Shown piece by piece: positions 1-64,000 of a stretch of DNA of 64,000 nucleotides (position 1 is the stretch's first letter; every line of letters starts with the position of its first letter). A program made the translations under genes and the position numbers. Location of the stretch: the NCBI GenBank assembly GCA_963664295.1, contig OY760935.1, forward strand, positions 416,001-480,000. The letters run 5' to 3'. The notes beneath the pieces are model-generated. The model did not search any database and was not told where the DNA came from. It saw only the letters and a list, made by a program, of their open reading frames with translations. The DNA comes from Candidatus Altimarinota bacterium. Its GTDB lineage: Bacteria; Patescibacteriota; Gracilibacteria; CAIRYL01; GCA-016699755.

Positions 1-2
1 CA

Positions 3-263
3 GACAAAAAACCAGATCAAAAAAGAGTATCTACAACACAAAATAGACCATGTGTACATATTACAGCTTGCCAAAAATTAGGCATTCTTAATGCTGATGG
101 TTGGCCTGTTGAAAAAATTCCTGGAATAGGTATGGGAGTGATTGACACCTCAGAACAAGTAGCCAATATTCTTAATGATCCAATTTATAGAGATCCAGTA
201 TTAACAAACACACTAGCACAAAATGCTCATTTTTCTCATACAAGCGAAAAAGAGAAAATATAA
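3..263 (+). CDS. Partial (5'-truncated by window edge) small hypothetical protein
   Basis: Manually translated open frame 3: DKKPDQKR...HITACQKLGILNADGW...IDTSEQVANIL...EKEKI, TAA at 261-263. Shares motifs with the next ORF. Confidence 0.6.
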   Translation, partial: DKKPDQKRVSTTQNRPCVHITACQKLGILNADGWPVEKIPGIGMGVIDTSEQVANILNDPIYRDPVLTNTLAQNAHFSHTSEKEKI

Positions 264-314
264 ATTTAATTTTTAATACAATCTAATTAAATTTAATAAT
301 TATTTTTAATACAA

Positions 315-536
315 ATGGAAAACTTAAACAAAGAGTCTTCAGTTATGAGCTTAAATAAAACACCTTCAGTTATTGGTGCAAATCAAGAAATAATGGAACA
401 AATTGAAGCTTGCAAAATTACACCTCAGCAAAAAAGAGGAATGATGAACGGTAGCTACTGGGACATGGCTGGATTAAACGAAATTCCCGATACCTCAGGG
501 CAAATAACCGATATTCTTGAGTGCTTAAGATCTTAG
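315..536 (+). CDS. Small hypothetical protein (73 aa), probable paralog of upstream ORF
   Basis: ATG start after an AT-rich leader; shares I.AC, G..N...W and DTS.Q..IL with ORF 3-263. Confidence 0.6.
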   Translation: MENLNKESSVMSLNKTPSVIGANQEIMEQIEACKITPQQKRGMMNGSYWDMAGLNEIPDTSGQITDILECLRS

Positions 537-571
537 TGTAAATAAAGTCCACAATTAAGACTTCTAATTAT

Positions 572-600
572 AAAAACTACAAAAAAATTTGTGGTTTTTT
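572..600. terminator. Putative bidirectional intrinsic terminator
   Basis: AAAAACTACAAA-aaaa-TTTGTGGTTTTT inverted repeat between convergent genes. Confidence 0.5.
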
Positions 601-618
601 AGTATCAAAATATAAACT

Positions 619-2493
619 CTACATTCTTTCTGGAATTGGAATATTAAGCATATTTAAACCATTTTTGAGTGTTTGCACACTAATATAAACCAAATATTTT
701 CTAATTTCTTTCAAATCCCCCTCAGACTTAATCACATGCACAACACTATGAAAATGATTAAAAATTTGCGCAAGGTCATTTAAGTAAACCGCAATATGAT
801 GAGGTGAACAAGATTTGCAAGCAGTTTGTATAATAGCAGGAAATTCAGCCACTTTTTTCAATAAATCTTTCTCAATTTTTTCCAATTTATCTGCCTTTTG
901 CCAATTAATTTGCTTTACATCAGCCAATTCCCCTGCTTTTCGCAAAATACTCTCCCCTCTCACAATAGAATATTGAAGATAAGGCCCACTTTTACCTTTC
1001 ATAGAAAGAATTCTTTCCATATCAAAATCAATATTATGCGCAGGCGCATTTTGTAAATCATTATAAAACAAAGCACCAATACCAACTTTTTCCGCAATTT
1101 CTCTTAATTCCTTCTCATTAAAATCTCTTCCCTCCTCTTTCATATTTTTATAAGCCTCATTAACAACAAAGTCTAATAAATCATCAAGCCCGCCAGCACC
1201 AGCACGAGAAGAAATTTTCTTTCCTCCTTCTTTAATCTGACCAAAACCAACATGAACAGCCTCTTTGCCATTTTGATAACCCAACTGACGCACGGTCTCA
1301 AAAATTTGTTTTAAATGAAGATTTTGCTCACTACCAACAACATAAATAGCAAAATCTGGCTTAAAATACTGCTTACGATAATAAAAAGCAGCCACATCTC
1401 TAGTAGAATAATTAGTAGCACCGTCACTTTTTACTAATAAAAAAGTAGGAATTTTTGACTCAGGATTGTTGCGAGTCAAATCACAAACCACCGCATTGCC
1501 GTCTTTAAAGGCAATATTTTTCTCCAAAGCTTCTTCAATAAATTTGTCCATCTTGTCCTGATAAAAACTTTCACCAAGATAAGAGTCAAAATAAACCCCC
1601 ATGCGCTTATACATTTTCTCAAACTCAACAAGCGAACAATCATAAAACTTTTTCCAAAGAGAAAGCATATGCACATCATTATTCTCAAGAGCATGAAAAG
1701 CATTTCTTGCTTTTTCATTTAATTCTTCATTTTCTTTTGCTTCTTTATTAAAATCCGCATAAAGCTGAGCAAGATATTTTACAGGATTTTCCTGACCTTC
1801 AAGCTCTCCACGCTCATCTTTCCAAAGATCATAAGCAACACCAACTTTGCCAAATTGTGTACCCCAATCTCCAAGGTGATTAAGGCGAAAAACAGCATAA
1901 CCACATTTCTCATAAACATTACTCAAAACCTGACCAATAATAGTAGTACGCAAATGACCCACATGCATACTTTTAGCAACATTTGGACTGGAATATTCAA
2001 TCAAAACTTTTTTGCCTTTAAAATCATCATTTTCACCATAACGATTTTTTAAATCTACAACAGATTTAATAATTTCCTCACCAAAAACGGAAAAATCTAA
2101 AGAAAGATTTAAGTAAGGCGGAACAAGCTCAACCATAGTAAGACCAAGGTCGTTTTTTTCGCTATTCAAAGCTTTTTGCAAAGCAGGCAAAAGTTCAGCA
2201 TTATAAGCCTTAATATCTTTCATTAAAACAGGAATACGCAAAGCAATATCCGCAGTAAACTTTGGCGGAACCGGCGCAAGATTTACATCATCAACAGAAA
2301 TGTCCTGACCAAACTCTTTTGAGGCAATTTTAGCAATTTTTTCTGCTAAGTTATGCAAAAAATAATTATCTTTTGAAATATAACCCCGTTTTTCTCGTTC
2401 TTTTGGTCTATTTTTTGCTACTTCAAGGGCAATTTTTTCTAAATTTCTGTTGTGTTCTTGCAATTTCTGCAAATCAAAGTCGTTTTCCGCCAT
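619..2493 (-). CDS. argS: Arginine--tRNA ligase
   Basis: EYSSPNVAKSMHVGHLR (HIGH), NHLGDWGTQFG, KISSR (KMSKS-like), GPYLQY, C-terminal PERM. Confidence 0.97.
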   Translation of the reverse strand: MAENDFDLQKLQEHNRNLEKIALEVAKNRPKEREKRGYISKDNYFLHNLAEKIAKIASKEFGQDISVDDVNLAPVPPKFTADIALRIPVLMKDIKAYNAELLPALQKALNSEKNDLGLTMVELVPPYLNLSLDFSVFGEEIIKSVVDLKNRYGENDDFKGKKVLIEYSSPNVAKSMHVGHLRTTIIGQVLSNVYEKCGYAVFRLNHLGDWGTQFGKVGVAYDLWKDERGELEGQENPVKYLAQLYADFNKEAKENEELNEKARNAFHALENNDVHMLSLWKKFYDCSLVEFEKMYKRMGVYFDSYLGESFYQDKMDKFIEEALEKNIAFKDGNAVVCDLTRNNPESKIPTFLLVKSDGATNYSTRDVAAFYYRKQYFKPDFAIYVVGSEQNLHLKQIFETVRQLGYQNGKEAVHVGFGQIKEGGKKISSRAGAGGLDDLLDFVVNEAYKNMKEEGRDFNEKELREIAEKVGIGALFYNDLQNAPAHNIDFDMERILSMKGKSGPYLQYSIVRGESILRKAGELADVKQINWQKADKLEKIEKDLLKKVAEFPAIIQTACKSCSPHHIAVYLNDLAQIFNHFHSVVHVIKSEGDLKEIRKYLVYISVQTLKNGLNMLNIPIPERM

Positions 2494-2612
2494 AAAACTC
2501 TAAATAATCTTTTTGTATGATAGTTTATTTGCAAGAAATTGGGAATATTAAATCATTTCTCATTTTCAAGTATCAAAATACTTATTACTATAAAACATAT
2601 TTAACTAAAAAA

Positions 2613-3137
2613 ATGAAAAAAATCATAATTATAACATTATTAATAATACTAGCCTTGTCTTTGCCTGTTTTATATTTTTGCTTTGAAATTAAGAATCTAG
2701 ATGCATTAAATTTAATAATTATTTATATTACACTTCTCTCATTGTTAATTTACACATTTTTTACTTTTAAAGTCGTAGAGGAGCAAGAAATCTTAAGAAA
2801 AAAGGGGGTTGAACCTTTTTTGACTCTATATCGTGATTGCAAGAGTTATTATATGATTAGAAATATTGGAAATGGACCTGCTATTACAACTAAATTAATT
2901 AAACTTAATAATCAAAATAAAGAAGAAATAATAATAGATATAAAACATTTAAACTACATAAACCCTAATAGTCAACAATTGCAAGGCAAAAACATTAATC
3001 ATGAAATAATAAGTAACATAAAAAACAAAGAACAATTTAAGATAACTTGTTATGATGCCTTAAGGCAAAAACATGAATTTATTTATCAGCTAATAGCTAA
3101 TAATCCTGTGTTCATAAAACATAAAATAAGCAATTAA
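2613..3137 (+). CDS. Hypothetical membrane protein, very AT-rich
   Basis: Two N-terminal hydrophobic helices then NIGNGPA motif; MKKIII start at 2613 preferred over 2517. Confidence 0.6.
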   Translation: MKKIIIITLLIILALSLPVLYFCFEIKNLDALNLIIIYITLLSLLIYTFFTFKVVEEQEILRKKGVEPFLTLYRDCKSYYMIRNIGNGPAITTKLIKLNNQNKEEIIIDIKHLNYINPNSQQLQGKNINHEIISNIKNKEQFKITCYDALRQKHEFIYQLIANNPVFIKHKISN

Positions 3138-3155
3138 TGCTTTAAAACATTAATT

Positions 3156-3206
3156 TGGTTGCGGGGGTAGGAATTTAAAAACCTACTAGCTTCGCGAGTT
3201 ATGAGC
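3156..3206 (-). pseudogene. Degenerate 3'-half copy of tRNA-fMet (anticodon loop, T arm, acceptor 3' strand, CCA)
   Basis: Minus strand GCTCATAACTCGCGAAGCTAGTAGGTTTTTAAATTCCTACCCCCGCAACCA matches the 3' half of the tRNA at 3414-3488. Confidence 0.8.
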
Positions 3207-3238
3207 TTGCGAATAACCCGATTAATACATATTTAATT

Positions 3239-3334
3239 TGGTTGCGGAGGTAGGAATTGATTGCTTGTCGTTTCGTGTCCTCGCCACAGCTTTTGCTTTG
3301 GCTCGGTCAGCTCCACTTTCAGCAAAACCTACGA
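3239..3334 (-). pseudogene. Second 3'-end copy of tRNA-fMet with about 65-nt insertion in the T loop
   Basis: Minus strand TCGTAGGTT[TTGCT...AGCAA]TCAATTCCTACCTCCGCAACCA; insert at about 3261-3325. Confidence 0.7.
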
Positions 3335-3384
3335 ACTTATTGTCACGGTCGCAGGCTCAATTCACGCCAAATTAATAAAATAAC

Positions 3385-3403
3385 CTTATGGCTTCGCCAT
3401 AAG
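3385..3403 (-). terminator. Hairpin just downstream of tRNA-fMet (putative terminator)
   Basis: CTTATGGC-GAA-GCCATAAG perfect 8-bp stem followed by a T-rich tract on the minus strand. Confidence 0.55.
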
Positions 3404-3413
3404 AATATTTTTT

Positions 3414-3488
<75 letters not shown>

Positions 3489-3820
3489 TCATTGTTTTGT
3501 TATTACTCTTTCTTCTGTTCGGTCTCATTTTATGAGCCCGCCTGACTAGACTCTCACTGCTCCACCCCGCGTCATTGTTTTGTTGTTACTCTTTCTTCTG
3601 TTCGGTCTCATTTTATGAGCCCGCCTGACTAGATTCTCACTGCTCCACCCCGCGTCATTGTTTTGTTGTTACTCTTTCTTCTGTTCGGTCTCATTTTATG
3701 AGCCCGCCTGACTAGATTCTCACTGCTCCACCCCGCGTTAATCTAACTTTATTTTTTCTTTCTTGGGGGCTCATTTGTTGAGCCCGACGGCCGATTGGCC
3801 TTAGCACTGCTCCACCCCGC
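3489..3820 (-). repeat. Tandem array of four 83-bp units, each starting with the tRNA-fMet 5' end
   Basis: Units 3489-3571, 3572-3654 and 3655-3737 are near-identical; 3738-3820 is diverged. All contain GCGGGGTGGAGCAGTG and CGGGCTCA from the tRNA 5' half. Confidence 0.92.
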
Positions 3821-3921
3821 ATCATATCAAGCAATTCTTAATAATTTAGCCACTCTTTTAGTGACAAAACTTTTTCAGAGCTTTAAAATACTATCAAATA
3901 ATAAATATTTGTCCAGCTTTT

Positions 3922-4386
3922 ATGCAAATTTCCGAAAAAATCATCAAAATTGCTCTTAAAAATAACTACAAAATTGCTGTAGCAGAAAGTTTTACTGGTG
4001 GCTTAATTGCTAATTCTTTTGTGTCTATTAGTGGTTCTTCTGATGTTTTTTTTGGTGGAATTATTACTAATTGTAATCAGGCAAAAACAAAATTGCTTGA
4101 TATCCCTGAAAAAAAAATTGTTGGCAATAAAGTTTATTCAAAAAATACTGCTGTTTTAATGGCAGAAAGTATTCTCAAAAAAACTAAGGCAAACTTGGCA
4201 ATTTCTTCTACTGGTGTTGCTAGTGGTATTTCGGAGGGTGTTCAAGCTGGCACCTGTTTTATTGGCATTGCTGGCTTGGGCTTTAAAGCCGAGGCCTACG
4301 CACTAAATTTATCTGGTTCTCGTAATGAAATTCGCAAAAAAGCAACTGAAGAAGCACTAAAATTGCTTTTAAATAAAATTTCTTAA
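3922..4386 (+). CDS. CinA C-terminal/PncC family (NMN deamidase-like) protein
   Basis: IAVAESFTGGLIA, SGSSDVFFGG, STGVA, GSRNEIR motifs. Confidence 0.88.
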   Translation: MQISEKIIKIALKNNYKIAVAESFTGGLIANSFVSISGSSDVFFGGIITNCNQAKTKLLDIPEKKIVGNKVYSKNTAVLMAESILKKTKANLAISSTGVASGISEGVQAGTCFIGIAGLGFKAEAYALNLSGSRNEIRKKATEEALKLLLNKIS

Positions 4387-5447
4387 TTTATTTTGCTCAC
4401 TTCGCCGTTTTTTACTTCATATATATAGTATGGCTCGGATAAAAAAACTGGTGTTTCTGTGCTGTTTATTACTGCTTGTTCATTTTTGATTAACTTTAAG
4501 AATGACCTGCGGTGTATTTCGTCAAGTTCGGAAAATACATCATCAAATAGTAATAATGGTTTTATTTCTTTATTTTCTTGTATGAAATCTCTTTCTGCGA
4601 GTTTGAATGCAAGAATTGCACTGCGCACTTCCCCTCGAGAGGCTTTTTTTGTAAGGTTTTCATCATTTATTAATATTTGAAAATCGTCTCTGTGTGCTCC
4701 CCTGCTGGTTGAACCGATTATTATGTCTTTTTGAAAATTTTTTTCTAAATCTTCTGCTATATTTTCTGATGAAGGTATGAAGTTTATACTTAATTTCTTT
4801 TTATTTTGTGATATTTCCTGAAAATATTTTTCTATTTTTGAGTTTATATACTTCAAAAAATCTTTTCTGTATTGAGTGAGTATTTGACTGTGTTTTATAA
4901 ATTCCTGATCCCAATATTCAAATTCGCTTTTTTCTGCTTGTTGCTCTGCGTATCTTTGCAGTAATTTGTTTCTTTGGCGAAGAATTTTTTCAAATTTTAA
5001 GTGAGACTCAAAATATTCTCTATGCACTGGCGCAACTACTCGAAAAAGCAATTTTCTTCGCTCTGATGGAGATGAAAATGGCAAATTTAAATCATCTGGA
5101 GTGAAAAGTACTGCATAAAATTCTTTTTCTTTAAGAAATTCACTGGTTTTTAGTTTTATTTTATCTTTTTTGAATACTGTTCTTGCTGGTGTTTTTTCCC
5201 AGTATATTTCTAGTGTTTTTTGATTTGCTTCTATGGTTAATTTGGAATAATTTTCTTCTTCTTTGATGTATATTTCTCTTTTTGTGCTTCGAAATGGTTT
5301 TAATATTGCAAAACTATATATTGCTTCGATTATATTGGTCTTTCCTGAGCCATTTTCGCCTATGAAGATGGTGGTTTTTTCGCTAAAACTAATGATATTT
5401 TTTGTGTGATTGCGAAAATTTTCCAATATTATTTGCTTTATGTTCAT
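4383..5447 (-). CDS. recF: DNA replication/repair protein RecF
   Basis: LENFRN, Walker A GENGSGKTNIIEAI, GAHRDDF, ASRGE, LLFDDVFSELD; MNIKQ start at 5447 preferred. Confidence 0.93.
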   Translation of the reverse strand: MNIKQIILENFRNHTKNIISFSEKTTIFIGENGSGKTNIIEAIYSFAILKPFRSTKREIYIKEEENYSKLTIEANQKTLEIYWEKTPARTVFKKDKIKLKTSEFLKEKEFYAVLFTPDDLNLPFSSPSERRKLLFRVVAPVHREYFESHLKFEKILRQRNKLLQRYAEQQAEKSEFEYWDQEFIKHSQILTQYRKDFLKYINSKIEKYFQEISQNKKKLSINFIPSSENIAEDLEKNFQKDIIIGSTSRGAHRDDFQILINDENLTKKASRGEVRSAILAFKLAERDFIQENKEIKPLLLFDDVFSELDEIHRRSFLKLIKNEQAVINSTETPVFLSEPYYIYEVKNGEVSKIN

Positions 5448-5509
5448 CAAATGAATTTTGGTTTTTATTTTCTTTTTTGGCAAGGGAAAGATAAAAAAAC
5501 CCATAAATC

Positions 5510-5530
5510 AAAAAACCCACTCTCGTGGGT
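5510..5530 (-). terminator. Intrinsic terminator
   Basis: ACCCAC-GAGA-GTGGGT followed by TTTTT on the minus strand. Confidence 0.75.
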
Positions 5531-5536
5531 GCATTA

Positions 5537-5590
5537 TTATTTTAATCTTATAGCACCGACCTTCCGAGGAATGGGGTTTTGAATTTTCAC
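5537..5590 (-). CDS. Putative leaderless 17-aa sORF (M)KIQNPIPRKVGAIRLK
   Basis: GTG lies 7 nt after a TAAAAT -10 box; the stop is immediately followed by a terminator. Translation is unproven. Confidence 0.35.
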   Translation of the reverse strand: MKIQNPIPRKVGAIRLK

Positions 5591-5597
5591 GAACGAG

Positions 5598-5625
5598 ATT
5601 TTAGCAGTATCAAAAATAATGTCAA
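5598..5625 (-). promoter_or_regulatory. Near-consensus sigma70 promoter
   Basis: TTGACA-16 nt-TAAAAT with extended -10 TGn. Confidence 0.7.
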
Positions 5626-5682
5626 GACTTTTTTTAAAAAAATATATAAAAAATGTTAAACCTACTTGACTTTTTATTTATT

Positions 5683-5732
5683 TTTATGTTAAATTTACTT
5701 TGAATTTATGTTAAATTTACTTTGAATTTATG
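5683..5732 (+). repeat. 22-bp direct tandem repeat over the fic promoter/start
   Basis: TTTATGTTAAATTTACTTTGAA x2 plus TTTATG (start codon); degenerate copy ATGTTAAACCTACTTGA near 5653. Confidence 0.85.
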
Positions 5733-6923
5733 TCAGAAAATATTTATAAAATAACTGGCTTTGCATCTCCAAATCGCATAATTTACACAAAAAAAACAAT
5801 TAATCAAGCTAAAGAGTTATTTCAAAAAACACCTTTGAGTGACTTCAAAATAGCACCATTAATTGTTGAAAAAAATATTTCTGAACAAGCTTATGCTATT
5901 TCTACTGCTGAAAATGAAAAACTAACCAAGGAAGAAGCAGAAAAAATAATTATTTCACCTGAAATCAAAAGAAGGCTTAATAAATATCGAAATGACAAAA
6001 AAATGTCTATTGAAGAAAAATATGAAAAATTAGAATTTGAAAATGTTAAAAATGTAGAAATTAATTTTGATTCAATTTCTTTTAAAGAGGTTGATTTAAA
6101 CCTAATATTAAAATTGCATTATGAATTAACAATTGGGCTAGATGAATACGCAAAAGACTATGGTGTAAACAAATACAAACCAGGTGAATTAAGAACAAGT
6201 GATAACATAAAAGTAGGAGGTAGAACAAAACAATATAAGCCAATTGAGGCAAAAAAAATTAAGCACGCTTTAACAGTATTAATTAAAGAGTTTTCTCAAA
6301 GAGAAAATATTAATTTAATTGATATCATTGAGTTTCATATTCTTTTTTATGCAATTCACCCTTTTCAAAATGGAAACAAAAGAATAATTAGAGTTATTGA
6401 ATCAATGTTACTAAATCATTACTCTTACAGTGCTAACAGAACAATTTCTCTCTCTATTTACTACAAAGAAAATCAAGACACTTATCATTTTTATCTTTTA
6501 GAAAGTTTGCGCAAAAAAAACCCTAATTTTTTTATCAATTTTGCATTAAGAGGCTATTTTACAATCGGAAAAGAAACGGTGATTTATTCTGCTATTTTTC
6601 ATCGCATAAATCGCATAAACTCAATTAAGCAATATTTAAACAATATTATTACCACATCAAAAAAACAAGAATACATGGACTCTCTTGATACTATAAGTGA
6701 TTTAAGTATTACTTTTAAGCACAAAGAATTTATGGAAAAAATGAAAAATAAAAAATATAAACAAAGTAAAAGCGCTGAGCTTTTAAAGTATCTTTTAAAA
6801 AGTAAATTTATTTATAAGCTTGGCACTGAATATACCCTTTTTAATTCAAAAACGCTAAGTTCAGCACTAAATCATCACACTATATTAGAAAAATTTTATC
6901 TAGAAAACGAAATAATTATTTAA
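5730..6923 (+). CDS. Fic family protein with probable C-terminal winged-helix
   Basis: HPFQNGNKRIIR Fic motif, PGELR, N-terminal ISTAEN inhibitory-helix-like motif. Confidence 0.85.
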   Translation: MSENIYKITGFASPNRIIYTKKTINQAKELFQKTPLSDFKIAPLIVEKNISEQAYAISTAENEKLTKEEAEKIIISPEIKRRLNKYRNDKKMSIEEKYEKLEFENVKNVEINFDSISFKEVDLNLILKLHYELTIGLDEYAKDYGVNKYKPGELRTSDNIKVGGRTKQYKPIEAKKIKHALTVLIKEFSQRENINLIDIIEFHILFYAIHPFQNGNKRIIRVIESMLLNHYSYSANRTISLSIYYKENQDTYHFYLLESLRKKNPNFFINFALRGYFTIGKETVIYSAIFHRINRINSIKQYLNNIITTSKKQEYMDSLDTISDLSITFKHKEFMEKMKNKKYKQSKSAELLKYLLKSKFIYKLGTEYTLFNSKTLSSALNHHTILEKFYLENEIII

Positions 6924-6927
6924 AAAA

Positions 6928-8406
6928 TTATTTTTCTTTAGGAAAAAGTATTTTTGCTTCTCCTAATCCGCTTTGCCAATTGTAATTTTTATCTAAATTA
7001 AGCACTTTTTTGATCTTTTCTGCTGTTTCCGGCAAAAATGGTTCAAGTATAATATTTACTCTTCTTAATGCCTCCAAAAAGTCCAATAAAATTTCTTTTG
7101 CTTTTTCTGACTCTGATTTCATCAATTTCCAAGGTTCTATGGTGTTGATTTCTTTATTTAAAAAATTTGTAAATTCAAATGGAGCAGAAATTGCATCATG
7201 AAGGACATATTCCTCCATTGCTTTGTTCATTTTTTCTTCTGTTTCCTGAAATTTCTTTTCAAAATCAGGACTTAGCTCGTTTTTAAATTCATTTATTTCT
7301 AAACGAGAAGCAAGGGTGTGTACTCTTTGTAATAAATTGCCTAAGCTATCAGCTAAATATGCATTTTTTATTTCTGTAAAACGGAATTTCGAAAAATCTG
7401 CATCTCTACCAAAGGGAACTTCATGCAATAAATAAAACCTAAGTGCATCAACACCTTCTTCTTCAACTGTTTCAAAGGGATCAACTACATTTCCTAGTGA
7501 TTTAGACATTTTTTGTCCTTCGGAGGTTAAAAATCCATGTACCAAAATTTTATCTGGTGTTTTTAATTTTGCAGAAGTAAGCATAGAAGGCCAAATGCCA
7601 GCATGAAAACGCAAAATATCTTTACCAATTAGATGAATTACCTCGCCATTTTCCCAGAATTCTTCAAATAATTCTTCATTTTCACTGCCATATCCTAAGC
7701 CAGTTATATAATTAGAAAGTGCATCACACCAAACATACATAACCTGTTCATCATCGTTTGGCACATCAACACCCCAAGGCAAAACCTCTTTTGGGCGAGT
7801 AAAAGATATGTCTTTAAAGCCTTTTTTTGCTACTGTGAGTATTTCGTTTTTGCGATAATCAGGAAGTATTTGCATTTTTTTACTTTCTATTAAATCAGTG
7901 ACTATTTTTGAGTATTTTGAAAGGTTGAAAAACCAATTTTCTTCTGATAATTCTTCTGGTTCTTTTTGGTGATTTGGACACTTGCCGTCAACTAATTCTT
8001 TTTCTGTTATAAAGGCTTCGCAACCTGCACAATAAAGCCCTTTGAATGATCTTTTTTCTAAAACCCCACTTTCTAAAATTTTATTCCAAATTTTTTGCAC
8101 TCCTTTTTTGTGTCTTTCTTCGGTTGTGCGAATAAAATCATCATTGGATATATTTAATGCTTTTGTAAGTTCTTGAAACTTTTCTGCATTGTGATCGCAA
8201 AGCTCTTGTGGACTTATCCCTTGCTCTTTTGCTGTTCTATATATCTTTGTGCCATGTTCATCTGTGCCTGTAAGGAAAAAAACATTATTTCCTTTTTGTC
8301 TGTGCCAACGAGCTATTACATCTGCTTCAATAAGCTCCATTGCAAAACCAATATGCGGAGCAGCATTAACATAGGCAATCGAAGTTGTAATATAAATATT
8401 TTTCAT
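6928..8406 (-). CDS. metG: Methionine--tRNA ligase (short form, no C-terminal tRNA-binding domain)
   Basis: YITTSIAYVNAAPHIG, TGTDEHG, YVWCDAL, GKDILRFH, KMSKS; start MKNIY at 8406. Confidence 0.96.
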   Translation of the reverse strand: MKNIYITTSIAYVNAAPHIGFAMELIEADVIARWHRQKGNNVFFLTGTDEHGTKIYRTAKEQGISPQELCDHNAEKFQELTKALNISNDDFIRTTEERHKKGVQKIWNKILESGVLEKRSFKGLYCAGCEAFITEKELVDGKCPNHQKEPEELSEENWFFNLSKYSKIVTDLIESKKMQILPDYRKNEILTVAKKGFKDISFTRPKEVLPWGVDVPNDDEQVMYVWCDALSNYITGLGYGSENEELFEEFWENGEVIHLIGKDILRFHAGIWPSMLTSAKLKTPDKILVHGFLTSEGQKMSKSLGNVVDPFETVEEEGVDALRFYLLHEVPFGRDADFSKFRFTEIKNAYLADSLGNLLQRVHTLASRLEINEFKNELSPDFEKKFQETEEKMNKAMEEYVLHDAISAPFEFTNFLNKEINTIEPWKLMKSESEKAKEILLDFLEALRRVNIILEPFLPETAEKIKKVLNLDKNYNWQSGLGEAKILFPKEK

Positions 8407-8549
8407 TGAATAAAACAAAACTAAATTCAATATAACACGCGAAGTGGCTTTATACAAAGAAAAACACTATTAAAACTCTTGCTCACAAAAGCCGTTTATT
8501 ACTTGAAAAAAGGCTTATTTTAGCGTATAATTTAATGATAAATTGAATA

Positions 8550-10775
8550 ATGAAAAAGTTAATTTTTAAATTGGCAATGGCAATGGTGGCTTTTGGGCTA
8601 TTTTTGCCTTTTGGTTCAGCAAATGATGCTAATTTGGAACTTAGAATTCATAAAAACGACTTAACTGGTGATATTTGGGCAAATGAAAACAAGCAAATTA
8701 AGGTTATCATTGAAAAAAATGGTGAAAAAACAGGAATAAACCAAGAAATAAATGAAATAAGCGATCGCACAAAATATTCCCCTTCTGCTGGAGCAATCAA
8801 AAAAGTAGATACTACAGAATGTGTTTTTGAGTGGTTTCATGGAGATGAACAAATTAAAAAAATTGAAAAAATTACTCGCTATGAACAAGCTCCTGTTGGT
8901 GAATTTTTTGTTCCACCAACAAGAATAAGCGAAGAAAAACTAATTTTTGCTCAAGATGATGTGCCAAATTGTGGCGGTGATGACAAAGATTACGAAGCTT
9001 TTTCTGCCTGGCTAGCATCACAAGTAGATAACCCTTTTGACACTTACTCGGAAACTCTATTTGTTAATGCTGACGATGGTTTTAAATACACTGTTTCCAT
9101 TGCTGGTGAAAATAATATAAAACTTGCTACTGAAGATAATTTACAAGGATATACTTGCCAAGATGCTTTTTGTTCTGATGATATTATCATTAATGCAAAT
9201 CGCAGAAACTTAATTGATCTGGTAATTTTACAAGATGGCGATTTACCTCCTCTTGAGCTTGCTGGTGCTGACCTTGAACCTGGCAATAATGCTGAATATT
9301 CAAGCTTAGTCACAGCAGTAGGAAATTTTACAGCCAGAAGTAGTAGCTTGCTTGATTGGTCGCTTAAAATAGACGAAAACGGTTTACGAAATCCAAAAAT
9401 AGAACAAATATTTAATAAATTTTTAAATATTGCTAACGGGCTTTTTATTATCACACTTTTAGGCATTGCTTTAATGTGGAATTTTTCTGTTCTTATTCCA
9501 AAAGGTGTGCTTAAAAAATCATTGGCTTATTTTATTATTGCCATGATTACTGTTAATTTTGCTTTACCAATAACCAGACTAGCTGTTGATGGAGCAAATT
9601 TAATACAAAATTCTCTTTTTCAAGTGACAACTACAGAGGAGACAAAACAAATTGGTGCTGAAGACATTTTGCTTAGTCCTGGGTTGGAATATGGTTCTTT
9701 TGTGGGCACAAAAAAATCCTCTTATATAGAACAATCTTATCCTCAAAACCTGGGGGAAGAAGTTAATAAAGAAAGTCTTAGTAATAAAGATGATTTATAT
9801 GTAGATCGTTATCAAGAACAAGTTATTTTTAATATTATCCTTGTTGCCTTAGGTGCTATTGGTCAGCTTTTAATTGCTCTTATTATTGTATTTCGTTATG
9901 TAATTTTATGGTTTTTATTAATTTTTTCACCTTTTTTATTTGTTTTATTTCTTGTGCCTTCTTTGAGAGGTATTTTTAAGTATTGGATTTGGCTTTATTC
10001 AAGATGGATTTTGATTGGACCCCTATTAGCCATGTCTCTTTTTATTATTGTTAATATTTGGACTCACACTGGCGTGCCATTAGAAAGCACTTATCAAGCA
10101 CCTTCTGGTTTAATTTTTCCTGATGCAATTAATTTAAATATTTCTGCTCCGGGATTAAATTATGGCTTCTTAAATACCCCAAGAACAGTAATGAAATATA
10201 TCACTGCCTTGATGATGCTTTACATGGCAATTATTTTACCTTTTTGGCTTACTAGAGCTATTTTTACAAGCATAAATAATAATCAAAATAACAATGAAGA
10301 AAAAAATAATCTAATTTCCAAAATATTTAACAGAAACAAAGAAACAAATACAAACAGAGAAATCTATGAAACAACAAGTTCATCAGGCTCATCAGTACAA
10401 GCTGGACAAAAAAAAGGTTTTGTTAAGCCAAAATTAATGCCTGATATTAAAAACTTTTTTAATAAATCTGAAGAAAATGAACAAAAATCCCAATTCATGC
10501 AAAGTGAATTAAAAAATCAAGAAGCAATTAAAAATGTACCAACAGAAGATTTAATGGAAAGATCACAAATACTAGAAATAGCAAAAGACAGCGGAAAAAT
10601 AGACACTGAAAAAGAAAAGGAATTAAACATAATTCAAACAGAAATAAAAGAACGATCAAAACAAGAAGCAGAAACAAAAGAAAAAAATACTCCTGAAACA
10701 GAAACTGGCTTAGGCGACTTCACACAAGCAAATACAGAAATCAAACTAGAGGAAAAAAAAGAAGATCAAGAATAA
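8550..10775 (+). CDS. Large secreted/membrane protein with VirB6/TrbL-like polytopic core
   Basis: Signal peptide, extracellular domain, then TM block NIANGLF...VNFALPITRLAVD...RYVILWFLLIFSPF of the CPR VirB6-like type; charged C-terminal tail. Confidence 0.6.
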   Translation: MKKLIFKLAMAMVAFGLFLPFGSANDANLELRIHKNDLTGDIWANENKQIKVIIEKNGEKTGINQEINEISDRTKYSPSAGAIKKVDTTECVFEWFHGDEQIKKIEKITRYEQAPVGEFFVPPTRISEEKLIFAQDDVPNCGGDDKDYEAFSAWLASQVDNPFDTYSETLFVNADDGFKYTVSIAGENNIKLATEDNLQGYTCQDAFCSDDIIINANRRNLIDLVILQDGDLPPLELAGADLEPGNNAEYSSLVTAVGNFTARSSSLLDWSLKIDENGLRNPKIEQIFNKFLNIANGLFIITLLGIALMWNFSVLIPKGVLKKSLAYFIIAMITVNFALPITRLAVDGANLIQNSLFQVTTTEETKQIGAEDILLSPGLEYGSFVGTKKSSYIEQSYPQNLGEEVNKESLSNKDDLYVDRYQEQVIFNIILVALGAIGQLLIALIIVFRYVILWFLLIFSPFLFVLFLVPSLRGIFKYWIWLYSRWILIGPLLAMSLFIIVNIWTHTGVPLESTYQAPSGLIFPDAINLNISAPGLNYGFLNTPRTVMKYITALMMLYMAIILPFWLTRAIFTSINNNQNNNEEKNNLISKIFNRNKETNTNREIYETTSSSGSSVQAGQKKGFVKPKLMPDIKNFFNKSEENEQKSQFMQSELKNQEAIKNVPTEDLMERSQILEIAKDSGKIDTEKEKELNIIQTEIKERSKQEAETKEKNTPETETGLGDFTQANTEIKLEEKKEDQE

Positions 10776-10833
10776 TAAGAGTTGATTTTTAAGTATATAT
10801 AAGGCAAAATTTGCTTACTTTTAAAGCTAAGCA

Positions 10834-11220
10834 ATGAAAGTTGTAATTATTATGGGATCTGAAAAAGACACTCCTCATGCGGACAAAATCACCGCTAAAC
10901 TTGATGAACTTGGGATTGCACACGAATCACATATTGCCAGTGCACACAAACAACCAAAAAAAGCACTAGAAATACTCGAAAGTAATGAAGAAAAAGAAAA
11001 AATTGTTTATATCACAATTGCTGGAAGATCAAACGCTCTTTCTGGTTTTTGCGCAGGTAATACAAAAAAACCAGTAATTGCTTGCCCTCCTTTTGCAGAC
11101 AAGGTGGATATGTTGGTTAATATTCATTCTACTATTCAAATGCCGTCTAATGTGCCGGTTTTGACTGTACTTGACCCTGCCAATGCTGCTATTGCTTCAG
11201 AACGCATTTTAAAAAACTAA
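10834..11220 (+). CDS. purE: AIR carboxylase PurE, class II-like signature
   Basis: IIMGSEKD, SAHK, YITIAGRSNALSG, PVIACPP, QMPSNVPV. Confidence 0.9.
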   Translation: MKVVIIMGSEKDTPHADKITAKLDELGIAHESHIASAHKQPKKALEILESNEEKEKIVYITIAGRSNALSGFCAGNTKKPVIACPPFADKVDMLVNIHSTIQMPSNVPVLTVLDPANAAIASERILKN

Positions 11221-11241
11221 ATTTAATTAAAATAATAAATT

Positions 11242-12114
11242 ATGAAAACAAGAGAAAAACTTAACAAAGGATTAGCTCAGATGTTAAAAGGTGGTGTAAT
11301 TATGGATGTCACTACTCCAGAAGAAGCAAAAATAGCTGAAGAAGCAGGAGCAGTTGCCGTAATGGCCTTAGAAAGAGTTCCTTCTGATATTCGCAAAGAA
11401 GGTGGCGTAGCCAGAGCAAGTGATCCAAAAATGATTAAAGAAATTATTAAAGCAGTAAGCATACCTGTTATGGCAAAAGTGCGTATTGGTCACTTTGTTG
11501 AAGCACAGGTTTTGGAAGCTCTTGGGGTTGATTTCATTGATGAAAGTGAAGTTTTAACACCTGCTGATGATGAATTTCATATTGATAAAGAACAATTTTC
11601 TGTTCCTTTTGTTTGTGGAGCTACTTGCCTTGCTGAGGCTCTTCGCAGAATATCCGAAGGTGCGGTCATGATCCGCACAAAAGGTGAAGCAGGTACAGGT
11701 AATGTTGTTGAAGCTGTGCGTCATTTTCGTCAAATTTCTGCTGAAATGCGCTCATTAAAAAACACTCCTCCAGAAGAACTGATGACAATTGCCAAAGAAA
11801 TGGGTGCACCTATTGATATGGTGAAATATGTAGCTAAACATGGTAAATTGCCTGTTGTAAATTTTGCTGCTGGCGGTATTGCTACTCCAGCTGATGCCTC
11901 CCTTATGATGCAAATGGGCTGTGATGGTGTTTTTGTTGGCTCTGGCATTTTCCGTTCTGAAGACCCAAAAAAAAGAGCACTTGCTATTGTTCGTGCAACC
12001 ACTAATTACAATGACCCAAAAGTAATTGCTGAAGTTTCTGAAAACATTGGCGCTCCTATGGACAGCTTGGAGATTGACAGCTTGGAAACAAAAATGGCTG
12101 AAAGAGGTTGGTAA
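11242..12114 (+). CDS. pdxS: Pyridoxal 5'-phosphate synthase lyase subunit
   Basis: [44 protein letters not shown]-terminal ERGW. Confidence 0.98.
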
Positions 12115-12214
12115 AAAGCCATTTTATAAAAATCAATTATTTTTATAACTTGAAAAAATAGAAAAAATCCCTATACTATTCAAGCTTAATTTTTTATTTA
12201 ATTTTTAATTATTG

Positions 12215-12712
12215 ATGGATACAGCTATTAGCGGAATTAGGAGTATGTGTTTTACAAGAGCAAAAACTGCTCTTAAAGCTATAACAAAAGATGAATTTAT
12301 TCTTTTTAATGAACTTTACGCAAAATACACAAAAGAAAAAAAATGGAAAAGAAGAAAAAGAACAGATAAGTTAATCAGAATTAGAGAAAATCATGTTTTT
12401 TTTAAAAAAAATAACAGAATTTTAGGAGGTTTTACTCCACTAGAAAAAGAAAACGACTGGGTTGAACTAACAACCCTTTGGGCAAAAGTAGAAGGCAATG
12501 GAGTTGGCTCAAAATTATTAAAAACAATTAAAAAAGAATATTCAAAAATCTTTTTGTTTTGCAAAAAAGAACAAGTTGGTGCTCATAAATTTTTCGACAA
12601 AAACGGCTTCAAAGACTTAGGCAACGAACCAAAAAAATGGAATGTGGATAAATTTATCAAAAGAACACCACATTCAAAAGGTGCTCGTCTTTTCATTTGG
12701 CAAAACAACTAA
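12215..12712 (+). CDS. GNAT family N-acetyltransferase
   Basis: VELTTLW, EGNGVGSKLL acetyl-CoA loop, FFDKNGF. Confidence 0.75.
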   Translation: MDTAISGIRSMCFTRAKTALKAITKDEFILFNELYAKYTKEKKWKRRKRTDKLIRIRENHVFFKKNNRILGGFTPLEKENDWVELTTLWAKVEGNGVGSKLLKTIKKEYSKIFLFCKKEQVGAHKFFDKNGFKDLGNEPKKWNVDKFIKRTPHSKGARLFIWQNN

Positions 12713-12726
12713 AATCCCTTTATAAT
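12698..12726 (+). promoter_or_regulatory. Putative promoter giving a leaderless por-gamma transcript
   Basis: TGGCAA-17-TATAAT with ATG 7 nt downstream. Confidence 0.5.
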
Positions 12727-12733
12727 AGTATTC

Positions 12734-13309
12734 ATGGAAGGGATTACAAAAATCCGCTGGCATTCTCGTGCCGGACAAGGTGCTATAACAGCTTCAAATG
12801 CACTTGCCCAAGCTATTGGTAAAGAAAAAAATAAATTCACACAAAGTTTTTCCGAATTTGGAGCAGAAAAAAGAGGCGCACCAATCAAAGCGTTTACTCG
12901 CATTGCCAACGAAGCAATAGATTATTTTCATCAAATACAAAATCCTGATTATCTTGTGCTTTTTGATACTACTTTGCTCAACAAAGGCGAACTTTCTTGG
13001 AATAATGTTTTGTCTGGACTAAATAAAAATGGAAAATTGTTAGTTAATACTGGAAAAAAAGAAAGTTCAGCTAATTTTAAAGGAAAAATATGGCATTTAA
13101 ACGCCACAAAAATAGCCCTTGAAGAAATAGGTAAAAATATCCCCAATGTTCCTCTTGTTGGGGGTTTATTAAAAATTAGCAATTTATATCCTTTAGATAA
13201 ATTTGAAGCTCACTTAAAAAAAGTACTTTCCACTTTACCACCAGAAATTATCAAAGGAAATTTACGTGCTTTTTGGCGAGGTGCTGAAGAAATTTTTCAA
13301 GTTAAATGA
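12734..13309 (+). CDS. porC: Pyruvate/2-oxoacid:ferredoxin oxidoreductase gamma subunit
   Basis: IRWHSRAGQGAITA, FGAEKRGAP, NATKIA, PNVPLVG. Confidence 0.9.
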   Translation: MEGITKIRWHSRAGQGAITASNALAQAIGKEKNKFTQSFSEFGAEKRGAPIKAFTRIANEAIDYFHQIQNPDYLVLFDTTLLNKGELSWNNVLSGLNKNGKLLVNTGKKESSANFKGKIWHLNATKIALEEIGKNIPNVPLVGGLLKISNLYPLDKFEAHLKKVLSTLPPEIIKGNLRAFWRGAEEIFQVK

Positions 13310-13650
13310 GCAAAGAAAAAAAATCATTAGCAGAAAAAAATGCAAAAGTTGACCCTAGTAAAGGCAATTTAGGCTGGAAAGAAATACCAATTGGCGGAGT
13401 TGTGCCTTCTGCTGGCAATTCTGTGAATTATCAAACTGGTAAATGGACACCAAAAGAAACAGTCTGGGATCCAAATATATGTATAAAATGCAACAGATGT
13501 GTAGATATTTGTCCTGATTCCTGCATGCTATTAGATAAAAACAATAAAATGGCAGGAATAAATAAGGAACATTGTAAAAATTGCGGTCTTTGTGTTGCTG
13601 TTTGCCCAGTTAAGGCACTTTCAATAAAAAATCTAGAAAACAATGAGTAA
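13306..13650 (+). CDS. porD: Pyruvate/2-oxoacid:ferredoxin oxidoreductase delta subunit (2x4Fe-4S)
   Basis: TGKW, CIKCNRCVDICPD and CKNCGLCVAVCP ferredoxin motifs; ATGA overlap with gamma. Confidence 0.9.
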   Translation: MSKEKKSLAEKNAKVDPSKGNLGWKEIPIGGVVPSAGNSVNYQTGKWTPKETVWDPNICIKCNRCVDICPDSCMLLDKNNKMAGINKEHCKNCGLCVAVCPVKALSIKNLENNE

Positions 13651-14830
13651 AAAAATGATAATTGATGGCAATTCTGCTGTTGCAGAAGCAATAAGGCAAA
13701 TAAACCCTGATGTTTTTGCTGGTTTTCCAATAACTCCCACTTCTCATATTATGGAGCAAGTTTCTGTTTATGCAGAAAAAAACAAAATAGATACTGAGCT
13801 TATTCTTGCAGAAAGTGAACATAGCGCAATGAGTGCTTGTATTGGCGCTTCTGCAGGCGGAGGAAGAGTGATTACTGCTACCTCTTCTCAAGGATTATCG
13901 CTCATGAATGAAGCTCTTTTTAATGCTAGTGGCATGCGCTTGCCTATTGTTTTAATCAATGGCAACAGAGCGCTTTCTGCTCCCCTTTCTATTCATGCTG
14001 ATCATTCTGATATCAATTCTGTTCGTGATACTGGCTGGATAATACTACACGCAAAAGATGCCCAAGAAGCATACGACTTAACTATCCAAGCAACTCGTAT
14101 TGCTGAAGACACAGAAATACGCACTCCTGTTATAGTAGCCATGGATGGATTTCAGGTGACACACACAAAACAACAAGTGTTAGTTGAGCAAGATGAAAAA
14201 ATAAAAAAATTCATAGGAAAAATAAAAGAAATAAATCCACTTTTAGATGTTGATAATCCTGTTTCTTATGGCACAGCAACAAAACCAGATTATTTTACTG
14301 AATGCAAAAGAAGTCAGCTTGAAGGCTTGCTTAATGCTCGCAAAATAATTCCTAAAATCGGCAAAGAATTTAAAGAAAATTTTGACCGAGATTACACAGA
14401 AGCAGGTGAAAAATTCATGCTTGATGATGCAGAATTTGCAATTGTAATTATGGGCTCTCTTTTTGGTACAATCAAAGAAGGAATAAAAAAATTAAGAAAA
14501 AATGGCATAAAAATAGGAGCATTAAGACTGCGTACATATAGACCGTTTCCTGGTGATTATGTGCGAAAAAAATTAGCTCATATTAAAAAAATTGCTATTT
14601 TTGAGCGCACTTTTACTGCTGGTGGCGAAGGTGGTCCTCTTTTTAATGAAATAAAAAGCTCACTTGCAGTTGCCTGCGAAGAAAATAATAATTATTCAAT
14701 ATTACCTTTTACTGTTGGACTAGGCGGGCGAGAGCTTTTTCCTGAACACATCAAAGATGCTTATGAAATTATGAACAGCGAACAAAAGCTTGATTTACAT
14801 GAAGGAATTTGGCTTGGAATAAGAGAATAA
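13643..14830 (+). CDS. porA: Pyruvate/2-oxoacid:ferredoxin oxidoreductase alpha subunit
   Basis: GNSAVAEA, FPITP, ESEHSAMS, TATSSQGL, NRALSAP, YRPFP, GLGGR. Confidence 0.93.
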   Translation: MSKKMIIDGNSAVAEAIRQINPDVFAGFPITPTSHIMEQVSVYAEKNKIDTELILAESEHSAMSACIGASAGGGRVITATSSQGLSLMNEALFNASGMRLPIVLINGNRALSAPLSIHADHSDINSVRDTGWIILHAKDAQEAYDLTIQATRIAEDTEIRTPVIVAMDGFQVTHTKQQVLVEQDEKIKKFIGKIKEINPLLDVDNPVSYGTATKPDYFTECKRSQLEGLLNARKIIPKIGKEFKENFDRDYTEAGEKFMLDDAEFAIVIMGSLFGTIKEGIKKLRKNGIKIGALRLRTYRPFPGDYVRKKLAHIKKIAIFERTFTAGGEGGPLFNEIKSSLAVACEENNNYSILPFTVGLGGRELFPEHIKDAYEIMNSEQKLDLHEGIWLGIRE

Positions 14831-14854
14831 AACCACAACTTTACTTATTAAAAA

Positions 14855-16591
14855 CTAAAGCCATTCTGCTCTTAATGTATCAACAAGTAAGTTTAGCTTT
14901 GCTCTTGTAGAAGGCCCAAAACCACCAGCACCAATAGTATTAGCGCTATCTATAATCCCCTCTCCAAGCTGAAAACTAAGCAAGGCGCCTGAAAATTGAT
15001 CATCAAAATCTTCAGTAAGTTCACCATTATAATAACCATAATATTTAAGAATTTTCTTAGCTCTTTTAATGTCAAGATCTATATCGCCTTTTTCTAAAAT
15101 TTTCTCAAAATACTGCAAGTCGTCTTCTGTAAAAAAAGTACAAACTTTTTCCTCTTGTCTGCCTGGAAAATCTTCCACTAAATCATCTTGATTAAGACTT
15201 TGCTGATAAACAAGCACTCTTTTTGTCATTTTTACAAATTCAGCTCGAGTCACATTACGACTAGGCACAAACTCATCACCAACTCCGCCAATAATCTCAT
15301 TATCTACTGCAAAGGCAACTTCTGGCGCAAACCAATCCTCTTTTGATACATCAGAAAAAGAATTAAAAGCATATTCTCGATCAAGCTCTATACGAGCAGA
15401 ACGAATAATTATTGTTAATGCTTCTGCACGAGATATTTTTTTATTTGGCAAAAATGCTTTTCCCTCATATGGGCTCATAATTCCCAAGTCAATCATTGTT
15501 TGTGCATATTCTGTAAACCAACTTGCCCTAGAAAAATCTAATAAGTCTACTTCTTCTGATAATGGTAAATTAAATGTTTTTGTAAGAATTTTTGCAGCTT
15601 CTGCACGATTTATAAACTCATTTGGCTTAAATTGTTTTCTTGCTCCTGCCTCAAAAATTCCTTTATCAACCATATATTCCAAGTCATCATGAAGCCAATG
15701 TTCATCTGGGATATCAAAATAAAGTCTACTTAATAATTCATCAATATCCACTTTTGGCTTTGTTTCTGTTACTGATGTTGTATCTGTGTCATCAGGCTGA
15801 CTATCGTCACTTTCTTGTGTATTTTGATCTGTTATTTCTGAGTCTCCATCACTATCTCCTCCCTCTTCTTCTTCGTTATTATTTGTCTCTGCTTCGTCAT
15901 CTTCTGGGTCATTTTGATTTACAACAGTATCGCCAATGTCAACTTTAATTGCACTTTCTATACTTCCTTTTTCTACAAAAGCAATAAAACCTTTTTGTGG
16001 ATAATCTAAGGTGATTAATTTCGCAATATCATCATACTCAAAATCTTGTTCATACCATTTTTTATTATCTGGATTAAAAATCATAAGGTCAAAAGATCCC
16101 TCTTCCACATTTTCAGGCAAGGGAATAACCATTTCCAAGGTGGGACTAAAATGTTCAGGCGGAGTTGTGCAGGTGTTTTCCTCTTCTTCTTGAGCTGTGC
16201 ATGAATTACCAAAAGTAAACAAAAATTGATAAATCACAGTAGCATCAGGATAAGGCACATCAGCAACATTAAATAAGGTTTTTCTAGTTGGCTTTAAAAG
16301 CGGATGAAGAATATTACCACTTTTATCTGTAATAACTGTGCCTTTTTCTATGCTCACACTTGCTTTTGTTGAATAATTTGTAATTTCTAAAGGTCTGGAA
16401 ACACTATCTGCTTCTTCTGGAATTTGCACAGGACGATAAAGCTCAATCTTTGAATCAGACTCAAACAAAGGCATTTCAAAAATACTTGTTGTGTCTATTT
16501 GTGACTCAGAAGTCATATCCCCTTCTGCACAAACAAAGCTAATATTTATTAGTAATAAACTTGCGATTAAAAAAAATTTTGTTTTTTTCAT
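14855..16591 (-). CDS. Secreted S-layer homology (SLH) protein with C-terminal peptidoglycan-binding-like domain
   Basis: Signal peptide (MKKTK start), acidic linker, three SLH repeats (INRAEAAK, ISRAEAL, VTRAEFVK), FQ...G..GPSTRAKLN PG-binding motif. Confidence 0.85.
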   Translation of the reverse strand: MKKTKFFLIASLLLINISFVCAEGDMTSESQIDTTSIFEMPLFESDSKIELYRPVQIPEEADSVSRPLEITNYSTKASVSIEKGTVITDKSGNILHPLLKPTRKTLFNVADVPYPDATVIYQFLFTFGNSCTAQEEEENTCTTPPEHFSPTLEMVIPLPENVEEGSFDLMIFNPDNKKWYEQDFEYDDIAKLITLDYPQKGFIAFVEKGSIESAIKVDIGDTVVNQNDPEDDEAETNNNEEEEGGDSDGDSEITDQNTQESDDSQPDDTDTTSVTETKPKVDIDELLSRLYFDIPDEHWLHDDLEYMVDKGIFEAGARKQFKPNEFINRAEAAKILTKTFNLPLSEEVDLLDFSRASWFTEYAQTMIDLGIMSPYEGKAFLPNKKISRAEALTIIIRSARIELDREYAFNSFSDVSKEDWFAPEVAFAVDNEIIGGVGDEFVPSRNVTRAEFVKMTKRVLVYQQSLNQDDLVEDFPGRQEEKVCTFFTEDDLQYFEKILEKGDIDLDIKRAKKILKYYGYYNGELTEDFDDQFSGALLSFQLGEGIIDSANTIGAGGFGPSTRAKLNLLVDTLRAEWL

Positions 16592-16703
16592 AACTTTATT
16601 TTTAAATTTTCCTTTGTACATTAAAGAATTTATTTTGTTTTGAAAAGATGAAATTTAAAGCTTTTTGTTTGATTTTTTAGTAAAAATCTCTGAAAATAGG
16701 TTT

Positions 16704-17117
16704 ATGCAAGAATTTTTCCACAAAATCCCGGTTCTAGTACCTATTGCAACAGTAATTGTGACAGAGTTTTTAAAACTCATAATTACTTTAGTAAAAAATG
16801 GAAAAATTGGACTTAAAGATCTTTTTGCAACTGGAGGAATTCCTAGTGGTCATTCTGCTTTTGTTAGCTCATTGGCTACCATGATCTTAATCATCAAAGG
16901 CTTTGATAGCACAGAATTTGCCATTGCCTTGGTTTTTGGCTTTTTAGTAGTTTTTGACGCTATTAAACTACGAGCAGAAGCAGGCAAACACGCTGTTGTT
17001 TTAAATCAGCTCTTAGGTGAACAATGTTTAACAGAACGCCTTGGTCACACTATATTTGAAGTTTTAACTGGCATTTTTCTTGGCTGTGGGCTCACTTTTT
17101 TAATGCTTACTATTTAA
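16704..17117 (+). CDS. Divergent PAP2 (DUF212) family membrane protein
   Basis: TGGIPSGHSA, DAIKLRAEAGKHA, ERLGHT..EV..G; start MQEFF at 16704. Confidence 0.88.
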   Translation: MQEFFHKIPVLVPIATVIVTEFLKLIITLVKNGKIGLKDLFATGGIPSGHSAFVSSLATMILIIKGFDSTEFAIALVFGFLVVFDAIKLRAEAGKHAVVLNQLLGEQCLTERLGHTIFEVLTGIFLGCGLTFLMLTI

Positions 17118-17123
17118 TTTAAT

Positions 17124-17330
17124 ATGAAAAAAATATTTCATTTGTTCTTTTTGGTGTCTATTGGCTACATAACTGGTATCTTATTTGCTCAAAAACCAGG
17201 CAAAAAACTGCGTGAAGAATTAAAAAAGGCAGAAAAGCCTTGCTTAAAGCTTTTTGATGAACTTAAAAAAGCAGATAAAGAATTTATTGATTTTGCAAAA
17301 GATCAAATTGACAAACATTTAAAAAAATAA
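17124..17330 (+). CDS. YtxH-like small membrane protein
   Basis: GILFAQKPGKKLREEL motif after a hydrophobic N-terminus. Confidence 0.7.
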   Translation: MKKIFHLFFLVSIGYITGILFAQKPGKKLREELKKAEKPCLKLFDELKKADKEFIDFAKDQIDKHLKK

Positions 17331-17332
17331 GA

Positions 17333-18562
17333 ATGAAACAAAGTTTTTTTGCTGTAAAAACAGATAAAAATGCACCTCACGACGAGGGTAGCATTAACGC
17401 CCAGCTCCTAACCAGAGGCGGTTTTGTAAAAAAAGAATCTGCTGGGGTTTTTTCTTTTTTGCCTATTGGTTTGCGTGTTCTTCAAAAAATTAAAAGAATA
17501 ATTAGAGAAGAAATGAACGCAGTTGATATGCAAGAAATTTTAATGCCTGCTCTTATTCCTAAGGAAAATTGGCAACAAACAGGCAGAGACAATGTAGATA
17601 TTGGCTTTAAAACCGACAGAAACTATATTCTTGGTTGGTCACATGAAGAAATTGTCACCCCTCTTTCAAAATTATACATAAATAGCTATAAAGACCTTCC
17701 TGTTGCTCTTTATCAAATTCAGACTAAATTTCGAAACGAACCAAGGGCAAAATCAGGACTACTTCGTGGTAGAGAGTTTTCTATGAAAGATGGCTACTCT
17801 TTTCACCTTGATCGTGAGGATTTTCAAAAATATTATGATCGTGTTGCAGAGGCTTATTTTAAAACTTTTGAACGCGCTGGCTTAAAATCATATAAAATCG
17901 AAGCAGGTGGAGGAGAATTTTCAAAATTAATGTCACATGAATTTGCAGTAATTACGCCTGCAGGCGAAGATGTTATGCTATATTGCTCTGCTTGCGGTTT
18001 TGCTCGCAATGCAGAACTAAGGGAAAACGAAAAAGAAGAACCTAAAAAATGTGAAAAATGCGGAAGCGAGCTTAAAAAAGATAAGTGCGTAGAAGTTGGC
18101 AATATTTTTGATTTAGCTACAAAATACTCTGATGCTTTTAATTTAAAAATATCAGACAAAGACGGAAAACAAGTAGTGCCTTATATGGGTTGTTATGGCA
18201 TTGGCGTTAGTCGTTTAATGGGCACTATTGTTGAAGCTTTTCATGATGAAAATGGCATTATCTGGCCAAAAACAGTTGCTCCATTTCAAGTACATATTAT
18301 TTCATTAAATCAAGACGAAGAAGCAAAAAAACTAGAAAAAGAACTAGAAAAAGAGGGGTTTGAAGTGCTTTTTGATGATCGTGATGAAAGTGCAGGCAAA
18401 AAATTTGCTGATTCTGATTTAATAGGAATTCCGCTCAGAATTGTAATTTCCGGTAGAACAATAGAAAAAAACTCTGTTGAATGGAAAGAAAGAGCAAAAA
18501 ATGAAGCAGAAAACACACCATTAAGCGAAGTGGTAAATAAAATTAAAAGTTTTTATGCTTAA
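17333..18562 (+). CDS. proS: Proline--tRNA ligase (short, no INS editing domain)
   Basis: HEE, YQIQTKFRNEPRAKSGLLRGREFSMKDGYSF, EVGNIF, MGCYGIGVSR, anticodon-binding DLIGIP. Confidence 0.95.
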   Translation: MKQSFFAVKTDKNAPHDEGSINAQLLTRGGFVKKESAGVFSFLPIGLRVLQKIKRIIREEMNAVDMQEILMPALIPKENWQQTGRDNVDIGFKTDRNYILGWSHEEIVTPLSKLYINSYKDLPVALYQIQTKFRNEPRAKSGLLRGREFSMKDGYSFHLDREDFQKYYDRVAEAYFKTFERAGLKSYKIEAGGGEFSKLMSHEFAVITPAGEDVMLYCSACGFARNAELRENEKEEPKKCEKCGSELKKDKCVEVGNIFDLATKYSDAFNLKISDKDGKQVVPYMGCYGIGVSRLMGTIVEAFHDENGIIWPKTVAPFQVHIISLNQDEEAKKLEKELEKEGFEVLFDDRDESAGKKFADSDLIGIPLRIVISGRTIEKNSVEWKERAKNEAENTPLSEVVNKIKSFYA

Positions 18563-19212
18563 TGCGAGAAAGCTTAATAAATAAACAAAAAAGAGCATTA
18601 AATATTTTAAAAATTCTTGAAAAAGAATTTCCAGAAGCAAAATGTGCTCTTGAACATAAAAACCCTTTTCAGCTTATGATTGCTGTGCTTCTTTCTGCGC
18701 AAAGCACAGACAAAGGAGTAAATAAAATTACTCCTACTCTTTTTAAAATTATTAAATCACCTGCAGAATTAGCAAAAATTTCTCAAAACGAACTTGAAAA
18801 ACTTATCCAAAGCATAGGTTTATATCGAAATAAAGCCAAAAACCTACGCGCAATTGGCAAAATACTCACAGAAAAACACCAATCAAAAGTGCCAAACACA
18901 ATGCAAGAGCTTATATCCCTGCCTGGAATTGCCCGCAAAAGTGCAAATATTATCCTTGAAACTGGTTTTGGAATTATTGAGGGCATTGCTGTTGATACGC
19001 ATGTTAGACGCATCTCAAACAGGCTTAATCTAAGCCAAGAAAATAATCCGGATAAAATCGAACAAGATTTAATAAAAATTTTTCCAAAAAAATATTGGGG
19101 CAGGGTTAATCATTTTTTTGTTTGGCATGGCAGAAAAACCTGCACAGCAAAAAACCCAAAATGTGATCAATGTGCCTCATTCCCTTTTTGTCCTTTTGGA
19201 TTAAGTAAATAA
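18562..19212 (+). CDS. nth: Endonuclease III
   Basis: LLSAQSTD, HhH LPGIARKSA, VDTHVRR, C-x6-C-x2-C-x5-C Fe-S motif. Confidence 0.96.
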   Translation: MRESLINKQKRALNILKILEKEFPEAKCALEHKNPFQLMIAVLLSAQSTDKGVNKITPTLFKIIKSPAELAKISQNELEKLIQSIGLYRNKAKNLRAIGKILTEKHQSKVPNTMQELISLPGIARKSANIILETGFGIIEGIAVDTHVRRISNRLNLSQENNPDKIEQDLIKIFPKKYWGRVNHFFVWHGRKTCTAKNPKCDQCASFPFCPFGLSK

Positions 19213-19269
19213 TTATCTATTACTATTGCTTTAATGTTCTATAATTTATAATGCCCTTCCGGCAGTATT

Positions 19270-19585
19270 ATATTCCGAGCGAACCTGCCTCTTTTTCTGT
19301 CTCTCTGAGCGTAATCCGCCCAGGCGGATGGAGCGAAGAATCTCCTTGTCCACTTGCTCAAGCCCTGCCTTGGCTTTTTGGGTTGTCATTGCGGACTTGA
19401 TCCGCAATCTCCTTGTCCACTTGCTCAAGTCCTGTCTTGGGTAATTCAACAGTAATGACTACGGGAGATCCTTCGCTTCGCTACGCTCACTCAGGACGAC
19501 AAAAAAAGGGTCAAAATAATACATGATTTTATCATTGTAAGCTTGATTCGCCACAGCAAACTTACAGCCCAGCAATCTCGGGAAG
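19270..19585. repeat. GTCAT-headed REP/REPIN-like palindromic cluster, locus A
   Basis: CTGAGCG...GAAGAATCTCC, GTCATTGCGGACTTGATCCGCAATCTCC, linker CTTGGGTAATTCAACAGTAATGACTAC and GGGAGATCCTTCGCTTCGCTACGCTCACTCAGGACGAC; recurs at 41.4 and 52.6 kb. Confidence 0.88.
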
Positions 19586-19629
19586 ACACAATAATAAACC
19601 ACAATCATAAAACATACTTAAGCTATCAT

Positions 19630-20121
19630 CTACTGACAAGTTCCACCATCACAATCACCAGAGCAACACATCTCATCACCTACACATAAAGCCCCCTCTG
19701 CTGCACAACCGCCAGCAGTTTCTTCTTCAGTAATCAAAACCCGCACAAAATTAGAAATCAAAGCCCAAGCAAGAATAACCACCAAAAGACCAATAATCAC
19801 ATAATAAACCGTTTTTTTACCACCTTCTACCTGATCCTGACTAGAAGAACCAACAACCATACGCACACCACCAATAGATACAAAAAGTACAGCCACAATA
19901 CCAGCAACAATCAAAATAATATCAATAGCAGAAAACACTAAATCAAGCACACTTCCCTCTGAATCCTCAGCATTACGCAAAGAAGGGAGATTGTCAGGTT
20001 TTTGATCTAAAACCTGATCCATATAAGAACCAACATCAGCTGAAGCAAAATCAATGCCAACAAAAAACAAAGAAAAAGCTCCTATAAAAATAAAGGCCAA
20101 TATTGATTTTTTTATTTTCAA
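19630..20121 (-). CDS. TrbC/VirB2-like pilin with C-terminal Cys-rich motif
   Basis: Signal peptide; AGIVAVLFVSIGG...SSSQDQVEGGKKTVYYVIIGL pilin core; terminal C-x6-C-x5-CC-x3-C-x4-C. Confidence 0.8.
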   Translation of the reverse strand: MKIKKSILAFIFIGAFSLFFVGIDFASADVGSYMDQVLDQKPDNLPSLRNAEDSEGSVLDLVFSAIDIILIVAGIVAVLFVSIGGVRMVVGSSSQDQVEGGKKTVYYVIIGLLVVILAWALISNFVRVLITEEETAGGCAAEGALCVGDEMCCSGDCDGGTCQ

Positions 20122-20540
20122 ATTCGATTAAAAGCAAGATTAGTAATACCCCAAACAATCGCATAAGAAAGAGCCATAACAGCAATTCCCAAAGCACCCC
20201 AATAAAGCAATTTATTTGCTTTGCTGTTTTGCTCCTGATCACCAAAATTTGTCACATGCAAATAACCAGCATAAGTAATAACAACTGTAATTGCTGCGCC
20301 AGTAAGATAAAAAATAATATCAATCATCGCTGGTAAAAACTCTCTAGTTAAACTTCCATCTGGCAAATCTTTTGCATATTCCGAATGTGCTGAGCGATTT
20401 GGCAAAATATCCGCACCAAGATAACCCAAAAGATCACCTGATTTTATTTGCAAAAAAGCAACAACAAGCCCAAAAAGCAAAGGAAGTAGTAAAAATAATG
20501 AGAAAAATTTATGCCAATCATGTTTTTTTTGTTTATTCAT
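20118..20540 (-). CDS. TrbC/VirB2-like pilin
   Basis: YAGYLHVTNFGDQEQNSKANKLLYWGALG core between two TM helices. Confidence 0.78.
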   Translation of the reverse strand: MNKQKKHDWHKFFSLFLLLPLLFGLVVAFLQIKSGDLLGYLGADILPNRSAHSEYAKDLPDGSLTREFLPAMIDIIFYLTGAAITVVITYAGYLHVTNFGDQEQNSKANKLLYWGALGIAVMALSYAIVWGITNLAFNRI

Positions 20541-21037
20541 TAACTAGGCAAGGTTATATTTTCAATTACCTTCACTATAAAAAAGGAAAACATAGCAACA
20601 AAAAGCCCAATAATAGAAATTGTTATTGTTTTTTTACCTTTACTAATCATTTCCTCATCGCCAAAGTGGAGCAAGATCATGCCCCCACCAATCATAATTG
20701 TCACAACCGAAGCACCAGCCGCAAAAATAATTAACCAGCTAATCCAATTTGGAAAACCAGTAGTAAAAAACCAGTGATCTTCTATGTCATCAGTTGCGTC
20801 TTGATCACAACCCACAAGTCCTGCATCACCACACTCTATTTTTGGCACAGAATAAACAGAAGAAAATAATTGATCTGCTTTATTAGCAAATAAGCCAGTA
20901 AAACCAGCTAAATTTACTGTTAAAATCAAAGATAAAATACCAACTATCCACCTTTTTTGTGGTCTTGGTTTTGACTCTGGCAATAAATACATATTTTTTT
21001 GCTGAGTCTGTTCTTTTTTTTCTGGTAGTAAATACAT
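20540..21037 (-). CDS. TrbC/VirB2-like pilin
   Basis: IGGGMILLHFGDEEMISKGKKTITISIIGL core; duplicated MYLLPE N-terminus. Confidence 0.78.
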   Translation of the reverse strand: MYLLPEKKEQTQQKNMYLLPESKPRPQKRWIVGILSLILTVNLAGFTGLFANKADQLFSSVYSVPKIECGDAGLVGCDQDATDDIEDHWFFTTGFPNWISWLIIFAAGASVVTIMIGGGMILLHFGDEEMISKGKKTITISIIGLFVAMFSFFIVKVIENITLPS

Positions 21038-21039
21038 AA

Positions 21040-21870
21040 TTAAAGTTGAAAGAAAGAAGGATTAATCCAATTAAGAATAAGCGCACTAAGCGCAACCAAA
21101 ACAATGCCTAAAAGCGCCTGTGTTATGCGCTGTTTTCCGGAATCAGTGCTGGCAATACCACCAACCACCATAATCTCAATTCCACCAACAATCAGCATGA
21201 TCACAGCCACAACCACAACCAAGCCAGTACCAAAAAGATAAACTCGACCCACATATTCTTTCATTATTCCCACTGCTCCACCCTCGATAGCAATTGCTTT
21301 TGAGCTTCCTCCATCTTTTGTTGGTAGTGCAACATTAAGCTCTATGTCTTTGTTTTCAGGGCTATTTGCACAATTATCACCCTCACAAGCATTAGCGCCA
21401 TTTTTTTGATTAGGATCATTAGCTGGAGTGCCATTACCTTGGTCATCAGAATTTGGGGAATTGCCCCCTGCGCCATTAGGGTCATTAGCACCACCATTAT
21501 TAACACCGTTAGGGTTAGTATCTCCTTCTGCGCCTATAATATTATTAATATCATCAGTACTCAAATCGGGATTATGAGTACTAACAACATCTCTTAATAC
21601 ATCTGCATTAACCGAATTAAGATTTCCATCATAGGTATCAAGAAAAATTTGCTCCCCAGTTGTTAATGAGCTTCTGTCTTTACTAGAAAGATTTTCTTTA
21701 ATACTTCCAAAAAAAACATCTCTTGATACATCTGAATAATTAGCACTACCATCAGTATTATAAGTTTCATTAACAATATTGCCAGTAGTATCATCATAAA
21801 TATATTTTGCCTCACAAAAAGGCATTAAAACAAAAGCCAAAGCCAAAATAATTAAGATCTTTTTTTTCAT
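21040..21870 (-). CDS. TrbC/VirB2-like pilin with extended N/G/P/D-rich domain
   Basis: Signal peptide, low-complexity ANDPN linker, VGGIEIM...GKQRITQALLG...WINP pilin C-terminus. Confidence 0.78.
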   Translation of the reverse strand: MKKKILIILALAFVLMPFCEAKYIYDDTTGNIVNETYNTDGSANYSDVSRDVFFGSIKENLSSKDRSSLTTGEQIFLDTYDGNLNSVNADVLRDVVSTHNPDLSTDDINNIIGAEGDTNPNGVNNGGANDPNGAGGNSPNSDDQGNGTPANDPNQKNGANACEGDNCANSPENKDIELNVALPTKDGGSSKAIAIEGGAVGIMKEYVGRVYLFGTGLVVVVAVIMLIVGGIEIMVVGGIASTDSGKQRITQALLGIVLVALSALILNWINPSFFQL

Positions 21871-22259
21871 TGTGGAATTGCATAAAGAATAGTTTGTACC
21901 AAAGTGACAATCAAATAGGCAAAAATAGCTAAACCAAGACCAATAAGTGAGTATTTAATAATTTCTTTTCCTCTGTTCATCTGGTTTTCACTACCAGCAG
22001 AAGTGATAAGCATAATACCACCAATCATCACAGCCAAAACAGCAACCGAAGCTACTGTAATGTTCAAAAATTTCAAAATCTTAAACAAAAGCTCGGTCAC
22101 ACTCTTTGGCCCCCCAAGATAAGTAAACTCATTCAAGTCAACACTACTAGCGTCGTCTTTGGCAAAAACAAGATTGTTTAAAGTAAAAAATGCGCTCAAG
22201 ACAGCAAAAAATATTCTTTTTTTCACAATTCTTGCCATAATTACTTTTTTTATGCTCAT
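21867..22259 (-). CDS. TrbC/VirB2-like pilin
   Basis: IGGIMLITSAGSENQMNRGKEIIKYSLIGL core; TGA stop overlaps the next ATG. Confidence 0.82.
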   Translation of the reverse strand: MSIKKVIMARIVKKRIFFAVLSAFFTLNNLVFAKDDASSVDLNEFTYLGGPKSVTELLFKILKFLNITVASVAVLAVMIGGIMLITSAGSENQMNRGKEIIKYSLIGLGLAIFAYLIVTLVQTILYAIPQ

Positions 22260-22342
22260 TTTTGTTTTTGTTTTTCAAAGTTTTATCTATTTATTTTATC
22301 ACAAAAAAACCTCAAAAACAAGGCAAGAACAAAAGAAAAACA

Positions 22343-23392
22343 CTAAATAAAATCAGGTAAAATAAATTTTGTTTTCTTTTTTTCTACTCGAGCAACTTTT
22401 TCAATCTCTTTGCGTATTTTTGTCCCCCCTTTTTTGTATTGATTAAAAATCTTGATCAATCTTTCACTTGTAAAATTAGATTGTATAAAAAATTTGTTCA
22501 TATCAGATGATGCCAAAAAGCTCTTTACTTTGGGCATTTCTGCAAATGCAACAAAAGGTGTTTTTGTAAGCATTGCTATAATTGCTCCATGTAATCTTGA
22601 GCTTAAAACAAATTTTGCAGAGGAGATAATTTCCACAATTTCCTTATCACTCTTTGGTGAATAACATGGAATATTAAGCTTTTTTGCTAATTTATGATCA
22701 TTTGTAATTCTTTTTTGCATTGGCAAAAAAGCAACTTTTTCCCCCTTCTTTTTTAGGTATTGAACAAATTTTTTGATCCTTTTTATTTGCCTTTCTGTCG
22801 TATATTTTCCGTGCAATATCAATAAAATTTCTTTATGTTTTTTTTCTTGTTTTTTTATAGGCAAAAAGAAAACAGCATCAGTGCCAAAGCTTATTTTTCG
22901 TTTATCTACAGCCAAACTTTCAAGCAAATCAAAAGAATCTTGGTCACGCACAGAGAAAAAAGAAACTTTTTTAAAAATTTGCTTAGCAGTGTCAATAGAG
23001 CTGCCTTTATTTAAAGGTCCAATAGAATTTGCTATAAGTGCAATCCTTTTGTTAAAAAGAAAACAAAGACGCAAAAACAAAGACCACATCAAAAAAGCCC
23101 TTGGCTCTTTATCTTGAAACAATCCCCCACCACCAAAAAGCACTAAATCAGCTTCTTTTATAGCCCTAACTGTCTCCAAAAACTTTCCCCTAAAAAGGGA
23201 ACGAAAACCAAAAGGAGGCTGATAGACAGAATTCACTTTATGATGTTTCCTGGTGTGTTCTGGATTAGCGGAAACTACTGTTATCTGCCATTTTTTTGAA
23301 GAAATTGAATAAAGCAAACCCGAGAGTATCGCTTCATCACCGAAATTGATACCCCCGTAATTTCCAAAAATCAAAAGTTTCCTACGATTCAT
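22343..23392 (-). CDS. csaB: Polysaccharide pyruvyl transferase (CsaB-like)
   Basis: GNYGGINFGDEAIL, GGGGLFQD, SIGP, SVRD, SRLHGAI. Confidence 0.85.
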   Translation of the reverse strand: MNRRKLLIFGNYGGINFGDEAILSGLLYSISSKKWQITVVSANPEHTRKHHKVNSVYQPPFGFRSLFRGKFLETVRAIKEADLVLFGGGGLFQDKEPRAFLMWSLFLRLCFLFNKRIALIANSIGPLNKGSSIDTAKQIFKKVSFFSVRDQDSFDLLESLAVDKRKISFGTDAVFFLPIKKQEKKHKEILLILHGKYTTERQIKRIKKFVQYLKKKGEKVAFLPMQKRITNDHKLAKKLNIPCYSPKSDKEIVEIISSAKFVLSSRLHGAIIAMLTKTPFVAFAEMPKVKSFLASSDMNKFFIQSNFTSERLIKIFNQYKKGGTKIRKEIEKVARVEKKKTKFILPDFI

Positions 23393-23401
23393 TAATTAAG
23401 T

Positions 23402-24004
23402 TTATTTTTCTGAATCTTCTACCTTTTTCTCCTCTGTTTCTTCTTTTTTTACTTCTTCCTCAGCAGGCGCTTCTTCTGCTGGTTTTTCTTCAGCTTTAGC
23501 AGGTTCTACTTTTACTTCCTCAGTAGGTGCTTCTGTTGTTTCTTCTGCTTTTTTTGCTTCTTCCTCTTCTTTCACTTTTTCTGCCTGCACAGCTTCTTCA
23601 ATATCTTCTTCTGTTGGCTCATTGCTTGCTGTCATTTCTTGTAAATCTTTTTCTGTTAAGAATTTTTCCTTAAGTCTTGCAGATTTACCACTTCTTTCAC
23701 GCATGAAGAAAATCCTTGAGCGACGTGTTTTAGCCTCTTTTACAAGATCAATCTTATCAATTACAGCAGAATGAATTGAAAAAATCTTTTCAACGCCAAT
23801 TCCACCAATAATTTTACGCACAGTTATAGTTTTGCCTGCGCCTTGACCACCAGTTTGAATAATAAGTCCTTCAAAAATCTGAACACGCTCCTTATCACCT
23901 TCTTTAATTTTTTCATGCACACGAACTGTTTGACCAGCCTTAAAAGCAGGAAAAGATCGCTTTGCGCTCTCACGCTGTAGTTGTTGTAATGTTACTGTTG
24001 CCAT
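23402..24004 (-). CDS. rplS: 50S ribosomal protein L19 with acidic C-terminal extension
   Basis: FKAGQTVRVH.KIKEGDKERVQIFEG, TVRK, GVEKIF; about 85-aa E/A/K-rich tail. Confidence 0.96.
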   Translation of the reverse strand: MATVTLQQLQRESAKRSFPAFKAGQTVRVHEKIKEGDKERVQIFEGLIIQTGGQGAGKTITVRKIIGGIGVEKIFSIHSAVIDKIDLVKEAKTRRSRIFFMRERSGKSARLKEKFLTEKDLQEMTASNEPTEEDIEEAVQAEKVKEEEEAKKAEETTEAPTEEVKVEPAKAEEKPAEEAPAEEEVKKEETEEKKVEDSEK

Positions 24005-24021
24005 TTTACTTAATATAAAAA

Positions 24022-24588
24022 TTACTCAAGCATTTTTTCAAGCTTATTGATTAATGTCAAGTTTTTCGTATCACTTAATATATCTTTTATAAACTTATCT
24101 TTACATTCAAGCCTATACACAAAGTCTTCTTGAGACAATACAGAATAGCGAATTTCCTTTTCAGATTGTAGCTCAGTAGTAATAAAACTACTTAATTTTG
24201 TTTTATCTATATCACCAACAACCAAAATGTCAATACCTTCCTTTTTGCCAACAAAAGAACCAGAAAGTATCAAAAGGTCAACTTTTCCCATTCTTGATAT
24301 TTTTTTTGTAATTTCATCAGCACGAGAATTGCCTTTTTGAAAAATACTTTTTAGTTCTTCATAAATCAAAAAATCAGGATTAACTCTATAATATTTTTTA
24401 CGATTTTTATTTTTAACCCTTAAAAATCCAATTTTTTTAAGATTATTAAGCTCTCTTCTAACTGAATTTATTTGTTCATCAAGCAAACGAGTAAGTTCAC
24501 GAATAAAAAACTCTTTATCCTGCGGAGACAGTAAAAACATTTTAAATAATTTTACCCGGGTGTTTGAAGAAAATATTGCTTTGAGCAT
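24022..24588 (-). CDS. wHTH plus nucleotidyltransferase-like domain protein (CPR-type regulator)
   Basis: FSSNTRVKL, FFIRELTRLLDEQINSVRRELNNL HTH, then LSGSF...IDILVVGD NTase-like motif. Confidence 0.75.
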   Translation of the reverse strand: MLKAIFSSNTRVKLFKMFLLSPQDKEFFIRELTRLLDEQINSVRRELNNLKKIGFLRVKNKNRKKYYRVNPDFLIYEELKSIFQKGNSRADEITKKISRMGKVDLLILSGSFVGKKEGIDILVVGDIDKTKLSSFITTELQSEKEIRYSVLSQEDFVYRLECKDKFIKDILSDTKNLTLINKLEKMLE

Positions 24589-24820
24589 TTATAATTTTTT
24601 TGTATACACATTTTGTACAAGGAATAGACTTTTTGCAAGCCTTTTTTTATTCATATCTTTTAAATGGCTTTAATAAGGCATTTTTTTGTATTACTTTTTA
24701 ATACAAGTTCATAAATTTTGCACATAATAGGCTGTGTTTTAACAAAACTAATGAACAAAATTTTTATACAACTTAATTTTATTTTGTCAGATAATTGTTT
24801 TTGCGTGATAATAAAAAATA

Positions 24821-25483
24821 ATGAATACAATAAAAACTCGATTAGGTCTAATTTACAAAAAACTTGCTCAATATCCACACGCAAAACTTGTTGTTGTCAG
24901 CAAATATCGTGATTTAAATGAAATAAATGAGGTTATAAATAGTGGTTTTCCCATTATTATTGCAGAAAATCGAATACAAGAAGCAGAGAAAAAGTTTTCC
25001 CAACTCCCCTCTTCGACAAAAAAACACTTAATAGGCCATTTGCAAAGCAATAAAGCAAAAAAAGCAGTGCAATTATTTGATATGATTGAATCTGTGGACT
25101 CTTTTAAATTAGCAGAAAAGCTTAATTATGAATGTGAAAAAATTAACAAAAAAATGCCAATCTTATTGCAAGTGAATATTTCTAATGATACTGCTAAATA
25201 TGGCTTTACTGAAACAGAAATAATAAGTATGTACAAAAAAATTATTCAACTCCCCTATCTTGAAGTACATGGTTTGATGACTATACCAAAATACTCAAAA
25301 GACCCAGAAAAAAGCCGAAAATATTTCCATCAATTAAGACAGTTGTTCAAAAAAATTGAACAAGAAAAAATATTCAATCAAAATTTCAAAGAATTATCAA
25401 TGGGCATGAGTTCTGACTGGAAAATTGCACTGAAAGAGGGTGCCACAATAATCCGTGTGGGTTCTTATATTTTTGAAGAATAA
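24821..25483 (+). CDS. yggS: YggS/PLP homeostasis protein
   Basis: VVSK, ENRIQE, HLIGHLQSNK, SVDS, GLMTIP, LSMGMSSD, RVGSYIF. Confidence 0.95.
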   Translation: MNTIKTRLGLIYKKLAQYPHAKLVVVSKYRDLNEINEVINSGFPIIIAENRIQEAEKKFSQLPSSTKKHLIGHLQSNKAKKAVQLFDMIESVDSFKLAEKLNYECEKINKKMPILLQVNISNDTAKYGFTETEIISMYKKIIQLPYLEVHGLMTIPKYSKDPEKSRKYFHQLRQLFKKIEQEKIFNQNFKELSMGMSSDWKIALKEGATIIRVGSYIFEE

Positions 25484-25628
25484 AAAATCCAAATTTTTAT
25501 ATTAAATGAAACATATTTATTTTTAAGTTTCAGATTATTATAACATAAAAAAACCTCTTAAAACAAGTTTCTAATTGCAAAAAACAACCTCAATCAGGTA
25601 AAATAAAAAAGATTTTAAAAACAAAACA

Positions 25629-26015
25629 ATGGAAAAAATGCAAATTGAAACAGCTTTAGCTCCTGATCTTGGCGGATTAGACCCGCACGGAGTTGCTTAC
25701 AATAATGTAATTTACACATCTGGCCAGATTGGTATGGATCCACGAGGGAATTTGCCTGACACCTTTGAAGAGCAAGCAAAAAACGCTTTTTACAACCTTA
25801 AAGCAGTGGTGGAAGCTGCTGGTTCCCGCCTTGATCGTATGACAAAAGTCACTGTCTATCTCACAGATATGCAAAATTTTGCAACAATGAATGAAGTATA
25901 TGGTCGCTTTTTTCGAGACGCCCCTCCAGCAAGAGAAATTATGGAAGTAAGCGCCTTAAGGCATAACTCCGATATTCAGGTTTCTGCAATGGGCTATGTA
26001 CGCACTGATACATAA
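25629..26015 (+). CDS. Rid (RidA/YjgF) family protein
   Basis: YTSGQIG, NLKAVVEAAG, KVTVYLTDM, MNEVY..FF...PPAR. Confidence 0.88.
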   Translation: MEKMQIETALAPDLGGLDPHGVAYNNVIYTSGQIGMDPRGNLPDTFEEQAKNAFYNLKAVVEAAGSRLDRMTKVTVYLTDMQNFATMNEVYGRFFRDAPPAREIMEVSALRHNSDIQVSAMGYVRTDT

Positions 26016-26836
26016 TATCTCTCTGCAAACTCCTCTCTTTTATCATTATCGTGAAATTTTAACATTCCTTTGGTAATTATTGTGCCAGAGGAATTTTTTA
26101 ATTTTTTAGCTTTTTTTAGGCTTCTTGGCAATAAAAATCTTTTTAATAAAGACTCAAACCACTTTCCAAAAATTATTTCTAAGAAAAAACAGCCACCATC
26201 TTTTTTGATTTTTTTATTTTTTAATAAAATATTCACTCCAACCTCCTGTTTTATCCAATTTTCATTAAGAAGTGCGAATTTTTTAAAAATTTTTTGTCCA
26301 AAGATAGGCACAAGAGATGCGCACCAAAAAGCCAAAAAAGGATCTTTTTTTAATTTTATTTTTTCTAGATCCAAATTCTCTGTGTCAGCAAAAAAAGATA
26401 AACAAAAACGACTAGCAATTTTATTTCCATATCTACGCACGCCCAAAATATGCAAAAAAAAGGTCACAAAAACCCTAGCAGTCCAAATGTGGTTTTTTTC
26501 AGTAATAATAAACAAATCAATATCACTTTTTTGGTCTGCAGAATAAAAAGAAGTGGTATTACAAACCGCAACAGCACGCACAAAAGGCAAAAAACGCAAG
26601 TATGGTAAATATTTTTCTGCTTTCTTTAAATGATTTTCGGAAATTTGCCTATTTTCTTTTGTTTTTTTAAAAATAACTTTATCTGCTGACCTTAAAACAT
26701 AATAGTCATCTTTTTTTTGATATTTTTGTAAATCTTGCTCTTTTATTTCTTTGTTTAAAAATTCTTCAAGCTCTTTTTTTGTTAAAGCTCTATTAAAAAT
26801 ATTAAAAAACGCCAAAATATTATCAATATTATTCAT
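25994..26836 (-). CDS. Nucleotidyltransferase-domain hypothetical protein (CPR-type)
   Basis: LPFVRAVAVCNT...SDIDLFII, FCLSFF, LKFH; start MNNID at 26836. Confidence 0.7.
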   Translation of the reverse strand: MNNIDNILAFFNIFNRALTKKELEEFLNKEIKEQDLQKYQKKDDYYVLRSADKVIFKKTKENRQISENHLKKAEKYLPYLRFLPFVRAVAVCNTTSFYSADQKSDIDLFIITEKNHIWTARVFVTFFLHILGVRRYGNKIASRFCLSFFADTENLDLEKIKLKKDPFLAFWCASLVPIFGQKIFKKFALLNENWIKQEVGVNILLKNKKIKKDGGCFFLEIIFGKWFESLLKRFLLPRSLKKAKKLKNSSGTIITKGMLKFHDNDKREEFAERYYVSVRT

Positions 26837-28019
26837 TTTTAAGCGCAATGTGGATATTAAAACCAAAAAATAAACCTGTAATAATCATAACTCCCGCCAT
26901 AATCAAAAATAAAGTAAAAATACTATATAAATCAGCAATATAACCCAAAAATGGCAAGGTTAAAACCTGAAAAAACTGCACAATAAAGCTGTAAATTGAA
27001 CTTACTGTTGCACGATGATAAGAAGCCGAACGCTTGTTAATTTCATCACTAAAAAATATTCTCCCAAGACCATAGGTAAACTCAAAAAACAAAGGGAACA
27101 AAAGAGTAATATAAATAACACTCACTTTTGCCAACAAGATAAAGCCAATTATTTGAGCAAGAAAAATCACAACAAATGAATTTAAATGGCCAATTTTATC
27201 AATAATAGAGTGCGCTCTTGCAGAACAATAACCAGCAAACAAAACATAAACACCACCAGCCAAGCCCCAATATTTCACAGGAAAATTTAAAGATTCATAC
27301 AAAGGATTAAAAAATTGAAATACAATTTTTTCACTAAGTGTAATAAAAACACCCGTTAAAACAATAAAAACCAGAATTTTGTGAGAAAAAAGCCATTTAA
27401 AAGATTTGGTCAAATGATTAAATTGCGATTTTTTTAAGGGTTTTTCATAAACAGGCTCTTCAAGAAAAAAACTTATCAAAAAAAACACCAAAGCAGGAAT
27501 AATACTAAGATAAATAGCCATGCGAATTGAAAAATAATCCGCAATAAAAGCACCAATTACCCAAAAAGGAATACACAAATACAAGCTCGTTGCAGTTATT
27601 TTACCCCAGATTTTTTTGTATTCACCTTCTTGACCAAGATCTTTTAAGCTCTCAAAAACAAGGGCAGTATCAGCACCAGACATACTTGCAATACAAATCC
27701 CGTATAAAATTTGAGTTAATATAATATGAGCAAAACTTGTCGCAAAGGCAAGTGAAATCATTCCCAACACAGAAAATAAGCCACCAAAAATAAGTGCCTT
27801 TTTTCTGCCCATAAAATCAGCAAAAACCGCAGAAGGAACTTCAAAAAGAATAATAGTGAGAGCAAAAATAGACTCACCAATAAACATTTCCGCCAAACTA
27901 AGTCCAATCACGTTTATTTCAAAAGCAATAAGAACTTGTCCAACAAAAAACAGAGATTGCCCCTTAATAAATCTCATGAGCTTAAAATTGCGCTTGAGCT
28001 TTTTTTGATGATCATTCAT
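26829..28019 (-). CDS. MFS transporter
   Basis: About 12 TM helices; EVPSAVFADFMGRK, SGADTALVFESL, RATVSS. Confidence 0.9.
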   Translation of the reverse strand: MNDHQKKLKRNFKLMRFIKGQSLFFVGQVLIAFEINVIGLSLAEMFIGESIFALTIILFEVPSAVFADFMGRKKALIFGGLFSVLGMISLAFATSFAHIILTQILYGICIASMSGADTALVFESLKDLGQEGEYKKIWGKITATSLYLCIPFWVIGAFIADYFSIRMAIYLSIIPALVFFLISFFLEEPVYEKPLKKSQFNHLTKSFKWLFSHKILVFIVLTGVFITLSEKIVFQFFNPLYESLNFPVKYWGLAGGVYVLFAGYCSARAHSIIDKIGHLNSFVVIFLAQIIGFILLAKVSVIYITLLFPLFFEFTYGLGRIFFSDEINKRSASYHRATVSSIYSFIVQFFQVLTLPFLGYIADLYSIFTLFLIMAGVMIITGLFFGFNIHIALKNE

Positions 28020-28032
28020 AACGCAATTTTAC

Positions 28033-29121
28033 CTATAAGAGTTTAATAAACTCATCAAATAAAAACTGGGCATCTTGTGGACCAGGACAGGCTTCAGGAT
28101 GAAATTGCACAGAAAAAATAGGTTTTGTTTTGTGTTTTATGCCCTCAACACTGCCATCGTTTAAATTCTTAAACCAAATTTTAAAATCCTTTGGAATTTT
28201 TTTCTCATCAACAGCAAAGCCATGATTTTGACTTGTCACATAACATTTTTCCGTTTCAATATCCTGCACAGGCTGATTTACACTTCTGTGTCCATAAGGA
28301 AGTTTATATGTATTACCGCCTAATGAAAGCGCTAAAATCTGATTACCAAGGCAAATTCCAAAACATGGAACACCTTTTTCATAAGCCCATTTAATATTTT
28401 TTGCAATTACTGGAGCAACTTTTTTTGGATCACCAGGGCCATTAGCAATAAAAAGTCCATCAAACTCATATTCGCCAGTGCTTGCATCAAAATTCCAAGG
28501 AACATGGATAATTTCTACTCCTCTTTTTAAGAAAGACCTTAAAATATTCCTTTTTATTCCTGTATCAACAACTAAAACTCTTTTTTTAATTGAATTTTTT
28601 GGCTTATAAACCTGCACCTTATCTATCGAAACCTCTGCCACAAGATTGCCCTCTTCTGGATTTTCGATTGTTTTTTTAGGCTCACCATCTTCAATAACAA
28701 TCTGACCAAGGCAAGTGCCATGTTCACGCAAAACCTGAGTTAATTCCCTAGTATCAATGCCAGCTATTGCAGGGACTTTGTTTTCTTTTAGCCAATCTGT
28801 AAGAGTTTTTTCACCGCGAAAATGAGAAAAATCCTTAGCAGGAGTGGAGCAAACAAGCCCTCGCACATGAATATTTTCACTTTCAAAATTTTTAATAATA
28901 CCATGTTCGTCTTTATCAAAAGGTGGAACCCCAACATTACCCACCAATGGAAAAGTAAAACAAAGTATCTGTCCTCTATAACTAGGATCAGTCAAAGAAA
29001 GCTCAAAACCAACCATGCCAGTAGAAAAAACCACTTCACCATCACTTGGTCCTTCATAACCAAAGCTTTCTCCTATAAATTCCTGACCTGTTGTTAATAT
29101 TAAGCGAGCTTTTTTTGGCAT
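28033..29121 (-). CDS. carA: Carbamoyl-phosphate synthase small subunit
   Basis: GEVVFSTGM, LTDPSY.GQIL, GIDTR, NGPGDP, FGICLGNQ, TSQNHGF, VQFHPEA. Confidence 0.97.
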   Translation of the reverse strand: MPKKARLILTTGQEFIGESFGYEGPSDGEVVFSTGMVGFELSLTDPSYRGQILCFTFPLVGNVGVPPFDKDEHGIIKNFESENIHVRGLVCSTPAKDFSHFRGEKTLTDWLKENKVPAIAGIDTRELTQVLREHGTCLGQIVIEDGEPKKTIENPEEGNLVAEVSIDKVQVYKPKNSIKKRVLVVDTGIKRNILRSFLKRGVEIIHVPWNFDASTGEYEFDGLFIANGPGDPKKVAPVIAKNIKWAYEKGVPCFGICLGNQILALSLGGNTYKLPYGHRSVNQPVQDIETEKCYVTSQNHGFAVDEKKIPKDFKIWFKNLNDGSVEGIKHKTKPIFSVQFHPEACPGPQDAQFLFDEFIKLL

Positions 29122-29188
29122 TTTCTTTCTTTAATTCCAACTTATTTTGCCCCAAAAAAACTTCTTAGTCGAGTGAAAAAAGCAAAAA

Positions 29189-30061
29189 TTATGCAAAAAC
29201 ACCAGTGCTCAAATATTTATCACCCCTATCCGGTAAAATAACAAGCACTTTTCCATTTTTAATCTTTTCCGCCACAGTAATAGCACCACCACTACTCAAA
29301 CCAGCAAAAATCCCTTCCACTTGCGCTAATTTTTTTGTATTTGCAAATGCCTCCTCATTTTCAATGAAAACTTTTTCACTAAAATAAGAATCATCAACAA
29401 TTTTTGGCATAAAATCATCATAAGGATTTTGAATACCTTGCACATTAAACCCCTTAGGCGGAATAATAGCCACTATTTTTGTATTTGGAGAATGTTTTTC
29501 AAAATATTTTGCCAAGCCCATAATAGTCCCACCTGTACCCACACCAGCCACAAGATAATCAATCTCTGGCATTTCCGCCAAAATCTCCTCTCCATATTGC
29601 AAATAAGCCTCAACATTATCTTCGTTCTCAAACTGGTTCGCAAACCAATATTCATCTGGGCTATCTGCCACCAATTCTTTTGCCTTGGCAATCGCCCCTG
29701 CTGTACCCAAGTTTTTATCAGTCAAAACAAGTTCAGCCCCAAGGCTACGCAAAATCTGCTTACGTTCTTCACTCATTGCCTCGCTCATAACAATCTTCAC
29801 CTTAAATCCAAGCGAAGTACCAATAGAAGCCAAAGAAATACCCATATTTCCACTTGTTGCTTCAAGAATTGTTTTTTCTTTGGTCAAATCCCCTCTTTCA
29901 ATTGCCCTATTTATCATATTACTACCAGCACGGTCTTTTATGCTCCCACCTGCTGGATTTGCTCCCTCGATTTTTGCATATATTTCTTGATCTGGAAAAA
30001 TTTTCTCCAAACGCACGAGTGGCGTGCTTCCTGTTGCTTTTTGCAATGTTTTTGTATTCAT
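29189..30061 (-). CDS. cysK: Cysteine synthase (PLP-dependent, CysK/CysM family)
   Basis: GSTPLVRL, NPAGGSIKDR, EATSGNMG, NQFEN, GVGTGGT, EGIFAGLSSG, PDRGDKYLS. Confidence 0.93.
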   Translation of the reverse strand: MNTKTLQKATGSTPLVRLEKIFPDQEIYAKIEGANPAGGSIKDRAGSNMINRAIERGDLTKEKTILEATSGNMGISLASIGTSLGFKVKIVMSEAMSEERKQILRSLGAELVLTDKNLGTAGAIAKAKELVADSPDEYWFANQFENEDNVEAYLQYGEEILAEMPEIDYLVAGVGTGGTIMGLAKYFEKHSPNTKIVAIIPPKGFNVQGIQNPYDDFMPKIVDDSYFSEKVFIENEEAFANTKKLAQVEGIFAGLSSGGAITVAEKIKNGKVLVILPDRGDKYLSTGVFA

Positions 30062-30080
30062 TTTGTTTAAATAAATTTAT

Positions 30081-30110
30081 AAAAAAATACTCTCAGCTTA
30101 TGTGAGAGTA
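30081..30110 (-). terminator. Attenuator terminator upstream of cysK
   Basis: TACTCTCA-CATAAGC-TGAGAGTA then TTTTTTT, 20 nt before the cysK ATG. Confidence 0.85.
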
Positions 30111-30151
30111 GTAGTTAAAATACAGTTTTGGCAAAAACTAAGTCACTACTC

Positions 30152-30199
30152 TCAAACGAGAGCGCAACAACATGCCAAAGCTATTTTTTTGATTTTCAT
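30152..30199 (-). CDS. Cys-rich leader peptide MKIKKIALACCCALV
   Basis: ATG AAA ATC AAA AAA ATA GCT TTG GCA TGT TGT TGC GCT CTC GTT TGA; three consecutive Cys codons upstream of cysteine synthase. Confidence 0.85.
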   Translation of the reverse strand: MKIKKIALACCCALV

Positions 30200-30206
30200 C
30201 GTTTTT

Positions 30207-30235
30207 ATTGTAAATGATTTTTACGAAAAAGGCAA
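30207..30235 (-). promoter_or_regulatory. Sigma70 promoter for the leader/cysK transcript (leaderless start)
   Basis: TTGCCT-17-TACAAT with the leader ATG 7 nt downstream. Confidence 0.7.
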
Positions 30236-30508
30236 ACATTGTTCATCTTTTTCTATTCCTAATAATTGCAATGAATTCTTCTCTGTTGCTCCAATAATTT
30301 CTTCAACTTGTTGTTTTGTTTCCAATGAAAGACTTGGGCAAAACAAAACTCCTTGCTGTCCTGCCAATTCTCCAAGTCGCGCACAAGCGCCTTTCATACC
30401 CAAAGCTCCTAATTCATCACAATATGGCTCATAAACATAACCTTCTCTTATTCCAGTTATACGATCCGAAAAAGGCAATTTTGCTAAGTCAAAATTGTCA
30501 CAAGGCAT
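30221..30508 (-). CDS. Small Cys-containing hypothetical protein
   Basis: ATG ORF of 95 aa with an upstream TTGACA-16-TACAAT promoter; contains ETKQQVEEII motif. Confidence 0.55.
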   Translation of the reverse strand: MPCDNFDLAKLPFSDRITGIREGYVYEPYCDELGALGMKGACARLGELAGQQGVLFCPSLSLETKQQVEEIIGATEKNSLQLLGIEKDEQCLPFS

Positions 30509-30579
30509 AATTATTTAGAAACAGGATTTAAATTGTACGCCATTTAGCTGTGTTGTCAATACAAAGTTCGAGTCCTGTA

Positions 30580-30654
30580 TGGTACCCCCGACAGGAATCG
30601 AACCTGTATCTACAGCTTAGGAGGCCGTCGTTCTATCCATTGAACTACGGGGGC
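30580..30654 (-). tRNA. tRNA-Arg (CCT)
   Basis: GCCCCCGTAGTTCAATGGATAGAACGACGGCCTCCTAAGCTGTAGATACAGGTTCGATTCCTGTCGGGGGTACCA cloverleaf with CCA. Confidence 0.95.
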
Positions 30655-30678
30655 AGGTTTTTACATTATTATATCCTC

Positions 30679-31236
30679 TTAAGATTTTTTAATCTGTACA
30701 TATTGAGTGTGTTCTTGTGGCAATTTGCTCTGCTCTATCTCAAAAACATCACCTTTTTCTGTGTTTTCTGCGCCCAATTCTTTTAATAATTCTTCAAAAA
30801 GCGTTTCATCTCCAGCCATAATCAATATTCGTGGGTCAATTTCTTCTGCAAATTTTTTGAGATCTTTATTGTTCATACCGTCTGTGCTTTTTGGTAAGAA
30901 CAAAATATCTGCATTAACTAATTTTTCAATTTTTTCTTGAGAAACAAGTTTTTTTAAATCTCCCAAAAAAGCTATGCGTATGCCATCAACCTCGAAATAT
31001 TGGGCTATTCTCTCCCCTCTTGTGTTGATTGATTTTACTGCTATGCCACCATATTCAAACTCGCCTGGCCAGGCTATTGCTGGCTTATCGCCAAATTTAT
31101 TATCATCTTTTATGTGTGAAAACAAACTTACTGCAACTTTATTGTCTACCTGACTTTCTGATTCCGGATTTATTAGTATTTTGTGCTTTTCTCCTTCGAT
31201 TGTGAAAGAAAAATTTCCTTGAAATGTGATTTTCAT
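30679..31236 (-). CDS. Degenerate MBL-fold (beta-lactamase-like) protein
   Basis: MKITFQGNFSF.I, PGEFEYGGI, DGIRIAFLGDL, DILFLP; HxHxDH metal motif not intact. Confidence 0.75.
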   Translation of the reverse strand: MKITFQGNFSFTIEGEKHKILINPESESQVDNKVAVSLFSHIKDDNKFGDKPAIAWPGEFEYGGIAVKSINTRGERIAQYFEVDGIRIAFLGDLKKLVSQEKIEKLVNADILFLPKSTDGMNNKDLKKFAEEIDPRILIMAGDETLFEELLKELGAENTEKGDVFEIEQSKLPQEHTQYVQIKKS

Positions 31237-31249
31237 ATTTTTTATTAAA

Positions 31250-32515
31250 TTATTTTAAAATTATTTTACCTCCGAGGGAGTTTATTTTTTTGTCGATATT
31301 TTCGTATCCTCTGAAAATATAATTTATATTTGAGATTTCTGTTGTGCCCTTTGCACAGAGGCCTGCGAGCACCATAGCTGCACCTGCGCGAATGTCTTGG
31401 CTGGCTATTAGGGTGCCTTTTAGGTCGCTTTTTCCTATTATTAGTGCTTGATGGGGATTTAATAATTCTATTTGTGCTCCCATTTTCTCTAATTCGAACA
31501 AAAATGCAAATCTACCTTCGAATAATGTTTCAAAAACTCTTGATATGCCTTTTGCTTGGGTCATCAATACTGCAAATGGCGCCATTAAGTCTGTCGGAAA
31601 ACCGGGAAATACAGCTGTTTTTAAGTTTACTGCCTGATAATCTTTTTTAGGAGGTTTAATTTTTGCATAATCTGAATATATTTCTATATTTACTCCTGCT
31701 TCTTTTAGTTTTTGATAAAAAGAATCTAATTGGCTTTCTATTGCGCCTTTTACTGTGATTTCACCTTTTGTCACTGCTCCGGCAAGGATTAGTGTGCCTG
31801 CTTCGAGCATGTCTGGTGTTATTTCTATATTTGCATTTTTTAATTCTCCACCTTTTATTTGTATATTATGTGTGCCTGCGCCTTTTATTTCTGCTCCTGC
31901 GGATTGCAATGTCTCGCAGAGATTTTTTACATGTGGTTCTGAGGCGGTCATGCGTATTTCTGTTTCTTGTTTTAATGTGCTGGCAAGAATTATTATATTT
32001 TCTGTTGCTGTGACAGACATTTCCGGTAGGACTATTTTTTTGCTTACTGGAAAATCTTTTCTTAGTTTTAGATGTAAATAATTTTGTGATTCGATTATTT
32101 CTGCACCAATTTGCACAAAAGCTGATAAGTGTGTGTCTGCTGAGCGTTTGCCAAGTACACATCCTCCTGGAAATGGTATTTTTATTTCTCCAAAACGAGC
32201 TAAAAGAGGACCAAGAAACAAAATTGTACCTCTCATTTTTGCAATTCCTTCGTGTTCAATTGTTTTATTTTTTGGTAATTGTACTTTTTCTGTGTTTATT
32301 TCTGCTCGATTTCCTGTTTTTTTCACTGTTGCTCCTAGGTCTTCGAGAATTTTCAAAAATACCTGCACATCAGAAATCTCTGGCAGATTTTTAATAACAC
32401 TAGTGCCTTTTATAACAAGTGTAGAAGCCAATATTGGCAAGGCAGCATTTTTACTACCATTTACCGAAACTTCTCCTTTTAATTTTTTGCCTCCTTCTAT
32501 TTCAAATATTTTCAT
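31250..32515 (-). CDS. murA: UDP-N-acetylglucosamine 1-carboxyvinyltransferase
   Basis: GSKNAALPI, PGGCVLGKR (catalytic Cys), SVTATEN, FPGFPTDL, DIRAGAA, RGYE. Confidence 0.97.
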   Translation of the reverse strand: MKIFEIEGGKKLKGEVSVNGSKNAALPILASTLVIKGTSVIKNLPEISDVQVFLKILEDLGATVKKTGNRAEINTEKVQLPKNKTIEHEGIAKMRGTILFLGPLLARFGEIKIPFPGGCVLGKRSADTHLSAFVQIGAEIIESQNYLHLKLRKDFPVSKKIVLPEMSVTATENIIILASTLKQETEIRMTASEPHVKNLCETLQSAGAEIKGAGTHNIQIKGGELKNANIEITPDMLEAGTLILAGAVTKGEITVKGAIESQLDSFYQKLKEAGVNIEIYSDYAKIKPPKKDYQAVNLKTAVFPGFPTDLMAPFAVLMTQAKGISRVFETLFEGRFAFLFELEKMGAQIELLNPHQALIIGKSDLKGTLIASQDIRAGAAMVLAGLCAKGTTEISNINYIFRGYENIDKKINSLGGKIILK

Positions 32516-32543
32516 CAAAGAAAATTGTGCCTGAAAAGCTTGT

Positions 32544-33257
32544 TTATGGCAAGGTTTTAGCTTGCTTTTCTGCTTCTGCTTTTGCTTTCATGTCTATTTC
32601 CCAAAGCTCTTTATGTGTTTTATAAATAACTACCAAAAGCCCAAGAACACAAAAAATCAAACAAAAAGGCAAAGTTATATACAAATAAGTTTTACCGAAA
32701 ATTATAAAAAGAGTGTTAATAATTACAAAAACTATCCTAACTTCTGTTGGACCTATTTTTAAGTAAGAAATACGAAATTCATTTGTGGAAGCAAAGGCAA
32801 GATAAGCATTAACCATATAAGCACCTAAAACTGCCAATGTGGAAAAAAGCATAAAATCATACTTCATTGGCACAATAAACGAATAAGAAATCAAAATTGA
32901 ACATAAAAAAATATAATCCAAAAAATGATCCATATAATAACCCCATTTTATTAAACCTGTATTTCTATAACGACCTACTGCTCCATCAAAAAGATCTGTA
33001 AAATATTGCAAAATAATACAAACTGAAGACAGCCAAAGCCAGTGCATACTGTATTTTACAGATAAAAAACCAGAAAGCACGATCAAAGCACTCCAAACAA
33101 AAGTCATAAAAGTTAAATGGTATGTTTCTATGCACTTAGGAATTTTTGATACATATTTTTTAACTAATCTTTTTTCTAGCTTACCCAAGAGCGAAAGTCC
33201 GACTTTTTTATCTCCTGCAAAATCTTTTTTATTAGTCATATCAAATAAAATATCCAC
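32544..33257 (-). CDS. CDP-alcohol phosphatidyltransferase family protein
   Basis: DLFDGAVGR...GYYMDHFLD (DxxDGxxAR...GxxxDxxxD) with multiple TM helices. Confidence 0.85.
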   Translation of the reverse strand: MDILFDMTNKKDFAGDKKVGLSLLGKLEKRLVKKYVSKIPKCIETYHLTFMTFVWSALIVLSGFLSVKYSMHWLWLSSVCIILQYFTDLFDGAVGRYRNTGLIKWGYYMDHFLDYIFLCSILISYSFIVPMKYDFMLFSTLAVLGAYMVNAYLAFASTNEFRISYLKIGPTEVRIVFVIINTLFIIFGKTYLYITLPFCLIFCVLGLLVVIYKTHKELWEIDMKAKAEAEKQAKTLP

Positions 33258-33315
33258 TTAATTTTAATTTAATTTTCTCTTGTAAAAAAGGCGTTTTTAA
33301 AGAAAAATATGGGTT

Positions 33316-35127
33316 ATGAAAAATATTAGAAATTTTTGTATTATTGCACATATAGATCATGGAAAATCCACTCTTGCGGACAGGCTTTTAGAAATAACCA
33401 ATACTGTAGATAAACGCTCTATGAAAGAACAATATCTTGATAGTATGGATCTGGAAAGAGAAAGAGGAATTACAATCAAGCTCCAACCTGTGCGTATGGA
33501 TTATAATGGTTATATTTTGAACCTAATTGACACTCCGGGGCATGTGGATTTTACTTTTGAAATTTCCCGCTCACTTTCTTCTTGTGAAGGTGCTATTTTA
33601 GTTGTGGACGCCACTCAGGGCATAGAGGCACAAACTTTGGCAAATTTATACCTTGCACTTGAACAAGATCTAGAAATTATCCCAATTGTAAACAAAATTG
33701 ATCTTCCTTCTGCTGATCCAGAAAGAGTAAAAACGGAAATTTCCAATGTTATTGGCATTGACCCTTCGGAAATACTTGAAGTTTCTGGCAAAGAAGGAAC
33801 TGGGGTTGATAAATTATTAGAAGTAATTATTGAAAAAATCCCCTCTCCTGAAGAAGCTGGACTCAGAAAAAAACTCAATATTAATGACGACAATGAAACA
33901 AAAGCACTTATTTTTGATTCTGTTTATAATCAATTTCGTGGAGTAATTGCCTTCACTCGTGTTGTTTCCGGATCTATAAAAAAAGGGCAAAAAATCCGTT
34001 TATTAAGTACAAATAGCGAACTTGAGGTTATTGATTGTGGCTTTTTTAAGCCAGATTTTGTATCTGCTCCAGAAATTAAAACTGGTGAAGTTGGCTTTAT
34101 TGTCACAGGACTAAAAGATGCAAAAGAAATTCGCAGTGGTGATACTATTTATGCTGGCTCAGAGCCTGCAAAAGAAAAAATGCTCCCTGGTTTTAAAATA
34201 CCTATTCCTATGGTTTATGCTGGCATTTTTCCTGCTGATGCTGATGATTTTGTCACTCTTAAAGAGGCTTTAGAAAAACTATCCTTACAGGATAGTGCTT
34301 TAAAATTTGAACCTGAAACTTCTTCTGCTCTTGGTAATGGGTTTCGAGTTGGTTTTTTGGGTCTTTTGCATTTAGAAATTATCCAAGAAAGACTAGAAAG
34401 AGAATTTAATCTGGAAATTATTGCAACCTCTCCATCTGTACCGCATGAGGTTATCTTAAAAGGCACAAATGAAAAAATAATTGTGCACTCCCCTGTTTTT
34501 TGGCCTGATCCTGCACAAATACAAGATGTGCTTGAACCTTGGGCTTCTTTGGAAATTTTTGTTCCTTCTGAATATGTGGGTACTGTTTTAGATATTGTCA
34601 CCAAAAGACGCGGAGTAATGAAAAATATGCAACACCCATCAGAACTAAGAGCAGTTATTTCCGCAGAAATGCCTTTATGCAATGTTATCACTGATTTTCA
34701 TGATGTCATGAAAAGTGCAACCAAAGGTTTTGCATCAATGAGTTTTGATGTTCTTGATTTTCGCAAAGATGATTTGATTAAGTTAGACATTTTACTTTCT
34801 GGTGATGTTGTCCCCTCTCTTGCACAAATAGTGCATCGTAGCGAAGCTCATCACAGAGGATCTGCAATTTGTCGCACTCTCAAAGAAAACTTACCAAGAA
34901 AACAATTTGCCATAGCAATTCAAGCCGCAATAAGTGGCAGAGTTGTTGCTCGTGAAACTTTGTCTGCCCTCAGAAAAGATGTCACTGCAAAATTATATGG
35001 TGGTGATGTCACTCGTAAAAACAAACTTTTGGATAAACAAAAAAAAGGAAAGAAAAAAATGATGTCCATGGGTAAAGTTGATGTGCCAAAAGAAATTTTC
35101 CTAAAAATCCTTAGAAGAAGGGAGTAA
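33316..35127 (+). CDS. lepA: Elongation factor 4 (LepA)
   Basis: IRNFCIIAHIDHGKSTLADR, DTPGHVDF, NKID, GFRVGFLGLLH, RKDVTAKLYGGD. Confidence 0.98.
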   Translation: MKNIRNFCIIAHIDHGKSTLADRLLEITNTVDKRSMKEQYLDSMDLERERGITIKLQPVRMDYNGYILNLIDTPGHVDFTFEISRSLSSCEGAILVVDATQGIEAQTLANLYLALEQDLEIIPIVNKIDLPSADPERVKTEISNVIGIDPSEILEVSGKEGTGVDKLLEVIIEKIPSPEEAGLRKKLNINDDNETKALIFDSVYNQFRGVIAFTRVVSGSIKKGQKIRLLSTNSELEVIDCGFFKPDFVSAPEIKTGEVGFIVTGLKDAKEIRSGDTIYAGSEPAKEKMLPGFKIPIPMVYAGIFPADADDFVTLKEALEKLSLQDSALKFEPETSSALGNGFRVGFLGLLHLEIIQERLEREFNLEIIATSPSVPHEVILKGTNEKIIVHSPVFWPDPAQIQDVLEPWASLEIFVPSEYVGTVLDIVTKRRGVMKNMQHPSELRAVISAEMPLCNVITDFHDVMKSATKGFASMSFDVLDFRKDDLIKLDILLSGDVVPSLAQIVHRSEAHHRGSAICRTLKENLPRKQFAIAIQAAISGRVVARETLSALRKDVTAKLYGGDVTRKNKLLDKQKKGKKKMMSMGKVDVPKEIFLKILRRRE

Positions 35128-35128
35128 A

Positions 35129-35413
35129 TCAATACAAAACACCTTTGTAGTTCTTTACAATAAATTTAACTGATTCATTCACAAGACTACTTGTAAAAAG
35201 TGTTTCTAATAAATTTTCCAAAGACAAGCCTGTAAATTCTTTTGTTGGCAATTTATTTAATTTGCTCAACAAGTTAATAATTTTTCCCCTAAGCAAAGTC
35301 TGCTTTGCCCACATATCCACACTGGAAATTGGATAATCTATTGAAAAATACACAGGCGACAAAACATTTTGTTCTGGCTTATTTAGGGTTCTTTTTGTCA
35401 TTATTTCGCTCAT
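35129..35413 (-). CDS. Hypothetical protein (94 aa)
   Basis: ATG ORF filling the gap, co-oriented with the upstream ATPase gene; no recognisable motif. Confidence 0.5.
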   Translation of the reverse strand: MSEIMTKRTLNKPEQNVLSPVYFSIDYPISSVDMWAKQTLLRGKIINLLSKLNKLPTKEFTGLSLENLLETLFTSSLVNESVKFIVKNYKGVLY

Positions 35414-35475
35414 AAAATAAAAAAGCTTAATAATTATTCATTATTAAACATGAAAAAAAGATGAAACCTAAGTTT

Positions 35476-37980
35476 TTAAGTCACTCTTCTAGCAATTTCT
35501 CTTTCAACAAATTGTTTCTCGCGGGCATGTTTCAAGCGAGACAACTGCCTAAAAGCCTCTGCTCCTTCATAATCTTTTCCAGTAGGATCATAAATAGTGG
35601 CCATAGAAAATCCTTTTGAAGTAGCATTATTGATATTCAATTTTATATAAGCCTGATAATTTGCAATATTGATCAAATCTTGTTCAGAAAACACAGGAGC
35701 AAACTCCTTTGCCATATATTCCGCATCTTGAGCACCAATTTTAAAACACATCATAGAGCCCACATTACCAAACACAGCATCTTTAATTGTGTGATCTTCA
35801 TGCTTACCTTTTCCACCTTCACTCATCTGAGTAATCTGTGAGATGTACTGATGGGCAACAATAAGATTAAGGCGATATTTACGAGCTTCAGATAAAATAC
35901 TAGCAAAAGATTCCGTCACAAAGTTCTGAAACTCATCCACATATAAATAAAAATCTTTTCTTTCTTCTTCTGGAGTATCCACACGGCTCATAGCAGCCAT
36001 TTGCAACTTGGAAACCATAATCATACCAAGTAATTTTGCATTAAGATCACCTAATTTACCTTTTGATAAATTAACAAGTAAAATTTTTCCTTCATCCATT
36101 ACTTTACGGAAATCAAAACCTGATTTTGTTTGACCAAGAATGTTTCTAACTTGAGCATTAGTTGTAAAAGGACCAAATTTAGCCGCAAAATAAGGAATAA
36201 TCTCTTCTTTTTCTCTTTGTCCAGATTTTGCCATTTCTTTATGCCAAAATGAATTCACCACAGGATTAGTTACCTTAGCAACTTTCATTTGCTGATAAGC
36301 CTCATCAGTAAAAAGACGCATAATATCAAGAATAGTTGCTCCTTCTTTTTCATCTGCCATTAAAGTCAAAACAGCATTTCTAAAATAATGTTGCAAGCGA
36401 GGTCCCATAATTTCCTCACCAAACAGTTTAATAAAAATCGCCAATGCCTCTTGGGAAACAAACTCCTTTTGTTCTGCTGTTTCTGCTTCCAAAAGATTAA
36501 GACCCATTGGGCGCTCAAGATCACCAGGGTCAAAAAGAATAACATCATCAGCACGCTCGCGAGGAACACGAAGCAAAGCCGCCTCAACTAAATCTCCATG
36601 TGGATCAACAACTGCAACTCCTTTGCCATTTTCAATATCCTGACGAATCATATTTTCAAGAATTGTAGATTTACCAGTTCCAGATTTACCAATAGCATAA
36701 AAATGTCTTCTGCGGTCATTGTCAGTAATACGCACATCTCTTTTTTCGCCTCTGTAAATATTATGACCTAACAACAAGCCTTCTTTTGGAAGATTGTGCG
36801 GGCCAGGCATAATTTTAAATTCTTGCCATTTTATAGCAGTAGAAGGATTATAACGAATATTTGGAAAATGAAGCAATGAAGCCATTTCTTCAGTAGAAAA
36901 AACCTGTTTCCATTCCCAAATTTTTAAAAATCTCCACAAAGAACCCCAGAAAGGACGGGAAAAATTTCTATAAATATAATCTTTTAATAATTTTCTATGA
37001 GAATGATGATAGGTCACAGAAAAACCATTCATATCCGGCGCATTATATTGCTCAAAAGCACCTTTTAGGTTAGTAAGTTGCATATCCGCAGTTCTTTTGT
37101 TTGGCGCAGAGGTAATCAAGCGAATAATTACATCAAAACCAACTTTTGTGTGTTTTTCCTCAATTGCCTTAACTCTTTCTTGGATAATTGGAGTCACTCC
37201 TGCTCCAGCCTGATCATCACCATCTATTTTAAAATCATCAGCACCACGCACAGCAATATGAAAAAGAGTGCCCAACCAAACAAATGGATTTATTTTACTT
37301 AAAAAACTTTTTTTCTTTTTATTCGCATTAACAGACTCTGCTAAATCTTCACCTTTTTTTTGCCATTCTGTGCCAATCGGACGCAACATAAACTGAATAG
37401 CCGCACCTTCATCAGGCTTAATCTTGGAAAGAGCGTTAGCTAAATTGTTCAAAGGATCGTTTTCTAATCTCTGAAGAGTTCTAATAGGATAAGCATAACT
37501 TTTACCAAGATTAAGATAGGTTGAAACTTGTTTTGATTTTGGTTGAAAAATATTAGGAGGATCAACTTCCTCGATCACTGCATCAGGATAAAAACTAGTT
37601 ATTTGTTTTTCTGCTAATTTTTTTGTGTCTGACGGAATACCAATAAAAAAATGGATCTGACTATCAACAACAGCCATTTCGCAAGTAAAATACTCCTGCC
37701 CAATAAATTTATATTTTAAACGAGAAGATCGCAAAGCATGCATAGAAGCATAAAATTGTTGCATTATACTAGCAACTTTTATCCAGTCTTTAGCAGAACC
37801 AAACTCCTCCCCTTCTGTTTCCCTATCTTCTTTTGAGTCTTTTTTGGGAATTAAAATCTGCAAAAAAACAAGGTCAATTGCTCTTTCTTTGTCACGAAAG
37901 AAAAAAATCAACCATTTAGTAATAAAAAAAATGGCGATTAAGCTCGCTAATATGCCGATAATTATCAAAAATGTATCCAT
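35476..37980 (-). CDS. VirD4/TraD-like (type IV secretion coupling/HerA-like) membrane-anchored ATPase
   Basis: N-terminal TM; RRRHFYAIGKSGTGKS Walker A, VVDPHGDL, LYVDEFQNF Walker B, LSEARKYRL, AHQYISQ, FGNVG. Confidence 0.88.
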   Translation of the reverse strand: MDTFLIIIGILASLIAIFFITKWLIFFFRDKERAIDLVFLQILIPKKDSKEDRETEGEEFGSAKDWIKVASIMQQFYASMHALRSSRLKYKFIGQEYFTCEMAVVDSQIHFFIGIPSDTKKLAEKQITSFYPDAVIEEVDPPNIFQPKSKQVSTYLNLGKSYAYPIRTLQRLENDPLNNLANALSKIKPDEGAAIQFMLRPIGTEWQKKGEDLAESVNANKKKKSFLSKINPFVWLGTLFHIAVRGADDFKIDGDDQAGAGVTPIIQERVKAIEEKHTKVGFDVIIRLITSAPNKRTADMQLTNLKGAFEQYNAPDMNGFSVTYHHSHRKLLKDYIYRNFSRPFWGSLWRFLKIWEWKQVFSTEEMASLLHFPNIRYNPSTAIKWQEFKIMPGPHNLPKEGLLLGHNIYRGEKRDVRITDNDRRRHFYAIGKSGTGKSTILENMIRQDIENGKGVAVVDPHGDLVEAALLRVPRERADDVILFDPGDLERPMGLNLLEAETAEQKEFVSQEALAIFIKLFGEEIMGPRLQHYFRNAVLTLMADEKEGATILDIMRLFTDEAYQQMKVAKVTNPVVNSFWHKEMAKSGQREKEEIIPYFAAKFGPFTTNAQVRNILGQTKSGFDFRKVMDEGKILLVNLSKGKLGDLNAKLLGMIMVSKLQMAAMSRVDTPEEERKDFYLYVDEFQNFVTESFASILSEARKYRLNLIVAHQYISQITQMSEGGKGKHEDHTIKDAVFGNVGSMMCFKIGAQDAEYMAKEFAPVFSEQDLINIANYQAYIKLNINNATSKGFSMATIYDPTGKDYEGAEAFRQLSRLKHAREKQFVEREIARRVT

Positions 37981-38233
37981 CTATAATACTTTTTTTGTAT
38001 ATATAAATTTTCTCATAAAAAGCAATTATTCACAAGCTTTGCTTGCTAATAAAATTCAAAGAATTAATGAAAAAAATAATCAAAAAAAATTTGTAAATTT
38101 TATTTAGAAAAAAATAAGAACAGTCTGTGCTAATTTATTACAAAAAAAATTCAAATTGAGTTAAAAAATCTTTTTATTTGACTTATTTCCAATTTTCATT
38201 AAAAATATTCTGGCAAATTTAATTTATAGATAT

Positions 38234-38545
38234 ATGCCAATTATTGCTTCAGCTAAAAAAAGAATGCGTCAAAACGAAAAACGCAGAGTACAAAATCACG
38301 CATTTTTATCAAATATGCGTTCATTATTTAAAAATGTTTTTCACTATACAAAGAAAAAAGAAGGTGAAAAAGCAGGAAAAGCTTATTCTGACGCACAAAG
38401 CGCTATTGATAAATGTGTAAAAAAGAATCTAATTCACAAAAACAACGCAGCCAGAAAAAAAGCAAGACTAGCAAAAGCAATAGCCTCATTAAAAGACGCA
38501 AAAGTGACTAAAAAAACTGTTGTAAAACAAGCAAAGAAAAAATAA
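38234..38545 (+). CDS. rpsT: 30S ribosomal protein S20
   Basis: SAKKRMRQNEKRR, IDK..KKNLIHKNNAARKKARL. Confidence 0.96.
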   Translation: MPIIASAKKRMRQNEKRRVQNHAFLSNMRSLFKNVFHYTKKKEGEKAGKAYSDAQSAIDKCVKKNLIHKNNAARKKARLAKAIASLKDAKVTKKTVVKQAKKK

Positions 38546-38935
38546 GTGAAAATCCTAGCCATTGATTACGGCTTATCTCGTTGTGGCCTCGCATTTGGCA
38601 ACAGCGAGCTTTTGGTTGCCTTGCCTCTCTGTATATTAGCTACAAATGAGGATTTAATTAAAAAAATCCTTGAAATTGCTACTGAAAAAGAAATAGAAAA
38701 AATACTAATCGGCGCTCCATATGAACTTAATGGCGCAGAAAGTGAACAAACAAAAGCAGTATATAAATTTATTGAATTATTAAAAAAAGAAACAAAATTA
38801 AAAATAGAACTTTTTGACGAAAGATTGTCCTCAAAAGAAGCAGAAAAAAAACTAAAAGGCAGTGGAATAAAACAAGATGACGACATAGCAGCAACAAATT
38901 TTCTGCAAACTTATTTAGAAAAATTCTATGCTTGA
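38546..38935 (+). CDS. ruvX: Pre-16S rRNA nuclease/Holliday junction resolvase-like YqgF
   Basis: ILAIDYG..RCGLA, IGAP, FDERLSS, DDIAA..FLQ. Confidence 0.92.
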   Translation: MKILAIDYGLSRCGLAFGNSELLVALPLCILATNEDLIKKILEIATEKEIEKILIGAPYELNGAESEQTKAVYKFIELLKKETKLKIELFDERLSSKEAEKKLKGSGIKQDDDIAATNFLQTYLEKFYA

Positions 38936-39761
38936 TTTAACCAACTACAAACAGGTTCGTGACTTACTCAAGCATTTTAAAGTTTGGAAAAAAAAACGCT
39001 TAGGACAGCACTTTTTAGTTAATAAAAATGTGCTTAATAAAATAATTGAAGTTTCAAAAATACAAAAAGGAGAATATATAACCGAAATTGGAGCTGGACA
39101 TGGCGTTCTCACAGTTGAGTTACTTAAAAATGGTGCACTTGTGGATACAGTAGAAATTGATGATGATATGTTGCCAATTCTTAATTTCACAACTAAAAAC
39201 TACCGAGATCAACTAGAAGTTCACCATCAACACATTCTTGGTTATCAACAAAAAAATTTTCCTTATAAAGTGGTGGCAAATATTCCCTACCAACTCACCT
39301 CCCCTATTCTGAGAAAATTCCTTCCTGAAACTGATAATCCACCAAAAAGTATGACTATTTTAATGCAAAAAGAAGTCGCAGAAAGAATATGTAATCAAAA
39401 GAAAAAATCTATTCTTTCACTTATTGTTAGCGCTTTTGGTAAAGCAGAAATTGTTGAAATTGTGCCAGAAGATGCTTTTTTTCCTCCACCAAAAGTAAAA
39501 TCTGCAATTTTGCATATTGACATTTTTGACAAACCAAAAATAAAAATAAAACGAAAAAAGTTTTACACAATGGTAAAAATGGGCTTTGGATCACCAAGAA
39601 AAATGCTTAAAAATGTGCTTTCTGGCGCTTTTCGAAAACCAATATCTGAGATAGAAAAAATCATGGAACAACATAATATTCCATTAAATTCACGAGCAGA
39701 AAATTTGGAAATAAAAGACTGGGAAAACCTAGCAAAAGAGCTTATTTCTGGTGCTCTCTAA
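38928..39761 (+). CDS. rsmA: 16S rRNA m6,2A dimethyltransferase
   Basis: KKRLGQHFL, EIGAGHG, VEID, VVANIPY, QKEVAER, FFPPPKVKSA, RAENL. Confidence 0.96.
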   Translation: MLDLTNYKQVRDLLKHFKVWKKKRLGQHFLVNKNVLNKIIEVSKIQKGEYITEIGAGHGVLTVELLKNGALVDTVEIDDDMLPILNFTTKNYRDQLEVHHQHILGYQQKNFPYKVVANIPYQLTSPILRKFLPETDNPPKSMTILMQKEVAERICNQKKKSILSLIVSAFGKAEIVEIVPEDAFFPPPKVKSAILHIDIFDKPKIKIKRKKFYTMVKMGFGSPRKMLKNVLSGAFRKPISEIEKIMEQHNIPLNSRAENLEIKDWENLAKELISGAL

Positions 39762-40941
39762 AATCATTAACAAAAATAGTAGCAATAGAAGCAAGAGGCA
39801 CAGACAAAATCATGCCAATCACACCCAAAAACTGCCAACCAATAAGCAAAGCAATAATAGTGACAATTGGTGATAAACCAGTAGCTTTTTTCATAACCAA
39901 AGGAAGTAAAATATTCCCCTCAAAAACTTGCAAAATTACATGAAAAATAATCAAAGAAATACCAGTCACCAAAGATTGATTAAAAGCAACCGGAGCCGCA
40001 ACAACAAAAGTAATCAGAGGTCCAACATAAGGCAAAAACTCCGCAAAGCCAGCAACAAGAGCAAGAGTAAGAGCATACTTTAAGCCAATTATTGAAAAAC
40101 CAATATAAGCAATTAAAGCAACAAGAAAAAACAAGGCAACTTGTCCGTGTACCCACTCCCCTATTTTATTTTGAATTGTGCCTGTTTTAACAAAAATATA
40201 TTTTTCGTATTTTTTTGGAAATAAACTAGTAAAAAATTCTTTTAAAGCAGTTTTATCCACAACCATAAAGAAAGAAAGCAGTACAACAAGAATAAGATTA
40301 AAAATACCATCAACAACAGAAGTAATTGCACCAAATGCATTAGCAGCAAAATCAGTTAAATTTTCTGCAATTGTGCTTAATGAAGCTTGTAATTGTTCTA
40401 TTATCTCTTTTTGGTCAATTTGACTTACCACATTTTCCACATAAGGGCGGATAATTTCCGGAAGCATGTCACCAGAGCCATTTTGAATAACATTATTAAG
40501 ATAATCTTTTAAGAAAATAACCATTTCCGAAAGTTGTTCAATAATAATTGGAACCAAGGTGCCAATCATCAAGCTCAAAACAGCAATAACAATTAAATAG
40601 ATAATAATAACACCAGCCCAACGAGGAATTTTATATTTATTTTCAAGTTTATCAACACCAGGATTAAAAGCCGCAGCAATAAATAAAGACAAAAAGAAAG
40701 TAATTAAAATATCTTTCAGTTGAACAATAATATCCTGAACAAATAATAGTAAAAAAATAATTAAAATAATTTTAGTTGCACTCCAAATAGAAATATCCAC
40801 CACCATTCTTTCGGTTTTCTCTTGTGGTAAATGAGTTTTTGCAGATTTACTTTTTTTTGGTTTTTTCTTTAGATCATCTATTTTTTCTTTTACTGAAGAA
40901 AAAAAACTTTTTGATTTTTTTGCTATTTTTTTTAATGGCAT
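39742..40941 (-). CDS. AI-2E family transporter
   Basis: Multi-TM; GQV, EFLPYVGP, EGNILLP..M, GLSP, G.IGMILSVP. Confidence 0.9.
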   Translation of the reverse strand: MPLKKIAKKSKSFFSSVKEKIDDLKKKPKKSKSAKTHLPQEKTERMVVDISIWSATKIILIIFLLLFVQDIIVQLKDILITFFLSLFIAAAFNPGVDKLENKYKIPRWAGVIIIYLIVIAVLSLMIGTLVPIIIEQLSEMVIFLKDYLNNVIQNGSGDMLPEIIRPYVENVVSQIDQKEIIEQLQASLSTIAENLTDFAANAFGAITSVVDGIFNLILVVLLSFFMVVDKTALKEFFTSLFPKKYEKYIFVKTGTIQNKIGEWVHGQVALFFLVALIAYIGFSIIGLKYALTLALVAGFAEFLPYVGPLITFVVAAPVAFNQSLVTGISLIIFHVILQVFEGNILLPLVMKKATGLSPIVTIIALLIGWQFLGVIGMILSVPLASIATIFVNDFREHQK

Positions 40942-40943
40942 TT

Positions 40944-41297
40944 TTAAGTAGTAAAAAATCGAATAACAAATTCAACAATAACCCAGGACATTATTGCAAT
41001 TGTAAAGCCTATAAGTGCATTTTTAATTATATTTTTTGCTTTATCTTTGTCATCAGTAATCGAACCAATAATATAATAATAACCACCAATCATAACCATG
41101 CCTACAGCAAAAATACCTGCCAATTCAACTAAGGTTTGAATAAGATCAAAACCAAGAACAATAATATCATCTAGAGTAAACTCACCTTCTCTAATTTTTT
41201 TTGTCCACTCTACATCATCAGGCAAAAGAGAGGCATTTGCTACTTTGACTGGCAAAAATACAAAACCTATAATTAAAAAATATAAAAACTTTTTCAT
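40944..41297 (-). CDS. TrbC/VirB2-like pilin (isolated copy)
   Basis: Signal peptide; IGGYYYIIGS..DDKDKAKNIIKNALIG core. Confidence 0.8.
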   Translation of the reverse strand: MKKFLYFLIIGFVFLPVKVANASLLPDDVEWTKKIREGEFTLDDIIVLGFDLIQTLVELAGIFAVGMVMIGGYYYIIGSITDDKDKAKNIIKNALIGFTIAIMSWVIVEFVIRFFTT

Positions 41298-41380
41298 AAA
41301 CTCAATTTCGCAGATTTTAGCAATTATTGCAAGAACAATCCTGTTATAAACTTGTTAAAACCGTATCCTATAATTAAGGG

Positions 41381-41805
41381 TGTTATTGTGGGCTATATAT
41401 ATCCGCAATCTCGTAAGATGTCATTCTGAGCGGAATGAAATGGAACGAAGAATCTCCTTTGCCATGTGCTCAAGTCCTGTCTTGGGGAATTCAACAGTAA
41501 TGACTACGGGAGATCCTGAATTAAATTCAGGATGACATCATATTTGTCATTGCGGGCTTTTTGGGGTGTCATTGTGGACTTGATCCGCAATCTCGGGAGG
41601 CGAGAGGTGTCATTGTGGGCGTAAAACACTCCCTTGCTGTCATTCTGAGCGAAGTGAAACGGAGCGAAGAATCTCCTTGTCCATGTACTCAAGCCCTGCC
41701 TTGGGTAATTCAACAGTAATGACTACGGGAGATCCTTCGCTTCACTACGCTCACTCAGGATAACAGAGAAAGAAGGCATGGTAAGAAGATAAGGTTCAGG
41801 ATAAC
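41381..41805. repeat. GTCAT-headed REP/REPIN-like palindromic cluster, locus B
   Basis: Two complete modules GTCATTCTGAGCG...GAAGAATCTCC-linker-GGGAGATCC...CAGGAT(G/A)AC plus GTCATTGTGGACTTGATCCGCAATCTC. Confidence 0.9.
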
Positions 41806-41876
41806 GAAACAAAAAATAATAAACTCTAAAAAGTAATCCTATTGAAAAAAATATTTATTATGAGAAAATTGGCAAG

Positions 41877-42272
41877 ATGATTGATTTACCTATTTTTAGT
41901 GACAAAAACGGCGATTTAATCCCAATAGAACTAAATGAAAAAATACCCTTTGAAGTAAAAAGAGTTTATTTTTTGAAAAATGTACCAAAAAACTCTTTGC
42001 GTGGTGCCCATGCTCATCTAATAGAAAAAGAGGTTTTTGTTTGCATTCAAGGATCTTGCAAAGCCCTTATTGACAAAAATGGCACAGGCAAAAAAGAAAT
42101 TATTCTCAATTCCCCTGCGCAAGGATTATTTTGCGACACTTTATGTTGGCATGAATTTTTTGACTTTTCAAAAGATTGCATACTACTGGCCTTATCCTCG
42201 ACTAATTATCTACCTGGAGATATTAATTATATTACTTCTTATGAAGATTTTTTGAAAAAACATGACAAATAA
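41877..42272 (+). CDS. FdtA/QdtA (WxcM-like) sugar 3,4-ketoisomerase cupin
   Basis: D..GDL, IPFEVKRVY, RGAHAH, QGSC, WHEF, YITSYEDF. Confidence 0.9.
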   Translation: MIDLPIFSDKNGDLIPIELNEKIPFEVKRVYFLKNVPKNSLRGAHAHLIEKEVFVCIQGSCKALIDKNGTGKKEIILNSPAQGLFCDTLCWHEFFDFSKDCILLALSSTNYLPGDINYITSYEDFLKKHDK

Positions 42273-43272
42273 AACAGTAATAGTCACTGGTGGCGCTGGA
42301 TTTATTGGATCGAACTTTGTTCACCATATAAAAGAAAAATATCCTGATTGGAAACTTGTTGTTTTTGATGCACTTACCTATGCTGGAAATTTAGAAAACT
42401 TAAAAGGCGTAGAACACGAATTTATACAAGGAGATATTGCCAATAAGGCTGAAGTTGATAGTTTATTTGAAAAATACAAACCAAATTTTGTGCTCAATTT
42501 TGCAGCAGAAACACATGTAGATAGATCCATTCTTGGTCCTGATGTTTTTTTAGAAACCAATGTAAGAGGTACATATAATTTACTAGAAGCTAGTAAAAAT
42601 TATAATATTGAACGCTACTTGCAAGTTTCTACTGACGAGGTTTATGGTGATCTTGGCGATAACTCAACTAACTTATTTACAGAAACAACTCCAATTGATC
42701 CAAATTGTCCTTATGCCACCTCCAAAGCCTCTGCTGATCTTTTTGTGCGTTCTTATTTTGAAACCTATAAAACACCAATAGTAATTACTCGCTGTAGTAA
42801 TAATTACGGCCCTTATCAATTTCCTGAAAAACTAATTCCTTTTTTTATTTTTCGTGCCCTTAACAATGAGCCTTTGCCACTTTATGGCGATGGTAAAAAT
42901 ATTCGTGACTGGCTTTTTGTGCGTGATCATTGCAAAGCCATTGAAACTGTTTTATTAAATGGTCGTCTTGGTGAAGTTTATAATATTGGTGGCAATAATG
43001 AAAAAAGTAATATTGAAATTGCAGAAATAATATTAAACCGCTTAGGTAAACCAAAAACACTAATTACATTTATAGAAGATCGCAAAGCACATGACAGAAG
43101 ATATGCCATGGATGCAACAAAAATAAAAAATGAGCTTGGCTGGGTACCAGAACATTCTTTTGAAGAATGGATTGATGAAACAGTCAATTGGTACTTAAAC
43201 AATAAAAAATGGGTTGAAAATTGCTCAAAAAAAGCCCAAGATTTCATAGAACAAAATTTAAAAAACAGATAA
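42262..43272 (+). CDS. rfbB: dTDP-glucose 4,6-dehydratase
   Basis: VTGGAGFIGSNF, DALTYAGN, AAETHVDRSI, VSTDEVYG, YATSKA, SNNYGPYQFPEKLIP. Confidence 0.96.
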   Translation: MTNKTVIVTGGAGFIGSNFVHHIKEKYPDWKLVVFDALTYAGNLENLKGVEHEFIQGDIANKAEVDSLFEKYKPNFVLNFAAETHVDRSILGPDVFLETNVRGTYNLLEASKNYNIERYLQVSTDEVYGDLGDNSTNLFTETTPIDPNCPYATSKASADLFVRSYFETYKTPIVITRCSNNYGPYQFPEKLIPFFIFRALNNEPLPLYGDGKNIRDWLFVRDHCKAIETVLLNGRLGEVYNIGGNNEKSNIEIAEIILNRLGKPKTLITFIEDRKAHDRRYAMDATKIKNELGWVPEHSFEEWIDETVNWYLNNKKWVENCSKKAQDFIEQNLKNR

Positions 43273-43295
43273 TTTAAAAAATTTTTAATAAAAAC

Positions 43296-43856
43296 ATGTT
43301 TAAGCAAATAATTATATCACTTAGTTTAGCTTTTTCTCTTACTGGCTGTGCTGATCAAAACCCAACAAAAGAAGAAATACCTAACCCTGACCCAATAGCA
43401 GAAAAACCTGCAATAGAAAAAGAAATAGAAACTCCAAAACCAGAGGAAAAAGAAGTTGTGGTGACCCCAAAACAACCAAACACAGAAACAATCGGGGGCA
43501 TAAACAAAGACTCAGGCCTTGAAGATTTTAAAGGTAAACCATCAGTAATTATGATTGTAGGAACCTACTGTGGTCACTGCCAAAGATCTGTTCCTAGCTT
43601 TGAAGAAGAAATTTGGAAAAATTACCACGAACAAGCCAATCTTTGGGTTAATGTGATTGATGGTAAATATTTTGCTGTTTATGATGTAGCTCAAGGCTTA
43701 AATAGAAATCTAAGTTATCAAGGAATTACTGGCGAAGAATGTGGTTATATTCCTTCCTGGGTTTTACTTGATAAAGAAGGAGTTGTTGTTATGAGCTCTT
43801 GTGGCAACAAAAAAAGTATGACTGAAATGGAAGAAGCTCTGAAAGAGCTAATCTAA
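43296..43856 (+). CDS. Thioredoxin-fold lipoprotein (CGHC)
   Basis: Lipobox LTGC, P/E-rich linker, YCGHC active-site motif, YIP cis-Pro region. Confidence 0.75.
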   Translation: MFKQIIISLSLAFSLTGCADQNPTKEEIPNPDPIAEKPAIEKEIETPKPEEKEVVVTPKQPNTETIGGINKDSGLEDFKGKPSVIMIVGTYCGHCQRSVPSFEEEIWKNYHEQANLWVNVIDGKYFAVYDVAQGLNRNLSYQGITGEECGYIPSWVLLDKEGVVVMSSCGNKKSMTEMEEALKELI

Positions 43857-46800
43857 AATAATGCTTCAACTTTTTTCATAAGTTCCTCACAAGCAAGATA
43901 TTGAGCAATAGTATGCTTATCTTTTCCCTTACCTCTTAGCTCTAAGTACTTTTGATAATGAGGATCATTTTTCATTAAATTTAAATCACCTAATTTTTTC
44001 ATATAATCTTCATATCGATCAAAAAACGGTTGCAAAAGCTCATCTCCTTCCCATGCTTCTGTGTTTCCAAACCATTTTTTTGCCCAGCTCCACTGATAAG
44101 CAGTCTCAAAATTAATTTCAGATGAAATATTATACTTGCTTCTCATTTGCAAATAAATTGCCTCCAAAGTTGGCCTTATCTCATCTTTTCTAGTAGGACT
44201 AGCGCTATGATATTCATGCATCATATTATCAAGACCTTTCAAAAAAGGTTTATATTTATCATCTCCTTCTAATGCCTCTAAAGGCTCTTCTCGTTTAACA
44301 GGAGCACCATCCTGAACTTCATAGTTTTTCAAAAAATAATCAGTAAGCTCATAAGCAACTAATGCTTTTAATACTCTATCTGAACAATATTTATATGCCG
44401 CACTTATCTCTAGCTCAAAATAATGCACATCTTCACCATACATATTCTGCTCTGTATGCACATTAGATATTTTTACCAATTCATCACCTATGTCTTCTCT
44501 GCCTAATCTTTCTGCAAACTCTCCTTCATATTTATTAAACCAACCAATATTTCTTTCTTTTCTAGGAAACCTTATATCACCAAAAGCTTCTAGGCTACCA
44601 ATAAACCTGCCATTGAGAAAACTTTTTACAGACCTTAAGTTTCTAGTAGGTAATTCTGAAGCTCCTGCAATATCAAAGCGTATTTCTTCAAATACTTGCT
44701 CTTCCGACAAATCAATATTAAATCTTCTATCTTGATCATCCATAATGCCATCTCTATCAGTATCTCTAAATCTCAAATTTTCCCTTTCATCAGGCCACAT
44801 AAGATTGCCTTCATCATGATCTCTGCCACTATTTGTATAGTTCAAAATTTCATATCTTTTATATAAATCTTCCCTCATTTCTTTGTATGTTTTTCTTTTT
44901 GTCATGCCTCGAATGAGAGTATCAAGTGCATAAGCATCATCATTACCACGAGTCATTCTTCTGTTTCCAAAAAAATGTGCTTTTGGAAACAAATATTTAA
45001 CATCCGGAGCATAGTAACTCATACTACTACAAGCCGCAAAAAACACCTGTTTATAAAGATCTATATTTCTTTCTCCTTTTGGAGCACTATTTATACTTTG
45101 TGCTAGCTCATTTCCTCCTCCAGCATGACCAAAATAAACAATTCCATCAATTTCTTCATTATTGATCATATCAAATACATTATTTTCAAAACCCTGCTTT
45201 TTTAAACTAGGCTTCACAATCTGCAATTCAATTTCCACTCCATTTAAAGTTTTTTGATATAAATAAAGCTCTTTTCCTTCGCCATTTGCAACTTTCGTCA
45301 CCAAATAGCCTTTTTTATTAACTTTACCCAAAGTTGGTTTGCCTAAAATCTGCGCTTGCCATTGTTCAAAAAAAGGCTGACTCAAAAAATTAATTCTATA
45401 AGTAATTTTTCCATCTTTTAAAATCTCATCATAATTTGGAGATTTAGGTAATATATTTTCTATTTCATTATCTACATAATCTTTTAAGTGCTGATTTTCA
45501 ATCCATCTTTCTTTTGATACCAATATTTGGTTAATCAGACCCCCTATTCTCTTATCAGATTTTATAATTTTCAATAATCTATCCACATATTTACTATCCC
45601 CAGGTGCACGACTGGAAAGCGTCATAACCATTGAAACAAAAGAATAAGTCACCTGGCTTTCGATCTCAGCCATGGTCTCAAACGAAATTTCTTTATTTTT
45701 ATTAATCTCAAAACTATCTTTTTCTTCAAAAAAACCAAACATAATTTCAATAATTTCATCATGAAACCTGCTAAAATCTTCATAATAAATCAATTGACCC
45801 AATTTATCAAAAGCATTTTGTGTAGTTTTTTTATCACTTGAACTTCTAACCACATCAAGTGTTTTTGTTATAATTTCTTCTTGTATTTCTGGTGGCACAA
45901 ACCTCAGTGTTCTCACATCTGACATAAATGAATAAATACGACCCCTCTCTTCATCTGTAAACTCATCTAAACGATCATAAAGCATTATTAATAACTCTTT
46001 TTTAACCTCCTTAGGCACCACAAAATCAGGATCAAGGATAAGATGTAATATTTTTCCTAGAATTATTTCATTGATTTCTTCTCCGCAACAATTAATTTGT
46101 TTACCCATATACTCTTTTACAATTTTTCTGCGATTCTCATCCCTCATCCTAAGTATATTAGCCAAGTGATCAACACTACTTGTAATAGATGTTTTTAATA
46201 TTATTTTTTCTTCATGATCTTTGGTTTCATTAAATCTTTTTATGTTTCCATCCAGGCCTTTTAATAATTTTTTCTTTTGATTTTCTGAGACTTTATCAAA
46301 ATATTGTGGTCTAAACAAAAAATCCAATAAATCCAAACTTCCTTTAAATTTACGACCTTTTTTCCCTAAATAAAAATCAATAAGCAAAGACAAAAAACTT
46401 TCTATACCCTTTTCAAGTGCTGGTTTTAATTCTTTTTCTGTTATTTCAACAGAAAAAATATTTTTTAAAAAATAAAAATCTTTTTCAAAAAAATCTCTAA
46501 CCAAAAATTTATCTTTTATGCTATCAATTTTATCAGCAACATTATTGGTAAATTCTTCTCTTGATGCAACAGGCTTATTGCTAACACTATACATCAATTG
46601 ACCATCTTTATATTTTACTGTACCAAGTGAGATCTTTTGGCGATCATGAATAAATCCTACTTTGACTAAAAAATATCCATCTCCATCACGCATATCAAAA
46701 TAAGCTGATTCTTCAAATTGAACATAAGTTCCGCTATAGCCTATATCTAAAAATTGTTTTTCCAATAAATCCTCCTCTCTCATAAGTAAAGTTTTTTCAT

Positions 46801-48883
46801 TTTCACATTCTTTTTCCCATTCAGCTTTTTCTTCCTGAAAACTAACCTGCACACTCCTAAGCCATTCTTCTATTTCTGCATGATGAGTAATAAAATCATC
46901 GGTTGTTTTTAGTTTACTTTCAAATTTCTCAACAAATTCATCTCCTAATTTTTGTGAACTATAATGAAGCACTCTTTCGCCATGCTGTGTTGAAGTAGAT
47001 ATGCCGGCAAAAAGATTCATTTTTCTAAAAGCTAACTGCGAACCATTAAAAACAAGCGGAAATTCCAATCTAAACATTTCGCTTTTAACATAAAGAGCAT
47101 AGCCCTTGCCATATACGTTGTAATTATGCTGAACATTAAGTTTAAAATTAAAAATTTCAAACTTATTATTAAGCATGTTTACAAACTCATTACATTTTGC
47201 AGTTATTTTTCTCTCTTTTTCTTTGGCCTCTTCAGCTTGCTTGTACGTTTTCTCTTCTTTTGACTCAATAATGTGAATAATTTTTCGCAAAAATTCATAA
47301 TTTGTGAGCTCATCAACAGTTTGCTGGATAGTCGTAATACCTCCTTCAATAAATAATTCTTTTATCTCTGGTGAAATTCTAGTAATTTTTTCAGTTTCAA
47401 AATCAAAAGTTATGCCAACAGCAGCGCGCTCGCTAAAACCTGAACCTAAATATTTATACAAAGTAATACTATTGTCATCGGCAAAAAAATGTAAATCTCT
47501 TGCATGTCTTTCTATGTATCTTCCTATTTTTTTTAAGGAAGAACGTGTTTCTATTTTTCTTTTAGCTTCCTTAATATCAGAAGCATAAGTATGAATGTCT
47601 TTTATATTCTTAAAACCTTTTTTCTTTAAAAGCTTATAAATATATGATGTCTCACCCCATACTAAATCTTCAGTCTCTTGATAATCTATATTCAAATCTT
47701 CATCTACCATAAAAACAATATTGTTAATAAGAATTCCATTTTTTCTATATTCGCTAGTGCCAAGATAAATACCTTTGATAGGATCTTTGCGAAATTCTGT
47801 TATAAAATCTGCTATAGCACTTTCAGTTTTTACTAAGTCAAGCTCTTCTTTTATTATATCATTAACACTTGTTTCTTTTTTTACTAAAAGTTCTGTATTG
47901 CTATCAACAAACTGCTTTAACGATTCATTTGTATTATAACTTGAATGTTTATGTAAAACAGAAATTAAGCCTTTTTTATTTCTACCCTCTTCAGATATAA
48001 ATATTGTTGCAATATCTAAAACAACAGAGGTATCATCCACAAAAAACAAATCTTGCGCCTTATAATAATACATTCTGCTAAAAAAAGTTTCTAATTGATC
48101 TTTTGATAAATATTCAGCATATTGAATTAAAGCATTGGGCTTCATGAGAGCCATTTTTACTACCAAATAATCAAAAAAACCATTTACAGAAAGACTTGAG
48201 TGACAAGCGTCTCTAATTTTTGGGTTTCTATAATTTGTTAAAAATTGCTCCAATGAATCTATATCAACTTGATTCCCTTTAATAAAAAAATCTTTTTTGG
48301 TGTTTTTTGCAAGTGCCCCGATTTCATCAAGCGGAAACCAGCTAAACATTATAATAAGCCTCTGTTTTTCCTGAGGAGTAAAAAACTCATCTCCTCCCTC
48401 AAAAGGAACCATTTTATCCACATAAAGAGGACAAAACCATTCTTGCACCAAAAAATCAAAACCTTCTTTTTCAAAATATTCACTTGTTTCTAAGTATTCA
48501 CTTTTAAATTCAGTATTTTTTTCACCACTCTTATACTCACTAATATCTAACCCTAATTCTTTAATAATTTTTTTTACGCTTTCTAATAACAATTTTTGTT
48601 CTGAGTTTAATTGAGTTTTTTCCAACTGAGAAATTTGTGTTAAATAAAGCTTAAATCTTGTTTCAGTTTGCTCTAATAAGGTTTTTTCTTGTTTTTCTGC
48701 TGATTCTAATTTTTTATCTATATCACTTACTTTGTCTGTGTTTTTATCAAAATTTTCAAGGCTTTTGCGTAATTCTTTCAATCTTTCTTTAGTTGCTTTT
48801 TCTGGCAAGCCCAAAAATCCCTCACCTGGAGACTGATTTTGCTTAAAAATTAATCTTTGCTCATTAAAAAATCTATTCTTCAT
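43853..48883 (-). CDS. Giant hypothetical protein (1676 aa) with a clan-CD-like His/Cys motif near the C-terminus
   Basis: Uninterrupted ORF; DGIVYFGHAGGG and VFFAACSS motifs, then DTDRDGIMDDQD Ca-binding-like motif. Confidence 0.8.
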   Translation of the reverse strand: MKNRFFNEQRLIFKQNQSPGEGFLGLPEKATKERLKELRKSLENFDKNTDKVSDIDKKLESAEKQEKTLLEQTETRFKLYLTQISQLEKTQLNSEQKLLLESVKKIIKELGLDISEYKSGEKNTEFKSEYLETSEYFEKEGFDFLVQEWFCPLYVDKMVPFEGGDEFFTPQEKQRLIIMFSWFPLDEIGALAKNTKKDFFIKGNQVDIDSLEQFLTNYRNPKIRDACHSSLSVNGFFDYLVVKMALMKPNALIQYAEYLSKDQLETFFSRMYYYKAQDLFFVDDTSVVLDIATIFISEEGRNKKGLISVLHKHSSYNTNESLKQFVDSNTELLVKKETSVNDIIKEELDLVKTESAIADFITEFRKDPIKGIYLGTSEYRKNGILINNIVFMVDEDLNIDYQETEDLVWGETSYIYKLLKKKGFKNIKDIHTYASDIKEAKRKIETRSSLKKIGRYIERHARDLHFFADDNSITLYKYLGSGFSERAAVGITFDFETEKITRISPEIKELFIEGGITTIQQTVDELTNYEFLRKIIHIIESKEEKTYKQAEEAKEKERKITAKCNEFVNMLNNKFEIFNFKLNVQHNYNVYGKGYALYVKSEMFRLEFPLVFNGSQLAFRKMNLFAGISTSTQHGERVLHYSSQKLGDEFVEKFESKLKTTDDFITHHAEIEEWLRSVQVSFQEEKAEWEKECENEKTLLMREEDLLEKQFLDIGYSGTYVQFEESAYFDMRDGDGYFLVKVGFIHDRQKISLGTVKYKDGQLMYSVSNKPVASREEFTNNVADKIDSIKDKFLVRDFFEKDFYFLKNIFSVEITEKELKPALEKGIESFLSLLIDFYLGKKGRKFKGSLDLLDFLFRPQYFDKVSENQKKKLLKGLDGNIKRFNETKDHEEKIILKTSITSSVDHLANILRMRDENRRKIVKEYMGKQINCCGEEINEIILGKILHLILDPDFVVPKEVKKELLIMLYDRLDEFTDEERGRIYSFMSDVRTLRFVPPEIQEEIITKTLDVVRSSSDKKTTQNAFDKLGQLIYYEDFSRFHDEIIEIMFGFFEEKDSFEINKNKEISFETMAEIESQVTYSFVSMVMTLSSRAPGDSKYVDRLLKIIKSDKRIGGLINQILVSKERWIENQHLKDYVDNEIENILPKSPNYDEILKDGKITYRINFLSQPFFEQWQAQILGKPTLGKVNKKGYLVTKVANGEGKELYLYQKTLNGVEIELQIVKPSLKKQGFENNVFDMINNEEIDGIVYFGHAGGGNELAQSINSAPKGERNIDLYKQVFFAACSSMSYYAPDVKYLFPKAHFFGNRRMTRGNDDAYALDTLIRGMTKRKTYKEMREDLYKRYEILNYTNSGRDHDEGNLMWPDERENLRFRDTDRDGIMDDQDRRFNIDLSEEQVFEEIRFDIAGASELPTRNLRSVKSFLNGRFIGSLEAFGDIRFPRKERNIGWFNKYEGEFAERLGREDIGDELVKISNVHTEQNMYGEDVHYFELEISAAYKYCSDRVLKALVAYELTDYFLKNYEVQDGAPVKREEPLEALEGDDKYKPFLKGLDNMMHEYHSASPTRKDEIRPTLEAIYLQMRSKYNISSEINFETAYQWSWAKKWFGNTEAWEGDELLQPFFDRYEDYMKKLGDLNLMKNDPHYQKYLELRGKGKDKHTIAQYLACEELMKKVEALF

Positions 48884-48895
48884 TTTTTTAAAAAA

Positions 48896-49045
48896 CTAAT
48901 CAGAAATATTATTAAGATCACTGTCTAGTTGAATTTCTTTTAATCTGTCTTCAACTAAGTCCAGTTTTTTATTTATTTTTCTCAATTTTTTAATATTATT
49001 TTGTTTTTTTTGCAATAATTCTTCTTTTTGCTTTTCATTAGTCAT
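48896..49045 (-). CDS. Unannotated 49-aa coiled-coil-like ORF upstream of the giant gene
   Basis: Manually translated MTNEKQKEELLQKKQNNIKKLRKINKKLDLVEDRLKEIQLDSDLNNISD*, ending 12 nt before the giant ORF start. Confidence 0.55.
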   Translation of the reverse strand: MTNEKQKEELLQKKQNNIKKLRKINKKLDLVEDRLKEIQLDSDLNNISD

Positions 49046-49176
49046 TTTTTTGTTTTTATATCATAATATTTTAACATAAAAATACAAAAAAAGCAATAAT
49101 ACAGCAAAAATATACCTAATAATTGATAAATAGCTTTATTTAGGGTATAATTTAAAGAATAATAAATAAAATAAAA

Positions 49177-51798
49177 ATGCAAAAAATATGGCAAAAAAAT
49201 CCAACTGAAGTTTTTGACAACTTTGCAAAAAAATCACAATTCAATCAAGGATTAAGCACAAAAGAAGCAAAAGAAAACTTCTTAAAATATGGAGAAAATA
49301 AAATTCCAGAGAAAAAAAGATCGCTAATAAAAATGTTTTTATCGCAATTTGCTAATTTTTTAATTGGTATTTTATTTATTGCATTAGTTATTTCTATTGT
49401 TATTCCTTTTTTTGAACACAAAAATCCAACAATAATCAATTTTGCTGACGCAATTGTAATTGGCGCTATTATGATTGTTAATGCACTTTTTGGCTTTTGG
49501 GAAGAATTTAAAGTTGAAAAAGAAATAGAAACCTTAAGCCAGTTATCAAGCCCAAAAACCAAAGTATTGCGTGATGGCGAAGTAAAAATTATTGACTCAT
49601 CTCAAATAGTTCCTGGGGATATTATTATTTTTGAAGAAGGTGATCAAGTCTCTGCTGATGCCAGAATTATTGAATCAATTAATATGCTTGTTAATGAGTC
49701 TCTTTTAACTGGTGAATCTGCACCTGTGTCTAAGTTTATTAAAAAAATTTCACAAGAAAAATTAGCACTTGCTGATCAACTTAACATTGCCTTTGCTGGC
49801 ACACAAGTCATTCGCGGACATGGCAAAGCAGTTGTTTATGGCACTGGTATAAATACAGAAATTGGCAAAATTGCCACTCTTGTTTCTGAGAGCACAAAAA
49901 TTGAAACTCCTCTACAAAGAAAAATTAAAAAACTGAGTAAATTCCTTGGAGCTGTTGTTTTAGCGATTTGTGCTGTGATTTTCATAATTGGACTTATCTT
50001 TAATAAACCTTTGATTGAAATTTTTCTTCTTTCTGTTGCTTTGACAGTTTCGGCTGTACCAGAAGGTTTACCAGCGGTAATTACAATTTCTTTGGCACTG
50101 GGAGCAAAAAAAATGCTTGAAAAAAATGTATTGGTACGCAAATTAGAGTCTATTGAAAACCTTGGTGCTATAAATGTAATTTGTAGCGACAAAACAGGCA
50201 CAATCACAAAAAATCAAATGGAGCTTCAAAAATATTATTGTGAAGGTGAAATATATCAAGCTAATGAGATTGCAAAAAATAAAAAAAGTTTTGATCAAAT
50301 TATAGAAGTAGCTATTAATTGTAACTCTGTAATTTCTGAAGAAATTGGTGATCCAACAGAAGTTGCTCTTTATGTTTATGCAAAAGAGCAAAAAGCAAAA
50401 AAATATGAAAAAATAGATGAAATCCCCTTCTCATCAGAAGACAAATTCATGGCAACCATGCACAAAATCGATGGTGAACACATTATTTACAAAAAAGGAG
50501 CTATTGAGGTTGTGCTTAAGGAATGCGAAAAAACCTTAGAAAAAGGCAAAATTCGTAATTTTAAAACAAAAGAAAAAGAAAAAATATTTTCACTAGCAGA
50601 AGAATTAGCAAAAGAAAATTACCGTATTCTTGCTTTTTCATACAAAACAACAAACAAAAATGAAATAAAAGAACATGAACACGAGATGATATTTGCTGGC
50701 TTTGTTTGTTTAATGGATCCTCCACGACCACACGCAAAAAAATCTATTGCTGAAGCAAAAAGCGCAGGAATAAGAACAATAATGATAACTGGAGACAATA
50801 TTACAACAGCCAAAGCAATAGCAAATAGCGTAGGAATTGAGGGCGAAGGAATGACTGGACAAGAGCTAGAAGAATTGAGCGAAAAAGAACTAGAAAAAAA
50901 ATTAAAAACATACTCTATTTTTGCCAGAGTAAACCCAGAACACAAAATGCGCATTTTAAAAGCTTTACAAAAAAAAGGATTAGTTGTTTCTATGACTGGA
51001 GATGGAGTAAACGACGCACCAGCTTTAAAAAGTGCTGATGTTGGCGTTGCCATGGGCAATAAAGGCACAGACACAGCCAGAGCAGCCTCAGACATCATTC
51101 TCCTTTATGATGATTTTTCTGATATTCCGCGAGGCATATTCACAGGTAGAACAATTGATGATAATATTCAAAAATTCATAGTTTTTCTTTTATCTTGCAA
51201 CTTTAAAGAAATAATTATCGTACTTTTTTCTATTCTTTTTGCCTTACCACTCCCCTTTCTGCCTATTCATATTTTGTGGCTTAATCTCGTCACAGACAGC
51301 TTTCCAGCTCTTGCACTTTCTAATGAACCAGCAGAAAAAGACATCAAAACCCGTCCACCAAAAAAGCGTAATGAAAGTATTTTTGAAGGCAAAAAAGCAT
51401 ATATTATTTTTGCTACTCTTATTGGTTCAATTGTTGTAATTTTAAGTTTTGCAATGTTCTCAAATTGGTTTAGTGATTTCAGTAGCATAAATCACATTCG
51501 TTCTGCTGTTATTTTACAGGCTATTTTCCTTGAAATGCTTTTTGTTTTTTCTGTACGTACTGATGATTTTATTTTCAATAAACACTTTTTCACAAATAAA
51601 TATCTACATGCTTCCGTTGTATTGGTTATTTGTTTGCACTTTATATTAATGAGCACACCTATATTGTCGCAATTTTTCCAAATTGAAATGCTGACATCAT
51701 CAGAAATTTTATTAATTTTAATCTTAGCACTAATTGGAGTTCTTGCTCTTGAAATAATAAAATTTTTCTCAAAAAAACTAAAATGCGCTAAAATTTAG
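49177..51798 (+). CDS. P-type cation-transporting ATPase (P2A, Ca2+-like)
   Basis: LTGES, VPEGLP, DKTGT, KGA, MITGDN, TGDGVND, LWLNLVTD. Confidence 0.95.
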   Translation: MQKIWQKNPTEVFDNFAKKSQFNQGLSTKEAKENFLKYGENKIPEKKRSLIKMFLSQFANFLIGILFIALVISIVIPFFEHKNPTIINFADAIVIGAIMIVNALFGFWEEFKVEKEIETLSQLSSPKTKVLRDGEVKIIDSSQIVPGDIIIFEEGDQVSADARIIESINMLVNESLLTGESAPVSKFIKKISQEKLALADQLNIAFAGTQVIRGHGKAVVYGTGINTEIGKIATLVSESTKIETPLQRKIKKLSKFLGAVVLAICAVIFIIGLIFNKPLIEIFLLSVALTVSAVPEGLPAVITISLALGAKKMLEKNVLVRKLESIENLGAINVICSDKTGTITKNQMELQKYYCEGEIYQANEIAKNKKSFDQIIEVAINCNSVISEEIGDPTEVALYVYAKEQKAKKYEKIDEIPFSSEDKFMATMHKIDGEHIIYKKGAIEVVLKECEKTLEKGKIRNFKTKEKEKIFSLAEELAKENYRILAFSYKTTNKNEIKEHEHEMIFAGFVCLMDPPRPHAKKSIAEAKSAGIRTIMITGDNITTAKAIANSVGIEGEGMTGQELEELSEKELEKKLKTYSIFARVNPEHKMRILKALQKKGLVVSMTGDGVNDAPALKSADVGVAMGNKGTDTARAASDIILLYDDFSDIPRGIFTGRTIDDNIQKFIVFLLSCNFKEIIIVLFSILFALPLPFLPIHILWLNLVTDSFPALALSNEPAEKDIKTRPPKKRNESIFEGKKAYIIFATLIGSIVVILSFAMFSNWFSDFSSINHIRSAVILQAIFLEMLFVFSVRTDDFIFNKHFFTNKYLHASVVLVICLHFILMSTPILSQFFQIEMLTSSEILLILILALIGVLALEIIKFFSKKLKCAKI

Positions 51799-51801
51799 CG
51801 T

Positions 51802-52578
51802 ATGAAAATAATAACTTGGAATGTAAATGGTGTTCGTGCAATTTATAAAAAAGGTTTTTCAGATTGGCTAAAAAAAGAAAATGCGGATATTGTTTGCCTT
51901 CAGGAAACAAAAGCAGATCCAAAAATATTATCTGATGAATTCAAAAAACCATTAGATTATTTTTCATATTGGAATAATGGCTCAAAAAGCGGTTATTCCG
52001 GAGTTGTCACTTATTCCAAAGTTCAACCCTTGGAAATCACGAATAAATTTCCAAAAACACCCGAATTTCACGAAGAAGGGCGTGTTGTTGAGACAAAATA
52101 TTCTGATTTTACCTTATTAAATATTTATTTCCCCAATGGTGGTACTCGTGCAGATGGTACAGAAATGTTGAGTTATAAACTAAGATTTTATGATTTATTT
52201 ATTGATTATGTGCAAAAAAAGCACAAAAAGGGCGAAAGCGTGATTATTTGCGGTGATTTTAATATCGCTCACACAGAAATAGACATTGCCCGCCCCAAAG
52301 AAAATGAACATTCAATTGGCTTTTTGCCAGAAGAAAGAATAAAGCTGGATAAGCTTATTAAAACTGGCTTTGTTGATATTTTTCGCTGGAAAAATCCCAA
52401 GCTAAAGGATCAATATACTTGGTGGTCATATAGAACTCGTGCCAGAGAGCGTAATGTTGGCTGGAGACTAGATTATTTTTTTGTTTCTCCTGATTTAAAA
52501 AAACGAATAAAAAAAATTGAGATTTTGACTGATGTAATGGGCTCAGACCACTGTCCTGTATTGTTAGAAATTAATTAA
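51802..52578 (+). CDS. xth: Exodeoxyribonuclease III
   Basis: TWNVNG, CLQETK, GYSGV, YFPNG, CGDFNIAH, YTWWSYR, GWRLDYF, SDHCPV. Confidence 0.96.
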   Translation: MKIITWNVNGVRAIYKKGFSDWLKKENADIVCLQETKADPKILSDEFKKPLDYFSYWNNGSKSGYSGVVTYSKVQPLEITNKFPKTPEFHEEGRVVETKYSDFTLLNIYFPNGGTRADGTEMLSYKLRFYDLFIDYVQKKHKKGESVIICGDFNIAHTEIDIARPKENEHSIGFLPEERIKLDKLIKTGFVDIFRWKNPKLKDQYTWWSYRTRARERNVGWRLDYFFVSPDLKKRIKKIEILTDVMGSDHCPVLLEIN

Positions 52579-52614
52579 CAATCTAAATTGCAAATAAACC
52601 TGCTCCCTTTTCTG

Positions 52615-53120
52615 CTATTCCGAGTTAACCTGTCTTTTTGAGCATAAAACACACCCTTTCTGTCATTATGAGCGTAATGAAACGGAGCGAAGAATCTCCT
52701 TGTCCATTTGCTCAAGCCCTATCTTGTCATTGCGGACTTTTTGGGTTGTCATTGCGGACTTGATCCGCAATCTCCTTGTCCATGTGCTCAAGCCCTATCT
52801 TGTCATTGCGGACTTTTTGGGTTGTCATTGCGGACTTGATCCGCAATCTCCTTGTCCATGTGCTCAAGCCCTATCTTGTCATTGCGGACTTTTTGGGTTG
52901 TCATTGCGGACTTGATCCGCAATCTCCTTGTCCATGTGCTCAAGTCCTATCTTGTCATTGCGGACTTTTTGGGTTGTCATTGCGGGCTACGACCCGCAAT
53001 CTCCTTGTCCATGTGCTCAAGTCCTGCCTTGGGCAATTCAACAGTAATGACAACGGGAGATCCTTCGCTTCGCCTAAAGGCTCGCTCAGGATGACAAAGT
53101 AAGGAGAGCTCAAAATGACA
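52615..53120. repeat. GTCAT-headed REP/REPIN-like cluster, locus C, with an internal 76-bp tandem amplification
   Basis: Units begin at 52701, 52777, 52853, 52929 and 53006, each with GTCATTGCGGACTTGATCCGCAATCTCC-type hairpin; flanked by the same left and right modules as loci A and B. Confidence 0.92.
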
Positions 53121-53255
53121 AAAAAGCACTTAAGATAAAAAAATAACCTGCTTCGTCGCCCACCTAAGCAAATCCCTTGCAATAACAAAAAACACAAAAA
53201 ATAAAAACAATTAAAAAAAATTCATTGCCCTAGATAAAGCCAAATACTCAACACT

Positions 53256-53300
53256 AAAAATGTATTACTGTACCAGTACACTAATACAGTAATACAAAAA
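53256..53300 (-). terminator. Perfect 12-bp inverted repeat, likely terminator of the minus-strand run
   Basis: TGTATTACTGTA (53261-72) / TACAGTAATACA (53285-96), followed by TTTTT on the minus strand. Confidence 0.6.
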
Positions 53301-53310
53301 TAAAATTAAT

Positions 53311-54885
53311 TTACAAAAATTTAACAACCATCAAAGTAATATCATCTTCCTGAGGATAATTACCCATATACTTTCTTACTTCCTCTAAAATTGCATCATG
53401 AACTTCTTGAGCATTCTCTTTTTTTCCATGCTTTTTAATTATCTCTTTAAAATAATCCATACCTAATTGAGTTTCTGGCGCACTATATGCCTCTGGAATA
53501 CCATCAGAATATAAAAACATCATATCTCCGCTCTGATAATCAACTTTTACTGCCTCGGTTTTGCTAGATATATCCGGCAACATGCCCATAGCAAGACCAC
53601 CAGAGGCAAGAGTTTCAATTTCTCCTGTTTCTGCTTTTAATAAAAGTATTTGATCATGTCCACATTGAACAAAGTTCATTATTTTTTCCTGCATATTCCA
53701 ATGGCAAGCAACACAAGTTAAAAATGTTGTTGGCCCTGTCTTTTCTGCCAATATTAAGTTTGTATCATCTACTATTTTCTTTGGGTCTGTGCTATCGAGA
53801 GTAGCCGCATAAAAACCTGAATTTGCCAAAGCAACGAGCAAGCTAGCGCCAACTCCATGCCCTGTTGCATCTCCCACATAGAAAAATTGATTGTCGTCTG
53901 TGAGTTTTTGAAAGTCATAACAATCTCCGCCTACTTCTGAGGCTGGTGAAGTAGATACTGCTATGTCTAATCCTTCTATTTTTGGTGCTTTTGTTGGCAA
54001 AATCCCCTCTTGAATTTTTCTAGCTATTTCTAGTTCTTTTGACACTCTTTCGTGTTCTATTTTTATTTCTATGCTTTTTTCAAGATCAATTGCCATTTGA
54101 TTAAATGTATCTGCCAATAATCTTGTCTCATCATTGGTTTTTACATCAACTCGCACTGTAAGGTCACCAGTGGCTATTTGCTTTGCTCCTTTTGTTAAGC
54201 TCATTATTGGATTTACCAATTTTCGAGCAAAAACAAAAGCAATCAAAAGACCCACAATTGCAATCACCAATAATACAAGCAATATTGTGCGTACTGCTGA
54301 CAATATGCGTTCTTCTAAAAATTTATAAGATACTGAATAAACAATTCTGGTTTGATTATCTCCACTTGGATAAACTATTTCACGCACTATTTCGTCATTT
54401 TGAACTACTGGAACCTCTTTTTCATTTGCATCTACATAAATATTTTCTCCATTATCTCCTTCTTTTACATAAATCACTCTTTTGTCTGTAATTATTGCTG
54501 GTTTTATATCTTGAATTGTTTTTTCTAATCGCTCTTCTACTTCTCCCTGCCCTTGCTCACCTATTGGCAAAGAAGAATCAAAAACAACTTCACCAGAAAA
54601 TTTTGCTATTTGAATACGACTTATGTCTTCATTAAGAGAAAAAATATGATTTAATTCTCTGTCAAAAAATAAATAACTTTCTGATTTAAAATAAAGCTCA
54701 TAAGCATCTTGCAATGGCTCTGTTGCTAATTCTGCAAAATGCACACCATTTTTCCAAATATCTTGTTTTATATCTTTACTTTTTTGGTTTATAAGAAAAT
54801 ATCCACTAACAGCAATACTAAGAACTAATAATATTGATATTAATAATGGTAATTTATGTTTAATTGAGAAAAAAAATCTTTTCAT
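53311..54885 (-). CDS. Membrane sensor with HAMP and SpoIIE/PP2C (RsbU-like) phosphatase domain
   Basis: Two TMs around an extracellular domain, HAMP (P...L..GA..IATGDL...DE...LA.TFNQM), VGGDCYD, VGDATGHG, YSDGI, EDDIT. Confidence 0.92.
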   Translation of the reverse strand: MKRFFFSIKHKLPLLISILLVLSIAVSGYFLINQKSKDIKQDIWKNGVHFAELATEPLQDAYELYFKSESYLFFDRELNHIFSLNEDISRIQIAKFSGEVVFDSSLPIGEQGQGEVEERLEKTIQDIKPAIITDKRVIYVKEGDNGENIYVDANEKEVPVVQNDEIVREIVYPSGDNQTRIVYSVSYKFLEERILSAVRTILLVLLVIAIVGLLIAFVFARKLVNPIMSLTKGAKQIATGDLTVRVDVKTNDETRLLADTFNQMAIDLEKSIEIKIEHERVSKELEIARKIQEGILPTKAPKIEGLDIAVSTSPASEVGGDCYDFQKLTDDNQFFYVGDATGHGVGASLLVALANSGFYAATLDSTDPKKIVDDTNLILAEKTGPTTFLTCVACHWNMQEKIMNFVQCGHDQILLLKAETGEIETLASGGLAMGMLPDISSKTEAVKVDYQSGDMMFLYSDGIPEAYSAPETQLGMDYFKEIIKKHGKKENAQEVHDAILEEVRKYMGNYPQEDDITLMVVKFL

Positions 54886-54891
54886 GGTTTA

Positions 54892-56388
54892 TTAAAAATG
54901 AATTATGCCATCAGAGCGAATAGAAATATTATATTCTGACGGAAGATAGGCAAGAAGATTGTCTATTGCAAAAAGCGGTAAACCAATCATGTCTTTTGTT
55001 ATAATGATTTCCATGGCTTCCTGAAGAGCTTTTAAGCGCTTTTCCTCGTCAACCTCAAATAAGCTTTTTTTAATATATTTATCAAGCTCCTCATTACTAT
55101 ATTCAAGTAAATTTAATTCACTACTTGAAAAAACAAAATCTCTTAAAAAATCATCTGTACTTCCTTTTGAGAAATCCCAACCAATTAAATAAAAATCTGC
55201 TGTTTTTTCTTTCATACTTTGCACCAATTCCTGCTCTGAAATTGTATTTATGTTTATTCTAATATCTAATTGTTCAAATTGTTCTTTTAAAAATTGTCCC
55301 AAAACCAAGTTTTGTCCTGTTAAATTTAATTCAAAAATTCTTTCTTCTTGAATTTCTATTATTTCTTTTGCTTTTTGCAAATTATATACTGGCAATTCTA
55401 TGTCTGGTTTATAGCCAAAAATACCACTTCCTGCAAATTGGCTTGTTAATTTTATTCCTTTAATTAATTCTTTTATTTTTTCTCTATTTATAGCGATATT
55501 TAATGCTTGTTGATTATTTTTATTTTGTAAAAATTCTGTTTCTGGATTAAATAATAAAAATACTGACTTTATGCCCGGACTTTCTATTATTTTTACACTT
55601 GAGTTGTTTTTTATTTGTTCTATAAAAATTGGTGGAACATCAGCAAGTACCTGTGTTTCTCCACCTAATATTTGACCTAATCTAGCATATTTATTTTCTT
55701 TTTTTTGTAATATTAAATTTTTTGGATAATTTTCTGGATTTTTCCAGTATTGTTCATTTCTTTGAAAATTTACCTTTTTTTCATCTATTTCTTTTAATTT
55801 AAAAGGACCTGTTCCTATATATTCCGAAACTTTTCCTTCTCTTACTTGCTCTTCTGGGGTTATGTAGATATTTGTTAACTCAGAAAGCAAAGTTGGCATT
55901 GGGTCTGCTGTGTTTATTTTGATTGTAAATTCATCTACTTTTTCGATTGATTCAATATTTAAAAGAAAATCTTTAAAAAGAGAATTTGAATTTGACCTTG
56001 CTCTTTCTAAGGTAGCAATTACATCATCTGCATTAAACTCACTGCCATCGTGAAAAACCACTTCTTTTCTAAGATTAAACTGCCATTCTGTTTCTGAAAT
56101 CATGCCCCAAGAAACTGCCAAGGCAGGTTTTATGGCAAAATGATCATCAAAATCCACCAAAGACTCATAAGTAAAAGCTAATTCTCTTTTTCCATAAAAA
56201 TCATAAGCAATTGGGTCTATGTCATCTGATAAATTGTTTACTGTAATAGTAAATTGTTCTTGTTCTGGTGCACTTGAGTGAATTGGACTCTCGTTTAATT
56301 TTTTTATTTGATCTGCATTGTAATAAGCAAAAACTCCTACTGCTAATAAAAAATGTACGCCGATGATTGCTATAAATTTTTTAATCAT
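54892..56388 (-). CDS. ABC-type family 5 (peptide/nickel) solute-binding protein, no permease adjacent
   Basis: YESLV, PALAVSW, WQFNLRKEVVFHDGS.FNADDV..T, IGTGPF, AINRE. Confidence 0.88.
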   Translation of the reverse strand: MIKKFIAIIGVHFLLAVGVFAYYNADQIKKLNESPIHSSAPEQEQFTITVNNLSDDIDPIAYDFYGKRELAFTYESLVDFDDHFAIKPALAVSWGMISETEWQFNLRKEVVFHDGSEFNADDVIATLERARSNSNSLFKDFLLNIESIEKVDEFTIKINTADPMPTLLSELTNIYITPEEQVREGKVSEYIGTGPFKLKEIDEKKVNFQRNEQYWKNPENYPKNLILQKKENKYARLGQILGGETQVLADVPPIFIEQIKNNSSVKIIESPGIKSVFLLFNPETEFLQNKNNQQALNIAINREKIKELIKGIKLTSQFAGSGIFGYKPDIELPVYNLQKAKEIIEIQEERIFELNLTGQNLVLGQFLKEQFEQLDIRININTISEQELVQSMKEKTADFYLIGWDFSKGSTDDFLRDFVFSSSELNLLEYSNEELDKYIKKSLFEVDEEKRLKALQEAMEIIITKDMIGLPLFAIDNLLAYLPSEYNISIRSDGIIHF

Positions 56389-59300
56389 TTTTTGTTTTTA
56401 TATTTGTTTCTTGTTTTGTTGCTTTATTTTCTTGTCTTCTGCGAATAAAATAAAAAGATGAGATAATAAAGCTAATCAATATCAATAAGTAAAAAAACAT
56501 TTCTAAGCTACCTTCTTCTACGAATATGTATTTATCGTCAATTTTAAAAGGAATTGTTAGTGTTTCACTTTTGATATTATCTGGTGTTATTGCGTATAAA
56601 ATTACTTTATGCTCTCCTGGCTCTAATTTTCGCGGAGAAATAAGCTCAAAATCACCAGCAGGACTATCTGCAATTACTGACGCAGAGGTTAAAATACTTT
56701 GAAAAGTTCCGTGCACTGTTGATCCATAATAAGTATTGCCACGAACAATCACATTGCCGTCTTTTATGATAATTTCTTTTACTGTTAGTGGCACAAATTT
56801 GCCCACTTGATCTGCTTCAAGATAATTATCATTTATTGCTAATACTTGCGGAGAAGGCAGTGCAAAGTCATCGGCCACTATAATTTTTACCGGCCTACTT
56901 TCTTTAATCACATTTCTTGTTTCCACATCTACTGCTGTAGCATGTAGTGTGTATTTGCCTTCTAGTAATTCTACTTCGGAAGGTAAAATATATTTTCCTT
57001 CTGCATCTACTAAAGCAGAACCAAGACGAATAGTTTTGTTATTTTCATCTATTGCCACTATTTCCATCATTTGATTGGCTGGTCCAGCGCCTTTCACAAA
57101 AATACTGCTTTCACCTGTTTTATCGTTGTCGCGCCAATTAGCAATAGTTGCTAATAATTCACCTTGATCTGGCACAAGTGGGTCTGTTCCTAGTTCTAAA
57201 ACCTCTTCACCATCTGTAGCTCCATCGCCATCTGTATCTTTATTGTTTGGATCTGTGCCATATTGAGCTTCTAATCCATCACTAAGACCATCTTGATCAC
57301 TATCTTTAATTCCACTACTTGTTAAGTTATTTAATGCATCTGGCAATACACTTTCGTCCTCAGGCACTATTACTAATTGGTATTGTGTCTCTTCTGGCGT
57401 GTAAATTGCTTCCTCTTCTTCCTCAGGAATAATAGTCACTTCTATCTCCGAAGGGGCACCAAGCAAACATTGCACCAAAAAATTAAGTCCATCAGAAGAA
57501 TTATTTGCATCTAGATTGTGTGATTCTTCCCAGTAATCAGGCATGCCATCATTATCACTATCTATTAGTTTACAATCTTTAAACTCAAGAAATTTATCTG
57601 CAATTATTGCAAATTCACCTCTGTTTATTTTTTCTTCTGGATAAACATTGCCATCTTTATCTGAAATCAAACCTAAGTTGTAGGCTGTGTAAACTTCTTC
57701 TTTATACCAAGCTCCTTCTGGTACGTCTTTTAATGGCTTACTTGCTTGTTCATCAAGCTTCATACCACTTTGACGCAATAAAATTGCTACTGCTTGTGCA
57801 CGAGTAATGTTTTCGTCTGGTCTAAAATATCCATCACCAAAACCCTGCACCACGCCCAAAGCTTTTGATTTTATGATACAAAAATAATACCAAGAATTCG
57901 GCGAAACATCTGGAAATGGCTGTACATTACTATATTTTGCTTTTTCTTCTGCTGTTGGATTAGCACAATTCAAACAATTTGTTGCTCCCATGGCAATTTT
58001 TACATACTCAGATCTGGTTATTTTATCTTCTGGTCTAAATTCTTCCGAAGACATTATTAATCTGCGATCATAAAGACTATAAACTGCCTCATATATAGGA
58101 GTATTTTCTTCTAAATCAGAGAAAAATTCCTCTTGATCTTGATATTGGCTGTATTCAAAAATACTGTCTAGTTTTTCAAGAGTTGTTTGCACTCTTGTAG
58201 CAGAAACTTGCACTCCTTCCTGACCATAATATTCAAGTTCAGCAATAATTTCCCCTATTTGTGCTTGAATTTCTTGATCATAACCTTCCTCATCAGGAAC
58301 ATAGCTCATTAATTTGTCTATGGTTTCTTGGGAAATATACCCTTCTAAACAAGAAAAATTTGAACTTCCTGTTAGATCGCTAGGACTTGCTGGACTTGAT
58401 GGTATTGTTGGAGAAAATGAAGAATCTGGCGAGCTTTCTGCTTCTTCAGACCCCTCTTCTCCTGACTCTTCCGGTTCTTCTTCACCTGATTCTTCAGGTT
58501 CTTCTTCGCCTGGCTCTTCCGGCTCTTCTTCGCCTGGTTCTTCAGGTTCTTCTGGAAGAGGCTCTTGTGCCTCTGCATCTGGCACTATATCAACAAAATA
58601 AGAATAATTACGCTCACAATTTTGCCTATTGTTAGCACTTAAAGTAATTCTTACTGTCCCTTCTTCTGTGATTGAATTTTGTAAACTGCCTTCAGCTTGC
58701 ACATCTCCATTACTTAGTTCTGTAAAAGTTAAATTTATTACTTCACTATCAACAACAGCAGTAATTGAGCTGTTTATTAAATCACTACCTCCACCAGATA
58801 TAGAAAATTGAACATAATTTAATGAACTTATTTCTGCATTATTTTCAGGATTTAAACTATAAAATTGTGGTCTTAAACTTGGAGTACAAGTCACTGGCTC
58901 TGGTGGCTCTGGTGGCTCATCTGACCCAGGGTCATAACCACCTCCTCCACCTCCACCATCATCTGGATCTTCTGGAGGTGCTGTTCCACATGCAATCACA
59001 GTATGATTTTCTAGTTTGCAACTTTCACAATCTTCTCGACTTTCATTACCACCTTCGTCAAAGGCACGAACTAAAAAATCCCAACTTTCACCAACTTGCG
59101 GTGTTGTTAAATTGGCATTGGGTGCTGTTGGCACATTAACTGTTGTTAATAATACATAACTTGCTTCTGAGCTTTTTTTGCCATAAATATGGTAACCTGC
59201 AAGTCCGCCACTCAAAATATGCAGACTGTCCTCCCAGCTAAGCTCCAAGCCAGCTGTATCTCTACAGCCGGCACTAGTGTTAGTGGGAGGAGCAATCTGT

Positions 59301-59428
59301 ACATATACTTGTATATCAACATCTTCGCTCACGTCCGCAAGGACGATATTATTTGTTGCAATTATGGTTATTAAAGCCAATATTGCTAATAATTTTTTGC
59401 CAACAATGTTAAATAATCTGTTTTTCAC
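56381..59428 (-). CDS. Large surface protein: FnIII/Ig-like, E/P-rich stalk, SLH repeats, Ca-binding DxDxDG repeats, C-terminal TM
   Basis: ITRSEYVK, ITRAQAVA and INRGEFA SLH repeats; DSDNDGMPD, DSDQDGLSD, DTDGDGATDG; C-terminal hydrophobic helix plus RRR. Confidence 0.85.
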   Translation of the reverse strand: MKNRLFNIVGKKLLAILALITIIATNNIVLADVSEDVDIQVYVQIAPPTNTSAGCRDTAGLELSWEDSLHILSGGLAGYHIYGKKSSEASYVLLTTVNVPTAPNANLTTPQVGESWDFLVRAFDEGGNESREDCESCKLENHTVIACGTAPPEDPDDGGGGGGGYDPGSDEPPEPPEPVTCTPSLRPQFYSLNPENNAEISSLNYVQFSISGGGSDLINSSITAVVDSEVINLTFTELSNGDVQAEGSLQNSITEEGTVRITLSANNRQNCERNYSYFVDIVPDAEAQEPLPEEPEEPGEEEPEEPGEEEPEESGEEEPEESGEEGSEEAESSPDSSFSPTIPSSPASPSDLTGSSNFSCLEGYISQETIDKLMSYVPDEEGYDQEIQAQIGEIIAELEYYGQEGVQVSATRVQTTLEKLDSIFEYSQYQDQEEFFSDLEENTPIYEAVYSLYDRRLIMSSEEFRPEDKITRSEYVKIAMGATNCLNCANPTAEEKAKYSNVQPFPDVSPNSWYYFCIIKSKALGVVQGFGDGYFRPDENITRAQAVAILLRQSGMKLDEQASKPLKDVPEGAWYKEEVYTAYNLGLISDKDGNVYPEEKINRGEFAIIADKFLEFKDCKLIDSDNDGMPDYWEESHNLDANNSSDGLNFLVQCLLGAPSEIEVTIIPEEEEEAIYTPEETQYQLVIVPEDESVLPDALNNLTSSGIKDSDQDGLSDGLEAQYGTDPNNKDTDGDGATDGEEVLELGTDPLVPDQGELLATIANWRDNDKTGESSIFVKGAGPANQMMEIVAIDENNKTIRLGSALVDAEGKYILPSEVELLEGKYTLHATAVDVETRNVIKESRPVKIIVADDFALPSPQVLAINDNYLEADQVGKFVPLTVKEIIIKDGNVIVRGNTYYGSTVHGTFQSILTSASVIADSPAGDFELISPRKLEPGEHKVILYAITPDNIKSETLTIPFKIDDKYIFVEEGSLEMFFYLLILISFIISSFYFIRRRQENKATKQETNIKTKND
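58440..58560 (-). repeat. Coding tandem repeat (24-bp unit, EEPEE[P/S]GE)
   Basis: PEEPEEPGEEEPEEPGEEEPEESGEEEPEESGEE in the S-layer protein. Confidence 0.85.
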
Positions 59429-59483
59429 TTTAAATTTTTTTATTTTTATTTTTTGTTTTTTGCTTATTTCAGTTTAGATCAGT

Positions 59484-60782
59484 TTATTTTTTTGATCTAC
59501 CTGCGTAATAAACAACAACCAAAAGAATTAATACAGCAAGACCTGCTACTGCCATACCTTTTGGAGTTTGTAGGAAACTTTTTGCTGTACCAGCAGCTTC
59601 AGCACCTGTGAAAGTTGCTTCACTTGTTAGCTCTTCGCCAGTAAGACCGTATTTTAAAGCTAATTTAGCTGTGTATTCACCTTCTGGAACTTCTTTACCT
59701 TCTAACCAGTCTATTTTTACTGTTTCAGATGAACCAGGAACAACATATTCCATATCTTCTGGTAAATCAATTTTTACAACAGGAGCATTGTATTCATTGA
59801 ATACCTCAATTGCTCCAACTGGTTTTTCGTATACCTTACCGCTATTTTTAAATTCAATAGCAAAATAAGCTGAACCATTTTCTGTCATCAATTTAAAACT
59901 TTCAACTGAAAGATCAGAACTTGTATCAAAATCTAATTCGCTTGTAAGCATGTCTTCTTCATTACCATAAGCAAGATTTAGCTTAGCTGTGTATTTGCCT
60001 TCAGCAATATTTTCTGACCATGTAGGACGGAAAACTCTAGCACTGCCAGGCAAAACATTACCACCGTTGATATTAACAGGAATTTCATCAGCAACTACTT
60101 CTTTTCCTGTTTCAGGGTCTTTATAGCGAGCAACTTCTTCTAATTTTTCGCCACTCTCGTTATAAAGAGCAATTTCACCAACTGGTTTTGAGTGAATATT
60201 ACCTGTGTTTTTAAAATTAACAGCAAGTGTCACAGCTTGATCACTGTAAAGTTTGTCTTCATAAAGACTAAACTCATCTAATTCACCTGTTAAAATTTCT
60301 TCACCAGTCACCTGAATAAGGATCAAGCTAGCAACTCTGCTACGAACCTGAACACCTTCAGTGTCTTCTACAACTGGTTCATATAAAATTGAAGCATATC
60401 TACCACCTGGTTCAGCACCTTCTGGAACTGTCACTGTAAAAGTGGTTTCTTTTTCAGAATTTGCCTCAAGAGTAATCTCTTCTTCGCCAAATTGAATCCA
60501 TTTTTCAATGTTACGAGGATCATTTTCTTCTAAATCAATGTTTTCTGGATAACCATCAAGATCATTTGCCACATAAACATCAATTTCTGGCTTAACAGTC
60601 ACTTGTTTGTTTTCACTGTTAATAACTTTGATTGTAGCTGTTGCAGAAGAGCCTGGATCAATAGTCAGCTCTGTTCTGAGGGGCTTAACGCCAACAGCAA
60701 GGGCGCTTGAAGCATAAAGTAGAAACGATAATGCTCCCAAAACCAACAATTTGGTCAGTTTTTGTGTGTTAATGTAAGTCAT
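59484..60782 (-). CDS. DUF916/WxL-interacting- or pilus-chaperone-like exported protein with C-terminal TM
   Basis: Signal peptide, GVKPLRTELTIDPG, W(I), F.VTVP..AEPGG.YA, two NTGN.H/NSG...P.G Ig-like domains with GxYTAKL, C-terminal TM plus basic tail. Confidence 0.65.
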   Translation of the reverse strand: MTYINTQKLTKLLVLGALSFLLYASSALAVGVKPLRTELTIDPGSSATATIKVINSENKQVTVKPEIDVYVANDLDGYPENIDLEENDPRNIEKWIQFGEEEITLEANSEKETTFTVTVPEGAEPGGRYASILYEPVVEDTEGVQVRSRVASLILIQVTGEEILTGELDEFSLYEDKLYSDQAVTLAVNFKNTGNIHSKPVGEIALYNESGEKLEEVARYKDPETGKEVVADEIPVNINGGNVLPGSARVFRPTWSENIAEGKYTAKLNLAYGNEEDMLTSELDFDTSSDLSVESFKLMTENGSAYFAIEFKNSGKVYEKPVGAIEVFNEYNAPVVKIDLPEDMEYVVPGSSETVKIDWLEGKEVPEGEYTAKLALKYGLTGEELTSEATFTGAEAAGTAKSFLQTPKGMAVAGLAVLILLVVVYYAGRSKK

Positions 60783-60855
60783 TTTTTGTATATAAAAAAT
60801 TTTTTAAAATTCTGTCATTTTTTTGCTGTTTAAGCAAGTTTTTTTAATATAAAAA

Positions 60856-62316
60856 TTAAAAAGTAGGTAAAGCAGTATAATAAATAATACCTGAGTAAAT
60901 ACCTGCGGGAGTTAAAAAGTTAATATTTAAGCCATAATATATTGTATGTATCTGCATATTTGTATTTGTTGAATAACCTACAGCATCTATGGTCCCATCA
61001 TATAAATCTAACACTTCAGAAGTATTTGAAAAAACAGAAACTGGATTTGCGTCTGCTTGTAATTCTTCTTTTGTCTTATTCACATCATCATTATAAGCAA
61101 TATAACCAAAAACATTCTCATCTACCTCTGGATCACCAGGTAAAATAGTGCTATCTGGACTTTTTAATGTTGCATTATCTTCGCTATCTAAAAGTTGTCC
61201 CAAAATTTTATAACCACCAATTGCATTAGTGCTTACTTCAATTTTAGTACTTTGGGAATAATCCTCACCATTATTAACAGATGGATCAACGCTGATATTT
61301 ACAATATTACTATCAAGGGTCATAATTAAGGCTTCTTGAACTGTGACAACAACATTAACTCTATTGTCTATATTGACATAGCCAATACCAGCGTCTATGA
61401 GAACATCACTAGTATCTCTGGTAAGTGTACTGATAGTATATTGACCTGGTGATGATGGATTTGTGTCTAAAACAGTAGAGTCAAAAGCCAAATTAATCAC
61501 ATCACCCGCATCAATACTAGAATTTAATTCAATATTTAAAACATTATTAAGAAGACTAGCTGAAGTAATATTGCTTTGAATATTGGTTTCATTAACTGTA
61601 AAACTAGTTATATTAGGTATAATATCTGCAATATTGTCCATCACAAAATCAGCAGGAAAATGAACAACAATGTGACTTCCGCTAGGAAAATCTGATCCCA
61701 AAATAATATCAAAGTCCATTTCAACATTCTCTGCTAAAACAGAACTATTGCTTAATTCTAAGTCAGAAAACAAATCCCCTGCTCCAGGCATTATTATTAA
61801 AGAATAAATTGCTGAAAATGTATCACTGTCGTCAGTGTCAGTAATTATAAAATTAAATTCATAATTATCAGCAATATAAGGATTTACATCTATTACCGTA
61901 GAATCACAACTTATTACTAATTCATCACCAACATCAAAAGAACTATTAGCGGTAAAATGCAACTCTTTAGCTGATAAATAAGTACTTACATCATCTTCAA
62001 CTAAACTAGATGGCGTAGTGTTTATCTCAAGGCTACAATGATCCCAAAGATGATTATCGCCTGGGCCGTTAATGTTATCTGACATAAAAAGATCTGGTAT
62101 TGTAATTGCTATTTCTGCTGTGTGACCAGCCTCAGATGCAATTTCAGAGGTGATAGAAAAAACAGCATTACCAGGCGCTTGATTAGCAATATTGTTATCC
62201 AAAACAATGCTTTCGTTTGAAGCAAAAACAAAATCACTCACAAAAAACAAAGAAACCATACAAACAATGGTTGTAAATTTTTTTGCCAATTTTTTATTAA
62301 GCGATTTTATTTTCAT
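60856..62316 (-). CDS. Secreted acidic beta-rich protein, WxL/pilin-subunit-like
   Basis: Signal peptide; C-terminal domain with STNA.GY and terminal TPAGIYSGIIYYTALPTF; paralog of the next gene. Confidence 0.6.
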   Translation of the reverse strand: MKIKSLNKKLAKKFTTIVCMVSLFFVSDFVFASNESIVLDNNIANQAPGNAVFSITSEIASEAGHTAEIAITIPDLFMSDNINGPGDNHLWDHCSLEINTTPSSLVEDDVSTYLSAKELHFTANSSFDVGDELVISCDSTVIDVNPYIADNYEFNFIITDTDDSDTFSAIYSLIIMPGAGDLFSDLELSNSSVLAENVEMDFDIILGSDFPSGSHIVVHFPADFVMDNIADIIPNITSFTVNETNIQSNITSASLLNNVLNIELNSSIDAGDVINLAFDSTVLDTNPSSPGQYTISTLTRDTSDVLIDAGIGYVNIDNRVNVVVTVQEALIMTLDSNIVNISVDPSVNNGEDYSQSTKIEVSTNAIGGYKILGQLLDSEDNATLKSPDSTILPGDPEVDENVFGYIAYNDDVNKTKEELQADANPVSVFSNTSEVLDLYDGTIDAVGYSTNTNMQIHTIYYGLNINFLTPAGIYSGIIYYTALPTF

Positions 62317-62331
62317 TTTTTTATTTTTTGC

Positions 62332-63357
62332 CTAAAAAGATGGCACAGCAGTATAAACAACACTGCCTGAGTAAATACCAGCTATTGTTTGATAATCAAC
62401 ATAAAGAATATAGTAAATTGTGTGGTCTTGTGAGTTTGTGTTTGATGCAAAACCTACTCCGCTTGCTGTACCGTCGTATAGTGTTAAGTCTGATGATGAG
62501 CTTGTGAATAATGGAGTTGACCCTGTTGCTTCAAGATCAGTTTTTAGACCTGCTTTGTCTTTTGTTGTATCTGCATTATAAGCCAAATAAGTAAACACAT
62601 TTGGCACATATGAACTACCATCGTAAACACTACCTGTATTGATGTTGTGTGTACCGTTTTTTAAAGTAGCATTAGTGTCTGAGTCTTGAAGTTGTGCTTG
62701 GATTTTATAACCATTAGCAGCATTAGTTTTAACGTTAAGTAGTGTTTTTTGAGAATAGTCTTCACCGTTTTTAACAGAAGGATCAACATTCAAATTTATA
62801 CTCGTATCATCAATGGTCATAATTAAAGCCTCTTGAACTGTAGTTGTCACAACAATTTCATTATCAATATCAGCATAAGCAATACCTGTATCAAGAGTTG
62901 TGCTTTCTGTGTCTTTTGTGGTTATTTGTATTCCATATTGTCCTGCAACAGAAGGATTTTGATCAATTACATTCACAGAAGCAGAAAGATTAATTGTGCT
63001 ACTTGCAGTAATTTCTGCACCAACAACAATACTTAATACATTACTAGTAAGATCAGCGCTGGTAATCGTCACACTTGCGCTATCATCCGTAAGAGTAAGC
63101 TCGCCAGTGGCATCAACAATATCGTCCATTGTAAAATCACTAGGAAAATTTACAATTATCTCACCTCCAGAGGGAACAGTAGTATCATTAATAAATTCAA
63201 ATGCAGAAGAAACAGCAGTAGCATCAACACTATTGTCACTCAAAGTGACAGTGGCATCAAAAGCTTTAACAGCAGGAATAAGAACAATTGTAAACAAAGT
63301 GCTAAGCACTACATAGTTCAAAAATTTTCCGATTTTTTTGGCAATTTCACACTGCAT
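62332..63357 (-). CDS. Secreted acidic beta-rich protein, WxL/pilin-subunit-like (paralog)
   Basis: Shares TVQEALIMT, VDPSV.NGEDYSQ.T and terminal AGIYSG...YTA.P.F with 60856-62316. Confidence 0.6.
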   Translation of the reverse strand: MQCEIAKKIGKFLNYVVLSTLFTIVLIPAVKAFDATVTLSDNSVDATAVSSAFEFINDTTVPSGGEIIVNFPSDFTMDDIVDATGELTLTDDSASVTITSADLTSNVLSIVVGAEITASSTINLSASVNVIDQNPSVAGQYGIQITTKDTESTTLDTGIAYADIDNEIVVTTTVQEALIMTIDDTSINLNVDPSVKNGEDYSQKTLLNVKTNAANGYKIQAQLQDSDTNATLKNGTHNINTGSVYDGSSYVPNVFTYLAYNADTTKDKAGLKTDLEATGSTPLFTSSSSDLTLYDGTASGVGFASNTNSQDHTIYYILYVDYQTIAGIYSGSVVYTAVPSF

Positions 63358-63460
63358 TTTATTTTTATCTCAAAACAAACTAATCTTAAAATTTTATTTC
63401 ATATCATTATATCATAAAAAAACCCGTTTTAAAAGGATAAAATCATTATTTTTTAGTATT

Positions 63461-63814
63461 TTAAAGCGGACAATTAAAAAAATAATTCATTGGTTTTCTT
63501 TTAAAAAAACAAAAAAACACATAAGGCAAAAAATCAAAGAAAAAATGCAATAAACCAAGAGGTAAAAATCTAGCAAGATTACCTGTGTCTTTGTGAATAA
63601 AAAAATATTCACCCTGATCTATTGCATGAATATGACGAAAAAGATTTTTTGACCGATAACTTTTCCCTTTATGAAGGCAATTTTTCTCACAAATAAAAAA
63701 CTTTTTAATTTCTAAAAAATCTTCTTTTTTAATCCACAAAAATAACCTATCAAACGGCTTTGTTTGAGCAATTTTTTTAAAAATTATGTAGTTCCACAAT
63801 TCTTTATCACTCAT
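63461..63814 (-). CDS. Hypothetical protein (about 117 aa)
   Basis: Start MSDKELW at 63814 avoids overlap with the upstream MFS gene; conserved-looking HIH, HKDTGN and GLLH.FFD motifs. Confidence 0.55.
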   Translation of the reverse strand: MSDKELWNYIIFKKIAQTKPFDRLFLWIKKEDFLEIKKFFICEKNCLHKGKSYRSKNLFRHIHAIDQGEYFFIHKDTGNLARFLPLGLLHFFFDFLPYVFFCFFKRKPMNYFFNCPL

Positions 63815-63830
63815 AAAAAAACAAAAAAAC

Positions 63831-64000
63831 CTAAAGAACCTCTCTGGGTAAAAAATAAATATACATAGCGCTAAAAAAACAAAAAACAGACATAACAATA
63901 AACATAGCTCCAAAACCAAAAATGGTAACAACCAAACCGCCAACAATAGCACCTATTGCACCAGTGAAATAATTAATCGCCTCCCAGGCTCCCCATTCTT
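63831..64000 (-). CDS. C-terminal fragment of an MFS-like transporter (cut by window edge)
   Basis: Manually translated EWGAWEAINYFTGAIGAIVGGLVVTIFGFGAMFIVMSVFCFFSAMYIYFLPREVL*. Confidence 0.7.
   Translation of the reverse strand, partial: EWGAWEAINYFTGAIGAIVGGLVVTIFGFGAMFIVMSVFCFFSAMYIYFLPREVL

Follow-up and report, generated by a model that had tools for sequence, protein, structure and literature searches.

A short open reading frame (ORF) with three consecutive cysteine codons precedes a gene of the cysteine synthase family on the minus strand of the window, the 64,000-nucleotide stretch of Candidatus Altimarinota bacterium DNA that was analysed, and folding models indicate that it very probably belongs to an attenuator of the ribosome-mediated kind, which would tie transcription of the synthase-family gene to the charging of tRNA-Cys. 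The leader is a real, conserved element that recurs beyond chance. It comprises the following parts and neighbours, in window coordinates:

30235-30230, minus strand: -35-like box TTGCCT, read directly, a predicted promoter part
30212-30207, minus strand: -10-like box TACAAT, separated from the -35-like box by a 17-nt spacer and from the ATG by 7 nt, predicting a leaderless transcript or a 1-nt 5' UTR
30152..30199, minus strand: leader ORF of 15 codons plus TGA, with the ATG at 30199 and the TGA at 30154-30152
30172-30164, minus strand: Cys codons TGT TGT TGC, codons 10-12 of the ORF, the predicted sensor
30158..30168, minus strand: segment 1, the 5' strand of the 1:2 anti-antiterminator (by folding, -11.9 kcal/mol)
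30142..30154, minus strand: segment 2, beginning at the stop codon and pairing with segment 1 or segment 3
30123..30140, minus strand: 7-bp inner hairpin within the antiterminator loop (by folding)
30103..30113, minus strand: segment 3, pairing with segment 2 (antiterminator, -16.1 kcal/mol) or with segment 4
30088..30110, minus strand: predicted intrinsic terminator hairpin 3:4 (-8.4 kcal/mol)
30081..30087, minus strand: T7 tract of the terminator, read directly
29189..30061, minus strand: CysK/CysM-family PLP enzyme of 290 aa, the putatively regulated gene, with its ATG at 30061
28033..29121, minus strand: carA, 67 nt downstream of the synthase gene (TIGR01368 above cut-off)
30221..30508, minus strand: orphan ORF of 95 aa that runs at its end into the leader promoter and has a strong promoter-like site of its own at 30559-30532

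Direct reading of the minus strand bore out the promoter proposed in an earlier sequence-only reading of this DNA (TTGCCT and TACAAT 17 nt apart, with the ATG 7 nt further on), the short ORF with TGT TGT TGC, now placed at codons 10-12 of 15, and the 3:4 terminator with its T7 tract (30110-30088 and 30087-30081). Other details of that reading were revised: the 5-bp core described for hairpin 1:2 is present, but within an 11-pair stem (30168-30142, -11.9 kcal/mol) that takes in Cys codons 11-12; the 2:3 pairing, given as 10 bp, has 11 pairs (30154-30144 with 30113-30103) plus the inner 7-bp hairpin; and the synthase ATG, which does follow shortly after the terminator, lies 19 rather than 20 nt past the T tract. 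The two promoter boxes have 9/12 consensus matches together, and such a match is by itself at chance level (6 found vs 4.2 +/- 2.1 in shuffles); terminators in the region outnumber the chance expectation (5 vs 0.9 +/- 0.9). When alternative folds were computed, a check that the same reading had suggested, the complete leader folded as 1:2 plus 3:4 (-33.7 kcal/mol, z -3.9, with 1/200 shuffles equally good) and the piece 30156-30100 alone folded as 2:3 (-16.1 kcal/mol, with 0/200 shuffles equally good), every pairing in the window leader being intact in these folds.

Recurrence was assessed in 56 loci of the cysteine synthase family, the window's included, which came from genomes of the same class (39/401 matched) and of the phylum (14/401 matched, three of them shared with the class set) and from further searches; collection scans with the enzyme gave 3 loci only. 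A fixed rule, namely a short ORF with adjacent or next-but-one Cys codons followed by a hairpin and a T tract within 250 nt, was passed by 26/56 loci, compared with 4/1080 dinucleotide shuffles and 0/56 reverse complements; Cys-run ORFs, which had been proposed as something to seek upstream of orthologous genes, thus do recur. Triple runs of Cys are found in 18 loci and those of any other residue in at most 3, and two extra leaders (L039 and L070) were seen by eye. Leaders are present in 28/36 loci where the gene has its own upstream region and in 0/18 operon-internal loci, 2 loci being cut by contig ends. The loci are kin rather than independent samples, with L004/L005, L029/L031 and L002/L034/L036 being close; leaders are distributed over several branches of a quick enzyme tree (54 rows; L075 and L040 left out) and also occur in three genomes of other classes, besides L070. 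The window's genome is a single 1.215-Mb contig rated 100% complete with 972 called genes, and 143/972 of these genes have a terminator-like site upstream, among which only the synthase gene also has a short Cys-run ORF. Contigs from three runs of one sample, possibly the window's own source and hence not independent, span the stretch and show the leader without differences.

Leaders with two Cys clusters also stand before cystathionine gamma-synthase/lyase-family genes in L116 and L120, the 2 loci kept of 44 examined (30 returned and 14 picked by eye) from a DNA-pattern search of the 401 class genomes, a noisy search in which 140 genomes matched, the reversed control often matched too and the window's leader was missed. 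On the minus strand of L070 (2453-2800), a Cys leader and terminator are followed by tRNA-Cys(GCA), a synthase-family gene and an AdoHcy hydrolase gene.

Across the 26 leaders, 109 TGY triplets lie in frame compared with 18 and 9 out of frame, and at none of the nine positions before the Cys run is one residue common to more than 6 leaders. Codons rather than a peptide motif are therefore conserved, because the Cys triplets hold the frame while the preceding residues vary. This pattern weighs on the reading of the leader as an arrest peptide, in which the nascent Cys-rich chain would stall the ribosome on a thiol, sulfide, metal or redox cue instead of a lack of Cys-tRNA. Such a peptide would suit the position of the first Cys, at codon 10-12 in 20/26 leaders (a figure that the start-choice rule partly favours), and the extra Cys near the end of 15/26. 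However, an arrest peptide fits poorly with the variable residues before the run, with regulated genes that make or carry cysteine, and with the use of both Cys codons (75 TGT, 34 TGC), as simple tRNA sensing predicts, and we consider it very unlikely. The further Cys codons that follow the first cluster in those 15 leaders also keep the frame (29 in frame vs 7 and 5); in the folding model, a stall at this second cluster is predicted to favour termination, and the cluster may serve as a dwell timer, or its role may be limited to lengthening 1:2 by G-U pairing.

The antiterminator pairing is likewise maintained through sequence change, across families and classes. A leader's own 2:3 duplex averages -12.8 kcal/mol, compared with -7.6 kcal/mol for swapped partners and -2.7 kcal/mol for the region 5' of the run, and it beats shuffles at p<=0.05 in 20/25 leaders (L060 was left out because its terminator call was doubtful). 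Among the 25 possible partners, a leader's own comes first in 10 cases and within the top three in 16. Upstream pairing of <= -10 kcal/mol characterizes 22/26 leaders and 17/104 ordinary gene-end terminators when an equal-sized upstream region is taken. Counted from the first base of the last Cys codon, segment 2 begins at 9-22 nt in 24/25 leaders and at 28 nt in one; given the length of the ribosome footprint, a segment 2 that starts at least 9 nt past the last Cys codon lies just outside a stalled ribosome. A DNA alignment of 23 leaders was out of register and hence unsuitable for pair counts or a covariance model. What the sequences themselves show is an ORF with its Cys run, complementary segments and a T tract, all of them conserved.

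These elements would operate as follows. When Cys-tRNA is plentiful, the ribosome would reach the stop codon and either cover segment 2 or leave and allow 1:2 to form; segments 3 and 4 would then pair and stop transcription near 30081. Under a shortage of Cys-tRNA, a ribosome paused at codons 10-12 would cover segment 1 but leave segment 2 exposed, and the free segment 2 would pair with segment 3, allowing RNA polymerase to read into the synthase-family gene. This is the mechanism proposed from the sequence alone (stalling at the Cys run masks segment 1, 2:3 forms and read-through follows), and it is supported by masked folding together with the conservation of pairing despite changed sequence. 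In this folding, which treats equilibrium only, RNA under an assumed ribosome footprint is kept unpaired; a stricter terminator definition gave a terminator in 26/28 leaders and none in L040 and L049. Segment 3 is predicted to be held by upstream RNA at a median of 0.90 with the ribosome at the Cys stall (A site at the last Cys of the first cluster) and of 0.16 at the stop, the two states differing by >0.3 in 24/26 leaders (L005 and L060 do not switch); masking more RNA trivially lowers pairing, an objection that the swapped-partner and gene-end controls answer only partly. On full-length RNA, the terminator has a median of 0.12 at the Cys stall vs 0.98 at the stop, with a difference of >0.3 in 20/26 leaders; in several full-length transcripts the terminator prevails even with the ribosome at the Cys codons, and therefore timing must matter. 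The window model places the switch between codons 13 and 14, with a shift of one codon when the footprint is changed by 3 nt. Because stalls at codons 5-13 also antiterminate in this model, Cys specificity would rest on codon identity. Ribosome-free RNA favours the terminator in the window (0.92) and prefers the antiterminator in 7/26 leaders, unlike the trp model.

The same architecture could instead control translation, as in the mycobacterial polycysteine leaders, if the RNA hid the downstream ribosome-binding site and the hairpin did not terminate. That is the published mechanism for Ms5788A: the available text of the mycobacterial study (10.1101/834739), which presents uORF attenuation for cysteine as previously undescribed, reports that Ms5788 control is translational through Shine-Dalgarno sequestration, without termination, and that a transcriptional reporter is insensitive to cysteine. 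A weak A-U/G-U hairpin can also cover the downstream start in the window. However, the T tract follows the stem in 26/26 modelled leaders, well before the start codon (19-43 nt from the beginning of the tract in 25/26), the genome hardly uses Shine-Dalgarno sites, and the first product behind the L070 element is a tRNA, which is untranslated, so that translational control appears highly improbable. The mycobacterial leaderless poly-Cys sORFs cited in the sequence-only reading thus differ from the proposed attenuator in their mode of control, which is translational at Ms5788 (10.1101/834739). Like Ms5788A and Rv2334A as described there, the window leader is a short, possibly leaderless ORF of consecutive Cys codons before a cysteine gene, read as sensing Cys-tRNA; unlike them, it has an intrinsic terminator and an antiterminator, lacks a Shine-Dalgarno site and belongs to a genome with a degenerate anti-Shine-Dalgarno sequence, the comparison being one of architecture. 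The cys/cbs leaders of actinobacteria, in the available portion of their description (PMC1262725), likewise have consecutive Cys codons close to the stop codon of a short ORF that precedes cys operons; no conserved terminator hairpins were found there and the authors suggested Rho, whereas terminators are conserved in the present leaders and Rho was found in 1/27 genomes searched.

A search for Rho gave no match in the window's complete genome and a match in only 1/26 leader-bearing genomes, which favours intrinsic termination; nusG is present in the window's genome. Terminators kept clear of stop codons are the pattern of coupled transcription and translation, for which 12 nt serves as the criterion. 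In the window's genome, 7/70 gene-end terminators lie within 12 nt of the stop codon, with a median distance of 29 nt, which by this criterion suggests that the ribosome trails the polymerase; a search for a pause site downstream of 1:2 did not establish one. Shine-Dalgarno-like sites precede only 22/972 genes, and the 3' end of the 16S rRNA (reverse-strand offset about 646720 of the genome) has a degenerate anti-Shine-Dalgarno sequence. The missing Shine-Dalgarno site of the leader is thus uninformative, because so few genes have one and the usual anti-Shine-Dalgarno sequence is absent from the 16S 3' end. In 17/26 leaders the start is preceded at 5-10 nt by a TAnnnT box, and at 5-8 nt in 12/26 leaders vs 199/972 genes, in both cases with a start choice that favoured such boxes. 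The 7-nt spacer is compatible with a transcript beginning at the start codon, and leaderless initiation, a reading drawn solely from this spacer, is plausible. However, it may apply to part of the transcripts only, because a stronger promoter-like site (30559-30532) and the orphan ORF lie just upstream and could deliver the leader on a longer mRNA. We infer for the window leader where transcription starts, that the ORF is translated, that ribosome and polymerase are coupled, and that cysteine elicits a response.

The orphan ORF and its near-consensus promoter (30221-30559) lie directly behind tRNA-Arg(CCT) at 30583-30654; the 95-aa product has no Pfam or NCBIfam match, and among 8 candidate relatives only its own cluster was found. 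This arrangement, with no terminator between the strong promoter and orphan ORF on one side and the leader on the other, could indicate an ordinary terminator of the upstream tRNA-Arg/orphan-ORF transcript, with the Cys ORF as a chance occurrence or decayed relic. Such an origin is scarcely credible, since the upstream genes change between loci while the leader stays, the chance rates are 4/1080 and 1/972, all pairings of the window leader are intact, and no promoter-like site was found in the window between the terminator and the synthase gene.

In the Cys-specific T-box leaders of Firmicutes, uncharged tRNA-Cys brings about read-through of an intrinsic terminator; a T-box binds the tRNA directly and needs a stem I and a T-box motif, without a translated ORF. 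The window leader would resemble them in terminator read-through on uncharged tRNA-Cys and differs in having an ORF and no RF00230 match. Selection between 2:3 and 3:4 without a ribosome, whether by T-box-like tRNA binding, by a riboswitch or by a protein bound to the UGU repeats, has an almost negligible probability: the UGU repeats are the most conserved nucleotides in the out-of-register alignment of 23 leaders and can pair by G-U within 1:2, and a T-box-like element exists elsewhere in the genome, but the triplets stay in frame with a start and a stop, a T-box stem I would not fit into so short a leader, and neither the window leader nor 20 loci gave an Rfam match at gathering score, hits with E up to 1 being at chance level.

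Classical leader-peptide attenuators, which the window leader resembles, include trpL, hisL, leuL, thrL and pheL. Others are leuA in Streptococcus and hisS/hisZ in bacilli, according to the accessible parts of PMC5314783 and PMC2965389. At the level of sequence, every testable feature of a classical attenuator is present in the window leader: a short ORF in which codons for the end product stand in a row, the 1:2, 2:3 and 3:4 pairings, a U-tract terminator and the footprint geometry. In contrast to classical attenuators, the window leader would sense Cys, it resides in a likely Patescibacteria host without Rho or canonical Shine-Dalgarno use, its initiation is probably leaderless or independent of a Shine-Dalgarno site, it matches no Rfam family, and among its relatives many have another Cys cluster beyond segment 2 and 1:2 is not dominant in some. 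The earlier remark that no intrinsic-terminator Cys attenuator has been described in Patescibacteria agrees with our survey, in which no terminator-type Cys attenuator, and for Patescibacteria no attenuator at all, was found in the searchable full-text literature, a body distinct from subscription papers, Russian-language surveys and supplements. None appears in the accessible parts of PMC13613805, PMC13236596, PMC2965389, PMC8079986 and PMC5314783, although prediction tables of the type in PMC2965389 and PMC5314783 could list some, and the 2026 paper PMC13236596 cites, in its accessible part, only translational Cys attenuation.

The downstream gene had been labelled cysK, a label supported at the level of a CysK/CysM-family PLP enzyme, the protein lying below every NCBIfam cut-off: its best match is TIGR01136 (298 bits, cut-off 344). 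Solved cysteine synthases align with it from end to end (E 2e-55), and the PLP lysine and the glycine-rich loop are kept. Named close homologues of the enzyme are mostly from Ca. Gracilibacteria, Peregrinibacteria and other Patescibacteria, with some from Bacteroidales and Krumholzibacteriota; the look-alikes of a neighbouring window protein are also CPR, and the enzyme gene of one genome of the class has an in-frame TGA. Taken together, these affinities place the window's genome probably in the class Gracilibacteria. CysE, MetA and MetX had no match in the window's genome, and SerC has a match below cut-off only. Strong cysE matches were found in 7/26 leader-bearing genomes and in 0 of nine searched from the window's enzyme clade. 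In some genomes, cysE-like, cystathionine-lyase-like, TauE or AdoHcy-hydrolase genes lie behind the leader-bearing synthase. The gap between the synthase gene and carA folded without a clean terminator hairpin, and carA may share a transcript with the synthase gene.

Adjacency of carA and a synthase-family gene was observed both in the window (28033-30061, carA downstream) and in family f18 (carA upstream, judged from the translated sequence), the latter comprising L006, L045, L046, L052, L056, L057, L059 and L061, with enzymes of a clade other than the window's. A small protein is encoded directly before leaderless-type synthases in L041 (2379-2843), L042 (2401-2880), L043 (2373-2834) and L068 (2505-3014), and the L043 copy matches ParB_N. 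This ParB-fold protein recalls SbnI/SerK-type serine kinases, which would presumably supply O-phosphoserine; with one query, it was not found in the window's genome. In L071, a structured, terminator-ended leader without a Cys ORF lies about 300 nt before the enzyme start, ahead of a synthase and cystathionine-lyase pair, and it has no Rfam match at gathering score.

Attenuation itself is a textbook mechanism. Within the searchable papers, however, no leader-peptide attenuator of the terminator type has so far been described for cysteine, and the published Cys leaders act on translation or have no terminators. The element would imply that symbionts with small genomes tune a biosynthetic gene to tRNA charging and that coupling of ribosome and polymerase is kept without Rho or Shine-Dalgarno sites. 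The leader would also provide independent evidence that a divergent enzyme clade, below cut-off and without CysE, is used to make cysteine. A wider reading, put forward tentatively and with considerable doubt, is that the leaders form a class of Cys attenuators, widespread in Patescibacteria and so far unpublished, that acts on several cysteine-supply genes (synthases, cystathionine lyases and even tRNA-Cys), in which the second cluster works as a dwell timer that sharpens the switch by holding the ribosome on segment 2, and that they mark a synthase clade without CysE which uses O-phosphoserine or a host-derived acceptor.

Patescibacteria had been described as regulation-poor in the sequence-only reading, which does not fit this genome, with its additional His leader, TrpR-family gene and T-box-like element. 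A genome-wide scan for a promoter, short ORF and terminator returned three hits: the Cys leader, a His-pair leader before hisG, and an antisense one, which was rejected as lying inside a gene. Two tandem units of short ORF and terminator precede hisG (positions 413559-413870 of the contig, minus strand, about 2 kb before the window start). The nearer unit contains a His pair with a predicted switch right after it in the same folding model, and is likely a His attenuator; the farther unit has just one His codon. At the head of the trp cluster (234340-234704) stands a gene of the Trp repressor family; a palindrome that overlaps its promoter-like site is likely an operator, and about 900 nt of repeated palindromic units of ~170 nt lie upstream of this gene. 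The genome's only RF00230-like hit, at 56.7 bits against a gathering score of 93, is the T-box-like element (498636-498822), which lies before a threonyl-tRNA-synthetase-like gene.
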